A stretch of DNA of 64,000 nt from a virus. The stretch covers positions 1-64,000 of IMG/VR virus record IMGVR_UViG_3300045256_000294; one strand, written 5' to 3'. Positions within the stretch are counted from its first letter, which is position 1. Every line of letters begins with the position of its first letter. Below, piece after piece: positions 1 to 64,000 of this stretch. Below the pieces are notes generated by a model. That model had not been told where the DNA came from. It ran no database searches and saw only the letters and a program-made list of their open reading frames with translations. A program made the translations under genes and the position numbers.

Positions 1-16
1 GAGCACGTGTGGCCAT

Positions 17-412
17 TTAATCCATGAGAGTTTGGGCGATTTTCTTGACTTCTTCATTGACGACGAAAAGGGTCTTATCGTAAATTTGCACACCGTCTTT
101 CCAAACGCGACCTTTATCACTAACAAACGCAGCGTTCCCAGCGGCGTTCTCAACGAAGTTGATAAGACTTTCGCGAAGTTCAGGAGGAAGTGGTTTCCCC
201 TGGTCTTCTAACCGCCCCATGAACACGAAATCTTCTAGGACCTCGGCGGCCACAGGGCGACCTTCTTCAATGCGGCACAGCACCATCCAGTTCTGTGGTG
301 TATGCTGGATCGTGAGGCCGACTTGGTTGAACGTCTTTTCTAGAGCGTAGAGTGTCCGAAAGTTTGGACAACCTTGAAGTTTACCAACGACCACAGGAAG
401 ATTTGGGTTCAC
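17..412 (-). CDS. hypothetical phage protein
   Basis: 131-aa ORF, GTG start with AAGGAGG Shine-Dalgarno, directly downstream of the tail sheath gene. Confidence 0.75.
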   Translation of the reverse strand: MNPNLPVVVGKLQGCPNFRTLYALEKTFNQVGLTIQHTPQNWMVLCRIEEGRPVAAEVLEDFVFMGRLEDQGKPLPPELRESLINFVENAAGNAAFVSDKGRVWKDGVQIYDKTLFVVNEEVKKIAQTLMD

Positions 413-456
413 GATGGCCTCCTTAGATTATATTTACGGCCAATCGCGGACACGAA

Positions 457-484
457 ATGAGGGCCGGGTCATCCCGGCCCTCAT
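457..484 (-). terminator. hairpin/putative terminator after tail sheath gene
   Basis: Perfect 12-bp inverted repeat ATGAGGGCCGGG-TCAT-CCCGGCCCTCAT just past the sheath stop codon. Confidence 0.6.
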
Positions 485-501
485 AACAGACTTGGAACTC
501 C

Positions 502-3348
502 TTAAACTGCCGTAGCAGCGGTGACCACGCCGCCCGCAGCCAGGACCTCTTCGGCCGAGAAGCTCGCCCCGGTCCGGAGCACCGCGAGGTTCAGGACCAC
601 GAATTCCACCGTACGGGTCGGCTTCAGGAAGACCGACACCCACAGTTCGTTGCGGTCGATCCGCTCCGGGGTGTTGTTCGACGCATCGCAGATTACCCGG
701 AATGCCTGCAGACCACGCCGGGCCTGGATGTCCGCCAGGAACGGCTCAACCGTCGCCAACACCTGCTTCCACAGGATGTTGTCGTTCGGCTCGAAGATGT
801 AGTTGCGGAGCAGCCGGGTCAGGTTCTTCTTGATAAAGATCAGCAGCATCCGGACGTTCACGCGATCCAGAGCGGATTGCGTCCGCTGTAGAGTCCGCTG
901 GCCCCAGACGACGATCCCATCCTGCGGGAACTTCACGATCGGGTTCACCGCGTTCCCGGAACCGTACAACAGATCCCGCTCACTCTGGGTCGGACTGTAC
1001 TCGACATCCAGAGCCGTCAGCAGGCGACCACGCCGCAAACCGGCGGGAGCGAACCACTGCTCCGCGTCACGAGCGGTGCGGCTGAACACAGCGGCGATGT
1101 GGCCCGACGGCGGGATCCAGATCTCGTTGCTGCTGAACTGGTCGAAGACCCTGATCCAGCCCCAATAGAGGGCACCGTAACTGCTGTTGATGGCAGCCTT
1201 AAGGTCGCTGAGCAGCATCCCGTTGTGCCAGTCCACAGCCTGCTGCGGACGCAGACCGAACGGCGGGTCCACAAGATAGAGGACGTCGCCGCGGCTCTCG
1301 CACATCTGGAGAGCCGTCCCGATCACCGCACCGGTCGAGAAGCCGGGGGTGCACAGCAGGTTGATGTCAATCGCCTCCGGGTTCTGGAAAGCGTACAGAC
1401 CGGACGAGATCGCCGGGTTCCCGATCACCGCCGCGTCCAGTTCGGACGAGTAGGCCGGGTCCTGTGGAATGCCGTTCGCTTGCCCCTGGAACTCACGCTC
1501 CGTGAACTGCGAAGGGTACCGGACGGCGAAGTCGTCCAAGTTGACATTGTTCTCCAGGAACGCCGGCCGCTCCTCCCAATGCACGTAGGCGTTGCCGTTG
1601 ACCCCGCCGAACTTGGTGCCGGGGTTCACGAGGTTCCCGATGTAGCGGTCGTCCCGCTTGTCGAAGCTCACGTCATCGACCACATCCAAGACGGACCGGT
1701 TGGCGTCCTTGATGACGATCTTGTAACGGCCCGCCGCGGCGACCCCCTCGGTGAAGACCTCCAAGGAGGCCGACATGCCGTCCACCCAGGTACCAGGACT
1801 CGGAGCCACCAGCCACCCGACGATGTTCTGGAAATAAGCGGTGTCCGACGCACAGTCGCTGCCCAGCGGGTCCTGTTCGCACGACAGCGGAGTGGCCGCA
1901 GTGACCTCACCGGACGGCGGCAGAGTCAGCCGGTTGTCCTTGAAGCCACGGTAGGCCCGCTGGTACGGGTAAGGGATGTTCAGTTCTTCGGCGAACCGGA
2001 GAGTCTTCAGGTTCGAGAAGTTGGCCAGAAGCTTGAGGGTGTCGAACTCGTGGCCCACGCTGGTCACGATGACCACGTGCACCGATCCGCCCGGCACGGT
2101 CAGGGCGAAGGAGTTCCACAGCACGTCACCGGCGACAATCCCAGCCACGTCGATAGAGGAAGACACGCTTTCGGCGGTCTGATCCAGACCGATCGGAATG
2201 TTGAACTCCACCGTCTTGGTGGTGTCCTTCCCGATCAGGTTCATCTTAACGCGGTTGTTCTGGCTGGTGATATCGTACGGACCCTGGTCCACACCTAGCA
2301 GGTAGGAGCGGGGGATGTCCCAGGCGTACAGTTGGCTGCCAACTTCGAGAGCCCAGCCGGAGGTCCCGGTGATCTGGATGCGTTCGCCAGCCACCATGGT
2401 GCGAAGCTGCGGGATGGTGGTCACGCCGTCTTCCAGCGTGTACTCGACCATCAGATAGTTTTCGCTGCTGAGCAGGGCGTTCACCGCATCCACGAAGCCC
2501 CCGACAGTCGTGTAGGTCGCGGACGGCATCGTGTACTCGGTGCCGGTCGCCCCTTCGACGCTGATGGTGAACTTCCGGTTGTCCGGAGCGACCTTGAAGC
2601 TGAAGGTGTCGTTCTCGGCGATGACACCAGCGGACACCACGACCTGAACGGTCAGGCCGTTACCCAGATCGATCGCTTGGCTCGTCCCGTTGAAGTCGGA
2701 GTCGTCGAGGGTGCCTTCGGCGACCACTTCGCCGTCGGAGTTCCGGATGATCTGGAAGGTGGCCCCCTCCACACTAGCCTCGTCCGAAGCCGTGGGAGCA
2801 CCGGTGATGATCATGACGAACGAGTCGTCAACGTCCCCGGTGTAGGTGCCGACGACATTCAGGGTAGCGGAGGTTGCCCCGTCGGTGGTGCTTACCTCAA
2901 CGTCGTTGAACTCGATATCGGTCACGCTGGCCGCGTGGAACACCAGCGGATTGTCGCTGTTCACCTCGCGGAGATTGATCCGACCGTAATCGATGCCGGT
3001 GAACAACGGAATCCGGCCCCAACCCTTGCCGCGAGCACCGCTGTTATCAATGCAAATGGAGGACAGTTCTTCCGGCTGACCTTCCTCGCAGACCACGCCT
3101 ACCCGCATCACATAGCAGCCGGACCCTTCTTCGAGGTAGGCTAGTACGGCGTACATCAGGTAGGACTCAACGAATGGTTCGCCGAAGGTGTCCAGGGCCT
3201 GTTGTGCCGTGGTGATGAAAACGGCTTCGTTGAGTGGCCCCTTCTTCGCGGTGCCGATGAAGGCAGGCCGCAGTGGACCGACAGCGGTGGGAAGGACGCT
3301 GAGGTCGATCTCGCGGGGGAAGACACCCGGACTTAGGTAAACTGCCAT
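502..3348 (-). CDS. contractile tail sheath protein (T4 gp18-like)
   Basis: N-terminal YLSPGVFPREID and GTAKKGP; C-terminal WFAPAGLRRG, WGQRTL, RVNVRML, FEPND and LKPTRTVEFV sheath motifs. Confidence 0.97.
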   Translation of the reverse strand: MAVYLSPGVFPREIDLSVLPTAVGPLRPAFIGTAKKGPLNEAVFITTAQQALDTFGEPFVESYLMYAVLAYLEEGSGCYVMRVGVVCEEGQPEELSSICIDNSGARGKGWGRIPLFTGIDYGRINLREVNSDNPLVFHAASVTDIEFNDVEVSTTDGATSATLNVVGTYTGDVDDSFVMIITGAPTASDEASVEGATFQIIRNSDGEVVAEGTLDDSDFNGTSQAIDLGNGLTVQVVVSAGVIAENDTFSFKVAPDNRKFTISVEGATGTEYTMPSATYTTVGGFVDAVNALLSSENYLMVEYTLEDGVTTIPQLRTMVAGERIQITGTSGWALEVGSQLYAWDIPRSYLLGVDQGPYDITSQNNRVKMNLIGKDTTKTVEFNIPIGLDQTAESVSSSIDVAGIVAGDVLWNSFALTVPGGSVHVVIVTSVGHEFDTLKLLANFSNLKTLRFAEELNIPYPYQRAYRGFKDNRLTLPPSGEVTAATPLSCEQDPLGSDCASDTAYFQNIVGWLVAPSPGTWVDGMSASLEVFTEGVAAAGRYKIVIKDANRSVLDVVDDVSFDKRDDRYIGNLVNPGTKFGGVNGNAYVHWEERPAFLENNVNLDDFAVRYPSQFTEREFQGQANGIPQDPAYSSELDAAVIGNPAISSGLYAFQNPEAIDINLLCTPGFSTGAVIGTALQMCESRGDVLYLVDPPFGLRPQQAVDWHNGMLLSDLKAAINSSYGALYWGWIRVFDQFSSNEIWIPPSGHIAAVFSRTARDAEQWFAPAGLRRGRLLTALDVEYSPTQSERDLLYGSGNAVNPIVKFPQDGIVVWGQRTLQRTQSALDRVNVRMLLIFIKKNLTRLLRNYIFEPNDNILWKQVLATVEPFLADIQARRGLQAFRVICDASNNTPERIDRNELWVSVFLKPTRTVEFVVLNLAVLRTGASFSAEEVLAAGGVVTAATAV

Positions 3349-3433
3349 GAGATAACTCCAGTCGTCGCTGTAGTCGGATTCGAGTTATTTTTGCCGGGAC
3401 GTGTGGGACTTACCGCTGTCCCACCAGAGGGGT

Positions 3434-3679
3434 TCACTCCCCCTGGGCCGCCTCGCCATCGTAGTTCACTTGTAGCATCCGCCGCTTCTGCAGGTTCTCG
3501 ATCTGATCGATCCGCAGATACGACTTGGGAAGCATCACATCCTTCCCCGGCTCCAAACGAACCTGCTGTTCGTTAGAGAAGAAGTCAGACCCAGGAGCAC
3601 GCACCTGGAGCGGAATCATCTGCTTCGAGCAATTATATAGCCGCACCATCGCCGAGCGAGCTTTCTTAACCTTAGCCAC
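3434..3679 (-). CDS. small virion-associated protein (paralog of 21291..21521)
   Basis: GTG start at 3679 with GGAG SD; lies upstream of the sheath; shares the N.SKQ.[IV]P...Q....PG pattern with 21291..21521. Confidence 0.7.
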   Translation of the reverse strand: MAKVKKARSAMVRLYNCSKQMIPLQVRAPGSDFFSNEQQVRLEPGKDVMLPKSYLRIDQIENLQKRRMLQVNYDGEAAQGE

Positions 3680-3881
3680 GTTTGATCTCCGATTGATGTG
3701 GGCAGTAGCCCAGCAGGCCATGAGCAGCGTTGCAGTTGAAGCACAGCAATCGATGGCCAATCTGTGGCCACCCCTGCTCCTTCAACCAACGACAAAATTT
3801 TGAGCCGGAACCGACCTCTTTTAGACGCGGCCGTCGTGTACTTTGAGGGTAGCGGTAATTCACCTGATATTGCTCTTCCAT
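3672..3881 (-). pseudogene. truncated HNH endonuclease remnant
   Basis: Only the C-terminal WLKEQGWP..HRLLCFNCN..GYCPH motif, shared with the intact HNH genes in this window. Confidence 0.7.
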
Positions 3882-3972
3882 GGCGTCACCGCAAAGCGGT
3901 TATAAACCATCTCTGCTTAAGTACCGCTTCTTAGCGGTCTTCGCCATCGGAGTCCCCTGGGGGTTAGAGCTT

Positions 3973-4839
3973 TTATCGAGCTTTGTTCGGATCTTGAACC
4001 GGCTCCACCCACTTGTTAGCGAGAAGACCAGTTCCTTTGGAGGCCAGCAAGATCTCGCCGACCTTCTCCTTCAGCACGGTGACTCGACCTAGCACGGTCG
4101 GCACAATCTTCTCCGGCAGCGGCAACCAAGCCTCGGCCGTGATCGTCACCTCATACCGTACATTCGCTTGTTGGTCGTATCCACTCTCTTTGTCACTCGC
4201 ATCCTGGGAACCACCAAAGCGAAGCTGGACATTACCCTCCAGCTTCCCGTCGTACATCCGAAACTCAGCCAGCGGATTGAACCGCGTCAGTACCTGATAC
4301 AGGATGTATTCAGCATCCCGTTTGTGCTCAGCCCAGATCGTCAGCGTGTACTCCACCAGGAACGGGACTGGCCTATAAACCTTTACCGCAAGGTTCCCCC
4401 GCGTCGAGACATACCGAGCAGTCATCGCATGGTAGGCCGGACTGTACTTATCGGGGTTGAACTCGTGACCCGTCCGGTCCAGAGCCGCCAACGGCAGACG
4501 AGCCCGGCCCTCCTTAAGGTCATCCGCCCAGACCAACAAGCTCTTGTCACCACCCGCTACCTTCACCCGCATGAACCGGTATGAGTTCTTGGTCGGCACC
4601 CGAATACCAGACCAGTATTGCTTCATCGCATTATCGAGAGCCCGAAAACCGGGCTGCAGAAACTCTTCCAGGTGATACGGGTAAGCCATGAAGTCGGAGC
4701 CGTCCAACGGGCTCCGCCCACCCTCGACGTGCGACAACTGCCGGGCACCAGGAAGCTCCGCTGCCCCATTGGGCAGAGAAGCCCGTTCAGCCGGGTTAGG
4801 GCCTTGTGCCGGATCTCCGCCGAAACTGTGAATTGGCAT
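3973..4839 (-). CDS. tail terminator / tail completion protein (T4 gp15-like)
   Basis: LPLAALDRTG and PVPFLVEYTLTIWAE..D...ILYQVL motifs; position between neck and sheath genes. Confidence 0.7.
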   Translation of the reverse strand: MPIHSFGGDPAQGPNPAERASLPNGAAELPGARQLSHVEGGRSPLDGSDFMAYPYHLEEFLQPGFRALDNAMKQYWSGIRVPTKNSYRFMRVKVAGGDKSLLVWADDLKEGRARLPLAALDRTGHEFNPDKYSPAYHAMTARYVSTRGNLAVKVYRPVPFLVEYTLTIWAEHKRDAEYILYQVLTRFNPLAEFRMYDGKLEGNVQLRFGGSQDASDKESGYDQQANVRYEVTITAEAWLPLPEKIVPTVLGRVTVLKEKVGEILLASKGTGLLANKWVEPVQDPNKAR

Positions 4840-4843
4840 AACG

Positions 4844-5122
4844 TTACTTCAGTAGGTCGGCAAGAGCAGTCGGGTTCTTCAGACTGTCCATAGTCTGCTT
4901 CACCCGCTTCTCGATATCCTTGTTCACGTCCGGGTCAGCACTCTGGCCGATCAACGTCGTCTCGATCTTGTGGCCCTGAACCTTCTTACCAGCCTGGGCC
5001 ATCTCGATCTCGGCATTGTCCTTGAGTTTCTTTGCGATCGCATCGCACAAGCTAGTCAAGAACTTGTGGTTCGACACCTCGAACTTCTTCCGCAATCCCT
5101 TCAGTTGGTCAGAGACTTTCAC
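4844..5122 (-). CDS. hypothetical protein
   Basis: Probable GTG start (VKVSDQ) with GGAGG SD, overlapping the upstream stop. Confidence 0.6.
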   Translation of the reverse strand: MKVSDQLKGLRKKFEVSNHKFLTSLCDAIAKKLKDNAEIEMAQAGKKVQGHKIETTLIGQSADPDVNKDIEKRVKQTMDSLKNPTALADLLK

Positions 5123-5744
5123 GGTAACCTCCCATCTCCGGCCGCGGCTCCTCGGCCATCGGAGCCGCATCTGCCGGGCGAACCGTAATGTCGGCCGTCA
5201 GTAGGGTCACTTGGCAGGTAAAGTACAACCAGTGGTACCGGAAATTCCCGGACGGGGTAGCGTTCGTTACCCGGTAGTACCGCGGGTCCAAACCCTGAGT
5301 CGCCGCGTTGTACGGCACCCGGACCAGATCACCCACCCGCAACATCCGGTCGTTGAATTGGCGATATAGCTGGTGGTGGCTGAAGACGATCTCCATCTTG
5401 TTTTCGGAGTCGGCACCCCACTTTTTGAGTTCCAGTTCGAGCGGCTGCGGCTTGAAGTACGCCTTCATTGGCACCGGATTCCAATAGGTCGGGTCCGGGT
5501 CAGCGTCGAACACCTTGTCGTAGTCCTGGTTGTCGGTGCGGGCGTAAACGACGACCTCGGCCCCGGAGATATTAATGATTTCGTCAGCCTTCTTACGGGC
5601 CTCCTTCAGATCGTTGCTTTCCGGGTCATGTAGGGCGACGGGGGTGTGCCGCTGCTCGGCTTCACTCCGGAAATCCGGGTGAATGTTATCGAACAGGTCC
5701 CCACCAGATTGACCGGTATCCACACCAAATCGATAAACAGGCAC
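5109..5744 (-). CDS. neck / head closure protein (T4 gp14-like)
   Basis: GTG start with AAGGAGG; E.I.ISGAEVVVY, D.VFDAD, ELKKWG, GDLVRVPY motifs; structural context. Confidence 0.7.
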   Translation of the reverse strand: MPVYRFGVDTGQSGGDLFDNIHPDFRSEAEQRHTPVALHDPESNDLKEARKKADEIINISGAEVVVYARTDNQDYDKVFDADPDPTYWNPVPMKAYFKPQPLELELKKWGADSENKMEIVFSHHQLYRQFNDRMLRVGDLVRVPYNAATQGLDPRYYRVTNATPSGNFRYHWLYFTCQVTLLTADITVRPADAAPMAEEPRPEMGGYRESL

Positions 5745-5745
5745 C

Positions 5746-6339
5746 TCAGACCTCCTTCGCGAATATCTTGACCTGATGGCAGTTCGCACAAAGTAGTTGG
5801 ATACCAGTAGCATCCCGGATGTGCCCCTTATACCGGAGACGCATCTGGCGGTTCCTGTGTCGCATCCACCCATCGTTCTCCACGTGGTCAAACTGAAGAA
5901 CCGCCTCGTCCGCCTCCCCACAACCAGTACAGCACCCACCGCATTTGGCGATCGCAGCTAACCGCAAGCTCTCCACTTCCTCAGACCGGCTAGCTTTGTC
6001 GTTCCTTTTCCGCCAGTTGCAATTAGCACAGAGAAGTTGGTAACCTTCCGGGTTAGCCAGGATTTTCAAGTACAATTGTCGGCACGACAACGACTTCCTC
6101 TCCGCGGCACCGTCGTCGTGCCTGTGATCGACTTGGAGCATAGCCGAGTTCGTCTGTCCGCACCGGCATTGGTTCCCAAGAATGGTCAGCACCCGCACCC
6201 GCAGATTGGCGATATATTTCCGCTCGCGGGCAGCCAAGACAGCCCTCCCTTCCGGGGTGGCCCGAAGGCTAGCCATTTTCTCTTTCGCTGCGGTGCGGTA
6301 AATCTCAGCTTTAGCGGCGTATTTGGCGACGATAGGCAT
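5746..6339 (-). CDS. free-standing HNH homing endonuclease (tandem HNH domains)
   Basis: Two C..C...LQ.DH..DG...QLLCANC repeats. Confidence 0.85.
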   Translation of the reverse strand: MPIVAKYAAKAEIYRTAAKEKMASLRATPEGRAVLAARERKYIANLRVRVLTILGNQCRCGQTNSAMLQVDHRHDDGAAERKSLSCRQLYLKILANPEGYQLLCANCNWRKRNDKASRSEEVESLRLAAIAKCGGCCTGCGEADEAVLQFDHVENDGWMRHRNRQMRLRYKGHIRDATGIQLLCANCHQVKIFAKEV

Positions 6340-6365
6340 ATAGTCCCCTCCACTGTATTTTTGGC

Positions 6366-6644
6366 ATGATGAGGAACGACATCCCAGATGCGATCGCCGG
6401 CTTCTTACGTGAGTAAAGCTTCGATGTTCACTACGAGACTCCCGGTGGTACCATCACGGTCGATCCGTTTGGGAAACACTATATCAACATCCTTGTCTGG
6501 CACAATCCCACGCTGTCTGTCAGCGTTAACCCCTCCGGTGTCGGCTACTCGATCGCCTCGATCGATATGAACGACCCGAACCCACTCGACCAACTAGCCA
6601 CTGCCATAAGAACGTGGAAGGAGAAGAACAACGGGCTAGGCTAA
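6366..6644 (+). pseudogene. small D-L/M-x-D/N-P family protein with internal TAA
   Basis: Manual translation MMRNDIPDAIAGFLRE*SFDVHY...IDMNDPNPLDQLATAIR; in-frame TAA at 6414-6416. Confidence 0.6.
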
Positions 6645-7008
6645 CGGCTACATTACTCAACTGCAAAGCGGTGCCACAGTGCAGTGCCGCCCCCGCGGCG
6701 AAGATCTGAAAATCCTGGAGCGGGTCCCGGTCTGGAGGATGTGTGCGTTAGCCGGAATGGGCCACATACACGTCTACTCTTACCACAGCAAGAACATATG
6801 GGGCGAGAAAGACCACCGTAGCATTCCGGGAGTCCAACCGAAGAGTTTCTTACTAGAGCGACGGGAGCTTATTGAACGAAGCCTTGTCGCCGCCGGTCTG
6901 GAAGGTCCGTTCCACGTAACCGGCAGCGACGGTTTGGCTTTCACTTCTTCTTGCGGCGTTGATTTGGCCAGCCTTCGTACCAGAACTGCTTCGGTATCTC
7001 GTTCATGA
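6643..7008 (+). pseudogene. C-terminal remnant of a glycosyltransferase-like gene
   Basis: RGED and HVYSYHSKNIW motifs resemble GT2 C-termini; no N-terminal part or clear start. Confidence 0.35.
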
Positions 7009-7183
7009 GTTCCACGCAGTCAATGCACAGTACGATATTCTTGATGTCTTCCAAAGTTCCATCGGGTCCTATTGGCACTCGCCCGGTCCCAACTGGAGAT
7101 GTTTCGCAAGGTTTCTCACATCGGCAGCATGTGCTGTGGATAGCGATTTCCGGCTTGGCCGGATAGTTCACTTCAAAGCCCAT
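6941..7183 (-). CDS. small Zn-binding hypothetical protein
   Basis: 80 aa with CCRC and LCIDC; start abuts the upstream stop. Confidence 0.6.
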   Translation of the reverse strand: MGFEVNYPAKPEIAIHSTCCRCEKPCETSPVGTGRVPIGPDGTLEDIKNIVLCIDCVELMNEIPKQFWYEGWPNQRRKKK

Positions 7184-7758
7184 TAGCCGACCCCACCGGG
7201 GAAATCACCGCCTTGCCAGCTAGGAAGCGGAGGCAACACACCACCCGCTGCAGGGAATGACCCTTCGGGCTTATAGGGGTCTTGTTCTGGTGGCTCTGCT
7301 AGCTGGAAGTCTGGGTGAGGACAGTAGCCCATCCCGTTGCTGTCGCAGATGTCGAACTTCTCCTCAACAGGAAGATCGTCACTCGCTAGGCTCTTCAGGA
7401 TCTTATAGTAGTCCTCATAGCTCTGACAGGGGCAGTCCGGCTTTAGCGGTGGCAGGACGAACCACTTCTGGCGGAAACCACCGCGATTGAAGTTGGCCCC
7501 AAGCTTCACGAACGAGCCTGGAATCGCAGCAAGAGCAACTTGCAGATCGACCAACGGATTACCGATACCGTGCTTGGCAAGGTACGCACCCAGAGTACGC
7601 GAGGACAGAGCACTGGTCGGCTCATAACCAGGGACCAGAATCTTGTTGCCGGGCATGACTTCCAATTGCCAGGCGATCGTGTGCGTCCAAGTTGACGGAC
7701 TAGCGATCATGGTCCACCTGAATACTGATAATATAACTTCACCACAACCACCGTACAT
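7183..7758 (-). CDS. hypothetical protein (start uncertain, possibly ~7656)
   Basis: 191-aa ORF in the neck operon. Confidence 0.6.
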   Translation of the reverse strand: MYGGCGEVILSVFRWTMIASPSTWTHTIAWQLEVMPGNKILVPGYEPTSALSSRTLGAYLAKHGIGNPLVDLQVALAAIPGSFVKLGANFNRGGFRQKWFVLPPLKPDCPCQSYEDYYKILKSLASDDLPVEEKFDICDSNGMGYCPHPDFQLAEPPEQDPYKPEGSFPAAGGVLPPLPSWQGGDFPGGVG

Positions 7759-7991
7759 CCAGTCATGCGAATCCGACTTCTAGCCGACTCGGGCGTTCGG
7801 TTTGGTCGTGGATTAATAACAATTCCATATCGACGCAAGGCCGACGTAACGGCTTTCTTTCCGCAACCTATCAATTTCGCAATTTGGCGAGTAGTCAGCC
7901 CCTCAACTTCATAATGATCTCGAAGCCAAGCTTCATTCATCAAAAAGTCAGCAGCCGGCCCAACTTGCTGTCGATAATTGGTTGTTAGCAT
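7707..7991 (-). CDS. HTH DNA-binding fragment, probable homing endonuclease remnant
   Basis: WLRDHYEVEGLTTRQIAKLIGCG..V...LRRYGI helix-turn-helix in AT-richer DNA. Confidence 0.55.
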   Translation of the reverse strand: MLTTNYRQQVGPAADFLMNEAWLRDHYEVEGLTTRQIAKLIGCGKKAVTSALRRYGIVINPRPNRTPESARSRIRMTGCTVVVVKLYYQYSGGP

Positions 7992-8767
7992 ACAACATCT
8001 TTAAATGAACCGATAAGCGTTCCCAATACCGGAAGCAGCCAATTCCACGTCCAGAAACCCATTGGTTCACCCAAGTTGATGGCCTGCTCTAAGATTTTCT
8101 CTTTGGCCGTCTCACCTTCCTGAACCAGATCCGAACCGTCGTAACTGATGCTACCACCGTCGGGGGTTGGCATACCGGAGATCTTACGGCGAGAGTTGCC
8201 GACCATGATCCGAGCTTCAGCTAGCATCAGATCATAGCACAATTGACGAGCCTGGGGGCTGCGAAAATGGGTCACGACCGGGATGTAGAGGACCGTAACC
8301 GGGAACGCACCCTTGGGAGTTGGATAGAGACGGATCTTTTGATCCTTGGCACTCAGAGAATCACCTTCAACGTCAGAATTGCCTTCGTTGATGACCTCCC
8401 AATGCCCCTCGGTGCCAAGGATCTTCTGGCTGAACTTGCGGTAGGCCGCGAGCAGGTGGTAGTCCAGCAGAATGTTCTGGATGCCGGAGATGTTCCCAAC
8501 GTTGCTGCCAATGGATTTTTTAATTCCAATTCTTTTCCGCACATCTTTGAAAATGTCGTTTGTCTGGTTATAACTATAACCAAAATCAGACAAGCGTTTA
8601 ATAAATTGCGGCCCGTGGTCGGCGTCCCCAGCTTCGATGTGGGCGATTTCGTGGGCGATGTCTTTGGCGGTAGCCGATTCAACAAATTTATTAGATATAA
8701 AAATTTCTGCGGTTTCAACATCGCAAAATGCCCGCACATGAGCAAATGGAAGCACTTTGATAATCAT
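7985..8767 (-). CDS. fusion: SprT-like HExxH metalloprotease domain (aa 1-88) + C-terminal half of gp13-like neck protein
   Basis: AFCD..IFIS..HEIAH...DHGPQF, then NVGNISGIQNILL...KIRLYPTP...LAEARIMVG..R.K...PDGG.ISYDGSDLVQEG...GEPMGF (gp13-like C-terminus). Confidence 0.8.
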   Translation of the reverse strand: MIIKVLPFAHVRAFCDVETAEIFISNKFVESATAKDIAHEIAHIEAGDADHGPQFIKRLSDFGYSYNQTNDIFKDVRKRIGIKKSIGSNVGNISGIQNILLDYHLLAAYRKFSQKILGTEGHWEVINEGNSDVEGDSLSAKDQKIRLYPTPKGAFPVTVLYIPVVTHFRSPQARQLCYDLMLAEARIMVGNSRRKISGMPTPDGGSISYDGSDLVQEGETAKEKILEQAINLGEPMGFWTWNWLLPVLGTLIGSFKDVVC

Positions 8768-9804
8768 CGCACATACCTCACCGAGTACAAATCACTCCCC
8801 AACTTCCGTGGCGGCGTGGCCCGCCACTTCCCAAGCGTAAAGCCAACAGCTTCATTTATAGTTTTGAAATAATAGGTAACTTGTGTGGCAGCGGCTTTGG
8901 GGGGCGGCCACCGAAATTCAACAGCCTCGGTACGCCAGCCGGTTTTAAGTAAATCCATCCCAGCGGATAGCTCATCAGAACTGGATTTACGAAAGATCAC
9001 CCCGGCCTCTTCAGCTCGCCGGCTGGCATAAATCCGTTTATCATCTGGCACAAGAACTCTATTAGGCTTAACCTCGATCCATTCTATCTTGTCCGGCCAA
9101 ACCACTGTAAAATCTATGATATAAAGGCGCTGTTTGCCGGTTAACATGTCAACATAAGGCACCCACATCTCCTCATAATACCACTCCAACCCAAGCTTAT
9201 CAAGCAACATCGCATAAGATAATTCATGCAGGGATCGAAATAAATATTTCGTACCGTTGACGGCTGTATACTCAGCTCTAATAGTCGATCGTCTCGTCTT
9301 CTCCAGTACGTCTGGCCGTTGGGCGGGTGCCAGCACTCCGTGCAAACGCAGATGGCGGGCCTGCATGGACTTTGATATCTGCTGTCTGGTTTTCTTCAGT
9401 CCCAACCGCTTGATGTGCTTCCGAATAACATTATAATGAACTGGTGGTTCTATAGTTTCAGCTATGGTCTTACTATCGAGATTCTGTTCAATAAAAAGTT
9501 TTTCTAGCTCGGCATCAGATAACACATATTTTCGATTGGGGTGTTTTGAACGAGCCAGCGGAGTATGATTATGGATGGAGGTGTCAACGCCGGCTATGCG
9601 TAGTCTTCTTTTGACAGTAGCCACTGAACAATTAAACTCGGCTGCACAGTCCGACAAAGTATGCGTTGCGAAGAACTGGATCAGTTTGGTGATATTTAAC
9701 TCTTTCTTATTAGCGATCACCCTGGGCGTGAATTTACCTGGATAGAAATCTGGTCGGTCCTTATGTTTAATGGATGAGGACCGGTTCCCCTTCCGTGCAG
9801 CCAT
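8764..9804 (-). CDS. free-standing PD-(D/E)xK (TnsA/gp4-like) endonuclease with HTH domains
   Basis: FRSLHE, WYYE..VPY, YIIDF, IEVKP motifs; AT-rich; overlaps both neck gene halves. Confidence 0.85.
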   Translation of the reverse strand: MAARKGNRSSSIKHKDRPDFYPGKFTPRVIANKKELNITKLIQFFATHTLSDCAAEFNCSVATVKRRLRIAGVDTSIHNHTPLARSKHPNRKYVLSDAELEKLFIEQNLDSKTIAETIEPPVHYNVIRKHIKRLGLKKTRQQISKSMQARHLRLHGVLAPAQRPDVLEKTRRSTIRAEYTAVNGTKYLFRSLHELSYAMLLDKLGLEWYYEEMWVPYVDMLTGKQRLYIIDFTVVWPDKIEWIEVKPNRVLVPDDKRIYASRRAEEAGVIFRKSSSDELSAGMDLLKTGWRTEAVEFRWPPPKAAATQVTYYFKTINEAVGFTLGKWRATPPRKLGSDLYSVRYVR

Positions 9805-10477
9805 AATAACACCCGGCGTTAAGAGCTCTGACTGAGATCGCGTCACGTGCCGCGTAGGTTTCGACGTTATGTACTGTCGGCGCGTTGTTAATGCCCTGCA
9901 ACTGCTCACCGACAACAATTTCCCCAAATTCACGCCATTTAGCACCTGGCACGGCCAGTACATGGTTGGTGGTTCCATCAACCACACCGTTGTCATAATA
10001 GATTCTAACTTTAGGTAGATCGCGGTCCACAACACGATTAACTATTTTTAATTTGCGATTACCATAGGGCGTTTTAGCTTTCCATTCAGCTTTCCACTCA
10101 CCAAGCGGTTGCAACTTACCATCTTTATCCAAGATATGAAAATTAGGGGCTAAGCAGAAGAGGAATGACTCGGCACCGAACACGTCGTCAATGCGGGTGG
10201 TCACCGGGTCCCAATTAACCTGCTGGACCCAATAAGCATCCTTGGGCAGCGGATAAGTAGACTTGAGGGGCTGAGTCCAGAACACCCCCAGCTTCTGCTC
10301 CCGCGGGAAATATTGTGCGATGAAGTCGCCGGCTACTCGCCACACAGTCTCCCACTGGTCCTCCTTGAGTTCTACGTCCACGGTCGGGTAGCCGAGTTTG
10401 GACAGGACATACTTCTTCATGGGCTCGGAACGAACCTTCATGATGCTCGGCAAGTCAGCCGGACCCATGATCGCCAT
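9767..10477 (-). CDS. N-terminal half of gp13-like neck protein fused to a Hint domain
   Basis: KKYVLSKLGYPTVDVELKEDQ (gp13-like N-terminus), then CLAPNFHILDKDG...TTNH...GEPVLIH*. Confidence 0.85.
   Translation of the reverse strand: MAIMGPADLPSIMKVRSEPMKKYVLSKLGYPTVDVELKEDQWETVWRVAGDFIAQYFPREQKLGVFWTQPLKSTYPLPKDAYWVQQVNWDPVTTRIDDVFGAESFLFCLAPNFHILDKDGKLQPLGEWKAEWKAKTPYGNRKLKIVNRVVDRDLPKVRIYYDNGVVDGTTNHVLAVPGAKWREFGEIVVGEQLQGINNAPTVHNVETYAARDAISVRALNAGCYYGCTEGEPVLIH
9770..10156 (-). mobile_element. Hint/intein-like domain (129 aa) ending in His-stop
   Basis: Cys1 block A, TxxH block B (TTNH), W...GEI.VGE.L, C-terminal VLIH lacking Asn. Confidence 0.8.
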
Positions 10478-10501
10478 GTGCCGTTCCTCCCTACACCCGC
10501 A

Positions 10502-11041
10502 TTACGATTGCGGGAAATGGTAACCCTTGTCGCCGTAAATAACGCCAGCGTAGTCGAGCCGGAACACCTCGTAGACGGCACCATCCGGTAACCCAGAAGC
10601 CAGGGCTGCCTCGATCGCCGTCTTCAGAGCCCGAACTTCAGTATTGATCGTCGAGGTCGGACCAGCGGTGTTGGAGTGAGCCACCGACCCCTCATAGATC
10701 TCACCGCCAGAAAAACGCTTGATCTCAGCATGGGTCGGTGTGTTGTTGCCGGACACTTCATAAAAGCCGGTCAGCATCAGTTGGGCCGGAGCGGCACCGA
10801 TCTGAGGCTTGCAAGCGGCGGCGTTGGCGAAACCGCCTAACCCGCCCCTCCGGTTGTAGTCGCCCATGCTTTGAGTAACACTGCCGCCCGGAGTAGCCGC
10901 CTGAACGCCAGAGATGTTGGTGATGACCTCATAAGCCAGTACCGCCAGCTTCTGGAGGTCACGGATGTACTCGAACCGCTTTCCGTTCGCCCGGTCGGGG
11001 ACGACACGAATGTGGACGGTGAATGGAACTTGCTTCGACAT
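10502..11041 (-). CDS. hypothetical (probable virion) protein
   Basis: ATG with GGAGG SD; structural operon context. Confidence 0.7.
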   Translation of the reverse strand: MSKQVPFTVHIRVVPDRANGKRFEYIRDLQKLAVLAYEVITNISGVQAATPGGSVTQSMGDYNRRGGLGGFANAAACKPQIGAAPAQLMLTGFYEVSGNNTPTHAEIKRFSGGEIYEGSVAHSNTAGPTSTINTEVRALKTAIEAALASGLPDGAVYEVFRLDYAGVIYGDKGYHFPQS

Positions 11042-11063
11042 TGGTAACCTCCCTAGTAACTTT

Positions 11064-11492
11064 TCAGGACACAGGAATCTCGTCGTGCGGCAGATACTGG
11101 ATTGGGTAGCGAATGCCCTCACCGTCGAACATTCCCTCGTGCACCGCCAGCGACGACTCGAACAGGAAGGTCACCCGATGGTCGTCGGGTTCCTTAGTCC
11201 GCCAGCCGACAATGTGGATCACCTCCACCTTGCCGTACCCCGATCGCATGGCGGTCCGCCGCCGGTAAATCGGGTACTGACCCTTCTCATATTCCACTTC
11301 AACCAGTTTCCGGCCATCCTTGTGATAGAGAGCCAGAGTTTTTAGCTTAGAGTAGTCGATCTCCTGGCTGTTGTGCTCCCGCCCATCTTCATACTGGTTG
11401 AACCTGCTACCATCCTGGAGAGTGGCTACCCAGAAAACAGTAGCACCATCGTTGATGGCGGTAGCGTGGCTGAGAGAGTCGAGATCGGTCAT
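11064..11492 (-). CDS. hypothetical protein
   Basis: 142-aa ORF coupled to the upstream gene. Confidence 0.7.
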   Translation of the reverse strand: MTDLDSLSHATAINDGATVFWVATLQDGSRFNQYEDGREHNSQEIDYSKLKTLALYHKDGRKLVEVEYEKGQYPIYRRRTAMRSGYGKVEVIHIVGWRTKEPDDHRVTFLFESSLAVHEGMFDGEGIRYPIQYLPHDEIPVS

Positions 11493-11785
11493 AGGACTAG
11501 CTCATCGAGTTCGGTGAAGGATTCCTTCTCAGCGCGGCTATTTAGCAGAGCCCTGAACTCCTCTTCATTGAGGACATTCGCCGGGTGTGCCCACACACAA
11601 AAGCCCTTCTTGCCGCGGCCGTCGAGATCCAGGTGAGCGAGATCCTTGGGAAGTTCGACATCGAACTCCAGCCCCAGAATCTTGCCCGGCTCAGTGGTGA
11701 TACACACCAGGGTACCCAGGAGCGGCTGGGGCATCTGGCGAGCCTTGTACCACAGCTTGTCGCCCTTCTTGAATTGCTTCGGCAT
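11489..11785 (-). CDS. small SH3-like hypothetical protein
   Basis: FKKGDK, GLEFD, DLDGRGKKGFCVW pattern. Confidence 0.65.
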   Translation of the reverse strand: MPKQFKKGDKLWYKARQMPQPLLGTLVCITTEPGKILGLEFDVELPKDLAHLDLDGRGKKGFCVWAHPANVLNEEEFRALLNSRAEKESFTELDELVL

Positions 11786-11787
11786 GT

Positions 11788-12333
11788 TTATGTCTCGTCG
11801 TAGAGCCAGGTGAAGGTTTCGGTCCCGGTGACCCCCGGCACAGCCGTCGAGTCCACTTCTAACTGATAGACGACGAAATCGCCGAAATCGCCGGTGGACG
11901 GGTTCGAAAGCGACCCCGACACCGACAACGGCGAGCCGACGACGTAGGTGAAGGCGTTGACCGGTGCTCCGGCTAGGGTGGGGTAGTTGCCGGTGGTCAA
12001 CTGGATGCCGCTGATTCCGGCGGTCCCCGTCGCCTGGACGTAGCTGGTGGCCGTTTGGACTTTGCAGGTGACGCCGGTACCGAAGGTGTTCGACCCGTCA
12101 GTGTACCAGCGGATGTTGTTGAGTGTTCCCAGGGGGGTGACTGTACACTCCAGCCGGCAGACCACCCAATAGCTATAGTTGATACCTGATGTGGGGATAC
12201 GAATCGGGTCGGACGACCCGGTTGCGGAACTTTGGTGGGTGTCGGTGGCGTTGGCTACGGTGTTCGCACCGGTGATGTTGGTCTTTGTGGGACCGGACCC
12301 GGTATACCTATTGATTTTGACCGTTGCTGGCAT
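11788..12333 (-). CDS. Thr/Gly/Ser-rich virion structural protein
   Basis: Beta-rich composition, C-terminal ETFTWLYDET, GGGGGAG SD. Confidence 0.7.
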   Translation of the reverse strand: MPATVKINRYTGSGPTKTNITGANTVANATDTHQSSATGSSDPIRIPTSGINYSYWVVCRLECTVTPLGTLNNIRWYTDGSNTFGTGVTCKVQTATSYVQATGTAGISGIQLTTGNYPTLAGAPVNAFTYVVGSPLSVSGSLSNPSTGDFGDFVVYQLEVDSTAVPGVTGTETFTWLYDET

Positions 12334-12384
12334 TTTAGCTCCCCCACAGTTATAGTAGATTTGGACGTGAGGAGCTGTCCGAAT

Positions 12385-12480
12385 AAGACTGGCCCGCCAC
12401 TCATTCGGGTGGCGGGCCAGTCTTGAAAGCCCTTCGAAGTGAGCATGCTCCCCACGAGGGGGGAGCAGAGGCCCGAAGGG
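12385..12480. terminator. tandem stem-loops (terminator or structured RNA)
   Basis: Perfect 16-bp stem 12385-12400/12409-12424, plus a second nested stem 12430-12480. Confidence 0.6.
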
Positions 12481-12483
12481 GAA

Positions 12484-12885
12484 TTACGGCTGGTCCGCGG
12501 TGAGGTCGCGGGCGTCGTCGTGCAGGTCGCCGCCCAGCCCCACGATGGTGTTCTTGATGAACCGGTCTTGACCGATCTGGAACGCGAAGTCCACGTCCGG
12601 CAGTTGGGTCTGGGCGGTCGCGAAGGACACCTGCTTGTTGAGGCCGATGACGATCGGGAAGCCGCGGGTGGCGTTGTGCCGGGCCTCGCCCATGTACGGG
12701 CTGAAGTCGGCGGTCGTGGTGTCGCGGGACACGACACCAACGCGGATCTCATGGCCGGGGATGCTCATCACCAGCGGACGCAGCCGCTTGATGAGAGCCG
12801 CCACGCTATCGAACAACAGCGGCTGACGCTGAGCCCGGATCGTGCGGTAGATCTTGATGTCGGTGTTGGCCGGTTGAGCAGACAT
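12484..12885 (-). CDS. hypothetical, probably highly expressed virion protein
   Basis: AGGAG SD, strong GC3 codon bias, followed by hairpins. Confidence 0.75.
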   Translation of the reverse strand: MSAQPANTDIKIYRTIRAQRQPLLFDSVAALIKRLRPLVMSIPGHEIRVGVVSRDTTTADFSPYMGEARHNATRGFPIVIGLNKQVSFATAQTQLPDVDFAFQIGQDRFIKNTIVGLGGDLHDDARDLTADQP

Positions 12886-13003
12886 TGCATGTCTCCTGTG
12901 TCGGGTGCCTCCGCCTATTTCAATCGGCGGTCTATAGATATGTTACCCATCAGGCAAAACTCTACTGGTCTTATTTCCATGAGTAACGCTTGAGTGTACC
13001 GAC

Positions 13004-14410
<1,407 letters not shown>

Positions 14411-14439
14411 GTTCTCCTCTAGCGTGTAAGTATACCCAG

Positions 14440-15006
14440 ATGCCCTACGTACCGGACAAAGATAGTCGTATGAAGCTATCCACCATCGCTGAAGCCGGTC
14501 TAAAGAGCAAGACCGCTATCCGTGACACCGCGGAGGCGATCGGCAACCTCATCGACTTCGTGTATAAGAAGGGTGCCCCTGAGCACAAGTCAGCCCTAGA
14601 CAACTTCCTGAGCAACCCAGACCCCAAAGGGTGGGAACAAACAAAATGGATAGTTGATGCTGCCATACAGATGGCAACCAAAGATCCAGACGCTCGCGGC
14701 AACCTCAAAGTCTGGGGACAACTCAAAACGATGACCTCTCCGGTGGTGGCCGCCGCCGTCTACGACATCGACCCACGCCAAGCCAGGGGCACACCACTCC
14801 AGGGCCTCGTCTTCGGGAAAGGAATCCGAGACAAGTACAAACTAGCCCTCGGCCCGCAAGGGTACGTCGGAACAATGGCTAACGTTGGCGAAATCGGTAC
14901 CAACAAGCTCCGTGATATGCTGAAAACCATATCCAAGAGCGGGAACGCCATCGCCAAGGCCGCTGAGAAGGATATACCCATCGTCCGCCCTGTGCGGGAA
15001 TTCTAA
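14440..15006 (+). CDS. hypothetical protein (alternative start 14470, MKLSTIAE)
   Basis: 188-aa ORF, translationally coupled to the next gene. Confidence 0.7.
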
Positions 15007-15383
15007 TGCGACTACGACAAATCATAGAAAGTGTGACAATCACACCGAGCCAGGGCGACGGTTTCAAGATTACGACCCCGTTCGGCTACATCGAATTCCG
15101 GCCCCGTCCCGAAGACGACACCAACGAGATCTGGTGGGTGGAGAGCCATCGGAAAGGGCACGGCTCAGAACTGGTTGACCTGATGCAGAAGTACTCCCCA
15201 GCGAGTAATATAGCTTGGGGAGCTACCAGTGCGGCAGGTGAAAGGCTTCGACAGAAATGGCACGCCGCCCACCCGGAGGTCAGCGGCGGCGAGGGCAGGT
15301 CTTATCCACACGAAGGGCAGTTCGATCCGTTCCAACACGATGAAGAAGAGGACGAAGACGACTGGATGGATGAAGAGATCTAG
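15006..15383 (+). CDS. GNAT-like hypothetical protein with acidic tail
   Basis: IWWVESHRKGHGSELV and ATSAAG resemble acetyl-CoA binding motifs. Confidence 0.55.
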   Translation: MRLRQIIESVTITPSQGDGFKITTPFGYIEFRPRPEDDTNEIWWVESHRKGHGSELVDLMQKYSPASNIAWGATSAAGERLRQKWHAAHPEVSGGEGRSYPHEGQFDPFQHDEEEDEDDWMDEEI

Positions 15384-16705
15384 AAGCCCTTCATATACTG
15401 GCCATCCACCACCTTCTCACCCTTGTACCACACCGTAGTCACCATCCCCGGCAAATTGCGGAGGTCAAACGGGCTCCACTGGCACTTGGTATACAGCGGA
15501 CGCCCCTCTATCGCCGTCTTAGACAGATCGAGAACGGTGATACTAGCCTCGTAACCGGGCACGATTCGACCGATCTTCCGGTCCGGCCAGAAACGGTTAA
15601 CCCACTCGCCGGGCCGCTTGCAGGCCATATTGAACAGAGTGGTGACCGGCACACCCTGAGCCAGAAGCCATGCCACGAACGGCCCGTAGGTGTCGAGCAT
15701 TGGAACCCCGCTGGTTCCCTTAAGCTTCTCTTCCTTGGTGTGCGGAGCGTGATCCGCGGCAAGGTAGTCGAACTTCCCCTCCTTGACGGCTTGTAGCAGA
15801 GCTTCCCGGTCCTTACGGGGGCGGATCGGCGGGTCTATCTGCAACCACCGACGATTCTCGTCAGTGAGCATGTCAGTGTCGAAGTACAGATGGTGAGGGG
15901 TGACCTCGCACTCGACGTCCACTCCATCCTTCTTGTAACCCATGATCGTCTCGATACCGATGCCGGTGGAGACGTGGCAGATCTTACCACGAAGGCCCAA
16001 TTCCTGGATGAGTTCGCAGGTGGTGTCGATGCAGATGAACTCAGCTTCCGGCGGGCGGCGGGTTTCGTGGGTTGGCTGTTTGGTCATCACCCCCAGCAGT
16101 ACCGGGTCTTCGCAGTGAAAGCTAACACTGCGACCAGTGTACCGTTTGAGAGCCTGCCGGAGCTTATGATGGCTGTCAAAGTTGAGGTCACCTGAGTAAT
16201 TGGTGCTGGGTCCAATGAACGCCTTGTACGGCGTGTCGGTCTGCCGGATTTTCTCCAGGTCCGCGGGCTTCATACCACCGTCGAACGGCTCGGAATCCTG
16301 ATTCACTGCCGCATAGAGCAGCACATCGATAGGACAGCGACTCTCGGCGATCCACCGCTTCTGGCGGTAGAGGTTGGCGTTGAAGGGTGCGATGGGGTTG
16401 TTGGGCATGTCGGCCACACAGACGACACCGCCGGATAGGGCAGCTTGTCCCGCCGTCTTGTAGTCTTCTTTGTGGGTGTCACTGCCGCTGGCGTCCTCGC
16501 GGCAGTGAGTGTGAATGTCGATAAAGCCGGGGAAGATCAGGCAATCGTTCCCGAAAGTCTCCGGTTTCCAGATCGCCAGTACATCCTCGACGATCTGCTG
16601 GTCGGTCAGCGGTTCTGCCTGTGTGATGATCCCGTTCTCGATGGTGATGATCCGCTTCTTGACACCATCGGCTTCGACCACATTACCATAAATCCGTTGT
16701 GACAT
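15380..16705 (-). CDS. pyrC: dihydroorotase (amidohydrolase family)
   Basis: PGFIDIHTHCRE, ADMPN, FHCED, ICHVST, EVTPHHL, DHAPHT motifs. Confidence 0.9.
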   Translation of the reverse strand: MSQRIYGNVVEADGVKKRIITIENGIITQAEPLTDQQIVEDVLAIWKPETFGNDCLIFPGFIDIHTHCREDASGSDTHKEDYKTAGQAALSGGVVCVADMPNNPIAPFNANLYRQKRWIAESRCPIDVLLYAAVNQDSEPFDGGMKPADLEKIRQTDTPYKAFIGPSTNYSGDLNFDSHHKLRQALKRYTGRSVSFHCEDPVLLGVMTKQPTHETRRPPEAEFICIDTTCELIQELGLRGKICHVSTGIGIETIMGYKKDGVDVECEVTPHHLYFDTDMLTDENRRWLQIDPPIRPRKDREALLQAVKEGKFDYLAADHAPHTKEEKLKGTSGVPMLDTYGPFVAWLLAQGVPVTTLFNMACKRPGEWVNRFWPDRKIGRIVPGYEASITVLDLSKTAIEGRPLYTKCQWSPFDLRNLPGMVTTVWYKGEKVVDGQYMKGF

Positions 16706-17454
16706 CACTCTGTCCTCAGTGTGGGTGGGAGTCTGTCGGGAGGGATCGAGGGCAGACGAGCAAAAACGATTTGAGCGAATTTCAAGCAATCCTCAATCGT
16801 AGCCACCCACGGCATCAACTTCTTCTGATTCAGTAGTTGTTCCCAAGTCTTCACGACAGCCAGCATGTTAGCCCCACCCGGCTCCTTCTGCCGCCGGCTC
16901 AATACAAGCTCATGAAGATGTTGGATCGTGGGATTAAAGCCAGCCAAAGCGATTTGGACCTCGGCGGGAGACGGCTTTAGTTCAGCCAGCACGACAGCCC
17001 GGCACGCCTCGGCAAACACTTTGATGGCTACCGGGTCATAGTCTACCACTGGTTGTGGAGTCTTAGTCAGGCCCAAGACATGGATCAGATTCCTATAGAA
17101 CTTGTAGTATGACTCCGGCTCTTCCTGAGCCTGGATGTCCTCAACATCATACACCGCCTTAAACCAATCCAGCACACTAAGCATGTCGTCATAATGCTCC
17201 GTGATTATAGGAGTGGTCATAAGCAAGCATGCCGGGTCTTCATCCGGCAGTGGAGCGAAGTGGTACACATCAGCGACCACGACCCCCACTTGGCCGTACT
17301 TCGGCACCTGTAGTAGTACCCGGTCGCCCTTGTGCGGTGAGACTGAATAATTGAGTAAAGCAGTGAAGCTGCAGGCCGGACCGGATGGTCCGGCCTGCAA
17401 TACCATTCGAGTTGGTAGGTTCACGCCTTGGTAGGCTCCGGAGCCTTCTTGCAT
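16705..17454 (-). CDS. hypothetical protein
   Basis: 249-aa ORF coupled to pyrC. Confidence 0.7.
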   Translation of the reverse strand: MQEGSGAYQGVNLPTRMVLQAGPSGPACSFTALLNYSVSPHKGDRVLLQVPKYGQVGVVVADVYHFAPLPDEDPACLLMTTPIITEHYDDMLSVLDWFKAVYDVEDIQAQEEPESYYKFYRNLIHVLGLTKTPQPVVDYDPVAIKVFAEACRAVVLAELKPSPAEVQIALAGFNPTIQHLHELVLSRRQKEPGGANMLAVVKTWEQLLNQKKLMPWVATIEDCLKFAQIVFARLPSIPPDRLPPTLRTE

Positions 17455-17537
17455 TCCTTACACACCGCCGGATGTGACATAAAAATCGCCCCCAGAGCCA
17501 ACCGAGAGGGACCGGCGAAAGAGAGCCTGGAAAGGTT

Positions 17538-18218
17538 CTAGGTCTTGGCTCTGTACTTTATTGAAGCAGCCAATTTCGTTTTGTCGGCTGCGTCCCAGAT
17601 CGCTTTCTTGCGACTCAGAAAAATAGTACCTTCAGCATACATCCATTCGCACAACAGTTTGGTGTCATATTGGCCGAGAATCAATTTCTGATGGTGCTTG
17701 CCGGTAATTTTCCTACGACTTACACCCACTTCTGCGACTAAGAGATTTTGCAAATTATGCAAAAACTGGCCCGTACCCTTGCCGGCTGTAAAAGACGACT
17801 GCAGCCACGCTGACCGATTACCGTGTCTATTCGTGCTGTTCACCCAATAAATAGAACCATCACCATCGAAGAATCCGCGAACAAAATGCGGGAGCAATGA
17901 CGTTGGTATGTCAGGCAGTCTCGGCTCTGCTTTGCTCTTATGGGTGACGCCAGCCAGCTCTAGACAACGATCGTATAAGTGCTCCGACCAAAGTTCTGTC
18001 TGATAGTAAAGACCACCGGCAATGTGTCTGATGTTGAGCAACGTTCCCCATTCGTTAGCAAACATGATGATCGCCTCTTCGTCCAGACTGCCGACGCTAA
18101 CGTATTTATATATCTTATTATTCTTATACCTGGTGAAAATGCAGCCATCGGCTAACCAAAAACCGTACAAGTAAGCAGACTTCTGGTCCCAATAGTCAAA
18201 AAGAGTGCAACGTAACAT
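17538..18218 (-). CDS. LAGLIDADG homing endonuclease
   Basis: AYLYGFWLADGCI and HFVRGFFDGDGSI motifs. Confidence 0.92.
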   Translation of the reverse strand: MLRCTLFDYWDQKSAYLYGFWLADGCIFTRYKNNKIYKYVSVGSLDEEAIIMFANEWGTLLNIRHIAGGLYYQTELWSEHLYDRCLELAGVTHKSKAEPRLPDIPTSLLPHFVRGFFDGDGSIYWVNSTNRHGNRSAWLQSSFTAGKGTGQFLHNLQNLLVAEVGVSRRKITGKHHQKLILGQYDTKLLCEWMYAEGTIFLSRKKAIWDAADKTKLAASIKYRAKT

Positions 18219-18321
18219 GGGGATTTGAACTTGGATGGTCGCCTTGCCGACCATCTAGCCAACGAATGCCGCCGAAAACCGACGGATTTATGTTGACAAA
18301 TTATGGTCGGCAAGACTACGA

Positions 18322-18395
18322 TGGCTAGCTGGGATTCGAACCCGCGTTAGGAGCCAGTTAGGCTCCTCGTTCTGGACCACTAAACTATAGCCGGA
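18322..18395 (-). tRNA. degenerate tRNA-like gene (anticodon ambiguous, possibly AAC)
   Basis: GGCTA-TAGTTTAGTGGTCCAGAAC D-arm, GGAGC/GCTCC stem, GGGTTCGAATCCC T-arm; 5-bp acceptor stem and a T-stem bulge. Confidence 0.55.
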
Positions 18396-18437
18396 GCCCA
18401 GTCAGAGACCGGACCCACTATCGCCGCTTATCTACTC

Positions 18438-18495
18438 GCGAACCCGTGTCAAGAACCCGAAGGTTCAGTGTCCTGGAACGCTAGACGATGCCGGA
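18438..18495 (-). pseudogene. truncated tRNA-Glu(TTC)-like fragment
   Basis: TCCGGCATCGTCTAG..CCAGGACA, GAACC-TTCG-GGTTC stem, ACGGGTTCG, then breaks off in the T-loop. Confidence 0.5.
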
Positions 18496-18555
18496 GAACC
18501 CCGCCGGAGCGAGGTCCCACTTCCAGTACCCTACGTACGCTCGGTAGTTAACCGC

Positions 18556-18867
18556 ATGAACGAGATCATCTTCACACGCCGATGTACCACGCCATTTCTA
18601 GCCGCTGTCCCGCCGCAGATCGAGCATTTCGACGCTCACATCTATGCGGTAGTCAAGCGGAAAAAGGGTAAGGATATCCCGGACAATAAGTACGGCACAG
18701 ACGTGCGACTAGATCCCTGCCTACTGGATTGGACGACACGCAGCATCACCGTCCACATCCCACTGAACATCAACGCGGGAATTGAATCTGTGGAGGATCT
18801 TGACCCAGCCTTCTTTGAGGCGGTCGAAGCGGCGTTTCTGGCGATAATGCAGGGGTGTCTGCCGTGA
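18556..18867 (+). CDS. hypothetical protein
   Basis: 103-aa ORF preceded by a GTAGTTA-N5-ATG motif. Confidence 0.7.
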   Translation: MNEIIFTRRCTTPFLAAVPPQIEHFDAHIYAVVKRKKGKDIPDNKYGTDVRLDPCLLDWTTRSITVHIPLNINAGIESVEDLDPAFFEAVEAAFLAIMQGCLP

Positions 18868-18872
18868 ATTGG

Positions 18873-19058
18873 TCAGGGGGCGGGTACTGACCACACTTGG
18901 TACAGCTTCCGAATGAAACGGTTGTAGGGCTTCCCATAGTAGGAATTAGACGGAGCCCACTTCTGTGTCTTCTTGTCGAAGTAAGCGTGCATCCTCACCT
19001 TCGACCATGCGGCCGGGTTGCGGAGAATAGCTCGGCGTAGGGAGTGAAGCTTTCCCAT
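18873..19058 (-). CDS. small basic hypothetical protein
   Basis: ATG with GGGAGG SD (MGKLHSLRR). Confidence 0.55.
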   Translation of the reverse strand: MGKLHSLRRAILRNPAAWSKVRMHAYFDKKTQKWAPSNSYYGKPYNRFIRKLYQVWSVPAP

Positions 19059-19881
19059 CTGTCGCCTCCCTATTCCAGCGTGTCGTGATTTTGTAATACC
19101 TGCGAGGCCGGGGACCGTACAGCGACAATTCCCCCGGCCCGAAGGCCCCACTGGACGAGTAGTGCCAGAAGCACGTCGAAAGCACCGGCTCGCCCCCGAA
19201 CTTAGCCAAATACAGGGCGATCAATCGCTCGAACATGTGTGGAGTCCAGAATCCAACATCGCGAAGTCGCAGCTTCTGGGCCATCTCGTACAACCGTGAC
19301 CCCAGCTTATCGAACAGCTTCCGCGAACACGCGAACTGGTGCGAGTAGACCAACCGCGGCTGAGTGTCCATCGCCCACTCATGGATGTCCGGGTCGTACT
19401 GCCGGATGATGTCCCACACCCGAATGCCGTGATCGAAACTGTGCAGCTTCATCGGGTCGAACTTAGGGCGATACGGGACCTCCGGCGGGATCTCCCACCC
19501 ATCCCAGAGGCCGATGGCGGACGACGGGGCCGTCAGCCCAACCGCCCGATCTGGCTTCTCCTTTAGCCACTTCGCCACTTGCTTCCAGGTATCCGCCGGC
19601 TTGAAATGTAGGTCGATGTCGGAGTGAATGATGGCGACGTTATCGTCCCCAGCTAGCTCCTGGATATGCTCCCAGAGCGTGAGGATCACCGACGTCTCGA
19701 ATAAAGACGAGTTCCACGGAGCATAAGTCGGGTGGAAATCGCCGGCCTCCGAGAAATCCACCTTATCCATCTTGGTGGTGCCGCAGGAGATCCGACGGAT
19801 GCGGGCATGCTTGGTATTGTAGGCCGTCCGCGGTAGCAGATCGACACTCTGCGGGTGGCACAACATAAAAACTTCGAGCAA
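18946..19881 (-). CDS. putative GT-A fold glycosyltransferase-like protein
   Basis: IIHSDID (DxD-like) and HMFERL motifs; lies in the glycan gene cluster. Confidence 0.5.
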   Translation of the reverse strand: MLEVFMLCHPQSVDLLPRTAYNTKHARIRRISCGTTKMDKVDFSEAGDFHPTYAPWNSSLFETSVILTLWEHIQELAGDDNVAIIHSDIDLHFKPADTWKQVAKWLKEKPDRAVGLTAPSSAIGLWDGWEIPPEVPYRPKFDPMKLHSFDHGIRVWDIIRQYDPDIHEWAMDTQPRLVYSHQFACSRKLFDKLGSRLYEMAQKLRLRDVGFWTPHMFERLIALYLAKFGGEPVLSTCFWHYSSSGAFGPGELSLYGPRPRRYYKITTRWNREATDGKASLPTPSYSPQPGRMVEGEDARLLRQEDTEVGSV

Positions 19882-19924
19882 AGTCATCTCCGAATGGCAC
19901 AACCAACCCGATCTGGAACCCGCT

Positions 19925-20423
19925 ATGATTCACAACTGCCCAGATCACGGTGATTGCGAACATAAGTACCACAGCAACGGTAAAAGGAGGCCGAAAACGC
20001 TAGCCTGCGTCTTGTGCTGCAGAGCGAAAGGGAAACTCCGCCGTCGCCGAAACATTACAGACTACACAAGCGATCCACCATAAAGGTGGAGTATGCCAGA
20101 AATGTGGTTACAACCGGTGTCTATCCGCCCTCGAATTTCACCATCGCGACCCAGCACAGAAAGAATTCGCATGGGCCAAGATGCGAATGAAATCGTGAGA
20201 GCGGATTAAGACAGAAATCAAGAAATGTGACCTACTCTATGCGAATTGTCATCGTGAAACACATTGGGACCCCACTACCGCCATTGAACACGTTGACTAC
20301 ATCAAGAACCGCAAAACAGAGTTCATGGGCGACCGCGAACTTCATGACTACAGCCACCTTTATAAGATGAGCTCTCAGTTTCTTATGGTATCTCCAGAAG
20401 CCCCTGGCGACGGTCGCTCTTGA
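19925..20423 (+). pseudogene. HNH endonuclease pseudogene
   Basis: KGGVCQKCGYNRCLSALEFHHRDP...KCDLLYANCHRE; frameshift ~20050-20080 and in-frame TGA at 20196. Confidence 0.8.
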
Positions 20424-21246
20424 GTTTGACCTTATTGATTCCCATCGACTTCAGGTGAACGTTCAATCCATCTCCGGAGTCTAGGCTCACGTTGATGTAG
20501 CTGGTGACCTCCGGTTGGCCATTCTGCTGGCTCCAATGCATGTGAGTGCCCAGAAGCTCCGGGAACCGCAGCCGCCACTTGTTGTACAGCAGCCGCAAGT
20601 AGACCCAATATTTCTTGTCGCCGATGAAAGAGGCACTGTAGCTGCCGTAGTGGATGATCGGCAGGTGAGAGCAGTAGACACCATAAGCGGCAGCCCTCGC
20701 CTGCAAACAGAGATCGACACCGTAGAAGTGGAAGCCAGTGAACAGAGAGTCGAAGCGAAGGCCAGTCTTCTTGTTCAAGACGAGCACGCACTCGTCGGCA
20801 CAGTGGACCTTGGTGGTGTCTTTCTGACCGTCCCAATAGGGAGGTTCGCCAAGTTTATCGTCGGAGTCCCAAACGCTCCCGACGGCCACGGTGTCAGTGT
20901 TTAAAGCACCACCCCACCGCCCGATATGCTGTCTACCGTAGTCGAGCGAGATGCCGGCGGAGCCTAGCACACCCCAATCTTGTGGGAGTTCGGCAACCAC
21001 ATCCTTGAGGCGGTCGAACCAGCGATATAGGAGCCGGATGTCCTGGTGAGCGAAGACGAGGATGTCGGAGCGGGCCACGTCGATGCCGATGTTCAGGGCA
21101 TTTGCGGCACTGTATCGGTTATCCTCGTTTAAAACGGGGATTATCTCAATATCGTGGCTGCGGCGGTTCTCGGCGATGCTCGCCAAGAGACACTTCTCGT
21201 AGACGTCTGGGCGGGACACACAGGTAATGATCGAGACGTCTGGCAT
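20383..21246 (-). CDS. glycosyltransferase family 2-like
   Basis: NIGID...ILVFAHQDI, GVLGSAG, DEC, FHFYGVDLCLQA motifs. Confidence 0.88.
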   Translation of the reverse strand: MPDVSIITCVSRPDVYEKCLLASIAENRRSHDIEIIPVLNEDNRYSAANALNIGIDVARSDILVFAHQDIRLLYRWFDRLKDVVAELPQDWGVLGSAGISLDYGRQHIGRWGGALNTDTVAVGSVWDSDDKLGEPPYWDGQKDTTKVHCADECVLVLNKKTGLRFDSLFTGFHFYGVDLCLQARAAAYGVYCSHLPIIHYGSYSASFIGDKKYWVYLRLLYNKWRLRFPELLGTHMHWSQQNGQPEVTSYINVSLDSGDGLNVHLKSMGINKVKLKSDRRQGLLEIP

Positions 21247-21290
21247 GATGTCAAATCTATTAGTAACTGGACCCTTGGGAGGGAGAAACC

Positions 21291-21521
21291 ATGGCGGTAG
21301 CCGTCACGACCATCACGAACCTGTCGAAGCAAGCGGTGCCGGTGCTCGTCAACGAGATCCCACTAGCCAAGACGTCGGAATCGTCCGACCTACCGCCGGG
21401 TGAGGCTCGCCAACTGCTCATTCAGCCCGGTGCCTCGATCACTGTCGAATCCCGCCGGCTGGATCAGGGTCAGCTTGACCAACTCCGTCGCAAGGGGCTT
21501 CTGTCGTACACGTCCGCGTAA
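21291..21521 (+). CDS. small protein, paralog of 3434..3679
   Basis: GGAG SD; ITNLSKQAVPVLV...QLLIQPG...LDQGQLDQLRRKGLL. Confidence 0.75.
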   Translation: MAVAVTTITNLSKQAVPVLVNEIPLAKTSESSDLPPGEARQLLIQPGASITVESRRLDQGQLDQLRRKGLLSYTSA

Positions 21522-21541
21522 GCCCAGCGAGTCCAGCCAGA

Positions 21542-21562
21542 CCCGCCCCATGATGGGGCGGG
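21542..21562. terminator. hairpin between convergent genes
   Basis: CCCGCCCCA-TGA-TGGGGCGGG inverted repeat. Confidence 0.55.
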
Positions 21563-21575
21563 CCTTCCTGCCAGA

Positions 21576-22346
21576 TCACTCCTTGATCGGCAAATCGTCT
21601 GGGATCTCCCGCAAAGCCAGCTTACCGACCCCCACCGAGATGAAGTCTCGGAATTTCTCTTCATCCATTTCCCACTGCTTGATCTCGGTCAGGCACTGCC
21701 GATATTTAGTACCAAGCTCGGTGTCCGACCGCTGATGCCCCTTCTGCAGTAGCTGCCCAGCGAACCGATCCAAGTCATCCAGCCCAGCGCGATCCCAGAC
21801 CGGACCGCGAACAGTCGATTCCCGCCAGAACTTGTACCGCAGCAGGCAGCTGATCAGCCGCTTATCCACTTCAGAATGCTGGCGGAGCCAGCATTTGGAG
21901 TCCATATCATAGCAGCAGTCGGCAATAAGCTTGAAAGCGGTGTTGATCGCCGCCTCTGCCGGCTTCAGGCACATCTCGCGGATCACCGTGTCGAACTTCC
22001 ACACCCGATGCCGTTCGGTGTAGTACAGTTGGGTGAAGTGCTGGACGGCGACTTGGTAATCGTGAGGAAGGGCGAACACCAACCCCTTAATGATGTCATC
22101 GTAACGAGGAGGAAGAGTGCCAGGCATCTTGCCACGGAGAGCAGCCGGGAACTGCTCCTGCCAGTGATCTTCCACCCACTTGACGTACGAGTCCTGCTTG
22201 AACTTGTCTACTGAGTCCCAATCCAGCTTGAACAGGTTGTACATTCGCGAGTCGGCGGCTTGGGAACCGACCGGAACCTTGACATTCTGGAACAGGAGAC
22301 GGGGAACGTAGAAATGCTCTACCGAACCGTGATAACGGCCCAACAT
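21576..22346 (-). CDS. hypothetical protein
   Basis: 256-aa ORF with GAGGGG SD. Confidence 0.75.
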   Translation of the reverse strand: MLGRYHGSVEHFYVPRLLFQNVKVPVGSQAADSRMYNLFKLDWDSVDKFKQDSYVKWVEDHWQEQFPAALRGKMPGTLPPRYDDIIKGLVFALPHDYQVAVQHFTQLYYTERHRVWKFDTVIREMCLKPAEAAINTAFKLIADCCYDMDSKCWLRQHSEVDKRLISCLLRYKFWRESTVRGPVWDRAGLDDLDRFAGQLLQKGHQRSDTELGTKYRQCLTEIKQWEMDEEKFRDFISVGVGKLALREIPDDLPIKE

Positions 22347-22424
22347 ACTGACCCCTCAGTTAGCGACCACGCAATAGCACCGCCAACCTTCGGCGGAATC
22401 CGCCCCATCTTGGAGGCGGACTAT

Positions 22425-23123
22425 CTACACGTAGAGTACTGACGGAGTGGGATGGAAACTAGCATCGCGAGTGGCAACGATGTTCAGCCGTGGCCCGGCA
22501 GGAGCGTTGTGACGTTGTTCGTGGAGCGTCCGAAAGCCGTGCTTGGCCAGAATAGCCCTCAGCACAGCCTCGTCCAACCAAATGCTTGAGGCATCGATGC
22601 CGCTGAGGGGGTCGTGCCAGCCATGCTCATTATACACCCCGCCAGTGTATACCTCACCATCGAAATATTCGACTGTCGGCTGCAGACCTTGCTTGTTGAC
22701 GTGCGTATCCAGGCAGAGCGTCTGGCACATCGGCAGGACACGATGGAGATGGGCTACCGGCCGAGACAGGTGGTAAAGAACGCCTACGTGGACCAGTACA
22801 TCGGTCTTGAACTCTATCTCTTCCACATTGTCGAGCACCACATCAACGTTGCGGATATTCAGGAGATTCAGCCGCAGCAGAGTCTTGGCGACGTTATCCG
22901 GCCGAACGTCGATGGCTGTGACGTGCTTGAATCGCCTAGCGAGTGGGACCGTGTGCCAACCGTGCCAACAGCCAAACTCAATGGCTGCAAGCTGCTTACA
23001 CGGCAAATTGTCCAGAATGTATCGCAGCCGGAAATCCGGCTCAGGAAACTCGATGTGCCCGCCGAACATCGGCAGCAGTTGCTGTCGGACCAGAGCTTGC
23101 CAGGGTGCTCGCAGTAAGATCAT
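22425..23123 (-). CDS. class I SAM-dependent methyltransferase
   Basis: IEFGCWHG, VTAIDVR, GVLYHL..P motifs. Confidence 0.88.
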   Translation of the reverse strand: MILLRAPWQALVRQQLLPMFGGHIEFPEPDFRLRYILDNLPCKQLAAIEFGCWHGWHTVPLARRFKHVTAIDVRPDNVAKTLLRLNLLNIRNVDVVLDNVEEIEFKTDVLVHVGVLYHLSRPVAHLHRVLPMCQTLCLDTHVNKQGLQPTVEYFDGEVYTGGVYNEHGWHDPLSGIDASSIWLDEAVLRAILAKHGFRTLHEQRHNAPAGPRLNIVATRDASFHPTPSVLYV

Positions 23124-23599
23124 GTTAGCTCAAGGAGAACAAAGCGGTCATCGAGCCCGTCCTTGAGAATAGGTACGACCTCCGCCCGCTCCAGACCGCC
23201 GGCACCACACCCCACCAGCGGTAGAGCGATCTCACCGAAGACCAGCTTCTTCTCACGCAGAATCTCACCCAGCTTCTGTAACTGCTTTACACCGCGAGCG
23301 ATAAGGTCGATGTCGGACGGTGATTGCCAGGACATCCACGGCTGGCGGACATTCAACGGCTTAGTCGGGAACAGGATGAGATTGCCCTCATAATAAGGGC
23401 AGACGGCGGTATTCGCCCCATACTTCTGGCAGTGGTCCCCGTACCACGTGGCAAGGTCTGGGTATAATTCGGAAGCAGCAAGAGCAACCCCGGCTCCCAT
23501 GGGGTTACTCCCATCGCGTTTCCAGCCGATGTTGGTGGGGATGACAGCCCACCTTTTCTCGGCCATCCAGACGGTGATACTGCCGCGACGTTCAACCAC
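23120..23599 (-). CDS. macro domain (ADP-ribose binding/processing) protein
   Basis: IPTN..MGAGVAL, FPTK, IALPLVGCGAGGL motifs. Confidence 0.85.
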   Translation of the reverse strand: MVERRGSITVWMAEKRWAVIPTNIGWKRDGSNPMGAGVALAASELYPDLATWYGDHCQKYGANTAVCPYYEGNLILFPTKPLNVRQPWMSWQSPSDIDLIARGVKQLQKLGEILREKKLVFGEIALPLVGCGAGGLERAEVVPILKDGLDDRFVLLELT

Positions 23600-24166
23600 T
23601 GTGACCACACCCCTCGTGAATGAGAGCTTTGAATTTCGCCAGATGACCCAGCAGTTCCTGCTTCGGCATCCGGTCAAGGTCCTTGCCCGCCGTGGTGCGG
23701 ACAGCTTCGTGGGCGACATCCCGGTTGATTCAGCATGATGGTCCAGGTGGTCTGAATAGGGACCACAGTATGCCAGACCATCGGACCGACGATCTCGTAG
23801 CAGGACCACTTGGGCATGACGGTATGACTAACCGTCACCGGCTCGCGGTCCTGACGATTCTTGGATCGGCCAAGCCACATCTGGTATTGACCCTCCAAAA
23901 CCAAGAACGCACCCGGCCACGGGTGCGGATACGGGAAAGCCTCATAGGTGTGGCAAGGGTCAAATTTGTGCAGGCAGATCCGGTAGTCGTCTTTTGGGTG
24001 CCGTCCTCGAACGCATCCTGGAACAGGGAGTGCACCCGGTAGGTATATGGCTTACGGCGGTTGACGATCAGCGACTGCCACCGTTCCGGTTGTTTGAACC
24101 TTTCATAGATTTGGGCAGAAGCCGAAACAACTCAGGGATGAGCTTCGGCTTAGGAGCTTCGGTCAT
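23592..24166 (-). pseudogene. cupin-like phage protein with at least three frameshifts
   Basis: Joined frames give WQSLIVNRRKPYTYRV / RICLHKFDPC..PHPWPGAFLVLEGQY..WHTVVP / AVRTTAGKDLDRM. Confidence 0.55.
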
Positions 24167-24182
24167 GTTGACCCCCGGTGAT

Positions 24183-24926
24183 GTGATACAATTGATAATG
24201 GTCACCTATTTCAGGCCCAACGACCTGACCCGGTGCCTGGATTCAGTTCTATCTAACACGGTCGAACCCATCAAGTTGGCTATCATAGACAACTCCCGTG
24301 GTGGTCTGGACCATATCCTGGATAATATCGACGACCCCAGAGTTACCGTCTACAAGAATGACAACAACCTAGGTAAGGGTCGGGCCTTCATGAAGTGGTA
24401 CCCACATATTATGAAAGGGAACCGATTCGACTTCTTCGTGTCGATCGACTCGGACCTTGTGGTCCCGGAGGGTTGGCTGAGCCGGATGTTGAGGGCGGCG
24501 TACCGACTGGACAACCCCGGCATCTTGGCCCCCGTCTTGACACAGGAGACAGGCGACACCTTCGACCTACAGCGAGCCCGCGGGAAACTCATGATGCACA
24601 GGGAAGGGCAAGGAAGCGGCTTCGTGGGGCCGTCCCTGTTTCAGAATCGACATACGGCCGGTCCGCTGTTCCTCATTCACCGCAAATTCTTCGAGCAGGT
24701 AGGCGGCTACGTCCAGACTCAATTGTACGGAAATGACGACGGGGAACTCTGCAAAGCCGCCGCCAAGAAAAAACGCTTCATCGGCATCGTGACCGATGTG
24801 GAGGTCTTGCACCTAGACGGCGACGTGACCCCGGAATACCGAGCATGGAAAAAGCGGAACGTCAATAGGGACGCGGACCACAAAGGCTTTTGGGATCAAG
24901 GTCAGATGTCGGATAGTAACGATTGA
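24183..24926 (+). CDS. glycosyltransferase family 2
   Basis: MVTYFRP..L.RCLDSV, IIDN, NLGKGRA, IDSD, YGNDD motifs. Confidence 0.9.
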   Translation: MIQLIMVTYFRPNDLTRCLDSVLSNTVEPIKLAIIDNSRGGLDHILDNIDDPRVTVYKNDNNLGKGRAFMKWYPHIMKGNRFDFFVSIDSDLVVPEGWLSRMLRAAYRLDNPGILAPVLTQETGDTFDLQRARGKLMMHREGQGSGFVGPSLFQNRHTAGPLFLIHRKFFEQVGGYVQTQLYGNDDGELCKAAAKKKRFIGIVTDVEVLHLDGDVTPEYRAWKKRNVNRDADHKGFWDQGQMSDSND

Positions 24927-25509
24927 TGACTTCCGACTCCGCGGCCAGGACCCGCTTGGCCAACTTCTCATCGTAAGTGGCCCAGAATTTCGACGACTTC
25001 CCATCCATATCGGAATCGTTCACTCGCGGACAATTCCTGATCGCCGACGTGCTGAATTTCTCACCAGCCATAGACAGAGCCTGGATGATGTCCTCGACCA
25101 TGTTCTCGACTCTGCCCACGAAGTCAATGGGCCGCGGGCATTGGTCGATGAACGACTGACACTCCCAGGTGAGCCAACCTGACGGCTTGTAACGGAGGAC
25201 ATTCTCGACAAAAGTGCGGAAGTCGTTAGAGGCACAGTTGTAGTCGAGGGGATGCTGTGGCTTCCAGCCGTGCTTGACCCGGAACGCCCATCTGGACTGA
25301 TACCAGGTGAGCGGGTGGCGGACGAATGAGAACAGGAACTTGTCCTTGAAGAATTCGGGCGGCTGGTAGCGGGAAATCTCTGGGAAGTGGGAGTGTTGCT
25401 CACCCAACTCCAGGTGCGGGATCTTGCAAATCTTGAAGACGTGGCGAATCCACATCCCGCCGCACTTCGGGATGTGAAGAAAAACTGATCGGTCTGTTAC
25501 GAGAGCCAC
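24862..25509 (-). CDS. sulfotransferase family protein
   Basis: FLHIPKCGG (5'-PSB loop), FSFVRHPLTWYQS, DFVGRVEN. Confidence 0.85.
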   Translation of the reverse strand: MALVTDRSVFLHIPKCGGMWIRHVFKICKIPHLELGEQHSHFPEISRYQPPEFFKDKFLFSFVRHPLTWYQSRWAFRVKHGWKPQHPLDYNCASNDFRTFVENVLRYKPSGWLTWECQSFIDQCPRPIDFVGRVENMVEDIIQALSMAGEKFSTSAIRNCPRVNDSDMDGKSSKFWATYDEKLAKRVLAAESEVINRYYPTSDLDPKSLCGPRPY

Positions 25510-26048
25510 TTCGTTTCTCCATGGTGCGGGCAGACCCCGCCGTTCCTGGCCCGGCCGCAGTTACAGTTGAAGCACAGGACCTGAAATCCGGACGGATAGT
25601 TGTGTTTCTTGAGCCACCATGCGAGGTTCTTTCCGGACTTGCCGCCCGTCTCCCGACGATGCTCAGCCCCATCGTTGTTTACATGGTCAAGAGTGAGAAA
25701 GAAGATATTGTCTTCCCCACAGCACTTGCAGACCGGACCCCCGTAGTGAGACAGGGCCTCTAGAAAACGCTGACGAGCGGCAACAGTATTATATAGGGGA
25801 TTGGCGTCACGCCATTCCTTTTTGGCAGCATTATTCGCGACACCACAAGCGGGACAGCGTTTCTTCCCCGATTCCGCCGGTTGGCCACATCGACAGATCC
25901 CTACTGCGGCCAAGTTGCGGCGTCTGCTATTCTCCTTGAGACGCTTCTTCTCCCGGCAGACTCCACACTTAGTCTTGCTGGATTCAGGATCTCGGTATCC
26001 GCACTGGACGCACTTGCCGGCAGCTTTTCGGTCAGCGTACAAACCCAT
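25497..26048 (-). CDS. HNH homing endonuclease
   Basis: CKCCGE..LTLDHVNNDG..HR..WLKKHNYPSGFQVLCFNCN..CPH. Confidence 0.88.
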   Translation of the reverse strand: MGLYADRKAAGKCVQCGYRDPESSKTKCGVCREKKRLKENSRRRNLAAVGICRCGQPAESGKKRCPACGVANNAAKKEWRDANPLYNTVAARQRFLEALSHYGGPVCKCCGEDNIFFLTLDHVNNDGAEHRRETGGKSGKNLAWWLKKHNYPSGFQVLCFNCNCGRARNGGVCPHHGETKWLS

Positions 26049-26364
26049 GAGACATACCTCCTGACGTACCTTTGTCTGGAGAGATGTGTCCTGGAGTTGG
26101 CGTGCTCTGGAAAAGGAGGCGGGCGTAGATGTGGTCCGGAGTCGTCAGGGGGTCAGCCAGTTCTAGCCGTTCTACGACACGTTCGATTTGTTGGAAGTCT
26201 GTATGGTTGTAAGGCACACTGTAGACCAGGTTACCATCCATCACCATCAGCCGGACGGTCCAGACGCCATCAATCATGATGCTTGGACCGTTCGGGGTTT
26301 CGGAGTCGGTGAGAATCAGCCCGCGACCGCGGAGGTCATGGGCTATCGCCCCTAGGATGTCCAC
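26032..26364 (-). CDS. small L-A-D-P family protein
   Basis: GTG start (VDILGAIAHDLRGRG), C-terminal LELADP. Confidence 0.6.
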   Translation of the reverse strand: MDILGAIAHDLRGRGLILTDSETPNGPSIMIDGVWTVRLMVMDGNLVYSVPYNHTDFQQIERVVERLELADPLTTPDHIYARLLFQSTPTPGHISPDKGTSGGMSHGFVR

Positions 26365-26677
26365 CGCTGTTCCCCTTAGCGAGTTTGGCTTTGACGTTCG
26401 CGTAGTGCGGGATGTTCGGCGTGTACCCCGGCTCCAGCCGCACGAACTCGCAGCGGTACTGGAGGGCCAGCAGGCGGGCCACGTCCTCGTGGACCTCCCG
26501 CTTCTCGGCGACGATCTTGCACTCAACCCCACCCAACAGCACCACCACGCTGGTCACGTTCGGGTCCGCGGGCGGGTCGAGTTCGACGAAGTTCGCCACC
26601 CGCTCCATAGCCGCCCCCAGGAGGGTCACGGCGTCAGTGAGGTAGGGGTGTGCTCCCAGGGCCTCGACCATCTTCAT
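26336..26677 (-). CDS. hypothetical protein
   Basis: 113-aa ORF with strong GC3 bias. Confidence 0.65.
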   Translation of the reverse strand: MKMVEALGAHPYLTDAVTLLGAAMERVANFVELDPPADPNVTSVVVLLGGVECKIVAEKREVHEDVARLLALQYRCEFVRLEPGYTPNIPHYANVKAKLAKGNSGGHPRGDSP

Positions 26678-26803
26678 GGTCTGGCGGATGGCTTCCTCGG
26701 TTGGGGTCTGCTGTTGCAGGTCGTTTCTCCGCGGCAGTCCCCCTCAGGGAACAACCGCCCGCAGTTGTGGCATGAGTTGTACCGGCCAGACGGAATGACC
26801 ATG

Positions 26804-27364
26804 CTAGACCCCGATCTTGAGATCGTCGAGGGTGGTAAGGGCCTGGAAGTTGTAGTCCTTGAGCTTCTCAGCGGCACCGGCGAGCCGGTCCAGGAGGGTA
26901 ATCACCTTGATGACCGACGCCCCCTGTTCCTCCACCACCTTGATGGCCTTGAGGACGCTGCCGCCGGAGGTCGTGACGTCCTCCACGAGGACGACCTCGG
27001 AGTGCTTCTCCAGGTAGCCCTCGTACATCTCACCGGCACCCGGCCCGCGACCCTTCGGCTCCTTGCGGATCACGAAGCCCCGGACGTTCCGCCCGGCGGC
27101 CGGATAGCAGTGGAGGGCGGGGAGGACCGCCCCCACGATCGGGTCGGCACCGGACATCGGGCCGCCGATGGCGTCGAAGTCAGAGGGGAGAGCGGCCACC
27201 ACCGCCCCGACGATGGCGGCGGCCCCGTCCGGGGTCATGATGACCTTGCTGAAATCGATGTAGAACTTGGACTTTGCTCTGCTGGCGAGTGTAAATTCCT
27301 CGCCCTCCGGAGCCCAGACCACGCCATATTTCTTGATGACGCTGACGAGCTAGTTCTTATTCAC
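26804..27364 (-). CDS. pyrE: orotate phosphoribosyltransferase (in-frame TAG at codon 5 from the probable GTG start)
   Basis: FTLAS..SKFYID, GADPI, IRKEPK, VLVEDVTTSGGSV, LLDR..GA motifs. Confidence 0.92.
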
Positions 27365-27373
27365 ATCAGGGCC

Positions 27374-28327
27374 TCACGAAAGCATTTTGGTGGCTTCGTC
27401 CGCCAACCCCAATGCCGTGAAGAGGGTTGCCAGACGATGGTGATACGTGTGCCCCGATAACACTTCGTTCTGCTGCCGAGCTACAAGGTCCATTCGTTCC
27501 ATCTGGGTATCCGGCCGCGAGTAGTACCGGATGTAGTCCTGGAACTGGTCAGGATTGGGGGCAATCAGAGCAGAAGGTATCATCCGACGCAGACTCACCG
27601 CGGCGTCATGCACCACCAGAGCACCGCACAGAGCGACCTTGAAGGCTCGCTCCGGGATATCGATACCGTGGGAGTGGGTGTGCTGCTCTGAGATGCAAGG
27701 TCCGATTTTGCCCTGGTTCAGGAAATCGCACGCCTTGTCCTCGGCCAGCACGCCGGAGCAGAGCCCCGGCTGCCAGTCGCCCCAACCATACAGCTTGAAG
27801 GTCACTTCCTTCTTCTGCAACAGCGGTACGAGATAAGAGTCAATGGTCAGACCCTTGTAGGCCCAACGGCCACCCAGGTAGACCAGATCATACTGGCGGT
27901 CAGCCAATGGCTTGAGTTGTTTGAAGATCACCTTGTCGCCCGCGGTGGGCATCGGCACCCACGGGATACCGTGCTTCTGAGTCCAGTAAGACCACAGCAG
28001 ACGATCGTCCTCGTGGCCGTAGCCGAACACGCAGTCGGGCCGCTGATTCAGGGTCCAACGGATGTTCTGCTCTGACTCGTTGATTCCCTGGATGTTGACC
28101 GGGCCGTAGGGGTTGACGTGAATGGCGATCTTGCAGTTCCGCTTGGGCGGAATCGGCTGCTTATGGCTGCTAGCTCCGCAATATAGATCTGGAGCAAAAC
28201 CATGCCACGAAGGCTCTAGGCCGTCCCAGCGAGTTACCACATGTCCCTTGTCCCGCAGGGCGTTGATCATCCCGTCGGTGATGTACCCGAAAGCACCGCC
28301 GGGGCGTTGGCCAAACATAATTCTCAT
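27374..28327 (-). CDS. CgeB-like GT-B glycosyltransferase
   Basis: DLVYLGG, KLYGWGDW, IPERAFKVALCG, HTYHHR motifs. Confidence 0.8.
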   Translation of the reverse strand: MRIMFGQRPGGAFGYITDGMINALRDKGHVVTRWDGLEPSWHGFAPDLYCGASSHKQPIPPKRNCKIAIHVNPYGPVNIQGINESEQNIRWTLNQRPDCVFGYGHEDDRLLWSYWTQKHGIPWVPMPTAGDKVIFKQLKPLADRQYDLVYLGGRWAYKGLTIDSYLVPLLQKKEVTFKLYGWGDWQPGLCSGVLAEDKACDFLNQGKIGPCISEQHTHSHGIDIPERAFKVALCGALVVHDAAVSLRRMIPSALIAPNPDQFQDYIRYYSRPDTQMERMDLVARQQNEVLSGHTYHHRLATLFTALGLADEATKMLS

Positions 28328-28544
28328 AGAGACTATCCCTATTTAAGTTGTGTGGGACAGAAGACCCATCAAGGTTTATGTACCGACGCAAAATCATATA
28401 CCCAAGACCGGCATCGACTAAGATCGCGTTGGAGTGGATGCTCTTGACGCGGGCGGCGATGCCCCGCTCGTGGCAGAAGTGGCCGACGGCGTAGGTGGCG
28501 GGCTCAGTGAAAAGGATCACATCACCTATCGCCAGACAGTTCAT
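28170..28544 (-). CDS. hypothetical protein (3' end uncertain)
   Basis: ATGA-coupled to the upstream gene; overlaps the next gene. Confidence 0.4.
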   Translation of the reverse strand: MNCLAIGDVILFTEPATYAVGHFCHERGIAARVKSIHSNAILVDAGLGYMILRRYINLDGSSVPHNLNRDSLYENYVWPTPRRCFRVHHRRDDQRPAGQGTCGNSLGRPRAFVAWFCSRSILRS

Positions 28545-31500
28545 TTCAGAGCCTCAGCCAGTTCTTGGGAATATCCGATCCGTCGTAGTTGTTCACGCTG
28601 GCGGTCCACCCGATCAGCTATCTGCAGCCGTTTGAGTGATGCTTCCAGAGCCTTGTTCGCATCGTGATGGTCATGCCAACCACTCACCCGCGAGTGCCAC
28701 AAGTGAAGGAAGTCAAACATGCGGTCCTCCTTCCACTTAGTAGTTCCACTCAAGCGGGCGTAGAAGTCACAATCCTCGCAATTATGCACAAATAGACCGT
28801 TCACCACATAAGAATGGTCGTCGGCCACTTCGAAATTGTACACAGGCCCCGAGTATGATCGACTCTTAATGTCGTATACCGTCCCGAACTTGGACCGGCC
28901 CATCGAACTAGACCCAATCAGCGACGGCTTAGTGTAGACCGTGCTGATAAGATGCTCGAATTCGCGGTTCACGCACAGATCGAAGGTCCAGTCAGAACTA
29001 CCAGGGAACGACCCACCGGATCGCTTACCAAAGGAATGAGCGATCCCCAATCGCCGCATGATTCCGGAATAGGCCATCGCCAGATTAATACTAGAACTGT
29101 GGTAAACATGACGGCGTTCTGACCCGTTGCCGTGGTCGGCGTCCCCGTCACATCCGCCGCCGAGCAGGAGCGATAGTTGTCGATCGGTGAGCCCGTTAAT
29201 GAACGACTGTGACACTACCTTACTGGTAGCCTGGTGACGGCCCGCCACCGCTTTAATAGTCTTCGCCAGCAGCGAATTAAATACCCTGACTTCGCGGCAG
29301 CCATTCTTAACATAGTGGTACGCTACATTAATGTCTGGGTGCAATTCTTGCACCAGCCTCTCGACATGCTTCGCCAGGAACTCCTCACTCTGGCTAAGAT
29401 AGTAGCATACGGTCCGCAACTTGTCCGGCGTCTGCAACACCCCATCGGCAAGATACAACCCTAGCAAGTAACAAAATTGATCCATTTTGGCATAGACGTC
29501 GAACGAATTCTTGCTCAAATCAAGATTTGCTAAATCGCTCAAATCGTAGCTCGGAACCAACTCCGGCAGGAAATCGGTCGAAGCGATCACATCACCATTA
29601 TTAAGGGTATCGGCTCGTCGCCACATAAACTCATCAGGCCCGGTCTGCACCAGGAACGGGTGATTTGGGGTGACTCCCTTGATTGGCAGACGACCAGGAA
29701 CATAGACATCCAGAACGGTCCCATCATAGTGGCGACTACGCAACTCGATCGGTTGGAACTCGCACTCGTGGGTATAGAGGCGGTCAGAGGCCGTTACCGT
29801 CTCAATAGGCTTGTACCCCGCCTGAGTTAGAACGTAGTTGCCGGGGAGAAAACACCCATAACCCCAATAGTCCTCATTGAAGCCGCCGCACTTCCAGAAG
29901 CCCTTCTTGGTCACAGCCAAACTACCACCCTCGTAGTAGCCCACCACCCGTTCGCACTTGACCTCGGCGTCGATGATCCCAGAAGCGTTGATCTGCTTCA
30001 TCGACTCCTGAGTGGTGTACAGCACGGTACTACCGATATGACACGACTCATAATCACGAAGGATATCGGCGACGGCCTGGGTGTAGTGACCCTGGGCCAG
30101 CATGTCGGCATCATGGAGAATCACCATATCGCAAGGAGCCTTAGCCACACCGACATTGAACGCCCGGCTCTTGTTGAATAGCGGGCTCTCAGGGGCCGTA
30201 ACCAAATAGTGGTTGACCGGGGCATACTGGCTTATGTCGATTTGGGACTGCGAATCCTGCTCGACCATAATAAGATGGATCACCGGGAACCGCTGTGCCC
30301 GAAGGTTATTCATCACCGTGGCAATCGAGGCGGTCCGCTCGAAATCGCGGAACGGCACCACGTAGGCGATTTCCGGCACCCGGCTCTTCTCACTCGGACC
30401 GACATATACCGGCCGACGATGGGCGAACTTGGTGCGAGCCTCCTGGAGCAGACGGGAGCGTTCTTGCACCGCGGACGGCTCGGCGTACAGCTTGAAATAG
30501 TTGTCCGAGCCAGACACGTCGAAAAAGCCGGCGTCCTGCAGACCAAGCTCCCACACCCGCTGTGACCAATCCACGTGTTCCATGCCGTACAGACCATACG
30601 ACTCGTCAAAATAACCGCATGTCTTGAGGAACTGGTTGTCGAAGGCCAGGATTGCCCCATGGGGCTTGTCTTCAACCCGCAGCAAGGACACACCATTCTT
30701 CTGAACCACGGTGCCAAGGTCGGCACCGTATACCCCATACTGGCGGTACATGAAGTGGTGCATCCCGGTCTTGACCATCACGTCCGGGTAGAAGTATTCC
30801 CAGCCGTGATTCAAGATCTCCACATCGTCATTGAGCAGCAGCCCATACTGGAACCGCGACAAGCATCTCAGCAGACGGTTACTGTTGCAGGCAATGCCGC
30901 TGCGTTCCTGGTTCCTGAGGATGACGAAGTTTGGGTTGTTCGACAGTTCATTCAGGTAGGTGACGGTGGCCGGGTCGGTGCTGCCATCATCGGAAATGAA
31001 GACGGTTGTCCGCCGTAGGTCGGTATTCCGGATGATCGAGTCCACCAACCGGCGAAGGCTACCAGCCCGATTGAACGACATGATGCCTACGGCGATGCCG
31101 TTACTGACCGGGTAGTTGTTCCGATCCAAGTTGTAGCGTAGGAGTTCGTTGGGATCGCGACTGAGCGATTTGCCGACGATCTGCTTTTGTGGTCGCATAT
31201 GAGTAGACGGCACCGGCTTGCGATTGCCAATCTTGGCGGCCATCGCAATTTTGCGGGCACGTGCCACATCTGCCCTTTTGGGCTTGACTTGAGCGGGGGC
31301 AGCAGCTTGGATCTGTGACTGGGGGGTCTGGCGGCGAGCGGTTTCTGTGACCTTGACCTTGGCCTGCACTTTGATAGGAGCAGCGGCCTGGGCCTGCTGG
31401 GATTGGGCGAGACGCAAGAATCCGCGAGCACGGTACTTGTCGAAGAATTCCGACAGAATGACCCGTTGGTGTGGTTTCACCTTGAGTGATTTACCATCTG

Positions 31501-31549
31501 GCCCCAGCAGGTGTACGGCGTAGCTGTGGGGGTTGACGTATTCTGGCAA
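28541..31549 (-). CDS. two-domain glycosyltransferase (GT2 + GT7C-like) containing an intein
   Basis: ISDDGS, LLNDD, YGMEHVD; VVPFR, FNKSRAFNVG, HDAD, GGFNEDYWGYG|intein|CEDCDF. Confidence 0.92.
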   Translation of the reverse strand: MPEYVNPHSYAVHLLGPDGKSLKVKPHQRVILSEFFDKYRARGFLRLAQSQQAQAAAPIKVQAKVKVTETARRQTPQSQIQAAAPAQVKPKRADVARARKIAMAAKIGNRKPVPSTHMRPQKQIVGKSLSRDPNELLRYNLDRNNYPVSNGIAVGIMSFNRAGSLRRLVDSIIRNTDLRRTTVFISDDGSTDPATVTYLNELSNNPNFVILRNQERSGIACNSNRLLRCLSRFQYGLLLNDDVEILNHGWEYFYPDVMVKTGMHHFMYRQYGVYGADLGTVVQKNGVSLLRVEDKPHGAILAFDNQFLKTCGYFDESYGLYGMEHVDWSQRVWELGLQDAGFFDVSGSDNYFKLYAEPSAVQERSRLLQEARTKFAHRRPVYVGPSEKSRVPEIAYVVPFRDFERTASIATVMNNLRAQRFPVIHLIMVEQDSQSQIDISQYAPVNHYLVTAPESPLFNKSRAFNVGVAKAPCDMVILHDADMLAQGHYTQAVADILRDYESCHIGSTVLYTTQESMKQINASGIIDAEVKCERVVGYYEGGSLAVTKKGFWKCGGFNEDYWGYGCFLPGNYVLTQAGYKPIETVTASDRLYTHECEFQPIELRSRHYDGTVLDVYVPGRLPIKGVTPNHPFLVQTGPDEFMWRRADTLNNGDVIASTDFLPELVPSYDLSDLANLDLSKNSFDVYAKMDQFCYLLGLYLADGVLQTPDKLRTVCYYLSQSEEFLAKHVERLVQELHPDINVAYHYVKNGCREVRVFNSLLAKTIKAVAGRHQATSKVVSQSFINGLTDRQLSLLLGGGCDGDADHGNGSERRHVYHSSSINLAMAYSGIMRRLGIAHSFGKRSGGSFPGSSDWTFDLCVNREFEHLISTVYTKPSLIGSSSMGRSKFGTVYDIKSRSYSGPVYNFEVADDHSYVVNGLFVHNCEDCDFYARLSGTTKWKEDRMFDFLHLWHSRVSGWHDHHDANKALEASLKRLQIADRVDRQREQLRRIGYSQELAEALK
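28781..29854 (-). mobile_element. intein with LAGLIDADG endonuclease (358 aa)
   Basis: CFLPGNYVLT start, VTPNHP, LLGLYLADG, VYNFEVADDHSYVVNGLFVHN|C end. Confidence 0.95.
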
Positions 31550-31783
31550 AGGTAGCCCCTCAGTTTTACGCAGCCTTGGCTAATCGAAGCTACTACACGA
31601 GCACAAAATCCGAGCCTTGTAGTCTTTATCCCGCCGTAGTTACCATGCACAGGGTCACCTGGCATAAATGAAAAGCAGCACCAAGGAATTAAGTTGGCAG
31701 CGACTCAAACACCACTCTTGGGAAATGCGATCTTCTCTGTACTCTCTACCACCGCGAAACAACTGTCCGATACGATCTATGGC

Positions 31784-32506
31784 CTACCGCCTCACTTCCG
31801 CGTACAGCGGGATGATACCGTCGTCATCGGTGGGGCTGAAAGTAGTGTACTTGCTGGGCTTGATGATGAGGTCGCCTTCGTAGGTCCCCGTGCCCTTGGC
31901 GATGTATTCGATAGCCCTATCATCCAGGGCCTCCACTTTCAAGACCTCCTGGGTGCGATAGATCTTCCCGAAGAGGTCGCGAACCATCCCTGGTCCAACC
32001 ATTTTAGTCATCGCCACTTGCTGGGCAATCTGGACCACGGCGATATCAGTGAGAATCAGGTTCCCTTCAGCATCAAGAGCCAGAAAGAACTGTGCCTGAG
32101 GTAGCTTGATGTAGTGCATTAGCTCCAAGAACAGTTTCAGATCTTCCTGCACGAAGACGAGGGCTGCCTGGACAAGCCGATCGGTGCTGTCTCCATCCAG
32201 GTCGATGTTGTTGCCCTTCCAATCACCGCACAAGACGGCGATTTGGTCCTGCTTGGGGTTCCGGAGGATGAGGACAGCGATGCCATCGTTGCCGTAATGC
32301 CGCAGAACATAGCACAGGTGGTCTTTGAGAACGGCCTCGGCGACGGCCATATGCTGCATCTTGGGATACGGCAACACTTTGGGCAAGAAAGTCGGCTTCT
32401 TAGCTGGAGCCGGCACTTCTGGCTGCGGTAGGCGTCCACTCTTGACCCCGCCTGAGATCTTGGGGGGCCTAAATGAACCAGAGGCTGATGTTCCGGGTGT
32501 AGTCAT
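31784..32506 (-). CDS. hypothetical protein
   Basis: 240-aa ORF in operon. Confidence 0.7.
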   Translation of the reverse strand: MTTPGTSASGSFRPPKISGGVKSGRLPQPEVPAPAKKPTFLPKVLPYPKMQHMAVAEAVLKDHLCYVLRHYGNDGIAVLILRNPKQDQIAVLCGDWKGNNIDLDGDSTDRLVQAALVFVQEDLKLFLELMHYIKLPQAQFFLALDAEGNLILTDIAVVQIAQQVAMTKMVGPGMVRDLFGKIYRTQEVLKVEALDDRAIEYIAKGTGTYEGDLIIKPSKYTTFSPTDDDGIIPLYAEVRR

Positions 32507-32789
32507 GTTGGTGGACCGCAAAAGTTCCGTGTGATGACCCCTGGATCTTCTCCAGGGCGATCTTCCTGGTTTCCTTCTTCATTTCATCCTCTTTCATGGT
32601 GAAGAGGAGGAAGGGTATACCAGCGAAGATTACTGACAGTTCACCAGTGTTCTCGTCGAACTCGGCAACGACCCCGAACCACGTACTAAACCACCCCGAC
32701 CAGACGAGAGTGTCACCGTACCTAGGGACATACTCGGCAATATCCTTGTACTGAGCCAGGGGCGGCAGATCTGGTCGATTCTTGGCCAT
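32469..32789 (-). CDS. hypothetical protein
   Basis: 106-aa ORF in operon. Confidence 0.7.
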   Translation of the reverse strand: MAKNRPDLPPLAQYKDIAEYVPRYGDTLVWSGWFSTWFGVVAEFDENTGELSVIFAGIPFLLFTMKEDEMKKETRKIALEKIQGSSHGTFAVHQHDYTRNISLWFI

Positions 32790-32790
32790 G

Positions 32791-33306
32791 TTAGCTCTGA
32801 GTCGGGACGCGGGTCAGTTTGTGCTGGTAGATGTCGTAACGGTACGTGTACCCGTCGGCCAACCGCCAGCAGATCATGATGCCGTCGCGGAAACCCCCCA
32901 GCCATTGCTTGATGAGTGGGTCCACCCAACTTGTTCCTTCGGACTGGTAGCCCAGGCGAGCCGGCTTCATGGGGACGCCGTTGACTTCGATTTCCTCCTG
33001 GAGTTCGGCGATTCGGGCAGCCGACTCCATTCTGATCTTGATTACGTCGAGGCCCTCGACCAGCATGTCCCGCTTGCTCTTTGAGCGGGTGTGGGCTTCA
33101 ACCCGATAGGTGACATTCTGATTGTCCTCAGTTGCCACCATGGTGGTACTGAGTGGAATATCCATCTGTCGTGGATTTTTCTTCGGGTCGAGTTCGGCGA
33201 CGAGCCTCTTGATGTCGTCGAAATTCCGGACTTCGGCAGGCTTAAGAACCTGCTGCGGGTCAAGACGAAGGGCCTTCCGAGCCTCCAGCCTGTCCAATGC
33301 TTCCAT
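32791..33306 (-). CDS. hypothetical protein
   Basis: 171-aa ORF in operon. Confidence 0.7.
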   Translation of the reverse strand: MEALDRLEARKALRLDPQQVLKPAEVRNFDDIKRLVAELDPKKNPRQMDIPLSTTMVATEDNQNVTYRVEAHTRSKSKRDMLVEGLDVIKIRMESAARIAELQEEIEVNGVPMKPARLGYQSEGTSWVDPLIKQWLGGFRDGIMICWRLADGYTYRYDIYQHKLTRVPTQS

Positions 33307-33742
33307 CGTCGCTCACCTGATGCTTGTGCACGAGTTCGATGTCGTACGTCTTGACTCGACCCTTCTTAGTTAGCGAGAAGACGACGTGCAGATAGTTACA
33401 AGTCCGGTGTATGACGAACACCATTAGTAGCCAATTCGCCAGCCAACCAGTCCAGTGACCGGTCGCAAGCCACCACGGAGCGAACAGAGCGGAGCCCATC
33501 GCCACCCACACGCTCATACAATAGCCGCAGGTGAACACATCATTCACAAACCGCCAGAAGGCAGGACCGGGCTTCGGCTCTTCGCCGTCCGGAATCTCCC
33601 TGTCGAAGTCAGGGTTGGCCTTCTTGAATACAAAAGCCCGGAGGCCGTCGGTGATCTTGGCCGCAACCAAGATCTCCGTTACGGCCTCCGTGAAGATCAC
33701 CAGCAACGCGAAACGAAGTAGGTCGATAGCTTCAATAGACAT
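33260..33742 (-). CDS. DUF1360-like membrane protein
   Basis: Hydrophobic helices; TEILV...I.D.LR and FTCGYCMSVWVA motifs. Confidence 0.7.
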   Translation of the reverse strand: MSIEAIDLLRFALLVIFTEAVTEILVAAKITDGLRAFVFKKANPDFDREIPDGEEPKPGPAFWRFVNDVFTCGYCMSVWVAMGSALFAPWWLATGHWTGWLANWLLMVFVIHRTCNYLHVVFSLTKKGRVKTYDIELVHKHQVSDDGSIGQAGGSEGPSS

Positions 33743-33750
33743 GGCACCCG

Positions 33751-34011
33751 TTAGCTGATGATGAGCCGGCAATTCACGTTACTGCACTGCATGCGTTCCC
33801 GGCCGGCGATTGTCACCACCATTCCAGGATACCCACACTTGGTGCACTGCTGCCTCGGCAAGACGTACTGCCGTTGTACGCTGGCCGGCTGAGCGGTGTT
33901 CTTCTGGCTCAGCTTCCGTTGAATCGGGGCAGACTGCTTGGAAACCTCCGGAGAGGTCACCTGTTGCTTACGAATACGCTGCGGACGATTACCGCCACCA
34001 CAGCATGCCAT
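33751..34011 (-). CDS. small basic Cys-rich protein (MACCGGG..., C-terminal Zn ribbon)
   Basis: GAGGAGG SD; CTKCG...CSNVNC. Confidence 0.75.
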   Translation of the reverse strand: MACCGGGNRPQRIRKQQVTSPEVSKQSAPIQRKLSQKNTAQPASVQRQYVLPRQQCTKCGYPGMVVTIAGRERMQCSNVNCRLIIS

Positions 34012-34021
34012 GGCGTCCTCC

Positions 34022-34195
34022 TCAAGCTCGATGTTTGTCCAGATCGTTGGCTGGCTTGGTGGCGACAGTACGAGCAGCGATCTTGCGACTACCGAGCTTG
34101 CGAGGAGTAGAAGCGATCTTGACCGGCGACATACGTGCCGACCCGCTACGTTCCACCCTCAGAATCTGCCCCTTCCCGCACGAGTTGCACCCCAT
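34022..34195 (-). CDS. small basic protein (MGCNSCGK..., 57 aa; not in ORF track)
   Basis: Manual translation; AGGAGG SD; fills the gap in the operon. Confidence 0.7.
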   Translation of the reverse strand: MGCNSCGKGQILRVERSGSARMSPVKIASTPRKLGSRKIAARTVATKPANDLDKHRA

Positions 34196-34205
34196 CGCCA
34201 ACCTC

Positions 34206-35111
34206 CTAGGTTTCCTCGTAGCTTTGAGGCGGGGTGATGGGATTCAGGAAAAAGGATTGAGGATCGACATTCGCGGCGAAGTCCTTCCAGCGGCACATCA
34301 CTACTGCCGGGAGTTTCAGCGGCACATACTTGAAATTGGCTTTCTTCTTGGTCCGTACAACGTTGAAAGAGATCTCGCCTAAGTAATCATAGGCGTCAAA
34401 CAGGAAATGGGGAAACCAGACCTCTGGTGGGCACGACCCACAGGAGTAGCAACCTTTACCATCACTCGGATAAGCAATCACACCTTCTGGCGCTGGCCTC
34501 GGTTTCAGTACCCTACCACGGAAAAGGTTGTAGTCCAGAGCCACCCAATTCTGGTTGGGATAGGGCCTGAAAAACATCATCGGATAGAAGACACGACCAA
34601 AGACCTTAGTGACCAACTGGACATCATAGGTGGCTTGGTGCCACCATTCAGTGAACTTGGTACCCTTGGGGTTGTCCATCAAAGCGGCGAAGGTGGAAAC
34701 CTCACCGCATTTGGCCTCAATCGAGCAGTGGATATCACCCTTGACAGGGATCACGTCGGCAGTGCTCTCCCGCTCGATGACCGTCACATCACGACCTTCA
34801 ACCCGCCGACGACGGAACTCCTGCCCCGACCAGTTGGTCAGGTAGTGAGCAATTTGCCGCTCGTGGTCCTTAGAACGACGGACGTTGGACTTCCCGACTC
34901 GCGACTGGTTGGCCTTGATCTCGGCGGCAGTCTTGACCACCTTAGGAGGGGCCTTTGCCGCGAGCAGGCCCTTATACTCGTCAACCTTGTCCGGATGCTG
35001 GTTCTTGACGTGCAATGTCCGTCCCAACGTGCTGGACACGCCGACTTTGCAAAACGGGCATGTTAGTCCGCCGTCCCACTCAATTGCCTGTTCGATATGA
35101 AAGCCATTCAC
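34206..35111 (-). CDS. Holliday junction resolvase-like PD-(D/E)xK nuclease with N-terminal C2H2 zinc finger
   Basis: SKDHERQIA, ADVI, SIEAK, WWHQA, PMMFFR; CPFC...TLHVKNQH. Confidence 0.75.
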   Translation of the reverse strand: MNGFHIEQAIEWDGGLTCPFCKVGVSSTLGRTLHVKNQHPDKVDEYKGLLAAKAPPKVVKTAAEIKANQSRVGKSNVRRSKDHERQIAHYLTNWSGQEFRRRRVEGRDVTVIERESTADVIPVKGDIHCSIEAKCGEVSTFAALMDNPKGTKFTEWWHQATYDVQLVTKVFGRVFYPMMFFRPYPNQNWVALDYNLFRGRVLKPRPAPEGVIAYPSDGKGCYSCGSCPPEVWFPHFLFDAYDYLGEISFNVVRTKKKANFKYVPLKLPAVVMCRWKDFAANVDPQSFFLNPITPPQSYEET

Positions 35112-35137
35112 TGATTAATCTCGGTGTAGATAGCGGT

Positions 35138-35591
35138 ATGAACGAAACCACAATGTGTACTCGCTGTCTCCTCTCGAAAACACGCTCTGAGATGGCCATC
35201 AGATACGAGAAAAAGCAAGCGGACCATTCGGAGCCACTGCCAAGAATGTCAGAAAAGAGCACAGCGAACGTCTACCAACAAAAGTAACCAATATAAAGAT
35301 CGAATTAAAGAGTGGCGTAAAAGCCCAACTCATCGGGCTAACATCCTGGCTGTCTATAATTATTTGGCTGAAAACCATTACGTAGATTGCGGCGAATCTG
35401 ACGAAACAATCCTCGAATTCGACCACATTCAGGGCAAGGAATTCCTAATTAAAAAAGGGCTCCGCCACAAACCGATCGGTGAGGTGTTAGCCGAAATCAA
35501 GAAATGCGTCGTGCGTTGTCCCAATTGTCATAGACGTCGCACATACGCATTCTCGGCCAATTTCGGGCATCGTTCTCAAACTAGCGTCTAA
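35138..35591 (+). pseudogene. HNH endonuclease pseudogene
   Basis: CTRC N-terminus; DCGE...LEFDH..K.F...EIKKCVVRCPNCHRRRT in a shifted frame. Confidence 0.75.
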
Positions 35592-36366
35592 CTCCAAGCC
35601 ACTGCACAAAGCCAATTCGCTCGCGGCCGTTGCTGGGAGTCACGCTGTGGTAGGACGGGTTGTGTTGGTAATTGTTGATGAAAATCCGGTTGTAGGTCGG
35701 AACGATCTGGTCCACCAGAATCAGATCAGCCGCACCCTTAGTCCCATCCTTCCAACCACCACCGGGCGTGCTCGTTCGAATACGCTTGTGTTTGGTTAGG
35801 AAGTCCATCCTACCTTGAGGACGGTTCACTTCATAGGTGCCATGAACAGTCCCGTCCACCTTCTCCCAGAGCTGCAGTAACCCGCCGTCCTCGGCCCGCC
35901 ATCCCTTGTTGAAGTAAGCGATTGCCACCATCGTACGGAAACCGGCGTCAGTGTGAACCCAAAAGCCGTGGGCGTCTTTTTGGTGCCACCGCAGCTTCAC
36001 ATCGGTTTCGGTCGGATACTCCATCTCACAGTGGGTGAGGTAAGCCAAATAGCGGTGCCACTCCTCATCGAAGAAAAGATCAGAACCGACGTGCTCACCC
36101 GGCTTGGCGTAGACGAGGGCTCCGTCGTATGGGAGCCACTCACCGGTACCAGGAGCCCGGCGGTCAAGCTCTTCGTTGAACTGGAGTTTCTTGTGCTGAT
36201 CGACTAGTTCCTGGATCTTATGCTCCAGGAAGAAGTTGTCGAGCACGACGTACTTGGCCCCCGGCTTAGCGGCTACCGCCTCGCGAATATCATGGACACC
36301 TTCGGCACTGAGGTAGATGGGATTGATCCACTGATCGAGAACGGTCGGGATCATATAATCATCCAT
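35581..36366 (-). CDS. 2OG-Fe(II) oxygenase
   Basis: VVLDNF, HTD, YFNKGW..DGGLLQLW, PTYNR, YHSV...R motifs. Confidence 0.88.
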   Translation of the reverse strand: MDDYMIPTVLDQWINPIYLSAEGVHDIREAVAAKPGAKYVVLDNFFLEHKIQELVDQHKKLQFNEELDRRAPGTGEWLPYDGALVYAKPGEHVGSDLFFDEEWHRYLAYLTHCEMEYPTETDVKLRWHQKDAHGFWVHTDAGFRTMVAIAYFNKGWRAEDGGLLQLWEKVDGTVHGTYEVNRPQGRMDFLTKHKRIRTSTPGGGWKDGTKGAADLILVDQIVPTYNRIFINNYQHNPSYHSVTPSNGRERIGFVQWLGVRR

Positions 36367-36910
36367 AATGGTGAACTACATGGCACGAATGGCAGAGGCA
36401 GCTAAGACCTTCTATTGGATACCTACCACCCACAGCGTCAGCATACACCTTGGCAGTCAGTCCTCTGAATTCTCTCTGGTGACCGCCGTCACCATGACGA
36501 TGGTGCACAGACAAAATCTCTGACTCGGTAGTATTACACACTTCGCATTTGCCACCTAATTTTTCAATTATGACCTTATGCGATGATACCGATCGCGGCT
36601 TTCTTTAGCACGAGGATGATCCGAGACACTTGGTCGATTAATCACTCGATGGTTACAGTTGCCACATAGTACCCGAAATCCGGCCGGGAATGCATTCTTT
36701 TTCAACCATCGGCACATCACGTTGCCAGATCCGACTATCCTGCGATGAGTATTACCACCTCCACCGATGTGGTCAATGACTAATGCCCCTAGCCTGTTTT
36801 CAGGGCATAGAACACATTGGCATCCACCATAAGCCACTAATACTTCGAGTTTCAGTTTGATACGCCAGAGACGTTATCTCTCTTTGACAGCACCGGCATT
36901 CGCCTTATAA
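36359..36910 (-). pseudogene. tandem HNH endonuclease, disrupted
   Basis: LVIDHIGGGG..HR..WLKKNAFPAGFRVLCGNCN and a second LSVHH..LCHSCH unit separated by a stop. Confidence 0.75.
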
Positions 36911-36913
36911 TAG

Positions 36914-37663
36914 TTACGAGCTTGGATACGAAGGGCTTGACGGTTTGCTGATCGGTGGCCCATAGCGCTCATCCCTAAATCTCTCTGCTGCCATTTCCCA
37001 ACTAGTGATATGGGTTGGTACTTTAGTACCATCCGGCATCTTACCAGCGAAATAGTCTAGATCTTTACGATAATCTTTTCTGGACCGCTTAGCTAACCAT
37101 TCTGCATGGCCTGGTGGGTGTCCATCCACATATTCTAGCTTTGCCCCAGCAGTAGCCCCCGCTAGTACAAACATCTGGGCGATTGGCTTGCCCTTTGGAA
37201 TCAAGAATTCACCGGATTGGTTGAGCAGGAACACCAGACCGAAATTCCCAACACTCCACCATGCTTCGATAGCAGCTTCCATACAGGTGTATGGGCATGA
37301 TCGCTCATTGGCGATCGACTTGATGATGACGAAATCCCCTGGCTCATCTGTAACGGGGATGAACTTGGCTTGGACTACGAAGGAGCCGAAAGCGGCGTGA
37401 TTGTCAACTTCGTAGTGTGATGATCTCTCGATGTGCTCGATCTGGGCCGGGGCGTGGACATCGCCATTCCAGCGGACGATGAACGTCCCCGGTGATAGGA
37501 TGTAGTATCCAAGATGATTGGCCATCTGGAGCGGTAGGCAGTGCTTGGCATGGTTCTGGGTCTTCTGGTTATCCTCCCACCAGTCCCGAAGCTTAAATGC
37601 CGGGACCGGTGCGAGGGACTTATCGTAACCAGGAGCCAGATATAGGCGGAGTTTGTCACCCAT
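36914..37663 (-). CDS. DUF6065-like protein
   Basis: RDWW, HAKHCLPLQMANHLGY, IEAWW, KGKPIAQ motifs. Confidence 0.7.
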   Translation of the reverse strand: MGDKLRLYLAPGYDKSLAPVPAFKLRDWWEDNQKTQNHAKHCLPLQMANHLGYYILSPGTFIVRWNGDVHAPAQIEHIERSSHYEVDNHAAFGSFVVQAKFIPVTDEPGDFVIIKSIANERSCPYTCMEAAIEAWWSVGNFGLVFLLNQSGEFLIPKGKPIAQMFVLAGATAGAKLEYVDGHPPGHAEWLAKRSRKDYRKDLDYFAGKMPDGTKVPTHITSWEMAAERFRDERYGPPISKPSSPSYPSS

Positions 37664-37817
37664 GCTTTAGCTACGTGGGAACTTACGGCCCGCCAGAGAA
37701 ACCATGTCGGCCGCATAACGGGCGGTCCCGAAGATGGCCCTGAGTGAGGCACCATTGCGGAAATCCTGGACAATACTGACCAGCACGCCAGTCTTGCTCG
37801 CCATGGCCACTCACAGA

Positions 37818-38102
37818 TTAGGTGGCGGAGTTCAAGGCACCCTGGTCGTAGGTGACGATCATATTCTGGTCCATGTGGTAGACCACGAAATCCTGAGCCG
37901 CTTCCAGCCGCAGGTAATCATCAACCGTGGGACTACCGGTGGAGTTTGGAGCGTTAGTCGTATCCACGATAATGCGATGCTGGTGCTCGGTCTGGAGCAC
38001 GTCACTGATCTTCGTGGCCGGATCGTTCTTGTTAATCACCTGCCCCGTGTGCTTATTAACGGCGAAGTAGCCGACACGGGCAATGTGGATACCGACTGCC
38101 AT
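37818..38102 (-). CDS. hypothetical protein
   Basis: 94-aa ORF with AGGAG SD. Confidence 0.7.
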   Translation of the reverse strand: MAVGIHIARVGYFAVNKHTGQVINKNDPATKISDVLQTEHQHRIIVDTTNAPNSTGSPTVDDYLRLEAAQDFVVYHMDQNMIVTYDQGALNSAT

Positions 38103-38104
38103 AA

Positions 38105-38884
38105 TTACTCTCCTGGTTCGCTATCAGCGAGCAAGTGACCCAACCCCAGCCTGTGCACTTCCGCGGCAAGCTCATCGTAGTTGGTCACGCGAGCCTTCAG
38201 GCTGTCCGGGTTCTGCTTTGATAGCTTTGTGGTGAGATGGTATCTCTCCCCAATAAGCCAGTCAAGGACATCTTCAGCCGGCCCCACATTATCTTTAAAG
38301 TCCTCGTACTTGAGCCGCTGTTTGGCCAACTTCAATTCATTGACCCGATCGATCAGGTAAGTCTTTTCGTCCACAATCCGCTTGAGTTCCAGTCCCAGGG
38401 AAGAGACATCCACCTTCACCCTGGCAGTCCGCACATTCCCATCCCAACAGGTCGGTTGACGAGTAGCGATGGTGATGAGATCAGACACATACTGCATAAG
38501 AATGTTATAGCGGAAGCATAGAATTACCGGGATCTTCTCCTCGACCAGAATATCCCAGAATTGCTTCTCGCTCTTGAGCCCCCGGATCTGATGAGCCATG
38601 ATCTTGAAGCCAGAGGCGATATCGCCCCGTTTGCGGCTCTGAATCCATTGTTCAGGCGGGGGCTCCGGGCTCCAGAGGATGTCGAGTGCCCGACGGATGT
38701 TGTTCTGTACCATTGCTTCCGGCATCAGGCAGGTCGAACCCGCCACCGGTCGCATATGGTGGTTGTGCGTTTTGGGGTTGATTGGTTCGACGAGACAGCG
38801 AACCCCTGGATGGCTGTTGAAAAGCGAACACAGCAACGTGGAGCCGGTGCGTGGCTGAGACAGAATAACGAATCGTTTAGCCAT
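38105..38884 (-). CDS. sulfotransferase (Stf0-like)
   Basis: FVILSQPRTGSTLL...SHP, GFKIM, R.NIL.QYVS, KYEDF, KQNP motifs. Confidence 0.85.
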   Translation of the reverse strand: MAKRFVILSQPRTGSTLLCSLFNSHPGVRCLVEPINPKTHNHHMRPVAGSTCLMPEAMVQNNIRRALDILWSPEPPPEQWIQSRKRGDIASGFKIMAHQIRGLKSEKQFWDILVEEKIPVILCFRYNILMQYVSDLITIATRQPTCWDGNVRTARVKVDVSSLGLELKRIVDEKTYLIDRVNELKLAKQRLKYEDFKDNVGPAEDVLDWLIGERYHLTTKLSKQNPDSLKARVTNYDELAAEVHRLGLGHLLADSEPGE

Positions 38885-38899
38885 ACCCTACATACGATT

Positions 38900-39169
38900 A
38901 TGAGCGACAACGACATGAACGCTATACTCTGCGATATGCCACAGAGCTTGGAGATAGACGCTTGGCTTAAAGGGGTAATACTATCGCTGAATGGCAGAGG
39001 TGAGACTTATATTGGTATCGATGACCCATACATCATGACCGTCCATTCCCACAATAGCACAGTGGTCGTCCAACACGAAAGAGTCCGGGAGGACTGGTCC
39101 ATTGACCTAGCCGACCCGGACTCTCTTGACAAGTTGGTTGCCGCGGTACGGCTCAGACTAGCGTCTTGA
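38900..39169 (+). CDS. small D-L-A-D-P family protein
   Basis: 89 aa, C-terminal IDLADPDSLDKLVAAVR. Confidence 0.7.
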   Translation: MSDNDMNAILCDMPQSLEIDAWLKGVILSLNGRGETYIGIDDPYIMTVHSHNSTVVVQHERVREDWSIDLADPDSLDKLVAAVRLRLAS

Positions 39170-40013
39170 ACGGCTGCACGAGATCCATGAACTCCTGTTG
39201 TAGGCCGTTCACTTTGTGCTGCATGATGAGCTTGTTCACTTCGGCCTTGTCCCACACAACCGGTTGGGCCAGAACTTTCTGGATGTAGCAGGTATTCGCC
39301 AGGAGCCGGGGACACATCGACAGATCAACGAGAATCAGGTTCCGCCGATAGGTCTGGTGGCCCTTAAGTTCCAGGAATTCAGCCAGGGCGGTGGGGTCCT
39401 TGAGCATGGCCGTGCCCTTAACCGGCCCGATCTGGTTGTAGCCCTCGATTGAGTCGGACTTGTCGCCGACCAGGGCTTTCAGGTGAGCGGGGTTCACGTC
39501 GCCAACTTCTACATCCTCACCCTTAAGGCCGTCTGGCTTGTAGATGCTGCAGCTATTGAATCGGAATGGGACCTGGATCATGTCGGAGTCGTTCGACACA
39601 ATCCAGGTCTTCTTGGGATGCATAACGCTGACGGCGGCGTAGATGAGGTCGTCGGCCTCCATCTCTTTTTTGCGGTACTGGCGGACGCCCATGAACTTGA
39701 AAAAGTCTTGGGCCACGGCGGTGGTACGGGCCAGATTCTCGGCAAGTCCCTCGACGTAGTTGGACGAGGACCGGTCCTTGTAGGTGGGGAGGACCCGTCG
39801 CCGCCAGACGGTTTCGCGGGGGGCGTCCCAGAACACGTGAACGCTGGAGGGCCTCTTCGCATTCATCCAGGCGGCTAACTGCCGTAGGAAAATGACGAAG
39901 TAGTGATACTTGGGGCGGTCGGAGCGGTCGTTCATACCAGCATAGACGGCCCGGTACATGGCGTTCCGTGCGTCTACGAGTAGTGCCGGTCCGGTGTTGG
40001 GGGCTTGCTCCAT
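39153..40013 (-). CDS. 5'-3' flap endonuclease / T4 RNase H-like
   Basis: LLVDA, VFWD, YK.R, EADDLI, SNDSD..Q, ALVGDKSDSIEG..IG motifs. Confidence 0.92.
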   Translation of the reverse strand: MEQAPNTGPALLVDARNAMYRAVYAGMNDRSDRPKYHYFVIFLRQLAAWMNAKRPSSVHVFWDAPRETVWRRRVLPTYKDRSSSNYVEGLAENLARTTAVAQDFFKFMGVRQYRKKEMEADDLIYAAVSVMHPKKTWIVSNDSDMIQVPFRFNSCSIYKPDGLKGEDVEVGDVNPAHLKALVGDKSDSIEGYNQIGPVKGTAMLKDPTALAEFLELKGHQTYRRNLILVDLSMCPRLLANTCYIQKVLAQPVVWDKAEVNKLIMQHKVNGLQQEFMDLVQPFKTLV

Positions 40014-40034
40014 GGCTGGCTTTCAGAGATGAGA

Positions 40035-40064
40035 GCACCAGGGGAGTGCGGACTCCCCTGGTGC
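40035..40064 (-). terminator. hairpin after the SSB gene
   Basis: Perfect 13-bp stem GCACCAGGGGAGT-GCGG-ACTCCCCTGGTGC. Confidence 0.6.
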
Positions 40065-40076
40065 GAAGTGCGGGCC

Positions 40077-41195
40077 TTACTCGTCGTCGTCTTCGAGTTG
40101 GCTCAGCAGGTTGTCGATGTCCGGATTCGCGGCTTCCTTCTTGCCGGCGGTGACTAGAGCAGGCTTCTCTTCCAGCGGGGCCTCGTCAGCGAGGTCGTCC
40201 GCGGCCGGCTTCTTCGCCGTCGTCGCGGCCTTGGCGGGCTTGACCGGCTCGTCGTCCTCGACGAGCGGAGCGGCCTTCTTGGTTGTGGTGCCAGCCTTGG
40301 AGGTCTGGGTCTGGCCAGTGCCGTCATCCCACTTGCCGGCCGGGGCGGACGACTTGGTGGCGGTGGCCGTCTCGTCTTCGTCGAACCCACCCGACTTCCC
40401 ATCCATGTGGGAGTCGTCGCCGTTGCTCATCACCTGGAAGACCTTCTTGATCTTCTCCATGCTCGGCACTTCGATCTTGGCGAACAGGTCGTGCCGGCTC
40501 TCCAGAAGCTTGGCGATCGCCGTCTCGTTGGGCGAACCGTCGGTGTTGCGGATCATCGGCCGCGGGGTGGCGAGGAACTTCGACGACTTGTACGAGTTGT
40601 TCTTCCCCTGCTTGGTGACCTGCAGTTCGAAGAGGAACGCGTTGTTCTCATCGAAGAACACCCCGAATGCCTCCGGGCTCTCCGGATCACCGGCGTCGTC
40701 ACGCATGAGCGTGGCGGTGCAGATGTCGAGGATGGTCTTGGGGGCGTTGTAGAACATCACCCTGTTGTGGAGGTCTTCCGGGTTCTTCTTCACGGCCGGG
40801 AAGAAGATGTTCATCATATAACACTGGTTCGGCATCCAGGTCTCGATGACCCTCCGCCGCTTTTGGTCGTCCTTGCTAATCTTCTCATCCTTGAGGAGAT
40901 CGAACCCGAACTTGCAGATGGGGCACTCGGTGTCGTCCCAGACCCGCGGGCAGGCGTGCGGCTTGTCGCCGAACCAGTGATTCCCGTGGGTCACGTAAAA
41001 CTGGTCCATCCCCTGCTTGGCCTTGCCACCCTTGATCTGCTCGCCCAGGCCGAAGGGCGGGAGGATAAAGAACTGGTAGCAGATCGGTGGCTGGTTGGGC
41101 TGAGCCTTCTCCGGCCGGAACTCGTCCGGGTCCGAGAACTTGCCCGACATGGCCTGCTTGATCTTCCTGCGAATGGCTTCGACGTCGTAAGGCAT
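40077..41195 (-). CDS. single-stranded DNA-binding protein (T4 gp32-like)
   Basis: ILPP, H.W...CP...CPIC, Y..S.F, acidic tail DIDNLLSQLEDDDE. Confidence 0.85.
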   Translation of the reverse strand: MPYDVEAIRRKIKQAMSGKFSDPDEFRPEKAQPNQPPICYQFFILPPFGLGEQIKGGKAKQGMDQFYVTHGNHWFGDKPHACPRVWDDTECPICKFGFDLLKDEKISKDDQKRRRVIETWMPNQCYMMNIFFPAVKKNPEDLHNRVMFYNAPKTILDICTATLMRDDAGDPESPEAFGVFFDENNAFLFELQVTKQGKNNSYKSSKFLATPRPMIRNTDGSPNETAIAKLLESRHDLFAKIEVPSMEKIKKVFQVMSNGDDSHMDGKSGGFDEDETATATKSSAPAGKWDDGTGQTQTSKAGTTTKKAAPLVEDDEPVKPAKAATTAKKPAADDLADEAPLEEKPALVTAGKKEAANPDIDNLLSQLEDDDE

Positions 41196-41306
41196 CTGTG
41201 CACCTGTTGGTTATGCAACTTTGGGACTGCAACTTACCAGCTTAGCCGCCACAACCCCCCATAGAGGGTTTCTGGTTTCGGGCCGCGGCCGGTCATCTTT
41301 GGCAAA

Positions 41307-41861
41307 TCAGCGTTGGTTGTCCCACTCTTGCTTTTTTAAGCCTAGCAAGGACCTCGCTAGCTCGGCCTTCATTTTGAGGGCCTCAATCATGTGGTACAGT
41401 TTCCCCGCCTGCATCTGAGCATGCTGAAAACCCATCTCCGCCTCGTTCAACCGCTTGTCCGCTTCCACAATCTGCATGAGGACTTTTTCTGCGGGCGGCT
41501 TCCCCACCTCCTTTATGAATTCCTGGGTAACGAGCTTCGTAACCTCGGCCTTCCTAGCCTTGAGCTTCCGCTCGGCGATCGCCACTCCTAGGCGAACTTC
41601 GGAGTAGACTGCTGCCCAAAACGAATATTGGGCCGGCAGGTCCTGCATCTGGAATTCCAGGATGTCAATGTCCAGGTCCAGATCAGGCAGGATATCAACT
41701 TCGACTTCTTTCCTCTTGTTCTTCTGCTCCTCTTCGTCCCACTCCATCACCTGCAGCTTCACATTAAACTTGAAGAGCGTGCTCGTTGCGAGTTCAGTAG
41801 GCAGGTTGGCGTCGATCCACTTCGGCAAGCGATCGTTCTGTGGAATCTTCTTACGAGCCAT
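41307..41861 (-). CDS. UvsY-like recombination mediator
   Basis: DL.ID...L...P..Y..WA, coiled coil, EALKMK; adjacent to SSB. Confidence 0.6.
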   Translation of the reverse strand: MARKKIPQNDRLPKWIDANLPTELATSTLFKFNVKLQVMEWDEEEQKNKRKEVEVDILPDLDLDIDILEFQMQDLPAQYSFWAAVYSEVRLGVAIAERKLKARKAEVTKLVTQEFIKEVGKPPAEKVLMQIVEADKRLNEAEMGFQHAQMQAGKLYHMIEALKMKAELARSLLGLKKQEWDNQR

Positions 41862-42276
41862 GTTTCGGCATCCACGCAGATTTATCGAATCCCGCCGGTT
41901 TCTCCGGAATGGAGGCTGGCGGAGTGACTAGTTCAGGTGATGCCGACTGCTCCCCAGAAGGTCGCCAAGCCGACCTGTTAAAGCCGCCAGTCTTCAACAC
42001 GTTCTTGGCCGCTCGAACAGTGCCGCTACCCCTAGGTTTGCTACACGGTTGTTCAGTAGTCAGGGATACCCCATTGGTGGTAGCACCACCCTGCCACGCA
42101 CCCCTGTCGAAAGTAGGTTTCACCACCTGCTGAACGATGCTACTCCGGATCTCCCGCTTGATCGTCGCCGCCCGCTTCTTCTCCAGATCCTTCCGACGTG
42201 CCAGCTTCTCCGCCTTCCGCTTCTTCTTGCGGATCGCTGCTTTCTTCCTGATCTCGTGCTTCTTCCGGTCGGACAT
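41851..42276 (-). CDS. basic hypothetical protein
   Basis: Lys/Arg-rich N-terminus; three F[DN][RK].AW repeats. Confidence 0.6.
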   Translation of the reverse strand: MSDRKKHEIRKKAAIRKKKRKAEKLARRKDLEKKRAATIKREIRSSIVQQVVKPTFDRGAWQGGATTNGVSLTTEQPCSKPRGSGTVRAAKNVLKTGGFNRSAWRPSGEQSASPELVTPPASIPEKPAGFDKSAWMPKHGS

Positions 42277-43504
42277 ACTGGATTCCAGTCGGGCGGACAA
42301 TCGCTTTAAGTTTCCACTTCCGCCATTTCTTACCAATACTTACTTTCAAAGGGAAAGCCGGATTGGATGGCAACAACCCCTCAAACGGATACAGCATAAT
42401 CTCAGATACCGCCCGGAGAGTCGCCATCGCTTCCTCGTTCGTCGCCGGGCTCGACACCACCAAGGAGTCATGGCCCTCCATCAGCAGCCGTTCACCGAAC
42501 CTCGCCCAAACCCGACGAATCACATTCTGCATAGCATGAGCCACACTACCCTGCTGAACGCCGTTGAGTACCGCCAAGGCATTCTTAGCATGGGCTACCC
42601 GGAAACGACGGCCCAAAATCGTCTCCAGGTAGCCACCATCCTCACTAGTGATCTTCTTACACCGCCCGATCCAATCCCCAAGTTGCGGGTAGATGCTGGT
42701 CAGGGCGATACTGGTGAAGTCCATCGAGTTGATAGACTGGAGTAAGAGCTTCTTGCACTCCTCACGACCCAAAGTCTTGTTCGAGTTGGCGTTGACCTCG
42801 GCCATCATGTAGGTGTATGGGTCAGACGAGATGAACGCATCCTCCAACCGCTTGTCACCCGACAGAAGTGCCGCCACGCGGATGTCCGCACTAATCCAGT
42901 CGAAATGCAGGACGACTTCTTTCTCGCTGGCCCCAGGTTGGATAACGTAGTATGGTTCTTTGAAGCCCTGGATGTTGAACCCGGAAGTCTTACTACGGCC
43001 AGAAAAGACCTTTTGAGACCAGACCGGATTCTCCCGAACGTAGTTGCACCACAGGCCACGGTCTTCAATGGCCTGATAGACTACACCGGCATTAGCAAAG
43101 ACGCGGTTCCACTCCTTGAGTTTGGTCTTGGTCATCCGTTCCAAGACCTTCTTGATGATCTCGGTGTCCTTACTCAAGGTCTCAGAGGGCTTGATGTCCG
43201 GGAGTATCGCAAGGTCGTAGACGTTGTAGTAAGGACTACCATCTGGGCGTGACGCACGGCGTGGTAGGTTGAAAGCCTTGACGTGGCTCTTGAAATCGTT
43301 GGTGACTATGCTAATGTTCTTGTCCGATGCCTCGGTGATTAGGCGAGCGACTTTGGCTTTGTTGTCGTTGACTACTTTGATCAGGGTCCGGGAGCCAGGG
43401 CGGTAGAAATCGAAGATCTGTACTTGGTTACCAGCCAGGACGCCAGTACAGCGTGGCCTACCTCCGTCGTTCTCGAAGATGGTGAACAAATACAGATTCT
43501 TCAT
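42140..43504 (-). CDS. minimal family A DNA polymerase domain
   Basis: SGR, motif A DWISADIRVAALLSGD, DPY, ETILGRR, NGVQQGSVA, motif C HDSLV. Confidence 0.82.
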   Translation of the reverse strand: MKNLYLFTIFENDGGRPRCTGVLAGNQVQIFDFYRPGSRTLIKVVNDNKAKVARLITEASDKNISIVTNDFKSHVKAFNLPRRASRPDGSPYYNVYDLAILPDIKPSETLSKDTEIIKKVLERMTKTKLKEWNRVFANAGVVYQAIEDRGLWCNYVRENPVWSQKVFSGRSKTSGFNIQGFKEPYYVIQPGASEKEVVLHFDWISADIRVAALLSGDKRLEDAFISSDPYTYMMAEVNANSNKTLGREECKKLLLQSINSMDFTSIALTSIYPQLGDWIGRCKKITSEDGGYLETILGRRFRVAHAKNALAVLNGVQQGSVAHAMQNVIRRVWARFGERLLMEGHDSLVVSSPATNEEAMATLRAVSEIMLYPFEGLLPSNPAFPLKVSIGKKWRKWKLKAIVRPTGIQYVRPEEARDQEESSDPQEEAEGGEAGTSEGSGEEAGGDDQAGDPE

Positions 43505-43569
43505 GGCTCCCCGCTTTTGGCCAAAAGGCCAAACACGGGCAGACTAGTCTGCCATCAGGACTCCCATGG

Positions 43570-44058
43570 CTAGCTGGAAGAAGCGGGCGGCAGACTGGCC
43601 GGCGGATCTGGGGTGTTAACGGCATCACGGACGGCCTTCTCCATTTCACCGCCGCCCATGACCATATGCTTGGAGTTTGGGTTGTGCTGACCGGCCCGCT
43701 TGAACTTGGCCTTCATCTCATCGACTTCGCCGGCCACCCGCATCTCCTTGTAAGGATCGTCGGTGACCAGCTTGTGTAGGTGCATGTCCCGCTTGCAGCC
43801 ATCACGGTCGAGATAACCGTTGCCGCGGACGTAGAAGGTCTGGTTGTAACCGTAGAAAGTCCGCTCACACTCTTTCGAGTTGCACCGTGGGCAGGTCATC
43901 GCCTCGGCGATTTCTTGGTCGGTGGCACTGAAGGCGTATCCGGTTTCGAACAGGACGAGTTCTTCGTACTCCTCCGTCGTCCGCTCCCGCTTGTCCTTCT
44001 TGAGCTTACGCTCTAGCTTCTTCTCGCACTTTTTGCAGGCAGCGTAGAAGGTGGGCAT
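43570..44058 (-). CDS. FmdB-like zinc ribbon protein
   Basis: MPTFYAACKKC...FE...CPRC...GNGY. Confidence 0.65.
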   Translation of the reverse strand: MPTFYAACKKCEKKLERKLKKDKRERTTEEYEELVLFETGYAFSATDQEIAEAMTCPRCNSKECERTFYGYNQTFYVRGNGYLDRDGCKRDMHLHKLVTDDPYKEMRVAGEVDEMKAKFKRAGQHNPNSKHMVMGGGEMEKAVRDAVNTPDPPASLPPASSS

Positions 44059-44303
44059 TAAACACCCTGTTCGTAGCGGACTGGCCAACTGTTGAAAGTG
44101 GTCATCCCACCTACTTCAGCGGCCTGTAGGTCCTTGACATAGACCACGATCTCCCGTTTTTCACGCTTGTCGGTCGCCGCGGCCCGCTCTGGGGACTGAG
44201 AGAAGACCTGACAGCGGATAAACCAGGGGACGCCCAAGAGCCTCTTGTGTAGCTCCTGGGCAGCCTCGTGGATGCTGGTGAGATGCTTGAGGTTGCGGCT
44301 CAC
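44058..44303 (-). CDS. hypothetical protein
   Basis: 81-aa ORF in operon. Confidence 0.6.
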   Translation of the reverse strand: MSRNLKHLTSIHEAAQELHKRLLGVPWFIRCQVFSQSPERAAATDKREKREIVVYVKDLQAAEVGGMTTFNSWPVRYEQGV

Positions 44304-44305
44304 GG

Positions 44306-44764
44306 TTACTCCTGGGCCGGCTCGTCTTCCACGATCTTGAACGGCACCGCCTTCAGACCGCAGATGACGGCTCGCTCCGGCACGATAATGATCTTCTGGC
44401 CGGCGTACACGCCGGACTTCGGCTCCAGAGCGGTAGTCGGGTTGCCGTAGAAGCTCACCACGTCGCCGATCTGGAGTTGGCTGGGTACCCGCTTGCCGTC
44501 CGACCCCGGCAGACCCGGACCGACGCCGACGACCATTCCCTCGTTCTTGTAGCCGTGGTTCCCGGTCATCAGGATGCTGGATTCGACTCGAAATTGCAGG
44601 ATGGCAACGAAGTCGTTGAAGGTGCGGACCTTCTTGACGGGGATCTCTTCGCCGGGCTTGTACACCTTCACGGTGGCCTCGCGTTCGGCCTGCCGGCGGT
44701 CAGCCTCCCGCTCGGCTGCAGCACTCTCTTCACGCAGAAGCTTCTGACTCTTCGGAGGGGGCAT
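44306..44764 (-). CDS. GroES-like co-chaperonin
   Basis: G.VVGVGPG....GKRVP..QIGDVV.F...I..E..VI. Confidence 0.8.
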   Translation of the reverse strand: MPPPKSQKLLREESAAAEREADRRQAEREATVKVYKPGEEIPVKKVRTFNDFVAILQFRVESSILMTGNHGYKNEGMVVGVGPGLPGSDGKRVPSQLQIGDVVSFYGNPTTALEPKSGVYAGQKIIIVPERAVICGLKAVPFKIVEDEPAQE

Positions 44765-44807
44765 TCTAGCAAACTCCCGGTAGTAGCGGACGAGTCTGTC
44801 GAACCGC

Positions 44808-45059
44808 CTACTTACTTTCTGGAACCGGCTCTACTGCGGGTGGTGTGGGGTCTGTCGCCAGGACCTGTAACAGGTCCTTGTAGGAATGCTTGGGATTGGT
44901 GACGAAGACCGCCTTGGTCTTGCGTTGAGGAATGGGTGGGGCGTCAGCGACCTTCACCTGTAGACAGGTCCCGTCCGGAACCAGAGAGAACCCCGTCCTT
45001 TGCATCGTCTCCCCAATCGTCTTGGGGACATCAACCTCCAATAGTACCAACATCTTCAT
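44808..45059 (-). CDS. hypothetical protein
   Basis: ATGA-coupled to the helicase gene. Confidence 0.6.
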   Translation of the reverse strand: MKMLVLLEVDVPKTIGETMQRTGFSLVPDGTCLQVKVADAPPIPQRKTKAVFVTNPKHSYKDLLQVLATDPTPPAVEPVPESK

Positions 45060-46402
45060 AGCAATTCCTTCACAACCATGGTGTCGTAGTTAATCTCGCA
45101 GGAGATCGTAACGTGCTTGGGGCCGTTACGATTCTTCGCTACGAAGAAGCGCAGTCGCGGCGGGGTCATCTGCCTCTCGGAACGAGTCTGGTTGAGACTG
45201 ATGACGTAGTCAAGGGAGAACTGCTTGCCAAAGCTCTCCGCCGCCTTAGTCAGGTCAACCAACTCCTCTCCATTGGAACCACTCCGGTTCGTCTGGGTGG
45301 CGGTGAAGATCAGAACGTTCTCATTTTTGGCTAGACCGCGGACCTCGTTGGCCACGTGCTTCTGCCGCGTGTAGTCATCCTTGTTGTACGCGGGATTTCT
45401 ACTTACCATCAGATCCATGTAGTCGATGATGATAACGTCTGGCTTCCACCCATGCACCCGCTTGAGGCTGTCCAGCAGAGCATAGATGTGGTTAACCGAG
45501 CATTCATCAGGCGGCATCTCATGGATCAAGAACCGCTTCCCGTACGCCTTCTGCATTGACAGCATATTGCGACGGATGTACTCCTTGCGGTCAGCGATGT
45601 CGTTAATCGGCACGCCGAACGCACTCGCCACACACCGCATCGCCGTCTTGATCGCGTCGAGCTCGAACGTGATGAGCAGCACATCCTGGCCCGGCACCCC
45701 ACCCGGCCCTTCTCCCTTGAGGCTGGTAATGGCGTTGTTACACAACAACACCGATTTCCCGACGTTCGTACCGGCCAGCCAGCACACGACTTCCTTGACA
45801 GACGGACCACCGTTGTTGAGCAGACGGTCGAGGCTGGGGAAACCCGTTGTCTTGTGTTGAATGACATCAGGCTGGAACAGTAGTTCAGCGTTCTCGAAGA
45901 ACCAGAACCCGGAATTGCCGACATCAGCGATACGGTTGGCTTCCTGGACGATGTTCTCAATGAAAGCATAGTCCTGGCGGTGATACGCCTCTACCGCCTC
46001 ATCGGAATAGAGCATGCCGTAGGCCCGATCCCTGGACCACTTAAGGATCGTGTCCTTGACCATAGGGACCTCCCGCGGGTCGCTCTTGCGATCTACGATG
46101 CGGAGGATCTCGTCGTGCGGGTCGTCTACGGTGACTGATAGTTCGAGTTGATCCCGCAGCATGCCGCGGGTGGGGATGACGTTGTGTTTCTCGTAGATGT
46201 TCAGGATCTCCGCCATGATCCACCGGGCTTCAAGCCGCCCAAACATGTCAGGCTTCATGAAACGAGCGGCGACGTAGAAGAAATCCGGATGGTCAAGAGC
46301 CAACGAGATGATCGCTTCTTCTTGGTACGGCCCGAAAGGTCGAGCCTGACTATCTTGACCGCTGAGCGATTCCAGCTTCTCCAGGGTGTCGATAGTAGGC
46401 AT
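45056..46402 (-). CDS. DnaB-like replicative helicase (T4 gp41-like)
   Basis: TGFPSLD, Walker A GTNVGKS, IIIDYMDL, TATQTNR, AES, KNRNG. Confidence 0.95.
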   Translation of the reverse strand: MPTIDTLEKLESLSGQDSQARPFGPYQEEAIISLALDHPDFFYVAARFMKPDMFGRLEARWIMAEILNIYEKHNVIPTRGMLRDQLELSVTVDDPHDEILRIVDRKSDPREVPMVKDTILKWSRDRAYGMLYSDEAVEAYHRQDYAFIENIVQEANRIADVGNSGFWFFENAELLFQPDVIQHKTTGFPSLDRLLNNGGPSVKEVVCWLAGTNVGKSVLLCNNAITSLKGEGPGGVPGQDVLLITFELDAIKTAMRCVASAFGVPINDIADRKEYIRRNMLSMQKAYGKRFLIHEMPPDECSVNHIYALLDSLKRVHGWKPDVIIIDYMDLMVSRNPAYNKDDYTRQKHVANEVRGLAKNENVLIFTATQTNRSGSNGEELVDLTKAAESFGKQFSLDYVISLNQTRSERQMTPPRLRFFVAKNRNGPKHVTISCEINYDTMVVKELL

Positions 46403-46407
46403 GGCCG

Positions 46408-46734
46408 TTAACCTTCTGTCGGATCATCCGGGCAGAATTTCTGCCGCTGTGCCTTGGCCCTCTCGTAGGACGCCTTGGCGTTCGCTTCCACCAACACGAG
46501 AGCGTCACACAGCAGCAGGAATTCATCCTCAGTGTAGTACAACGTCTGGGTGCTGATCTGGGATCGCCTCTCCATAGCCCCGCCCATCGACGGCGGTCCC
46601 AGCGAATAGTCAATGGAGTACATCCAGCCGTTCTGACCGAGATGTACACCACTGATTTTCACAGCCTCAAGGGTGCCGATCGCCGCCGACTCCCTGAGGT
46701 AGACAACATCACCAGGGTTGTACTTGTTACTCAT
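46408..46734 (-). CDS. hypothetical protein
   Basis: 108-aa ORF in operon. Confidence 0.7.
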   Translation of the reverse strand: MSNKYNPGDVVYLRESAAIGTLEAVKISGVHLGQNGWMYSIDYSLGPPSMGGAMERRSQISTQTLYYTEDEFLLLCDALVLVEANAKASYERAKAQRQKFCPDDPTEG

Positions 46735-48937
46735 CGGAGTCCTTCATGGCGTCGAGGATGTCGTCGTCGAGAGGGTCGCCCTCGTCATCCCCGCTGACCG
46801 TGGTCACCAGATGCTTCGTCCGGTCACGCAGGTTATCGTAGATTTTCCCCATCAGAGCATCCCGGATCGCGTCGTTCTTCCGCAGGAACTCCGCCGCCGC
46901 ATCATAGCCATTGACCTTCTGCCCCTCGAAGATGAAGTAGCTGGACGACTTCTCGATCAGCTTCATGTCCCCGGCCACCTTGAGCAACGACTCGACCGAA
47001 TCGACGCCGAAGCAGGGGTAACCGAACCGAATACCATACTCCGCGGTCGTGAACGGCGGGGCACACTTGTTCTTCTTGACCGAGAGGTTCGTCGAGAAGC
47101 CGATCGTCTCTTTCCCATCCTTCACCGCCGAGCCCTTGTTGATCTGGACACGGAGGCTGGCGTTGAACTTGAGGGCCAGACCGCCGGGGGTGGTGTCGGG
47201 AGAATTGTGGACGATGATGCCATTGGTGGAGCCCCCAGCGGAGTAACACTTTGTGTCACGCACGCTGATATCATACTTCCCCCTGTCCCTCATCTGCCGA
47301 CCACTGGCGCGGCGAATGCTGATGACCGTCGCCACCGCATTGCGCCACGCGGCGTCGCGTTCCAACGAGAATTCGACATAATCGCGGGAACCGAACGGTA
47401 GCTTACGTCGCATGCACGGCGGCACGAATTCAGCTATGTTCTCAGCGATGCGGGTGGATACATCTTTATCGAAAATAATTGAACCGCCCTCACTGACATA
47501 GTGATACAGACCAAGATCATCGAGAGCGCGACTAATCTCTTCGAGTTTATCAAAATTGCCGGCGAACCGCCTGACTGAAAGATGGTAACGACCACACTCG
47601 TAAACGGCGTCGTCCATAACCCACACGGCGAATCCTAACCACGAAAAATGGTTAAGCAGAAGCATCGGGTCCCGATGCGGATATTCGCCCTTCATCTGGA
47701 GTAGCTCAGGGTAACAGTCAGACTCGTACCGTTCTCCGGACGGACATGGACGTTTGGAGAATTCCATATAACTCTGCAGCTTGCCTACTTTCCATAGCGT
47801 ATAATCTGGATCAGTATTGCCTCTAAGTATCAGAGATGCCCCCAATCGCTTGGGGTTGTGAGATAGGTGAGAATCACCCGACAACACACCAGTGAGGAAC
47901 AGCCCTAGAGTACCATTCGGGCGATTACCATTCATGACGAATGCTGCTTGCCGGGTGACAACGACATCCCCGCCGGCCAACTCCTTGGCCTCACGCCACC
48001 CACTACTAGTCAGTATCTTGTGTTCCGGTGTTACCGTGACCTGCATGCGACCATTCTTGGTGTCAGGTCCCTTGACCTCAATCAACAGAAAATCGTCAGG
48101 GGTCTGCACATCACCATTGTAATGCCAGTCAGTGATCGGCCGGGCGACAAAAGTCTCCGCCTCTTCGTCGTAGCTCCAGACGTCCCCCCTGACTCTCTCC
48201 TGTACAACCTTGGCGATGGGTAGACTGCGGCCATCAACAAAGTTGATGAGAGTGTCGCCGTGCAGGCACCCAAACATGACACCGATCTTCTGCCTGATCT
48301 GGTTAATAAAGATCACGGTAGTCTTGGACTTCGAAGCCTTCCCGGCGATCATCCGCAAGCCCTTCGACATGAGCCGAGCCTGGGCACCGATCGCGTTGTC
48401 GCCGATTTCCCCTTCGAGTTCCTGCTTCGGGATAAGGTTGGCCACAGAGTCCACCACAACCAGATCGACCAGCCCCGACTCGCAAATCTTGTCCACGATA
48501 TCGAAGGCTTCCTCACCGGAGTTGGGCTGGCTGAACAGGAGGGCGTCCACATCCACGCCGCACTTTGCTGCCCATTCGGGGTCGAAGGCGTGCTCGGCGT
48601 CCACGAACGCACAGACCCCCTTGCGGTTCTTGTGCGGGAAGAAGTGCTTCTGGCAAGCGGCGATGAACTGGATGCAGGTGGTGGTCTTGCCTGAGGACTC
48701 CAATCCATATATCTCGACGATACGACCTTCTGGTAGTCCTCCCACCCCGAAGGCTACGTCGATGGTGGGTACTAGAGTGGGGATGGCGTAGGTCCTGACG
48801 ATGTTCTCGCGGCCCTGCATGATGGTGCCGTCACCGTGGGCCTTGTTGAGGGACTTAATCAAAGCCCCCAGGTCCTTTGGCTTCTCGGCTTTTTTCTTCT
48901 TGTCGTCCTTCTCGTCGCTTTCCTTGGCCTTGGCCAT
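46727..48937 (-). CDS. recA: RecA/UvsX recombinase containing an intein
   Basis: GGLPEGRIVEIYGLESSGKTT, DAEHA, VVDSVA, QARLMS, FINQIR.KIGVMFG|intein|SPDTTPGG.ALKF, KNK.APP. Confidence 0.96.
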   Translation of the reverse strand: MAKAKESDEKDDKKKKAEKPKDLGALIKSLNKAHGDGTIMQGRENIVRTYAIPTLVPTIDVAFGVGGLPEGRIVEIYGLESSGKTTTCIQFIAACQKHFFPHKNRKGVCAFVDAEHAFDPEWAAKCGVDVDALLFSQPNSGEEAFDIVDKICESGLVDLVVVDSVANLIPKQELEGEIGDNAIGAQARLMSKGLRMIAGKASKSKTTVIFINQIRQKIGVMFGCLHGDTLINFVDGRSLPIAKVVQERVRGDVWSYDEEAETFVARPITDWHYNGDVQTPDDFLLIEVKGPDTKNGRMQVTVTPEHKILTSSGWREAKELAGGDVVVTRQAAFVMNGNRPNGTLGLFLTGVLSGDSHLSHNPKRLGASLILRGNTDPDYTLWKVGKLQSYMEFSKRPCPSGERYESDCYPELLQMKGEYPHRDPMLLLNHFSWLGFAVWVMDDAVYECGRYHLSVRRFAGNFDKLEEISRALDDLGLYHYVSEGGSIIFDKDVSTRIAENIAEFVPPCMRRKLPFGSRDYVEFSLERDAAWRNAVATVISIRRASGRQMRDRGKYDISVRDTKCYSAGGSTNGIIVHNSPDTTPGGLALKFNASLRVQINKGSAVKDGKETIGFSTNLSVKKNKCAPPFTTAEYGIRFGYPCFGVDSVESLLKVAGDMKLIEKSSSYFIFEGQKVNGYDAAAEFLRKNDAIRDALMGKIYDNLRDRTKHLVTTVSGDDEGDPLDDDILDAMKDSDE
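47204..48268 (-). mobile_element. intein with LAGLIDADG endonuclease (355 aa) in recA
   Basis: CLHGDT start, VTPEH, TGVLSGDS, AVWVMDD, YDISV...IIVHN|S end. Confidence 0.95.
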
Positions 48938-49208
48938 CGGTGAATCTCCCCAGAGGTGCGAGTATGGCGTCAATGTCGTATGCTGCCACTTTCAAAACAT
49001 CCATAGCAGGAATGCGGATAGTGGCACCATGCTTGACGACAAGCAGGTCGTGTCCATCTTCGACGGGAATGATCGACGCCACACTCCACACCCCCTTGGG
49101 AGATACCGATGCCTCAGGGGGTGCTGAGAGGTACTTGACATTTCGAGTGGTACGTAGTCGCACTTGGTCGAACTGACGAAACTCGATCGATTCCTGCTGT
49201 TCAAACAT
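48855..49208 (-). CDS. hypothetical protein
   Basis: 117-aa ORF upstream of recA. Confidence 0.65.
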   Translation of the reverse strand: MFEQQESIEFRQFDQVRLRTTRNVKYLSAPPEASVSPKGVWSVASIIPVEDGHDLLVVKHGATIRIPAMDVLKVAAYDIDAILAPLGRFTDGQGQGKRREGRQEEKSREAKGPGGFD

Positions 49209-49231
49209 ATCTTGCAGAGCCTCGGCTTATG

Positions 49232-49579
49232 GTGAACTACCGCTACCCTCTGCTTTCGCTCGCAGAGAGGTGGCGGCTTCGGGTTTCACTGAGAATTGCA
49301 TCCTTGCGGAAGTCATCTCTCCACCCACTAACCCCGTAGTTCCTACGGTTCTTTTTCCTTCCATCAAGATGTTCTTCGCCGCATTGAAGTCCCTGTCATG
49401 TTCCACCTGCAAGTACAGGAAGAAGTTGTTGCGGGAACAGTGATAGATAGTTTAACTGAGTGTAGTCCGTAGTTGCTCCTATGGCTCACATTCATCCCCT
49501 ACCCTAAAGAAGCGACTACTGTTCGCAGAGCCTCACAGTGGTCGTGCCTTCAGCATAGGGGCTTTCTGCTCGCTTATTG
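49232..49579 (-). mobile_element. non-autonomous IS200/IS605 (IS608-like) miniature element with tnpB 3' remnant
   Basis: TTAC|CAA...AAAG-CCCCTA...TAGGGG left end; HDRDFNAAKNIL TnpB C-terminus; right end GAAG-hairpin-GGTAGTTCAC. Confidence 0.85.
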
Positions 49580-49612
49580 GTAAAGCAAATCTGAAACAGG
49601 AGGATGTGAACA

Positions 49613-50200
49613 ATGGCACTGAATAAAGCGGAGAAAATGCTCATAGAGGGCATCGACAGCATGCTCCAGCAGGATGCCAAGCTGGGTTTGTCCTTCCACG
49701 ACCAGGACGCCCCAGAAAACAAGCAAGACTGGCGTGGCTACCAGTATCTACATGAACAGATCAACGATATGTTCATGCTCAAGGCGGCTGACCTCACCCA
49801 CTTCGAAGGCATCAACTCCGCCTTCCGCAAAGTCCACAACTACAAGTACGTGGACGACTGGACTTTCCTCCCTGCCATGGACAAGGAGATGGTGTCCCAG
49901 GGCGTCCCCCGCGAGGAGCGAATCAAGGCCCTCGAATTCGTCCCAAAGATCATCGAAGAACTACGTTCCGAACACCATATGTGGGCGGAGCGGGACGGCG
50001 GTTTGAACCCGAAGATAGACGAGATCCGGAAGGTGAGCAAGCCCAAACAGAAAGGCAAGTTCAAGATCCACAACGCCCCAATCAACAAGCGGAACGTAGA
50101 CAAGCCGAAGCATGGCGACGGCTCACCGGCCCACACCAGCCAGGGCAAGCCGCCGATGCCCGATGACAGCCACGACAATGACGACGTGGACCCCCGATGA
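49613..50200 (+). CDS. hypothetical protein
   Basis: 195 aa, AGGAGG SD. Confidence 0.8.
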   Translation: MALNKAEKMLIEGIDSMLQQDAKLGLSFHDQDAPENKQDWRGYQYLHEQINDMFMLKAADLTHFEGINSAFRKVHNYKYVDDWTFLPAMDKEMVSQGVPREERIKALEFVPKIIEELRSEHHMWAERDGGLNPKIDEIRKVSKPKQKGKFKIHNAPINKRNVDKPKHGDGSPAHTSQGKPPMPDDSHDNDDVDPR

Positions 50201-50215
50201 CGGCGAAGGGAACTA

Positions 50216-50461
50216 ATGAAGCTCAAGTCGATCCGCGAGAACTTTCTATCGCAGAAGATGCGAGACGCGATCATCTCGTCTAAGGCTCTCTGTGACCGGC
50301 CCCTGCCTGTCGCCTCAGACGCCCCTTACGAAGCCTCTTCAGGCCACGATGCCATCTCCTCAGCCAGTGCCGCCCCCAGCCAAGTAACAGGCGTCGGCCG
50401 CAAACCGCGGCACCGCCGCTATTTCGGAATGGAAACGCGGCCAGGCACCATCCGCCTCTAG
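50216..50461 (+). CDS. small hypothetical protein (MKLKSIRE N-terminus)
   Basis: 81-aa ORF with SD-like AAGGGA. Confidence 0.65.
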   Translation: MKLKSIRENFLSQKMRDAIISSKALCDRPLPVASDAPYEASSGHDAISSASAAPSQVTGVGRKPRHRRYFGMETRPGTIRL

Positions 50462-51291
50462 TAGACGGAAATGACACCCGCCCCATTACACTTCGGGCAG
50501 CTAACTTCCTGCTTGACACCCCGCACCGGCTGGACAATGACGCAGGTCCCATGACATATGGGGCACTCACTTTGGGTATTCTGATACCCGGCACGAGCGA
50601 AGTTGGGAACGCGGTCGTGGTCGATAGAGTCCTTGGCCATCTTCTTGAAGCGGCCCTGGAGCTTCCCGTCGTCTTCCTTCTTGGAGATCTTCAGACGAGT
50701 AGTACCCATACCGTCAACCCGCTTCTCTTCAATGACGATGGGCTGACCGGCTCGGCCTTCGACCACGGCTAGCTTCGCCTTCCCCTTCTTGGCTTGAAGA
50801 AGCCCTGCTCGCTGATCCTGCGGTAGGTTGCTTGCCGCGATGCTGGTGGCGTCGAGGGAGGCGTGCCCCGCCACACTGACCGAACCCCCGCCAAAATTCG
50901 CCGTACCAGCAGCAGAAACCATCCCTCTCGACTTCTTGGCGTCGAGGATGGCGGTGTCAACGACGTCATCTCCTTGGAGTTCTTCGGCGAGGATGGTTCC
51001 TTCGGGGGCGAAGTCGGGCTTGGGCTGGGGCTTGGGGGCCATGACGGGGACGACGAGGCCGCTTTTAGATTGCTCCAAGCTAGCGACGTCGTATCCCATA
51101 GCCTTGAGTTGTTCCAGCAGGGCTTTGGCCTTCCTATCCTTCTCCAGGTAGGCCGCCTTGACCGTCTTGGGAGTGGCGTCTTCCGCGTGGACATCGCAGA
51201 TATCGCAAGTCACCTTCTTCCCATCATCAAGCTTCACCGCCATCTGGGTATTTAAAGTCGTAGTAGCTTCGCAGAACACGCACTGAGCCAT
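50458..51291 (-). CDS. Zn-binding protein with C-terminal DnaJ-type CxxCxGxG repeats
   Basis: CVFC, CDIC..H, CPICHGT...CPKCNGAG. Confidence 0.75.
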   Translation of the reverse strand: MAQCVFCEATTTLNTQMAVKLDDGKKVTCDICDVHAEDATPKTVKAAYLEKDRKAKALLEQLKAMGYDVASLEQSKSGLVVPVMAPKPQPKPDFAPEGTILAEELQGDDVVDTAILDAKKSRGMVSAAGTANFGGGSVSVAGHASLDATSIAASNLPQDQRAGLLQAKKGKAKLAVVEGRAGQPIVIEEKRVDGMGTTRLKISKKEDDGKLQGRFKKMAKDSIDHDRVPNFARAGYQNTQSECPICHGTCVIVQPVRGVKQEVSCPKCNGAGVISVY

Positions 51292-51315
51292 AATATTCAC
51301 TCCAAAAGGTGGCCC

Positions 51316-51765
51316 ATGCCAACCAAGGTATGTATCATCGACGTTGACCTGGGGCTCAGCGTTGACGACATCATCGGCGAAGAAGTCGAAGACCTAACCG
51401 GAGCTGCGGCCAAGGAACTCAACAATGCCCTAGAGATCGCCAAAGCTACCCAGAGGGTGAAGCAGGAGCGAGATGCCGCCACCCGCAAAGCCGACACCAA
51501 GCTCAACGACGCTATGGAAGGAGCCTTCAAGAGCCTCGTCGAAGCTGGTGACGCCGGGCTACCAGTCAGCACGGTTATGGCCGCGGTAACTGGCGTGGTC
51601 CCCAACTCCTCAGCCTTCGCCTTACGGATGAAAAGCATCTTGTCACAGAAGGGGAACCCTTACATCCTGGAGAGGAAGAAGGTTCACGGCACCCCCCACT
51701 ATGTCTTCATGCCGTTCAACTATCAACCAGAACCGCCGCCCCCGGCGGACGGTTCGCAACAGTAA
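51316..51765 (+). CDS. hypothetical protein (possible winged helix)
   Basis: 149-aa ORF. Confidence 0.7.
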   Translation: MPTKVCIIDVDLGLSVDDIIGEEVEDLTGAAAKELNNALEIAKATQRVKQERDAATRKADTKLNDAMEGAFKSLVEAGDAGLPVSTVMAAVTGVVPNSSAFALRMKSILSQKGNPYILERKKVHGTPHYVFMPFNYQPEPPPPADGSQQ

Positions 51766-51771
51766 TTACTC

Positions 51772-52071
51772 ATGAGCATCACCGAGAACAGCAAACTCAC
51801 CTTCGGCAAACACAAAGGCACCCCGCTGAAGTATTGCCCACCTGGGTACCTGAAATGGCTCAGTGAGAACCTCAGTGGTGGCGATTTCCACGAATGGGCC
51901 ACAGCAGCAGCCGAAACCCTCCGCATCCTAGAATCCGAAGGAGCCGCAGCCGCCAGCATCGAAAAGCAGGCCGACGATTTCCTCAGACAGCACGGCGTAG
52001 ACCCCCAGAAGTACAAAAATGTACAACATCCACAGCGCAATCGCAATGGCCCTCGTCGAAGACGGTATTGA
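51772..52071 (+). CDS. DUF3820-like (FGKHKG) small protein
   Basis: LTFGKHKGTPL...PPGYLKWL motif. Confidence 0.8.
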   Translation: MSITENSKLTFGKHKGTPLKYCPPGYLKWLSENLSGGDFHEWATAAAETLRILESEGAAAASIEKQADDFLRQHGVDPQKYKNVQHPQRNRNGPRRRRY

Positions 52072-52288
52072 CGCTTTCGCCTTCCACCGCACTAAAGGCA
52101 CACGCGAGAACGTCGTCATCCGGGTCGCCCGCCGCCACGGACCCATCTATGTCTTCACCGCCTTTGCCGAAGGCGACATCTTCGTCATCGGCAAAAGCGA
52201 CCATTTCATCCGGGCACGATTCGACCTCGCCAACCCAGGCTGCTGGGGCCAGATCAGGACGCCATCGAATTTATGTCGTTCTCGGTAA
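52019..52288 (+). CDS. small D-L-A-N-P family protein
   Basis: 89 aa, IHSAIAMALVEDG N-terminus, FDLANPGCWGQI C-terminus. Confidence 0.6.
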   Translation: MYNIHSAIAMALVEDGIDAFAFHRTKGTRENVVIRVARRHGPIYVFTAFAEGDIFVIGKSDHFIRARFDLANPGCWGQIRTPSNLCRSR

Positions 52289-53200
52289 TCATTCGTCAAT
52301 GTCCTCGACGCTATTCAGTACCGACAACACCGTCCGAGCCGCCCGGCCCAACTCACGCCGACCGCGGTCCGACAGCCTCTTGGCGAACGGCCGGTCGATG
52401 TTGGTATCCAGGAGTTTTACGATCTCCTGCACCCGCTTCTCCGTCGCCGGATCGCCCTTCACCGACGCCGGCACCCCGTCCTTGAGCCACTCAGCGATTT
52501 CCTCTCGGAAATCACGAGCCCGGTGCAGTTGGTAAGTGCCGTCCTCACGCAAGTGCAGGATGTAACCGTCCGAGAGTTGGATGTCAGGCTTGTTCCGCTC
52601 CATGATGAGACGATACAGCGACAGTTGGATGCTGTACTCATTGAGCTTGCAGTTGTCGTAGGCGTGGAAAGGCGGCAACAGCTTCTCATAGCGGTTGGTG
52701 ACCTCGAACTTGCTGCCGGTCTTCCAGTCGAAGATACACGCCAACCTGGACTTGGCTTTGTAGGGAAGGATAGATATGAGACTGTCCACCCGTCCGGCTA
52801 CCCCTAACTCCTCGTCGCCGACCACAAACTCCTGCTTGACCACCTTGGCGTCGAGTTCGGCCCGTAACTTGGTCCAGGCATCGTCGAAAGCGTCCATCTC
52901 CGGGAGCCGGTCGTTAACACGTCCCATGATAGGGTCAACCTTGCCAGCCATCACGTCTTCGATGTACTGGTGCAGACGGGTGCCCTTGTCCCGGCTTTTG
53001 GCTCCTTTCGCCTCCCATTGACGGAGGATCTCGGCCTGTGTCACCCCGGAGCGTTCAGCCATTTTCAGGCTGATACTGTCTTTGTCGAACTCCGGGATAA
53101 CGCTTTTGAGAACGGTTGTAACTGAGACGAGATTCTTGTCACCGATGCGGTAGCCGTGGTTTACCGAATCGACTACGATGTCGCTGAAACGAGTTGGCAT
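52289..53200 (-). CDS. PD-(D/E)xK exonuclease (RecB/Cas4-like)
   Basis: SVTT, GTRLH, E, AGRVD, IFDWKT, YSIQLSLY motifs. Confidence 0.88.
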   Translation of the reverse strand: MPTRFSDIVVDSVNHGYRIGDKNLVSVTTVLKSVIPEFDKDSISLKMAERSGVTQAEILRQWEAKGAKSRDKGTRLHQYIEDVMAGKVDPIMGRVNDRLPEMDAFDDAWTKLRAELDAKVVKQEFVVGDEELGVAGRVDSLISILPYKAKSRLACIFDWKTGSKFEVTNRYEKLLPPFHAYDNCKLNEYSIQLSLYRLIMERNKPDIQLSDGYILHLREDGTYQLHRARDFREEIAEWLKDGVPASVKGDPATEKRVQEIVKLLDTNIDRPFAKRLSDRGRRELGRAARTVLSVLNSVEDIDE

Positions 53201-53916
53201 TGCTGTTCCTTGTGCCGAGTCACGAACTTGGCATAGTCTTCATGATTATTAATACCCACGAAATCGACGTGATCAATGAGGACTTTAACTCTATACCCAG
53301 CCTGCAACCACTGCAATTGCTCCAGACACTCACCACCGGCTGTCGTCGGCTTCATTAGGAACAGACGTCGCAGGAATTTAGGGGAGTAAGCGTAGATGCC
53401 GACGTGCTTGAGCCAAGGACCGCCAGTCGGAATCGCCTGACGACTAAACCACAGGGCATTGCTTGCGTGATCGAGAACCACTTTTACAACATCCGGATCG
53501 CGAGCAACCGCAGAATCTTCCGTGGGTGAGGCGAGAGTAGCGACATCGCAGAACCCGGCCTTAACCGATTCAGCGAGACTGTCAATGTGATGACCAGGGA
53601 GGTCGGGCTCATCGCCCTGGAAGTTGACTACGACGTGATCGTCGTCCACGAAGTAGGTGCTGACGAAGTTGGCGATCCTTTCGGTGCCACTTTTAGCCGG
53701 GCCGGTCCTCACCACTTGAACTTTGGGATTACCGTAATCTCTGACTAGATTCTCGATCTCTTTGTCGGGGGTGACAACAAAGACGACGCTCGTCAATTTG
53801 GATCCCAACACTCGGTCGATGGTGTGGTAGAGGAGCGGCCTCCCGGTGTCAGTCAGGACCAGCTTGTTAGCAAGCCGTGTGGAACCCAACCGAGCCGGGA
53901 TAGCCGTGATAATCAT
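53173..53916 (-). CDS. kdsB: 3-deoxy-manno-octulosonate cytidylyltransferase (CMP-Kdo synthetase)
   Basis: IPARLGSTRL..K, SGTERI, VNFQGDEP, VKVV, ALWFSR..IP, HVGIYAY, LEQLQWL motifs. Confidence 0.92.
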   Translation of the reverse strand: MIITAIPARLGSTRLANKLVLTDTGRPLLYHTIDRVLGSKLTSVVFVVTPDKEIENLVRDYGNPKVQVVRTGPAKSGTERIANFVSTYFVDDDHVVVNFQGDEPDLPGHHIDSLAESVKAGFCDVATLASPTEDSAVARDPDVVKVVLDHASNALWFSRQAIPTGGPWLKHVGIYAYSPKFLRRLFLMKPTTAGGECLEQLQWLQAGYRVKVLIDHVDFVGINNHEDYAKFVTRHKEQQCQLVSATS

Positions 53917-54863
53917 GGGCGCACCAGGATTTGCTTCTTGAACGGCTTGAAATTGCGGTTGGCGTAACGAACAAGCCGCGTGATACAGCTACTCACGTCA
54001 ATACACCAGTCCCACTGAGCATAGGAGCCTACTGAGTAGACGCCCTTCTGCTCCAAGTGTTCCAGATTCGGCATCGGCCCCATCGGGATGTAGTCGCCGA
54101 CGCTGGTCCCATCCAAAATCTCGAAGTCCGGCATCAAAGCCATAAAATACGGCCCAGGCTGCTGGATCTCCTCATGACAGTAGAACAGATACCTGTCAGG
54201 GGCGATGTTAGCCACCTTGTAGAACGAGAATTTCGAGTCGGTGATAAGAGTCTGATTGTAACCCTCAAAATCCAGGTGCTTGGTCTGGATGTGGAAGAAG
54301 TGGGCTGGTTTGGCCGGCAACTCCTGCTGCAAGCCCATTAGGTTGTTCAAGACATTAAGAGGGATGGTGTTGACAGCGTTGTCGAACTCTTCCTTCTTCC
54401 CGTTCCGAACGAAATAGTGGTCACCGATCTCAGTGATCTTGCCCTTGGCGTGCTCCTCCTTGAGTTCACCCAAATACCGCTGGAGTAGTTCGCCGTAGAG
54501 TTGATTGACCCGGATGTCGTAGATGAAAAGATCAAGCCGATTGTTCATGTAGGGTTCAGCCTGACCCGGCACTTGGAGGCCGAAGATCTTGGTCAGCCAG
54601 TCCTGGCAGAGGCCCTTGTCATACTTGCCGAAAAGGTGCCCGCCGACGTCGAAGGCCCGGCGGTACAAGAAGGTTTTGGTCGGTGCCCGGCAGATATCGC
54701 GGACTGGTTCATCAATCTCCTCGCTGCAGATGATAAAGTTGTCATCCAGGGCGGGGTTGAACGTGAAGAATCGGCTCCGGCCGAACGGGATCACCGTCCA
54801 ACCGGGTAGTAGGGCCTTGGCGAATAGGCCGGTGATACCAGAACCAAAGATGACGTTCTTCAT
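53913..54863 (-). CDS. FAD-dependent oxidoreductase-like protein
   Basis: N-terminal VIFGSGITGL Rossmann motif, NTIPL, YSVGSYAQW. Confidence 0.7.
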   Translation of the reverse strand: MKNVIFGSGITGLFAKALLPGWTVIPFGRSRFFTFNPALDDNFIICSEEIDEPVRDICRAPTKTFLYRRAFDVGGHLFGKYDKGLCQDWLTKIFGLQVPGQAEPYMNNRLDLFIYDIRVNQLYGELLQRYLGELKEEHAKGKITEIGDHYFVRNGKKEEFDNAVNTIPLNVLNNLMGLQQELPAKPAHFFHIQTKHLDFEGYNQTLITDSKFSFYKVANIAPDRYLFYCHEEIQQPGPYFMALMPDFEILDGTSVGDYIPMGPMPNLEHLEQKGVYSVGSYAQWDWCIDVSSCITRLVRYANRNFKPFKKQILVRP

Positions 54864-55573
54864 TCCACCATGTCCTTGTCGTCAAAATCTTGTTCCTCAC
54901 CCAGACCGTCCGCCTTCTCGACCTCGACGGGCCGGGTAGAGGCCATCTTGGTAAGAGTGAATGGATCGTCCGGGCTCTGCTGTTCCTCGATCCGCGGCGG
55001 GACGACCTGCTGGATCATGACCTTGGGAGCCGGGGTATCGGCGACCGGAGCCGGGGCCGGTGCTGGCAGAGTAATCGCCTGTGGCTTTTTCTTGCCCTTC
55101 TTTGGTTTCTTCCCGCGAGGCGGCCTCGCGGCCGAGGCTGTTGGTGCGACGGAAGGCACGGGAGAGGCCAGGACGGGGCTCTCCGGCATAGCGAACCGAT
55201 CGGCCACCGTTCCAACCTTCTCCGCCAACGGCTGCTTGGGGTCGTGTAGAATCGGGTCGAGTTCGAATGCCTGAATCCGCCCTGTCTTGATCGGGTTCAG
55301 GAACGGGTCTTGGACAGGCGGCGGGGCTGGCTTACAGACGGGACAGGCTACAACAACCGCCTGGAATGGCGGGTCACCCAATTTCACGTCCAGTTCAAAC
55401 CCCTGTCCGCAGTCCGGACACGTCGTTATCACTCGCGATGGCTTGACCACCACCCCGAAAGCGTTGGTCATCGTCATCTGGTTGACGACATCAGAGTCGA
55501 ACTGGAATGGCCGTCCGGTGATGGACTTGCCATTGATGGTCAGGGGAACGAGGTCGTATGGGTTGTAGTTCAC
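54860..55573 (-). CDS. hypothetical Zn-ribbon, Pro/Ala-rich protein
   Basis: CPDC...CPVC. Confidence 0.7.
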   Translation of the reverse strand: MNYNPYDLVPLTINGKSITGRPFQFDSDVVNQMTMTNAFGVVVKPSRVITTCPDCGQGFELDVKLGDPPFQAVVVACPVCKPAPPPVQDPFLNPIKTGRIQAFELDPILHDPKQPLAEKVGTVADRFAMPESPVLASPVPSVAPTASAARPPRGKKPKKGKKKPQAITLPAPAPAPVADTPAPKVMIQQVVPPRIEEQQSPDDPFTLTKMASTRPVEVEKADGLGEEQDFDDKDMVE

Positions 55574-55857
55574 TTCTTCTCCACCTGGGAAACGGCACCG
55601 ACATTCCCGACCGGATACCGTTTGCCGTCTTTTTTGAGGATCTCGCGGCGAATCACTGGACCGTGGGTTGACTCCCGATATTCCAGCATGTACTCGCCTT
55701 CTGAGTCCTGGATCGGGTACATCGTCATTTCAAGGATGACTTTCTCATCCTTGTGCGGGTCCTCAAGCTGGACAGGGTTTGGGTCCTGACAAACCAGGAC
55801 CACCGCACCCAGAATGAGGATAATCACGAGCAGGCGGGCTACGAGTTTGTTGACCAT
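55570..55857 (-). CDS. small membrane-anchored protein
   Basis: N-terminal hydrophobic stretch ending VVLVC. Confidence 0.6.
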   Translation of the reverse strand: MVNKLVARLLVIILILGAVVLVCQDPNPVQLEDPHKDEKVILEMTMYPIQDSEGEYMLEYRESTHGPVIRREILKKDGKRYPVGNVGAVSQVEKK

Positions 55858-56312
55858 TCCCCTGCTACCTTCCGGACGGTGCCGGCGTTAGTTGTCAATT
55901 GCTTGTACATATCATCCGTGATATTCATCTCGACGTACCGCTCGTCAGTCTTGACCACCGGCGGCTTTTGCGTGGTCCGCACATCGACCTTGGTGACGGC
56001 CACGTGATAGTAGCTGTAGGTGCCGGTCATGAGTCGCCCACTCAAATCACAAAGCGTCCCAATGACCACACGCCGCTTGGGTGACTGGATTTTGGCGAAA
56101 TTAGCAACGATCAGCTTCTTGTGCTTGTCGAAGCACGCCGGGCAGACGTCGAGTGAGAATATCACGGGGAATTGGACGATCTGGTCCAGAGGCGGCTTGA
56201 CGTTGCCGTAGACCTCGACCGGTCGGAAATCATAAGAGTAGTATGTGAAATCGTGGCGGCAACCTAGGCCGCACACGTCACAAGCGATACCATCTTTTGT
56301 TGGTAATTGCAT
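55839..56312 (-). CDS. hypothetical Cys-rich protein
   Basis: CDVCG, DVCPAC, CDLSG. Confidence 0.7.
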   Translation of the reverse strand: MQLPTKDGIACDVCGLGCRHDFTYYSYDFRPVEVYGNVKPPLDQIVQFPVIFSLDVCPACFDKHKKLIVANFAKIQSPKRRVVIGTLCDLSGRLMTGTYSYYHVAVTKVDVRTTQKPPVVKTDERYVEMNITDDMYKQLTTNAGTVRKVAGEWSTNS

Positions 56313-56324
56313 ACCCTACGTACA

Positions 56325-57533
56325 TCACCGTTCCCTCAGAGCCATGATGATCTCGCCGCGAGCAAGGGCGAAAGTACCCCGTTTGTCGTCGTAGTCCACA
56401 AACATCTGAACCGCCTTCCCCCTGGAAATGATATTCAGATCTTGATTCTGTAGTTCGTTGAACCACACGAAAACCAGGGCCGTCTGGATACCGTCGGTAA
56501 TGAAGACCTTAAGGTACGGCTTGTTGGTCTTGGTCATGCCGTCAACGACGTCCTGAATGATCCCCTCAAGCTTGACCTCACCGCCCGTCTTGGCGTTCTC
56601 CTTCGCCTGGGCGATCGTGCAGCCCTCGCACTTATACACGTCCAGCGGCGAATCGATCCAGTAGCCCAGGAACTGCTTCTGGAACAATAGCCGATCTTCC
56701 ATGGTGAAGTCATCAGGGAAGAGGGCCATCACCTTATCGCGGGTATCCTTTGGCTTCGGCTGCCAATTCTTCAACTTGTCCGGGATCTTATTCCGCTTGG
56801 GGAACGTCCGTTTCCACTCCATGATCTGACGCTGGCGTTCCTCGTTGATAGTCTTGGGGTTCCAGCCCTCAAGTTCCAGGAGCTTAGCCCGCACCGCCCG
56901 GCGGAGTTCCGTCATGTTCTTACCGGACTTACAATATTTGTACTGGTAGTATTGCCATAGAGCCTGAGCGTTCTCGTGGCCCGGCAGGTGGCGGAAGGCC
57001 CCCAACTTGATGAACCGCTCCAACACCGTCTTCGACTGACGACCAGGGGCCGACTCCACGAACTCATCGATATCCCGATACTTGCCCTTCCCTTCGAAGG
57101 CGAGAGCCGCCTTCTTGCCCAATCCCTTGATACCGATGAGCCCCTGATTCACCGTGTCTCCAGTCACGGTGAAGTTGCTGGTCATATGCTCAATGTTCAC
57201 CACCGAGAAACGGACGTTGCGAGGCTTCTCCTTACCGCCTTTGTACTTCCCACAGTAAGTGATTTCAGTTGGGTTCCACTCTTCAGCACGAGCCACACTC
57301 ATGTACCGCACCAACTTGTCCGGGTGGCAGTCGGACATAACCGCCGCCCAGAACTCCGGTGCGAAGTGAGCCTTAAGCCACAGACATTTAAGGGCCACGA
57401 GGCAGTAGGAGACGGCGTGGGAATTACGATGTACTGCCGCAGAAGAATCAGTTATGTAATTGTGTTCCGAAGACGCCATTTCTGGCGAATACGTTTGCCG
57501 CATCCCTAAGGATCGATACGATACGATCTTCAT
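56325..57533 (-). CDS. dnaE: DNA polymerase III alpha C-terminal part preceded by split-intein C-fragment
   Basis: MKIVSYRSLG...VHRN|SHAVSY...WLKAHF..EF, GIKGLG, GAF, LGYW..PL, OB-fold tail. Confidence 0.93.
   Translation of the reverse strand: MKIVSYRSLGMRQTYSPEMASSEHNYITDSSAAVHRNSHAVSYCLVALKCLWLKAHFAPEFWAAVMSDCHPDKLVRYMSVARAEEWNPTEITYCGKYKGGKEKPRNVRFSVVNIEHMTSNFTVTGDTVNQGLIGIKGLGKKAALAFEGKGKYRDIDEFVESAPGRQSKTVLERFIKLGAFRHLPGHENAQALWQYYQYKYCKSGKNMTELRRAVRAKLLELEGWNPKTINEERQRQIMEWKRTFPKRNKIPDKLKNWQPKPKDTRDKVMALFPDDFTMEDRLLFQKQFLGYWIDSPLDVYKCEGCTIAQAKENAKTGGEVKLEGIIQDVVDGMTKTNKPYLKVFITDGIQTALVFVWFNELQNQDLNIISRGKAVQMFVDYDDKRGTFALARGEIIMALRER
57423..57533 (-). mobile_element. split intein C-fragment (37 aa)
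   Basis: MKI....LG...TY.......HNY......HRN|S, same layout as cyanobacterial DnaE IntC. Confidence 0.9.
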
Positions 57534-59188
57534 AACAACTCCAATTTGTAATGTCCAGCATCCCACAGCCGTCTATACCCATTGGCGAACATATTCTGGG
57601 CTTCGGTCAATTCGGCCTTAAAATCAGGCAAGAGACCAGGTAACTTATGCTTCTGAAACATCTGTCGCGGATACACTTTCTGGCCTTTACAATAACTATA
57701 CCCAGGAGGGGTCACACCACGCTTGACGAACCCAGCTGCAATATAAGCGGCAGCAGTTGGTGAATAACGGCGATCCACATACGTGAATACGCTGCCAAGG
57801 CCCGACCGTTTCATCAACCGGCTAAGGCCGCCCACAACCATTGTGTCCAATAAATTACAGAACCGCATTAACTCCCACCTCCCATGTAAATTGTTGAACG
57901 AAGCCGCAGCAACAATACAACCGCCTTTTTCCAGTGCCAAATAGCGACTAGATCGCCTATGCCCGTGTAAGTGATTGTGGTCAAAAAACATTTTCATCTC
58001 CGCTTCTGTGGGTTCGGTCACAACACAGTCCCTGGCGTAGACCCTCGATTTCACCAAACCGAGCTTGGAACGCAACATCGACTTTACGATTTGTGGCTTA
58101 TCACGCCATTCTGATTCATAAATCTGAATCAACGAAAAGCCTTTATCCAAAGCAGCATCCAACTTGTTATAGTGGCGGTATGACTCTTCCCTAGTTTCTG
58201 GCCTGTTATATGAGTGCCAATATAAACCATGGTACTCTATCCCAACGTTACCAGCAACAATATCAATCTCTTGGCCATCAAGGATATTGCGGTCATTACG
58301 AACACACTGCGTCAATGATCCAACAAATTCCGCTAACTCCATTTCGCCTTTAGAACTCGTTTTAGCCGAATCACAAAACCGGCACCCAGCCCCTTTGAGA
58401 TGATTCTGAGCTAGTTGTACAACATGTCCATGTATATCACACTTATAAACGATATGACTCAGCGATGACTCATACGTACTATCCGAATAATCGTATCTGC
58501 CACCATGGACAACTGCACAGCGCTCGAAGAATTCAGTCGCTGTTAATTTAGATCGCTCGGCCGCGCAGGTTGGACAGCCATGTCCTCGCACATGATTGGA
58601 CGGTAGCTGGACGAATGGGCCATGGTGCGGACACACGACCGTAAATGCCACATCGGTGCTTACGTAAACTGTTTTCGAATAATCATAAAAACCATCATGT
58701 ACTAATGAACAACGAGCTAAGAATTCAGCAGCATTATTCCGCCGCGCCGCATTAACTCTAGCTACATATTCTGGATCGGCGAATTTTTTCTTTATAGCCG
58801 CAGAAATCTTTTCAGCGAACTCCTTACTACTACTCAACCGCCGAGCACAGTCCCGCATTTTGGTGCGATAGGCATCATCCAGCCACAGCCGCTTTGACCT
58901 TTCAGACGACCCAGCCACAATCTTATCAATAGCAGATTTTGATGCCAACGAAGCAGCCGCGACGACTGACGGGAGGGCACGATAGCAACTTGGGCAATGG
59001 TAATCAACTACGTGTTTAGATTGATTGTTAACAGTCCGCACAAGTTCTGCAAATACAACAGTCCTCTGCAATTTACAATTAGCACAAATGGCCGTTACCC
59101 TTTCCTTACTTTTCGGACGAGTTGCCTTGGCCACCAGTCTGAGCCTGGGCGACATCCAATCCTTTGTCGATAATTTCTCTAACTTCAT
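57530..59188 (-). CDS. free-standing homing endonuclease (Hef-like; DUF723-type repeats, Vsr-like nuclease, GNAT-like C-terminus)
   Basis: H..YDYS...CP.HG.F.Q..NH..G.GCP repeats, SKGE.E, EIDI, IEYHGLYWH, VYAR.C, ELMRFC, YVDRRYS. Confidence 0.88.
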   Translation of the reverse strand: MKLEKLSTKDWMSPRLRLVAKATRPKSKERVTAICANCKLQRTVVFAELVRTVNNQSKHVVDYHCPSCYRALPSVVAAASLASKSAIDKIVAGSSERSKRLWLDDAYRTKMRDCARRLSSSKEFAEKISAAIKKKFADPEYVARVNAARRNNAAEFLARCSLVHDGFYDYSKTVYVSTDVAFTVVCPHHGPFVQLPSNHVRGHGCPTCAAERSKLTATEFFERCAVVHGGRYDYSDSTYESSLSHIVYKCDIHGHVVQLAQNHLKGAGCRFCDSAKTSSKGEMELAEFVGSLTQCVRNDRNILDGQEIDIVAGNVGIEYHGLYWHSYNRPETREESYRHYNKLDAALDKGFSLIQIYESEWRDKPQIVKSMLRSKLGLVKSRVYARDCVVTEPTEAEMKMFFDHNHLHGHRRSSRYLALEKGGCIVAAASFNNLHGRWELMRFCNLLDTMVVGGLSRLMKRSGLGSVFTYVDRRYSPTAAAYIAAGFVKRGVTPPGYSYCKGQKVYPRQMFQKHKLPGLLPDFKAELTEAQNMFANGYRRLWDAGHYKLELL

Positions 59189-61229
59189 GATACTCCCCAT
59201 CAGTGCAAAGGAATTTGTGTTGCATTGTGACTCTCTCTGTCTGGCCATTATCGAAAACTATTTCAAACACCTCCTGCACACCAGTATCGTGAATAGCCAC
59301 GCACTTATCAGTAACAACTATGCCATTGCTGTACGCTTTAAGGGTCGGTAAATCAACTTCATTGGCCCACTCGCCAATAGTGGCCGACCGACCGGTGGTG
59401 GTGTCGGTTAGCACAGTATCTTTGTCAAGGCACTTATTGAAGGCGTATCTGCCGAACGTCTCCATCTTCGGCCACCACTCGTCAGCCTCGGCCTGACCGA
59501 GCATTTTGGCGGCACCGCGCAGCCACTTCTCCTTAATTGGCTTGAGCTTGTGGGTCAACTTCTTGGCAACGGCCTTTCGAGCCTCCTGAGCCTCAGGAGC
59601 AGTGAACCCGGCCACCCGCTGCCAGATGGCCTGCAATTGTTCCTGGTAAACGATCACACCATAGGTGTCCTTGAGGACATCCAGGATGACCGGGTGGAGC
59701 CTTTTCTGCCAAGTCTTACGGCCGTCATCGCGGTTTCTCACCGCATCCGGGATCGAGGCCATCGGACCAGGGTGACCCATCGCGTTGAACAGCATCAAGT
59801 CTTCGAAGCAGTACGACTGGTTGGCCAAAATACTCTTAGCCAGATCGGTGTCGAACTGGAACACCCCGTCCGTCTTTTGCTCGTTGGCGAGCCTGAGGGC
59901 ATGGGGGTCGTCCATGTTGATGAAGTGCTTCTCTCCGTTGCCGTCATAGTAGAAACCAGCGTGCCGGAGCCGTGGGTTGTTGTACTCCATCCCCTCCATA
60001 TTCTTACCAAAGGAGATACCGCGGTTCTCCTCAATAAGCTGGCACGCCTTGAAAATGTACTCCAAAGTCTTTAGGCCAAGGAGGTCCCATTTAATGTAAC
60101 CGAACTTGGATAGCTGGGTGTTACGGCCCTCAGTCCACATGCTCGTCCAGAAGCCCTTGCTTCCGGTCTTGGCCATGGGAACGTTGCCGTACAGCGGCCG
60201 GTTCGTGATGATGATGGCCCCGGCGTGCATCCCCATGTTGCGGATGCGGCCGATCAGGTTGAGAGCTACGTCGAAGATAGGTGGGTACACCCGCTCTTCG
60301 AGTTCCGGATTCTCCAACCGCTGCTTGTCCCATTCAGCCTGCAGTTCGACCCGCCGCTTCTCGCAGCTATCGTAGAAACGACGAAGAGGCTCGTGTTCCT
60401 CGAACAACTTGGCGAATGTCGGCCCATCGGTGTCGGTGGATTCTACGTTACGATCTGCCCAGCACTTCGGGCATTTGAGTTCACCCTTCTTGCTGCCGTA
60501 CAGATGGCCGCACTCCTTACCGGAAGGCAGAATCGCTTTGCATGGGGCCAGCCCGCCTTCCTTGAGATCGTCAACGTCGTCGGGCAGTAGCTTGGTGATC
60601 TGTTCAGCTTTCTCCAACTTGGCCTCTTCCATGTCCACGGTGACGCCAAGGTCATCCACGCTCTTGGTGCCCTTCCGCTTTACCCCAGCTTTGGTCTGCT
60701 GGGTGCCGCGGCCCATGTAGCCAAGGGCGACGGCTGAGTCGATTAAGGCACTCTTGAACTTATAGGTCTGCCACGTACCGACCGAACAGACTGAACCATA
60801 GCCATCATTATGGTTACTGCCGTAAGTCTTGATCGCGAATTCCTTAAGAGGGTCGCGAGCGGCCGGTAGGCAGTCAATGTCGATGTCAGGGCTGTCCGGG
60901 TCCTTGATGAGATCGTGTGGAATGAAGCCGTTAGCGTCCTTGAACTCCAAAACTTTCGCTGCCCGGACGGTGTTGAGCATCGGGGTCTTGCGAGCCACGA
61001 TGGGGTCATCATCCACCATCCCAAGAACCCACGGCAGGACTAGGTTATTGGGGTTAGACAGGAACTTCTTACCTTCAGAGTAACGGTTGACCCAGATTAA
61101 TTCAGCACCCTGCTTCTCGACCTCGGCGATCTCGAACTTGAGCCGTTCTTCGTACGGACCATCTAACCCTCGCTGGGCCAGGACAGCCAGAGCTTTAGAT
61201 ACGACTTGTTGCCAAGAAATATCAGTCAT
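59106..61229 (-). CDS. dnaE: DNA polymerase III alpha catalytic part fused to split-intein N-fragment
   Basis: PDIDID, GMHAGAIII, KWDLLGLKTL, GVFQF, TYGVIVYQEQ, YAFNK|CLDKDT. Confidence 0.95.
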   Translation of the reverse strand: MTDISWQQVVSKALAVLAQRGLDGPYEERLKFEIAEVEKQGAELIWVNRYSEGKKFLSNPNNLVLPWVLGMVDDDPIVARKTPMLNTVRAAKVLEFKDANGFIPHDLIKDPDSPDIDIDCLPAARDPLKEFAIKTYGSNHNDGYGSVCSVGTWQTYKFKSALIDSAVALGYMGRGTQQTKAGVKRKGTKSVDDLGVTVDMEEAKLEKAEQITKLLPDDVDDLKEGGLAPCKAILPSGKECGHLYGSKKGELKCPKCWADRNVESTDTDGPTFAKLFEEHEPLRRFYDSCEKRRVELQAEWDKQRLENPELEERVYPPIFDVALNLIGRIRNMGMHAGAIIITNRPLYGNVPMAKTGSKGFWTSMWTEGRNTQLSKFGYIKWDLLGLKTLEYIFKACQLIEENRGISFGKNMEGMEYNNPRLRHAGFYYDGNGEKHFINMDDPHALRLANEQKTDGVFQFDTDLAKSILANQSYCFEDLMLFNAMGHPGPMASIPDAVRNRDDGRKTWQKRLHPVILDVLKDTYGVIVYQEQLQAIWQRVAGFTAPEAQEARKAVAKKLTHKLKPIKEKWLRGAAKMLGQAEADEWWPKMETFGRYAFNKCLDKDTVLTDTTTGRSATIGEWANEVDLPTLKAYSNGIVVTDKCVAIHDTGVQEVFEIVFDNGQTERVTMQHKFLCTDGEYHEVREIIDKGLDVAQAQTGGQGNSSEK
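59109..59432 (-). mobile_element. split intein N-fragment (108 aa)
   Basis: CLDKDT, HDTGVQEVFEI, VTMQHKF, then stop with no block F/G. Confidence 0.92.
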
Positions 61230-61383
61230 AGTTCACCACCAACAAGCAGCTTCTGGTAATCCTGGAGCTTCTCAGGGTGCTTACCCTGGACGTGGAGCGT
61301 CCGGCCGACGTGTTGCTCATCTTAGCGTCACAAAACGGACATTTCAGAGAGCCCGCCTCATCCGACTCCGCCTGACGACTCAC
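61226..61383 (-). pseudogene. stand-alone C2H2 zinc-finger gene with a 1-nt frameshift
   Basis: LKCPFCDAKMSNTS/GRTLHVQGKHPEKLQDYQKLL; stop overlaps the dnaE ATG. Confidence 0.65.
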
Positions 61384-61392
61384 AACATCATC

Positions 61393-62004
61393 TTAGTCGT
61401 CCTCCGGCTCCGGCTGGCATGGGACCTTCCCGGCCAACAGAGCCTGATACTCAGTAAATCTCTCCGGATGAGCGGCCTTAACGTGCAGGGTGCGGCCCGG
61501 TGTGCTGGATACCTCAAACTTGCAGAACGGGCAAGTCAACCCACCGTCCCACCGCTTGGGGTCCTTGGGCTTGGGGTCCTTGGGCTTAGCGGCCTCCTGC
61601 TTCTTTACTTCGTCTGGGTGCTCAGGAATACTGTCCCAATCGATGATGAAGGGAGGGTGTGTCTGATACTTGTTATCCACCCTCTTAACGACACCACACC
61701 ACAAGTAATTCTTGCGTTTCTTGACCGCCTCGATCAACTCGGCGTAGTGAGCCTTGTCCTTGCAGCGGTGCATCTTGATGGGGCAGGGGTTGAGCCCAGG
61801 AGGGCATTCTAGGAAGACAGTCCAGTCGTAGTCAATGCCGCTCTTGGGTGGACCGCTCTGGTCGAGGCGAATTGTGGCGTCTTCGAGCGAGTATTCCTCG
61901 CCCTCGATCATATACCGGTCACCGTCCCGCCGCACGTCCTGACCGCGGACACGACTGGATTTACCGGGCTTGATGGATCGTAGTTGTTCGGCTGTCTTGC
62001 TCAT
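61393..62004 (-). CDS. hypothetical protein with C-terminal C2H2 zinc finger
   Basis: WDGGLTCPFC...GRTLHVKAAHPE. Confidence 0.75.
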   Translation of the reverse strand: MSKTAEQLRSIKPGKSSRVRGQDVRRDGDRYMIEGEEYSLEDATIRLDQSGPPKSGIDYDWTVFLECPPGLNPCPIKMHRCKDKAHYAELIEAVKKRKNYLWCGVVKRVDNKYQTHPPFIIDWDSIPEHPDEVKKQEAAKPKDPKPKDPKRWDGGLTCPFCKFEVSSTPGRTLHVKAAHPERFTEYQALLAGKVPCQPEPEDD

Positions 62005-62033
62005 AATCCTTCAATACAACAGCCGTATGCCGC

Positions 62034-62183
62034 CTAATTCCCTGTTATGGCGTAACCGATGGCAGCGATAATGGCAATAGCCAGAAGAATACCGACCTTC
62101 CACCAGAAAATGGGGTCCTTGGGCTTACCGCCGCTTGGGGGCTGGGTTGGGTTGAAGTCCCCACCCAGAGGTAGAATTGGCAT
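62034..62183 (-). CDS. small single-TM membrane protein (49 aa; not in ORF track)
   Basis: Manual translation MPILPLGG...FWWKVGILLAIAIIAAIGYAITGN; AAGGAG SD. Confidence 0.55.
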   Translation of the reverse strand: MPILPLGGDFNPTQPPSGGKPKDPIFWWKVGILLAIAIIAAIGYAITGN

Positions 62184-62628
62184 TGGCCGCTCCTTGTGTC
62201 AGAGAATCGAATTCTTTTTGGGTCTCCATCCCCATCTTCGCCAGTTCACGGGCACGAACGAGTTGTCCACCCATCTCCGCATGCACCATCACCTGGATGT
62301 CTTTATAATACCCGTACCAGCGACGAGCATCCACCATGGCCGCAATAATACCATCTGGACCACCCTTGGTCAAGTAGGTGGCGACCTCCGGCGATTCGAC
62401 GTGAACCGTTGCCTTAGCTCCCCGGAATGCTGGGGCCACAGACGCCAGGGCGAGTCGCACAGCCTGGAAGTCACAGAGTTCCTGAGGAGAACCACCCAGG
62501 CCCCAAGCGAACTCCCGCCGTTGAGTCCGTCCGTGCTCATCCCGAAACAGCAGGACGATCCCACATCCACCCAGGATGTGGGGATCTTCACCTTGGCTTA
62601 GACCGACGCAGTACAGATCGATCGTCAC
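62125..62628 (-). CDS. RNase H-like fold protein (catalytic acids look degenerate)
   Basis: IDLYC.G....GGCGIVL...AVRLAL...TVHVES...ARELA layout. Confidence 0.55.
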   Translation of the reverse strand: MTIDLYCVGLSQGEDPHILGGCGIVLLFRDEHGRTQRREFAWGLGGSPQELCDFQAVRLALASVAPAFRGAKATVHVESPEVATYLTKGGPDGIIAAMVDARRWYGYYKDIQVMVHAEMGGQLVRARELAKMGMETQKEFDSLTQGAANANSTSGWGLQPNPAPKRR

Positions 62629-63140
62629 AGAATGTTCCCCATTACATCAGTCATGTCCGGGTAGCGGGCCTTGGTGTAGGTGGACAGACTACGCAGGGCC
62701 TCGGCTATCTCCTTAAGTAAAGCACTCTTGGCAGCGATTTTGTCGGGAAGCTGCCGGGCTTTACCGATGACGACAAGAAGGTTGTCACCCTTGTTCTGGA
62801 TGCTCGCCGGGAACTGGTCTCCCTTGGCGGCAGCTTGGGTCGCACGTTGATCGATTGACTGTTGGACAAAGAGAGCAACGGACTCGACGATAGCGAAGGC
62901 GAGCTTGGCCATCTCGGACTTTCGCCGTGTATCGTCCTTATCTTCAAGGAAGTCGATGAGCTTGACTAGGAAGACCGTCAACTGCGGCGACGGCCCCTGC
63001 ATGATGACAAGGTGAGTGCGAATTGAGTGCTTGAGTTCTTCGAGTAGCCGATCGGCAGATGGCGACAGGTTGGCGTCGATCGGTGTCCGCTCTTCTTCGG
63101 GCACCAAGGTGTCATCACCGGGCAGGTTCGCGTCCGACAT
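62625..63140 (-). CDS. hypothetical protein
   Basis: 171-aa ORF with GGAGG SD. Confidence 0.75.
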   Translation of the reverse strand: MSDANLPGDDTLVPEEERTPIDANLSPSADRLLEELKHSIRTHLVIMQGPSPQLTVFLVKLIDFLEDKDDTRRKSEMAKLAFAIVESVALFVQQSIDQRATQAAAKGDQFPASIQNKGDNLLVVIGKARQLPDKIAAKSALLKEIAEALRSLSTYTKARYPDMTDVMGNIL

Positions 63141-63147
63141 GTAATAG

Positions 63148-63176
63148 CCTCCAGTAGTGGCTATCTACTGGAGGCC
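63148..63176. promoter_or_regulatory. hairpin covering the SD of the 63140 gene
   Basis: GCCTCCAGTAG-TGGCTAT-CTACTGGAGGC inverted repeat. Confidence 0.5.
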
Positions 63177-63245
63177 AAAATTTTCAATCACCGCCACAGT
63201 CCCCACCAACCACTAGTCCCAGAATCGCATCGTACATAGTTATCC

Positions 63246-64000
63246 TCAGTTTACTGGATCAGGCATACTCAGGTTCAGCATATACCCTCCACGCGATGGC
63301 GACAGGAAGCGGTCGAAAGACAGCCCCCACAGCAACGGGTCGAGGGTGTGAATACCGAGCAGGTAGCAGACCAGTGAACCACCAGCACTCCCACGTGGGC
63401 TAAAAGGCCAGCCCTGCTCGCGGCCGTGCAGCACCAGGGTCCGCGTAATAATGAAGTACGACGAGAAGCCCTTATCGATGAACCGCTTGAGTTCGATCTT
63501 AGCCTGCTCGACGTAAGTCACTTCTTTACCGTCGATGATGAACTTCTCCCGGCACGTATCCAGGCCAAGCTCACGGAGTCGAAGGGCGACCAGCCGCTTC
63601 AACTCCTCATCAGCATTCGGAATGTTCGGGATCTTTGGATCAGGATCGAAATCGAACGGCGTCACCTTGTCCGCTATGACCAATGAGTTATCGCACATCG
63701 TCTCGAATACGCTGTCCGGAATCCCCTTCGAGTAAGGATAATTCTTGAAGCGAGCCCAAAGCTCACCCCGTGTCTTCATATACTGCTCGTCAGAATTGAC
63801 GTGAAACAGGTCCTTGCTGTAAACGTTGGTGTCCTGAGCGATGGCCATCATCACTTTCTGCAACAGGAAGTCCTTCCGCGTCAGGTAATGGCAATTTGAA
63901 CTAGTAACCCCAACCAAGAAGCTGCTATCATCTTCCACTTGAATACACCATACCTCCGAAATATCAGATTCAATCCGACGAAATGGATTCTTAATCCAGA
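63246..64000 (-). CDS. dnaE: DNA polymerase III alpha N-terminal (PHP) fragment, 5'-truncated by the window edge
   Basis: CHY, Y.KT..E, EL.....GFSSYF, RGSAGGSLVCYLLGI..LDP...L.FDRFL...R, then stop before PDID. Confidence 0.9.
   Translation of the reverse strand, partial: WIKNPFRRIESDISEVWCIQVEDDSSFLVGVTSSNCHYLTRKDFLLQKVMMAIAQDTNVYSKDLFHVNSDEQYMKTRGELWARFKNYPYSKGIPDSVFETMCDNSLVIADKVTPFDFDPDPKIPNIPNADEELKRLVALRLRELGLDTCREKFIIDGKEVTYVEQAKIELKRFIDKGFSSYFIITRTLVLHGREQGWPFSPRGSAGGSLVCYLLGIHTLDPLLWGLSFDRFLSPSRGGYMLNLSMPDPVN
63894..64000 (-). mobile_element. C-terminal end of an intein in the DnaE PHP domain
   Basis: Open frame to the window edge: EVWCIQVEDDSSFLVGVTSSN|CHY. Confidence 0.8.

Follow-up and report, generated by a model that had tools for sequence, protein, structure and literature searches.

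The window (the whole stretch of viral DNA analysed here, 64,000 nucleotides) holds a putative neck gene that is broken in two by an insert of 1653 nt. The insert occupies positions 8504-10156, and its insertion point is exact, between ...ESFLF and NVGNISG... of the neck protein. As claimed in an earlier note on this DNA, it is AT-richer than its surroundings, its GC content being 0.461 against 0.570 in the N-half of the gene, 0.528 in the C-half and 0.556 in the window; it is coding from end to end, in three overlapping or coupled open reading frames. That note's reading of the locus, a gp13-like gene split by a three-part insert, is borne out frame by frame. All features of the cassette and of the neck gene lie on the minus strand, at coordinates that agree with those first noted:

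9767..10477, minus strand: ORF A, 236 aa, comprising the N-half of the neck protein (residues 1-107, ...GAESFLF) and a 129-aa domain that reads CLAPNF...TTNH...VLIH and is followed by TAA at 9769-9767
10157..10477, minus strand: N-half of the putative gp13-type neck gene (head-completion adaptor), residues 1-107 (homologue P0055, alignment A2)
9770..10156, minus strand: Hint domain, 129 aa, in frame with the N-half (AF2 model, Foldseek, profile)
8764..9804, minus strand: ORF B, a free-standing homing-type nuclease gene, 346 aa (Pfam PF08722); its frame is open from 10035, and ATG at 9804, the likely start, gives a 38-nt overlap with ORF A
8767-8764, minus strand: ATGA, shared by the stop of ORF B and the start of ORF C
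7985..8767, minus strand: ORF C, 260 aa, comprising an 88-aa leader (HEIAH...DHGPQF, ending KKSIGS) and then NVGNISG...
8504..8767, minus strand: minigluzincin-like zinc-protease leader, 88 aa, in frame with the C-half (AF2, Foldseek, profile)
7985..8503, minus strand: C-half of the neck gene, 172 aa and stop, its first residue the invariant Asn (P0055, gp13 9lu4_D)

The neck gene, its halves and the nuclease between them

The split gene is putatively assigned as a gp13-type neck gene through weak sequence and structure similarity and through its position. T4 gp13 is the top PDB match for a profile of the intact homologues, at an E value of just 0.15 and over two collinear stretches; the C-half aligns with T4 gp13 (9lu4_D) at Z 5.9 and 28% identity over 65 residues, and the N-half gives a weak match that is likewise collinear. 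A tblastn search of a phage collection with ORF C returned only 6 weak matches, annotated as jumbo-phage 'head completion adaptor' or 'head-adaptor Ad2'; in the same collection neither the region's DNA nor ORF A found a match, and Pfam and PHROGs yielded nothing for ORF A, for the isolated Hint domain or for an intact homologue. Downstream of the neck gene lie genes for the sheath and a sheath stabiliser.

The two halves are readily recognized by comparison with P0055, an intact homologue: the N-half is 84% identical to its residues 1-109 and the C-half 87% identical to its residues 105-260. The earlier note had left it to the intact homologues to decide whether the junction reads FLF-N or FLF-S-N; in these proteins ...ESFLF is followed directly by N(V/I)GNISG (alignments A1 and A2). 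The Asn at +1 (N89 of ORF C) is invariant, in 20/20 proteins and, in a second alignment, in 50/50; the residue preceding it is Ala in 54/69. Extein residues at the junction are invariant in split forms also, and the junction is scarless.

Between the halves, ORF B combines an HTH region with a TnsA-like PD-(D/E)xK core (..IIDF..IEVKP.., in which D...E-x-K can be read), in keeping with the endonuclease originally proposed, and matches Pfam Tn7_TnsA-like_N (PF08722) at E 3.8e-6, with 27.8 bits against a cutoff of 26.5; two related loci score 30.1 bits (L002) and 38.6 bits (L004). Homologous ORFs occupy the same place in L001-L005, L007-L011 and L031. Among split loci, the nuclease between the halves differs in family, size and strand.

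The split layout is neither an error nor a one-off. Contigs from other sequencing runs, when laid on the locus, present no differing letters and no joints (one of these runs shares its sample with the likely source, and two, whose records are identical, may represent a single data set deposited twice). The His-TAA stop of ORF A, flagged at the outset as a possible error, is not one: a terminal His is found in 96 of 100 related cluster representatives and a terminal Asn in none.

Group I introns that encode endonucleases are common in phage genes. Could the insert be removed at the level of RNA or translation (as a group I intron, or by bypassing or recoding), its in-frame domains being incidental? 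This is exceedingly improbable: no Rfam family matches at E <= 1 on either strand over 7000-11500; the whole insert is coding, its three ORFs overlapping or coupled; and the N-half is continued in frame by a complete Hint domain and the C-half preceded in frame by a protease, both conserved as proteins across lineages.

A Hint domain and a zinc-protease leader at the break

The AF2 model of the domain that follows the N-half has pLDDT above 90 over ORF A residues 108-236, and Foldseek returns 40 PDB matches for it at E <= 0.001, those listed being inteins, BIL domains and Hedgehog, with TMt up to 0.81 for gp41-1. A profile built from 12 such Hint domains matches intein and BIL sequences (E 5.6e-6 and 2.8e-5) and places the last His against their ...VLVH. 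Only its fold and the profile search of PDB sequences identify the domain. Among 100 cluster representatives carrying N-half and Hint domain, position 1 is Cys in 98 and Ser in 2, and the block B motif is present in 99 (Cys108 and TTNH in the window); these catalytic residues are kept between relatives whose identity falls to 21-30% (alignment A5).

The domain thus has the fold of an intein, Cys or Ser at position 1 and the block B TxxH, and as modelled it is complete in one chain, wanting only its terminal Asn. What it lacks is the remainder of a splicing apparatus: 1) In place of a C-terminal Asn (or Gln/Asp), ORF A stops at the penultimate-type His; the last residue is His in 96, Ser in 3, Gly in 1 and Asn in 0 of the 100 representatives. 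2) In place of Cys, Ser or Thr at +1, the C-extein begins with the invariant Asn. 3) There is no division into IntN and IntC; the whole fold is in ORF A, and the leader of ORF C is a zincin devoid of Hint strands. The earlier note had described an Asn-less Hint domain retaining its own C-terminal strands, with no IntC and without the residues for standard splicing, and the description stands. On sequence grounds canonical protein splicing is excluded, because terminal Asn is absent (0/100), position +1 is occupied by an invariant Asn and a single chain holds the whole Hint domain. Two ways of finding the missing Asn were tried and rejected: a change of frame, or readthrough, at His-TAA (96/100 relatives keep the stop after His, and the next frame is that of the nuclease), and adoption of the invariant Asn as the intein's own terminal residue (intact homologues have that Asn after FLF). 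In sequence and predicted fold, the domain fits a BIL/Hedgehog type that would act at its N-terminal junction only.

The leader on the C-half is modelled with pLDDT 73-90 over residues 1-70, and below 50 at residues 86-99 (the tail and junction). Its model matches proabylysin (4jiu) at Foldseek E 3.2e-3, and structure alignment gives Z 7.0 and an rmsd of 2.3 A with 70 residues aligned; the leader profile matches the minigluzincins 4jiu, 4jix and 4qhf at E 1.1e-5, 7.3e-5 and 5.5e-4, with the same motif spacing for 4jiu. Other zincins are more remote: WLM/Wss1 (5jig) is matched by the profile at E 0.015 and SPRTN (6mdw) by Foldseek at E 0.22, and the Pfam thresholds for SprT-like (PF10263; 12.7 bits against 25.6, E 0.11) and Peptidase_M78 (17.5 against 22) are not reached. 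Of the SprT-like protease first proposed, then, the HExxH zincin holds and the SprT-like label does not; profile and model suggest that the leader's closest family is that of the minigluzincins (proabylysin, selecase).

Conservation of the HExxH leader in homologues, on which the earlier note had made its proposal depend, is strict: the HExxH-x7-H spacing recurs in all 62 regex matches, and H39, E40, H43 and H51 are invariant in 50/50 aligned proteins consisting of leader and C-half. In 13 diverse leaders, E40, H43 and H51 are found in 13/13 and the first ligand is Asp (DExxH) in 4/13; relatives as little as 18% identical (alignment A6) keep the catalytic residues. Residues P3-P1 before the invariant Asn are usually I-A-A and are I-G-S here, and the alignment would place the leader's cleavage site just before that Asn. 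A complex prediction for Hint domain (residues 98-236) and leader (1-100), made with custom alignments, scored 0.00 against a mark of 0.32 and counts neither way.

Might both domains simply stay on, as docking handles, virion decorations or regulators, their catalytic-looking residues serving binding or metal-dependent folding? The Asp that replaces the first zinc ligand in those four leaders is in line with this, as is the report that proabylysin itself is without hydrolytic activity (PMC5557861). It is nonetheless unlikely: all aligned leaders keep the catalytic Glu and two His, Cys/Ser1 and the block B His are present in 99-100/100, and two bulky domains would occupy a junction that is continuous chain in the 65 loci with an intact gene.

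Distribution of the split form

In 80 viral loci, the halves are contiguous in 65 and split in 15. The Hint domain is present in all 15 split loci and the leader in 14/14 of those that reach the C-half, so that the two strictly co-occur; the nuclease between them is exchangeable. The further cassettes of Hint-His-stop, nuclease and HExxH domain that the earlier note had suggested looking for thus exist, in these split loci, at the neck gene. At 90% identity the element is found in about 100 clusters, in large phages.

Has it spread to other genes? A phmmer search of 1.84 billion representatives with the 88-aa leader gave 7 matches at E <= 0.001. Four (P0094, P0226, P0227, P0229) are neck C-halves or fragments thereof; P0225 is a leader-like fragment of 79 aa that ends short of the junction; P0228 (2038 aa) covers query residues 29-55 only, the stretch with HExxH; and P0230, a repeat protein, is probably spurious. 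At the sensitivity of single-sequence phmmer, no cassette is seen in genes other than neck. Searching genome records with the leader profile gave exactly 1 match in the phage's own record and in each of 5 relatives. The Hint profile gave extra, weaker matches in the same records, presumably to ordinary inteins.

It is very improbable that the neck gene is a decaying relic, broken and non-functional or with its function supplied by another gene. The window's own phage record is only about 38% complete, which leaves room for a second copy in this phage. However, a complete 341-kb relative with terminal repeats has only the two neck halves and one leader and no intact copy, and its split copy must therefore work; moreover, in about 100 clusters both extein halves are open and highly conserved.

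Possible rejoining of the halves, and comparison with known systems

What, then, are the two constant domains for? The favoured mechanism, to which we assign a probability of about 0.4, starts from a homing cassette that would have inserted in the phage's single gp13-type neck gene, between ...ESFLF and NVGNISG..., with a swappable free-standing nuclease as its mobility module; the two constant modules, Hint domain and leader, would mend the damage post-translationally. From the anatomy of the locus we infer two cleavages and a ligation, in the following order: 1) The N-half would be translated with its complete Asn-less Hint domain, in which Cys1 and the block B His would turn the F107-C108 bond into a thioester. 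2) The C-half would be made behind a minigluzincin of ~90 aa, which would cut itself off just before the invariant Asn and leave a free α-amino group. 3) The extein halves would associate and the new N-terminal amine would attack the thioester, so that F and N would be joined by a native peptide bond and Hint domain and leader set free.

MetAP could not make the free Asn terminus, because Asn is not among the residues that it uncovers. On the N-terminal side, the Cys codon after F107 is TGC, one base change from TGA; if the domains merely removed themselves, a stop after F107 would be expected to yield the same product. Tetrahymena BIL2, which is among the closest folds to this Hint domain (Foldseek), forms an isopeptide bond via a Lys amine, that is, by amine attack at the Hint N-terminal junction (PMC8616854); proabylysin, a minigluzincin, is described with its C-terminal tail lodged in its active-site cleft (PMC5557861).

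Several considerations count against the favoured mechanism, among them the departures from type in its two domains (of 100 Hint relatives, 3 end in Ser and 1 is extended; some leaders are DExxH). Attack by an α-amine on a thioester is slow in solution without an N-terminal Cys, and we know of no natural Hint system that makes a backbone peptide bond by direct α-amine attack. Aeh1 NrdA, whose gene is fractured by a homing endonuclease, reportedly works as two chains without an intein. An SbcD-like locus is another such case (PMC2677866), and fractured genes without inteins bear equally on the idea that the neck protein itself consists of two chains.

That idea, the main rival and the alternative offered in the earlier note, is a tentative but serious one: the zincin would cleave itself off the C-half and water would resolve the Hint thioester, leaving a non-covalent pair of 107 aa and 172 aa; before they leave, Hint domain and zincin may also help the halves to stay in solution or to find each other. 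The closest folds to the Hint domain are those that do without Asn and a +1 nucleophile, the BIL and Hedgehog types, which mainly carry out N-terminal cleavage. A break in the chain could be borne by a structural protein whose interfaces are large, and a domain once acquired would in any case be expected to undergo purifying selection at its catalytic residues, an appendage left uncleaved being harmful. Under pure self-removal, however, neither domain would be needed, since nearly the same chains would result from a stop after F107 together with a start before N, and neither has been seen to be lost: 0/7 short N-half relatives end at ...FLF, and no leader-less C-half occurs among 120 proteins listed or in the split loci (0/15). 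The absence of Hint-less forms counts as weak evidence, since that search relied on a word index and returned just 12 candidates. The scarless junction and the invariance of its flanking extein residues in split forms likewise speak against the two-chain idea, and the lack of split forms without Hint domain or leader fits a role of both domains beyond their own removal.

The conserved pairing may be an undescribed way to rebuild one protein from two genes. To our knowledge, no intein does without a terminal Asn or its equivalent, or without Cys, Ser or Thr at +1, which limits both the sites that they can occupy in nature and the uses of engineered inteins. With the reservation due to the favoured mechanism as a whole, this could be a new kind of splicing element, in which a zinc protease unmasks a C-extein residue whose α-amine captures the thioester of an Asn-less Hint domain, to form a native bond at Phe/Asn, a site closed to every canonical intein. 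The two domains would then make up a traceless, Cys-free pair for protein ligation, one that occurs in nature, and a candidate tool for scarless ligation. One can look at the matter from either side: a widespread element keeps an Asn-less Hint domain and a minimal zinc protease under selection while its nuclease is swapped freely. If the halves are joined, that would mean new splicing chemistry; if they are not, a selfish element would ease the burden of a split virion protein by means of two unlike domains that remove themselves, and the little-understood minigluzincin fold would have a function.

The earlier note did not recognize this architecture as described, and a literature search found no published Hint domain and zincin paired in a split gene; supplements (of PMC2677866 and PMC7824862) might list related loci, and passages of PMC6892783, PMC7824862, PMC3322345 and PMC5259590 hold nothing relevant to such a gene.

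The leader resembles the minigluzincins proabylysin, projannalysin and selecase (4jiu, 4jix, 4qhf) in its length (theirs about 90-110 aa), in a three-stranded sheet with an active-site helix, and in HExxH-x7-H. Known minigluzincins are free-standing archaeal proteins, whereas the neck leader is fused to the N-terminus of a virion protein, ends exactly at the extein junction and is DExxH in one subfamily. SprT, Wss1 (WLM) and Spartan zincins have been assigned to the minigluzincin family by others (PMC4559962, PMC5557861); the leader differs from them in being without DNA-binding or other accessory regions.

For the Hint domain, the closest folds are BIL2 (6y75, Foldseek E 1.3e-6), a BIL (2lwy, E 4.1e-6, recovered by the Hint profile search also, at E 2.8e-5) and Hedgehog (1at0, E 2.4e-5). 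By analogy with BIL2 and Hedgehog, the cassette's own chemistry might share an N-terminal (thio)ester whose resolution does not depend on Cys, Ser or Thr at +1 but on another nucleophile; Hedgehog resolves its own with cholesterol. None of the three (BIL, BIL2, Hedgehog) belongs to a fractured gene, has a partner chain capped by a protease or has been proposed to restore the backbone bond of a split protein.

The layout is closest to that of the fractured genes of Dassa et al. 2009 (PMC2677866), as its main text presents them: a phage gene in two overlapping ORFs around a free-standing homing-type nuclease, with a Hint-family domain after the N-extein, and patchy occurrence among close relatives (here 65 intact against 15 split loci). 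In those systems IntN (88-105 aa) and IntC share the intein between them, with the terminal Asn and +1 Cys retained; the neck cassette, in contrast, has a whole Hint domain that stops at the penultimate His, Asn at +1, and a zinc protease in place of IntC. The words neck, gp13 and protease are absent from that main text, supplements aside. The SbcD-like locus of the same paper exemplifies gene pieces with no intein: there, too, as reportedly in Aeh1 NrdA, an essential phage gene stays functional although a homing nuclease has broken it in two. As described in that text, its halves have no autoprocessing domains and carry extra residues at the break; the break in the neck gene, unlike theirs, becomes scarless once both domains are removed.

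The split neck gene

Three ORFs on the minus strand occupy 7985-10477 of the window, and reading them recovers the arrangement that an earlier note had described: the N-half of a neck protein running into a Hint domain, an endonuclease, and a leader with HEIAH running into the C-half.

Features of the split locus (from ORF reading)
7985-10477, minus strand: region occupied by the three ORFs
9767..10477, minus strand: ORF A, 236 aa; neck/head-completion protein residues 1-107 (end ...GAESFLF), then a 129-aa domain
frame open from 10035, conserved part from ATG 9804 (346 aa), minus strand: ORF B
7985..8767, minus strand: ORF C, 260 aa; an 88-aa leader (HEIAH, DHGPQF, end KKSIGS), then 172 neck residues

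The 129-aa domain starts CLAPNF, has TTNH inside and ends VLIH, with TAA next; the neck part of ORF C is the final 172 residues of the neck protein and begins NVGNISG. ORF B shares 38 nt with ORF A, and its stop codon and the start codon of ORF C are joined in ATGA. The GC content of the 1653-nt insert (8504-10156) is 0.461, against 0.570 and 0.528 for the extein parts (the two gene halves) and 0.556 for the window; Rfam found no family at E <= 1 over 7000-11500.

In intact homologues of about 260 aa, ...ESFLF is followed without a gap by N(V/I)GNISG, so that the insert abuts both halves exactly and no sequence is lost or duplicated. The choice that the earlier note had posed between FLF-N and FLF-S-N at this junction thus falls to FLF directly before N(V/I)GNISG. 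Among 80 viral-contig loci (those kept from 130 relatives), the halves are contiguous in 65 and split in 14, and one locus ends before the C-half. The neck gene exists as two halves only, both in the window's own record, which has 136,952 bases and is about 38% complete, and in the complete genome (341 kb, terminal repeats) of a relative. The function must therefore come from the split gene. The evidence that the host gene is gp13 is modest: T4 gp13 is the top PDB match of a profile of 14 intact homologues, yet with an E of 0.15 and in two collinear stretches; the C-half model matches 9lu4_D (Z 5.9, 28% identity over 65 residues); the genes downstream include one for the sheath and one for a sheath-stabiliser-like protein.

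(The stop of the neck C-half is overlapped by the start of a 94-aa ORF (7707-7991, minus strand). In HNH endonuclease families (phrog_8446, E 1.2e-5) this ORF matches the N-terminal DNA-binding part alone. It resembles what is left of another homing endonuclease, immediately downstream of the neck gene; at the matching position the related locus L010 has a complete ORF of 561 aa.)

Two constant protein domains and a variable middle

Pfam and PHROGs offer no family for the Hint domain. Its AF2 model has pLDDT above 90 over ORF A residues 108-236, and Foldseek against the PDB returns 40 matches at E <= 0.001, those listed being inteins, bacterial intein-like (BIL) domains and Hedgehog. These span whole mini-inteins (gp41-1, for example, at TMt 0.81), and a 12-domain profile, which finds intein/BIL sequences at E 5.6e-6 and 2.8e-5, aligns its last residue to the His of their ...VLVH; the fold is accordingly complete in one chain and ends one residue before the canonical Asn. 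The ORF A search yielded 305 proteins, the best 120 of which were listed. Among 100 N-half proteins in which a Hint follows the junction, 98 have Cys and 2 have Ser at position 1; 96 end in His, 3 in Ser and one, which is extended, in Gly; 99 have a block B motif. H172 is invariant in an alignment of 62 such proteins, with C108, T169, N171 and H236 at least 90% conserved. There are at least two Hint subtypes, Ser1 forms included.

Might the His-TAA stop be a read error, as had been allowed at the outset? Contigs from other runs show no differing letters there or in the rest of the region, which is weak independent support: run X3 and the likely source share a sample, and the records and depths of run X4 are identical to those of X3, so that X3 and X4 may be a single data set entered under two names. 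The real argument against an artefact is conservation across clusters, the prevalent His end included.

(Five relatives' genomes were searched with the Hint profile. The neck copy is the only match in one, G005; the other four, G001-G004, have 1 to 5 extra weak matches (E 5.6e-6 to 0.04) in long ORFs, presumably ordinary inteins, with no second leader match beside them.)

The leader model is confident over residues 1-70. Its best structural matches are the minigluzincins, which are small zincins: proabylysin 4jiu first (Foldseek E 3.2e-3; Z 7.0, rmsd 2.3 A, 70 residues, model range 1..89), then selecase and jannalysin. A 13-leader profile gives the same family (proabylysin E 1.1e-5, selecase 7.3e-5, projannalysin 5.5e-4; WLM 0.015), and the HExxH-x7-H spacing is identical. 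The label "SprT-like" originally given to the leader therefore has the right superfamily but not the closest family, the Pfam SprT-like model scoring below threshold. The ORF C search found 355 proteins (best 120 listed). Of 69 rows chosen as leader-type, two are artefacts (one intact protein, one 30-residue fragment). HExxH-x7-H-x(2-3)-[FW] is present in 61 of the remaining 67, 5 more have Tyr at the end of this motif and 1 has DExxH. I-A-A is the usual sequence ahead of the junction (Ala at P1 in 54, Ala at P2 in 60 and Ile/Leu at P3 in 67 of the 69 rows). Homologues lacking a conserved HExxH leader would have told against the earlier note; in 50 aligned leader+C-half proteins P7, H39, E40, H43, H51 and N89 are invariant. 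Among 13 very diverse locus leaders (18-41% identity) E40, H43 and H51 are still invariant, and the first zinc ligand is Asp in four (L004, L008, L010, L031). Leaders come in two subtypes, short (about 65 aa) and long.

(Members of the DExxH subfamily (L004, L008/L009, L010/L011, L031) have longer N-terminal extensions, and the Hints paired with them an extra insert of about 5 residues after block B; the L008 Hint has Ser, not His, as its last residue, and the third His comes after 6 residues instead of 7. A related protein of 250 aa, P0229, combines a leader-bearing C-half with an apparently canonical mini-intein five residues on (site NIGNI|SG, end ...VVGN, +1 Ser): the ordinary intein uses the nearest Ser, the Hint-zincin element the Phe|Asn site.)

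All 15 split loci have a Hint on the N-half, and all 14 that reach the C-half have a HExxH or DExxH leader. The gene between them varies. In the window it encodes a nuclease (Pfam TnsA-like N, 27.8 bits vs cutoff 26.5) with HTH-like segments before the core, and most loci have a sense HTH + TnsA-like nuclease, the Pfam cutoff being exceeded by those of the window, L002 and L004 but not by that of L003. L072/L073 have a 514-aa multi-HTH protein instead, and L067 an antisense 512-aa relative. In L006 there is an unrelated antisense 649-aa ORF (L006:5709-7658, minus strand; a weak HTH match is all that Pfam finds) that runs into the end of the Hint as well as the start of the leader; the Hint ORF of this locus is without the His-stop and continues for 27 residues. 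L001 has an extra 338-aa ORF (L001:6723-7739, plus strand; no Pfam family) between nuclease and leader, whose ...ITNPPY... motif is reminiscent of DNA N6-adenine methyltransferases. What stays constant is the pair of protein domains, with the nuclease as a mobility module that can be exchanged.

(The X3/X4 assemblies break at window 8701-8743 and 9595-9609, and an 867-nt contig over the nuclease body has a depth of 6.7, against 10.9-11.9 in the flanks; part of the viral population may have another nuclease there, or none.)

The fate of the two halves

Three tests rule out canonical splicing: terminal Asn, +1 nucleophile and IntC are all absent. The earlier note had seen that the first and last were missing, and the analysis bears it out (0/100 Asn ends among the relatives, the full fold in ORF A). 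Hint and leader both look active. That the precursors escape processing altogether is improbable. If the domains merely cut themselves off, leaving a two-chain neck protein, the element could lose both with its product unchanged. Loss should be easy: the Cys codon (TGC) after F107 is one base change away from a stop, and a start codon ahead of the Asn would add one Met only. A limited search gave 7 short N-half relatives, each a contig-end fragment or a frame-shifted form that stops before it reaches the end of ...FLF; the best 120 of 355 ORF C matches include no C-half without a leader; none of the 15 split loci, 14 of them reaching the C-half, is without Hint or leader. Such absence despite easy loss fits a need for a thioester and an unmasked Asn, that is, for ligation.

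We give ligation of the halves by amine capture a probability of roughly 0.4. It would require the Hint thioester and the exactly unmasked N-terminal Asn of the C-half. To our knowledge a backbone bond made by such chemistry is without precedent. The component steps have parallels: an amine can resolve the N-terminal junction of a Hint domain, the Tetrahymena BIL domain BIL2 (PMC8616854), and proabylysin is a minigluzincin with its own C-terminal tail bound at the zinc (PMC5557861). The two-chain neck protein is a possibility that we hold somewhat more tentatively; two-chain fractured genes exist (PMC2677866), which counts against ligation, as do the lack of a chemical precedent and the limits of the search behind the absence of Hint-less forms. 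Other readings share the remaining probability.

In the literature searches no paper turned up in which a split gene carries both a Hint and a zincin. The split cassette is, as its recurrence in sequence indicates, a family and not an accident. The split inteins described by Dassa et al. 2009 (PMC2677866) are all true ones that have the Asn and a +1 Cys; the window's cassette has neither, and its Hint is whole in one chain.
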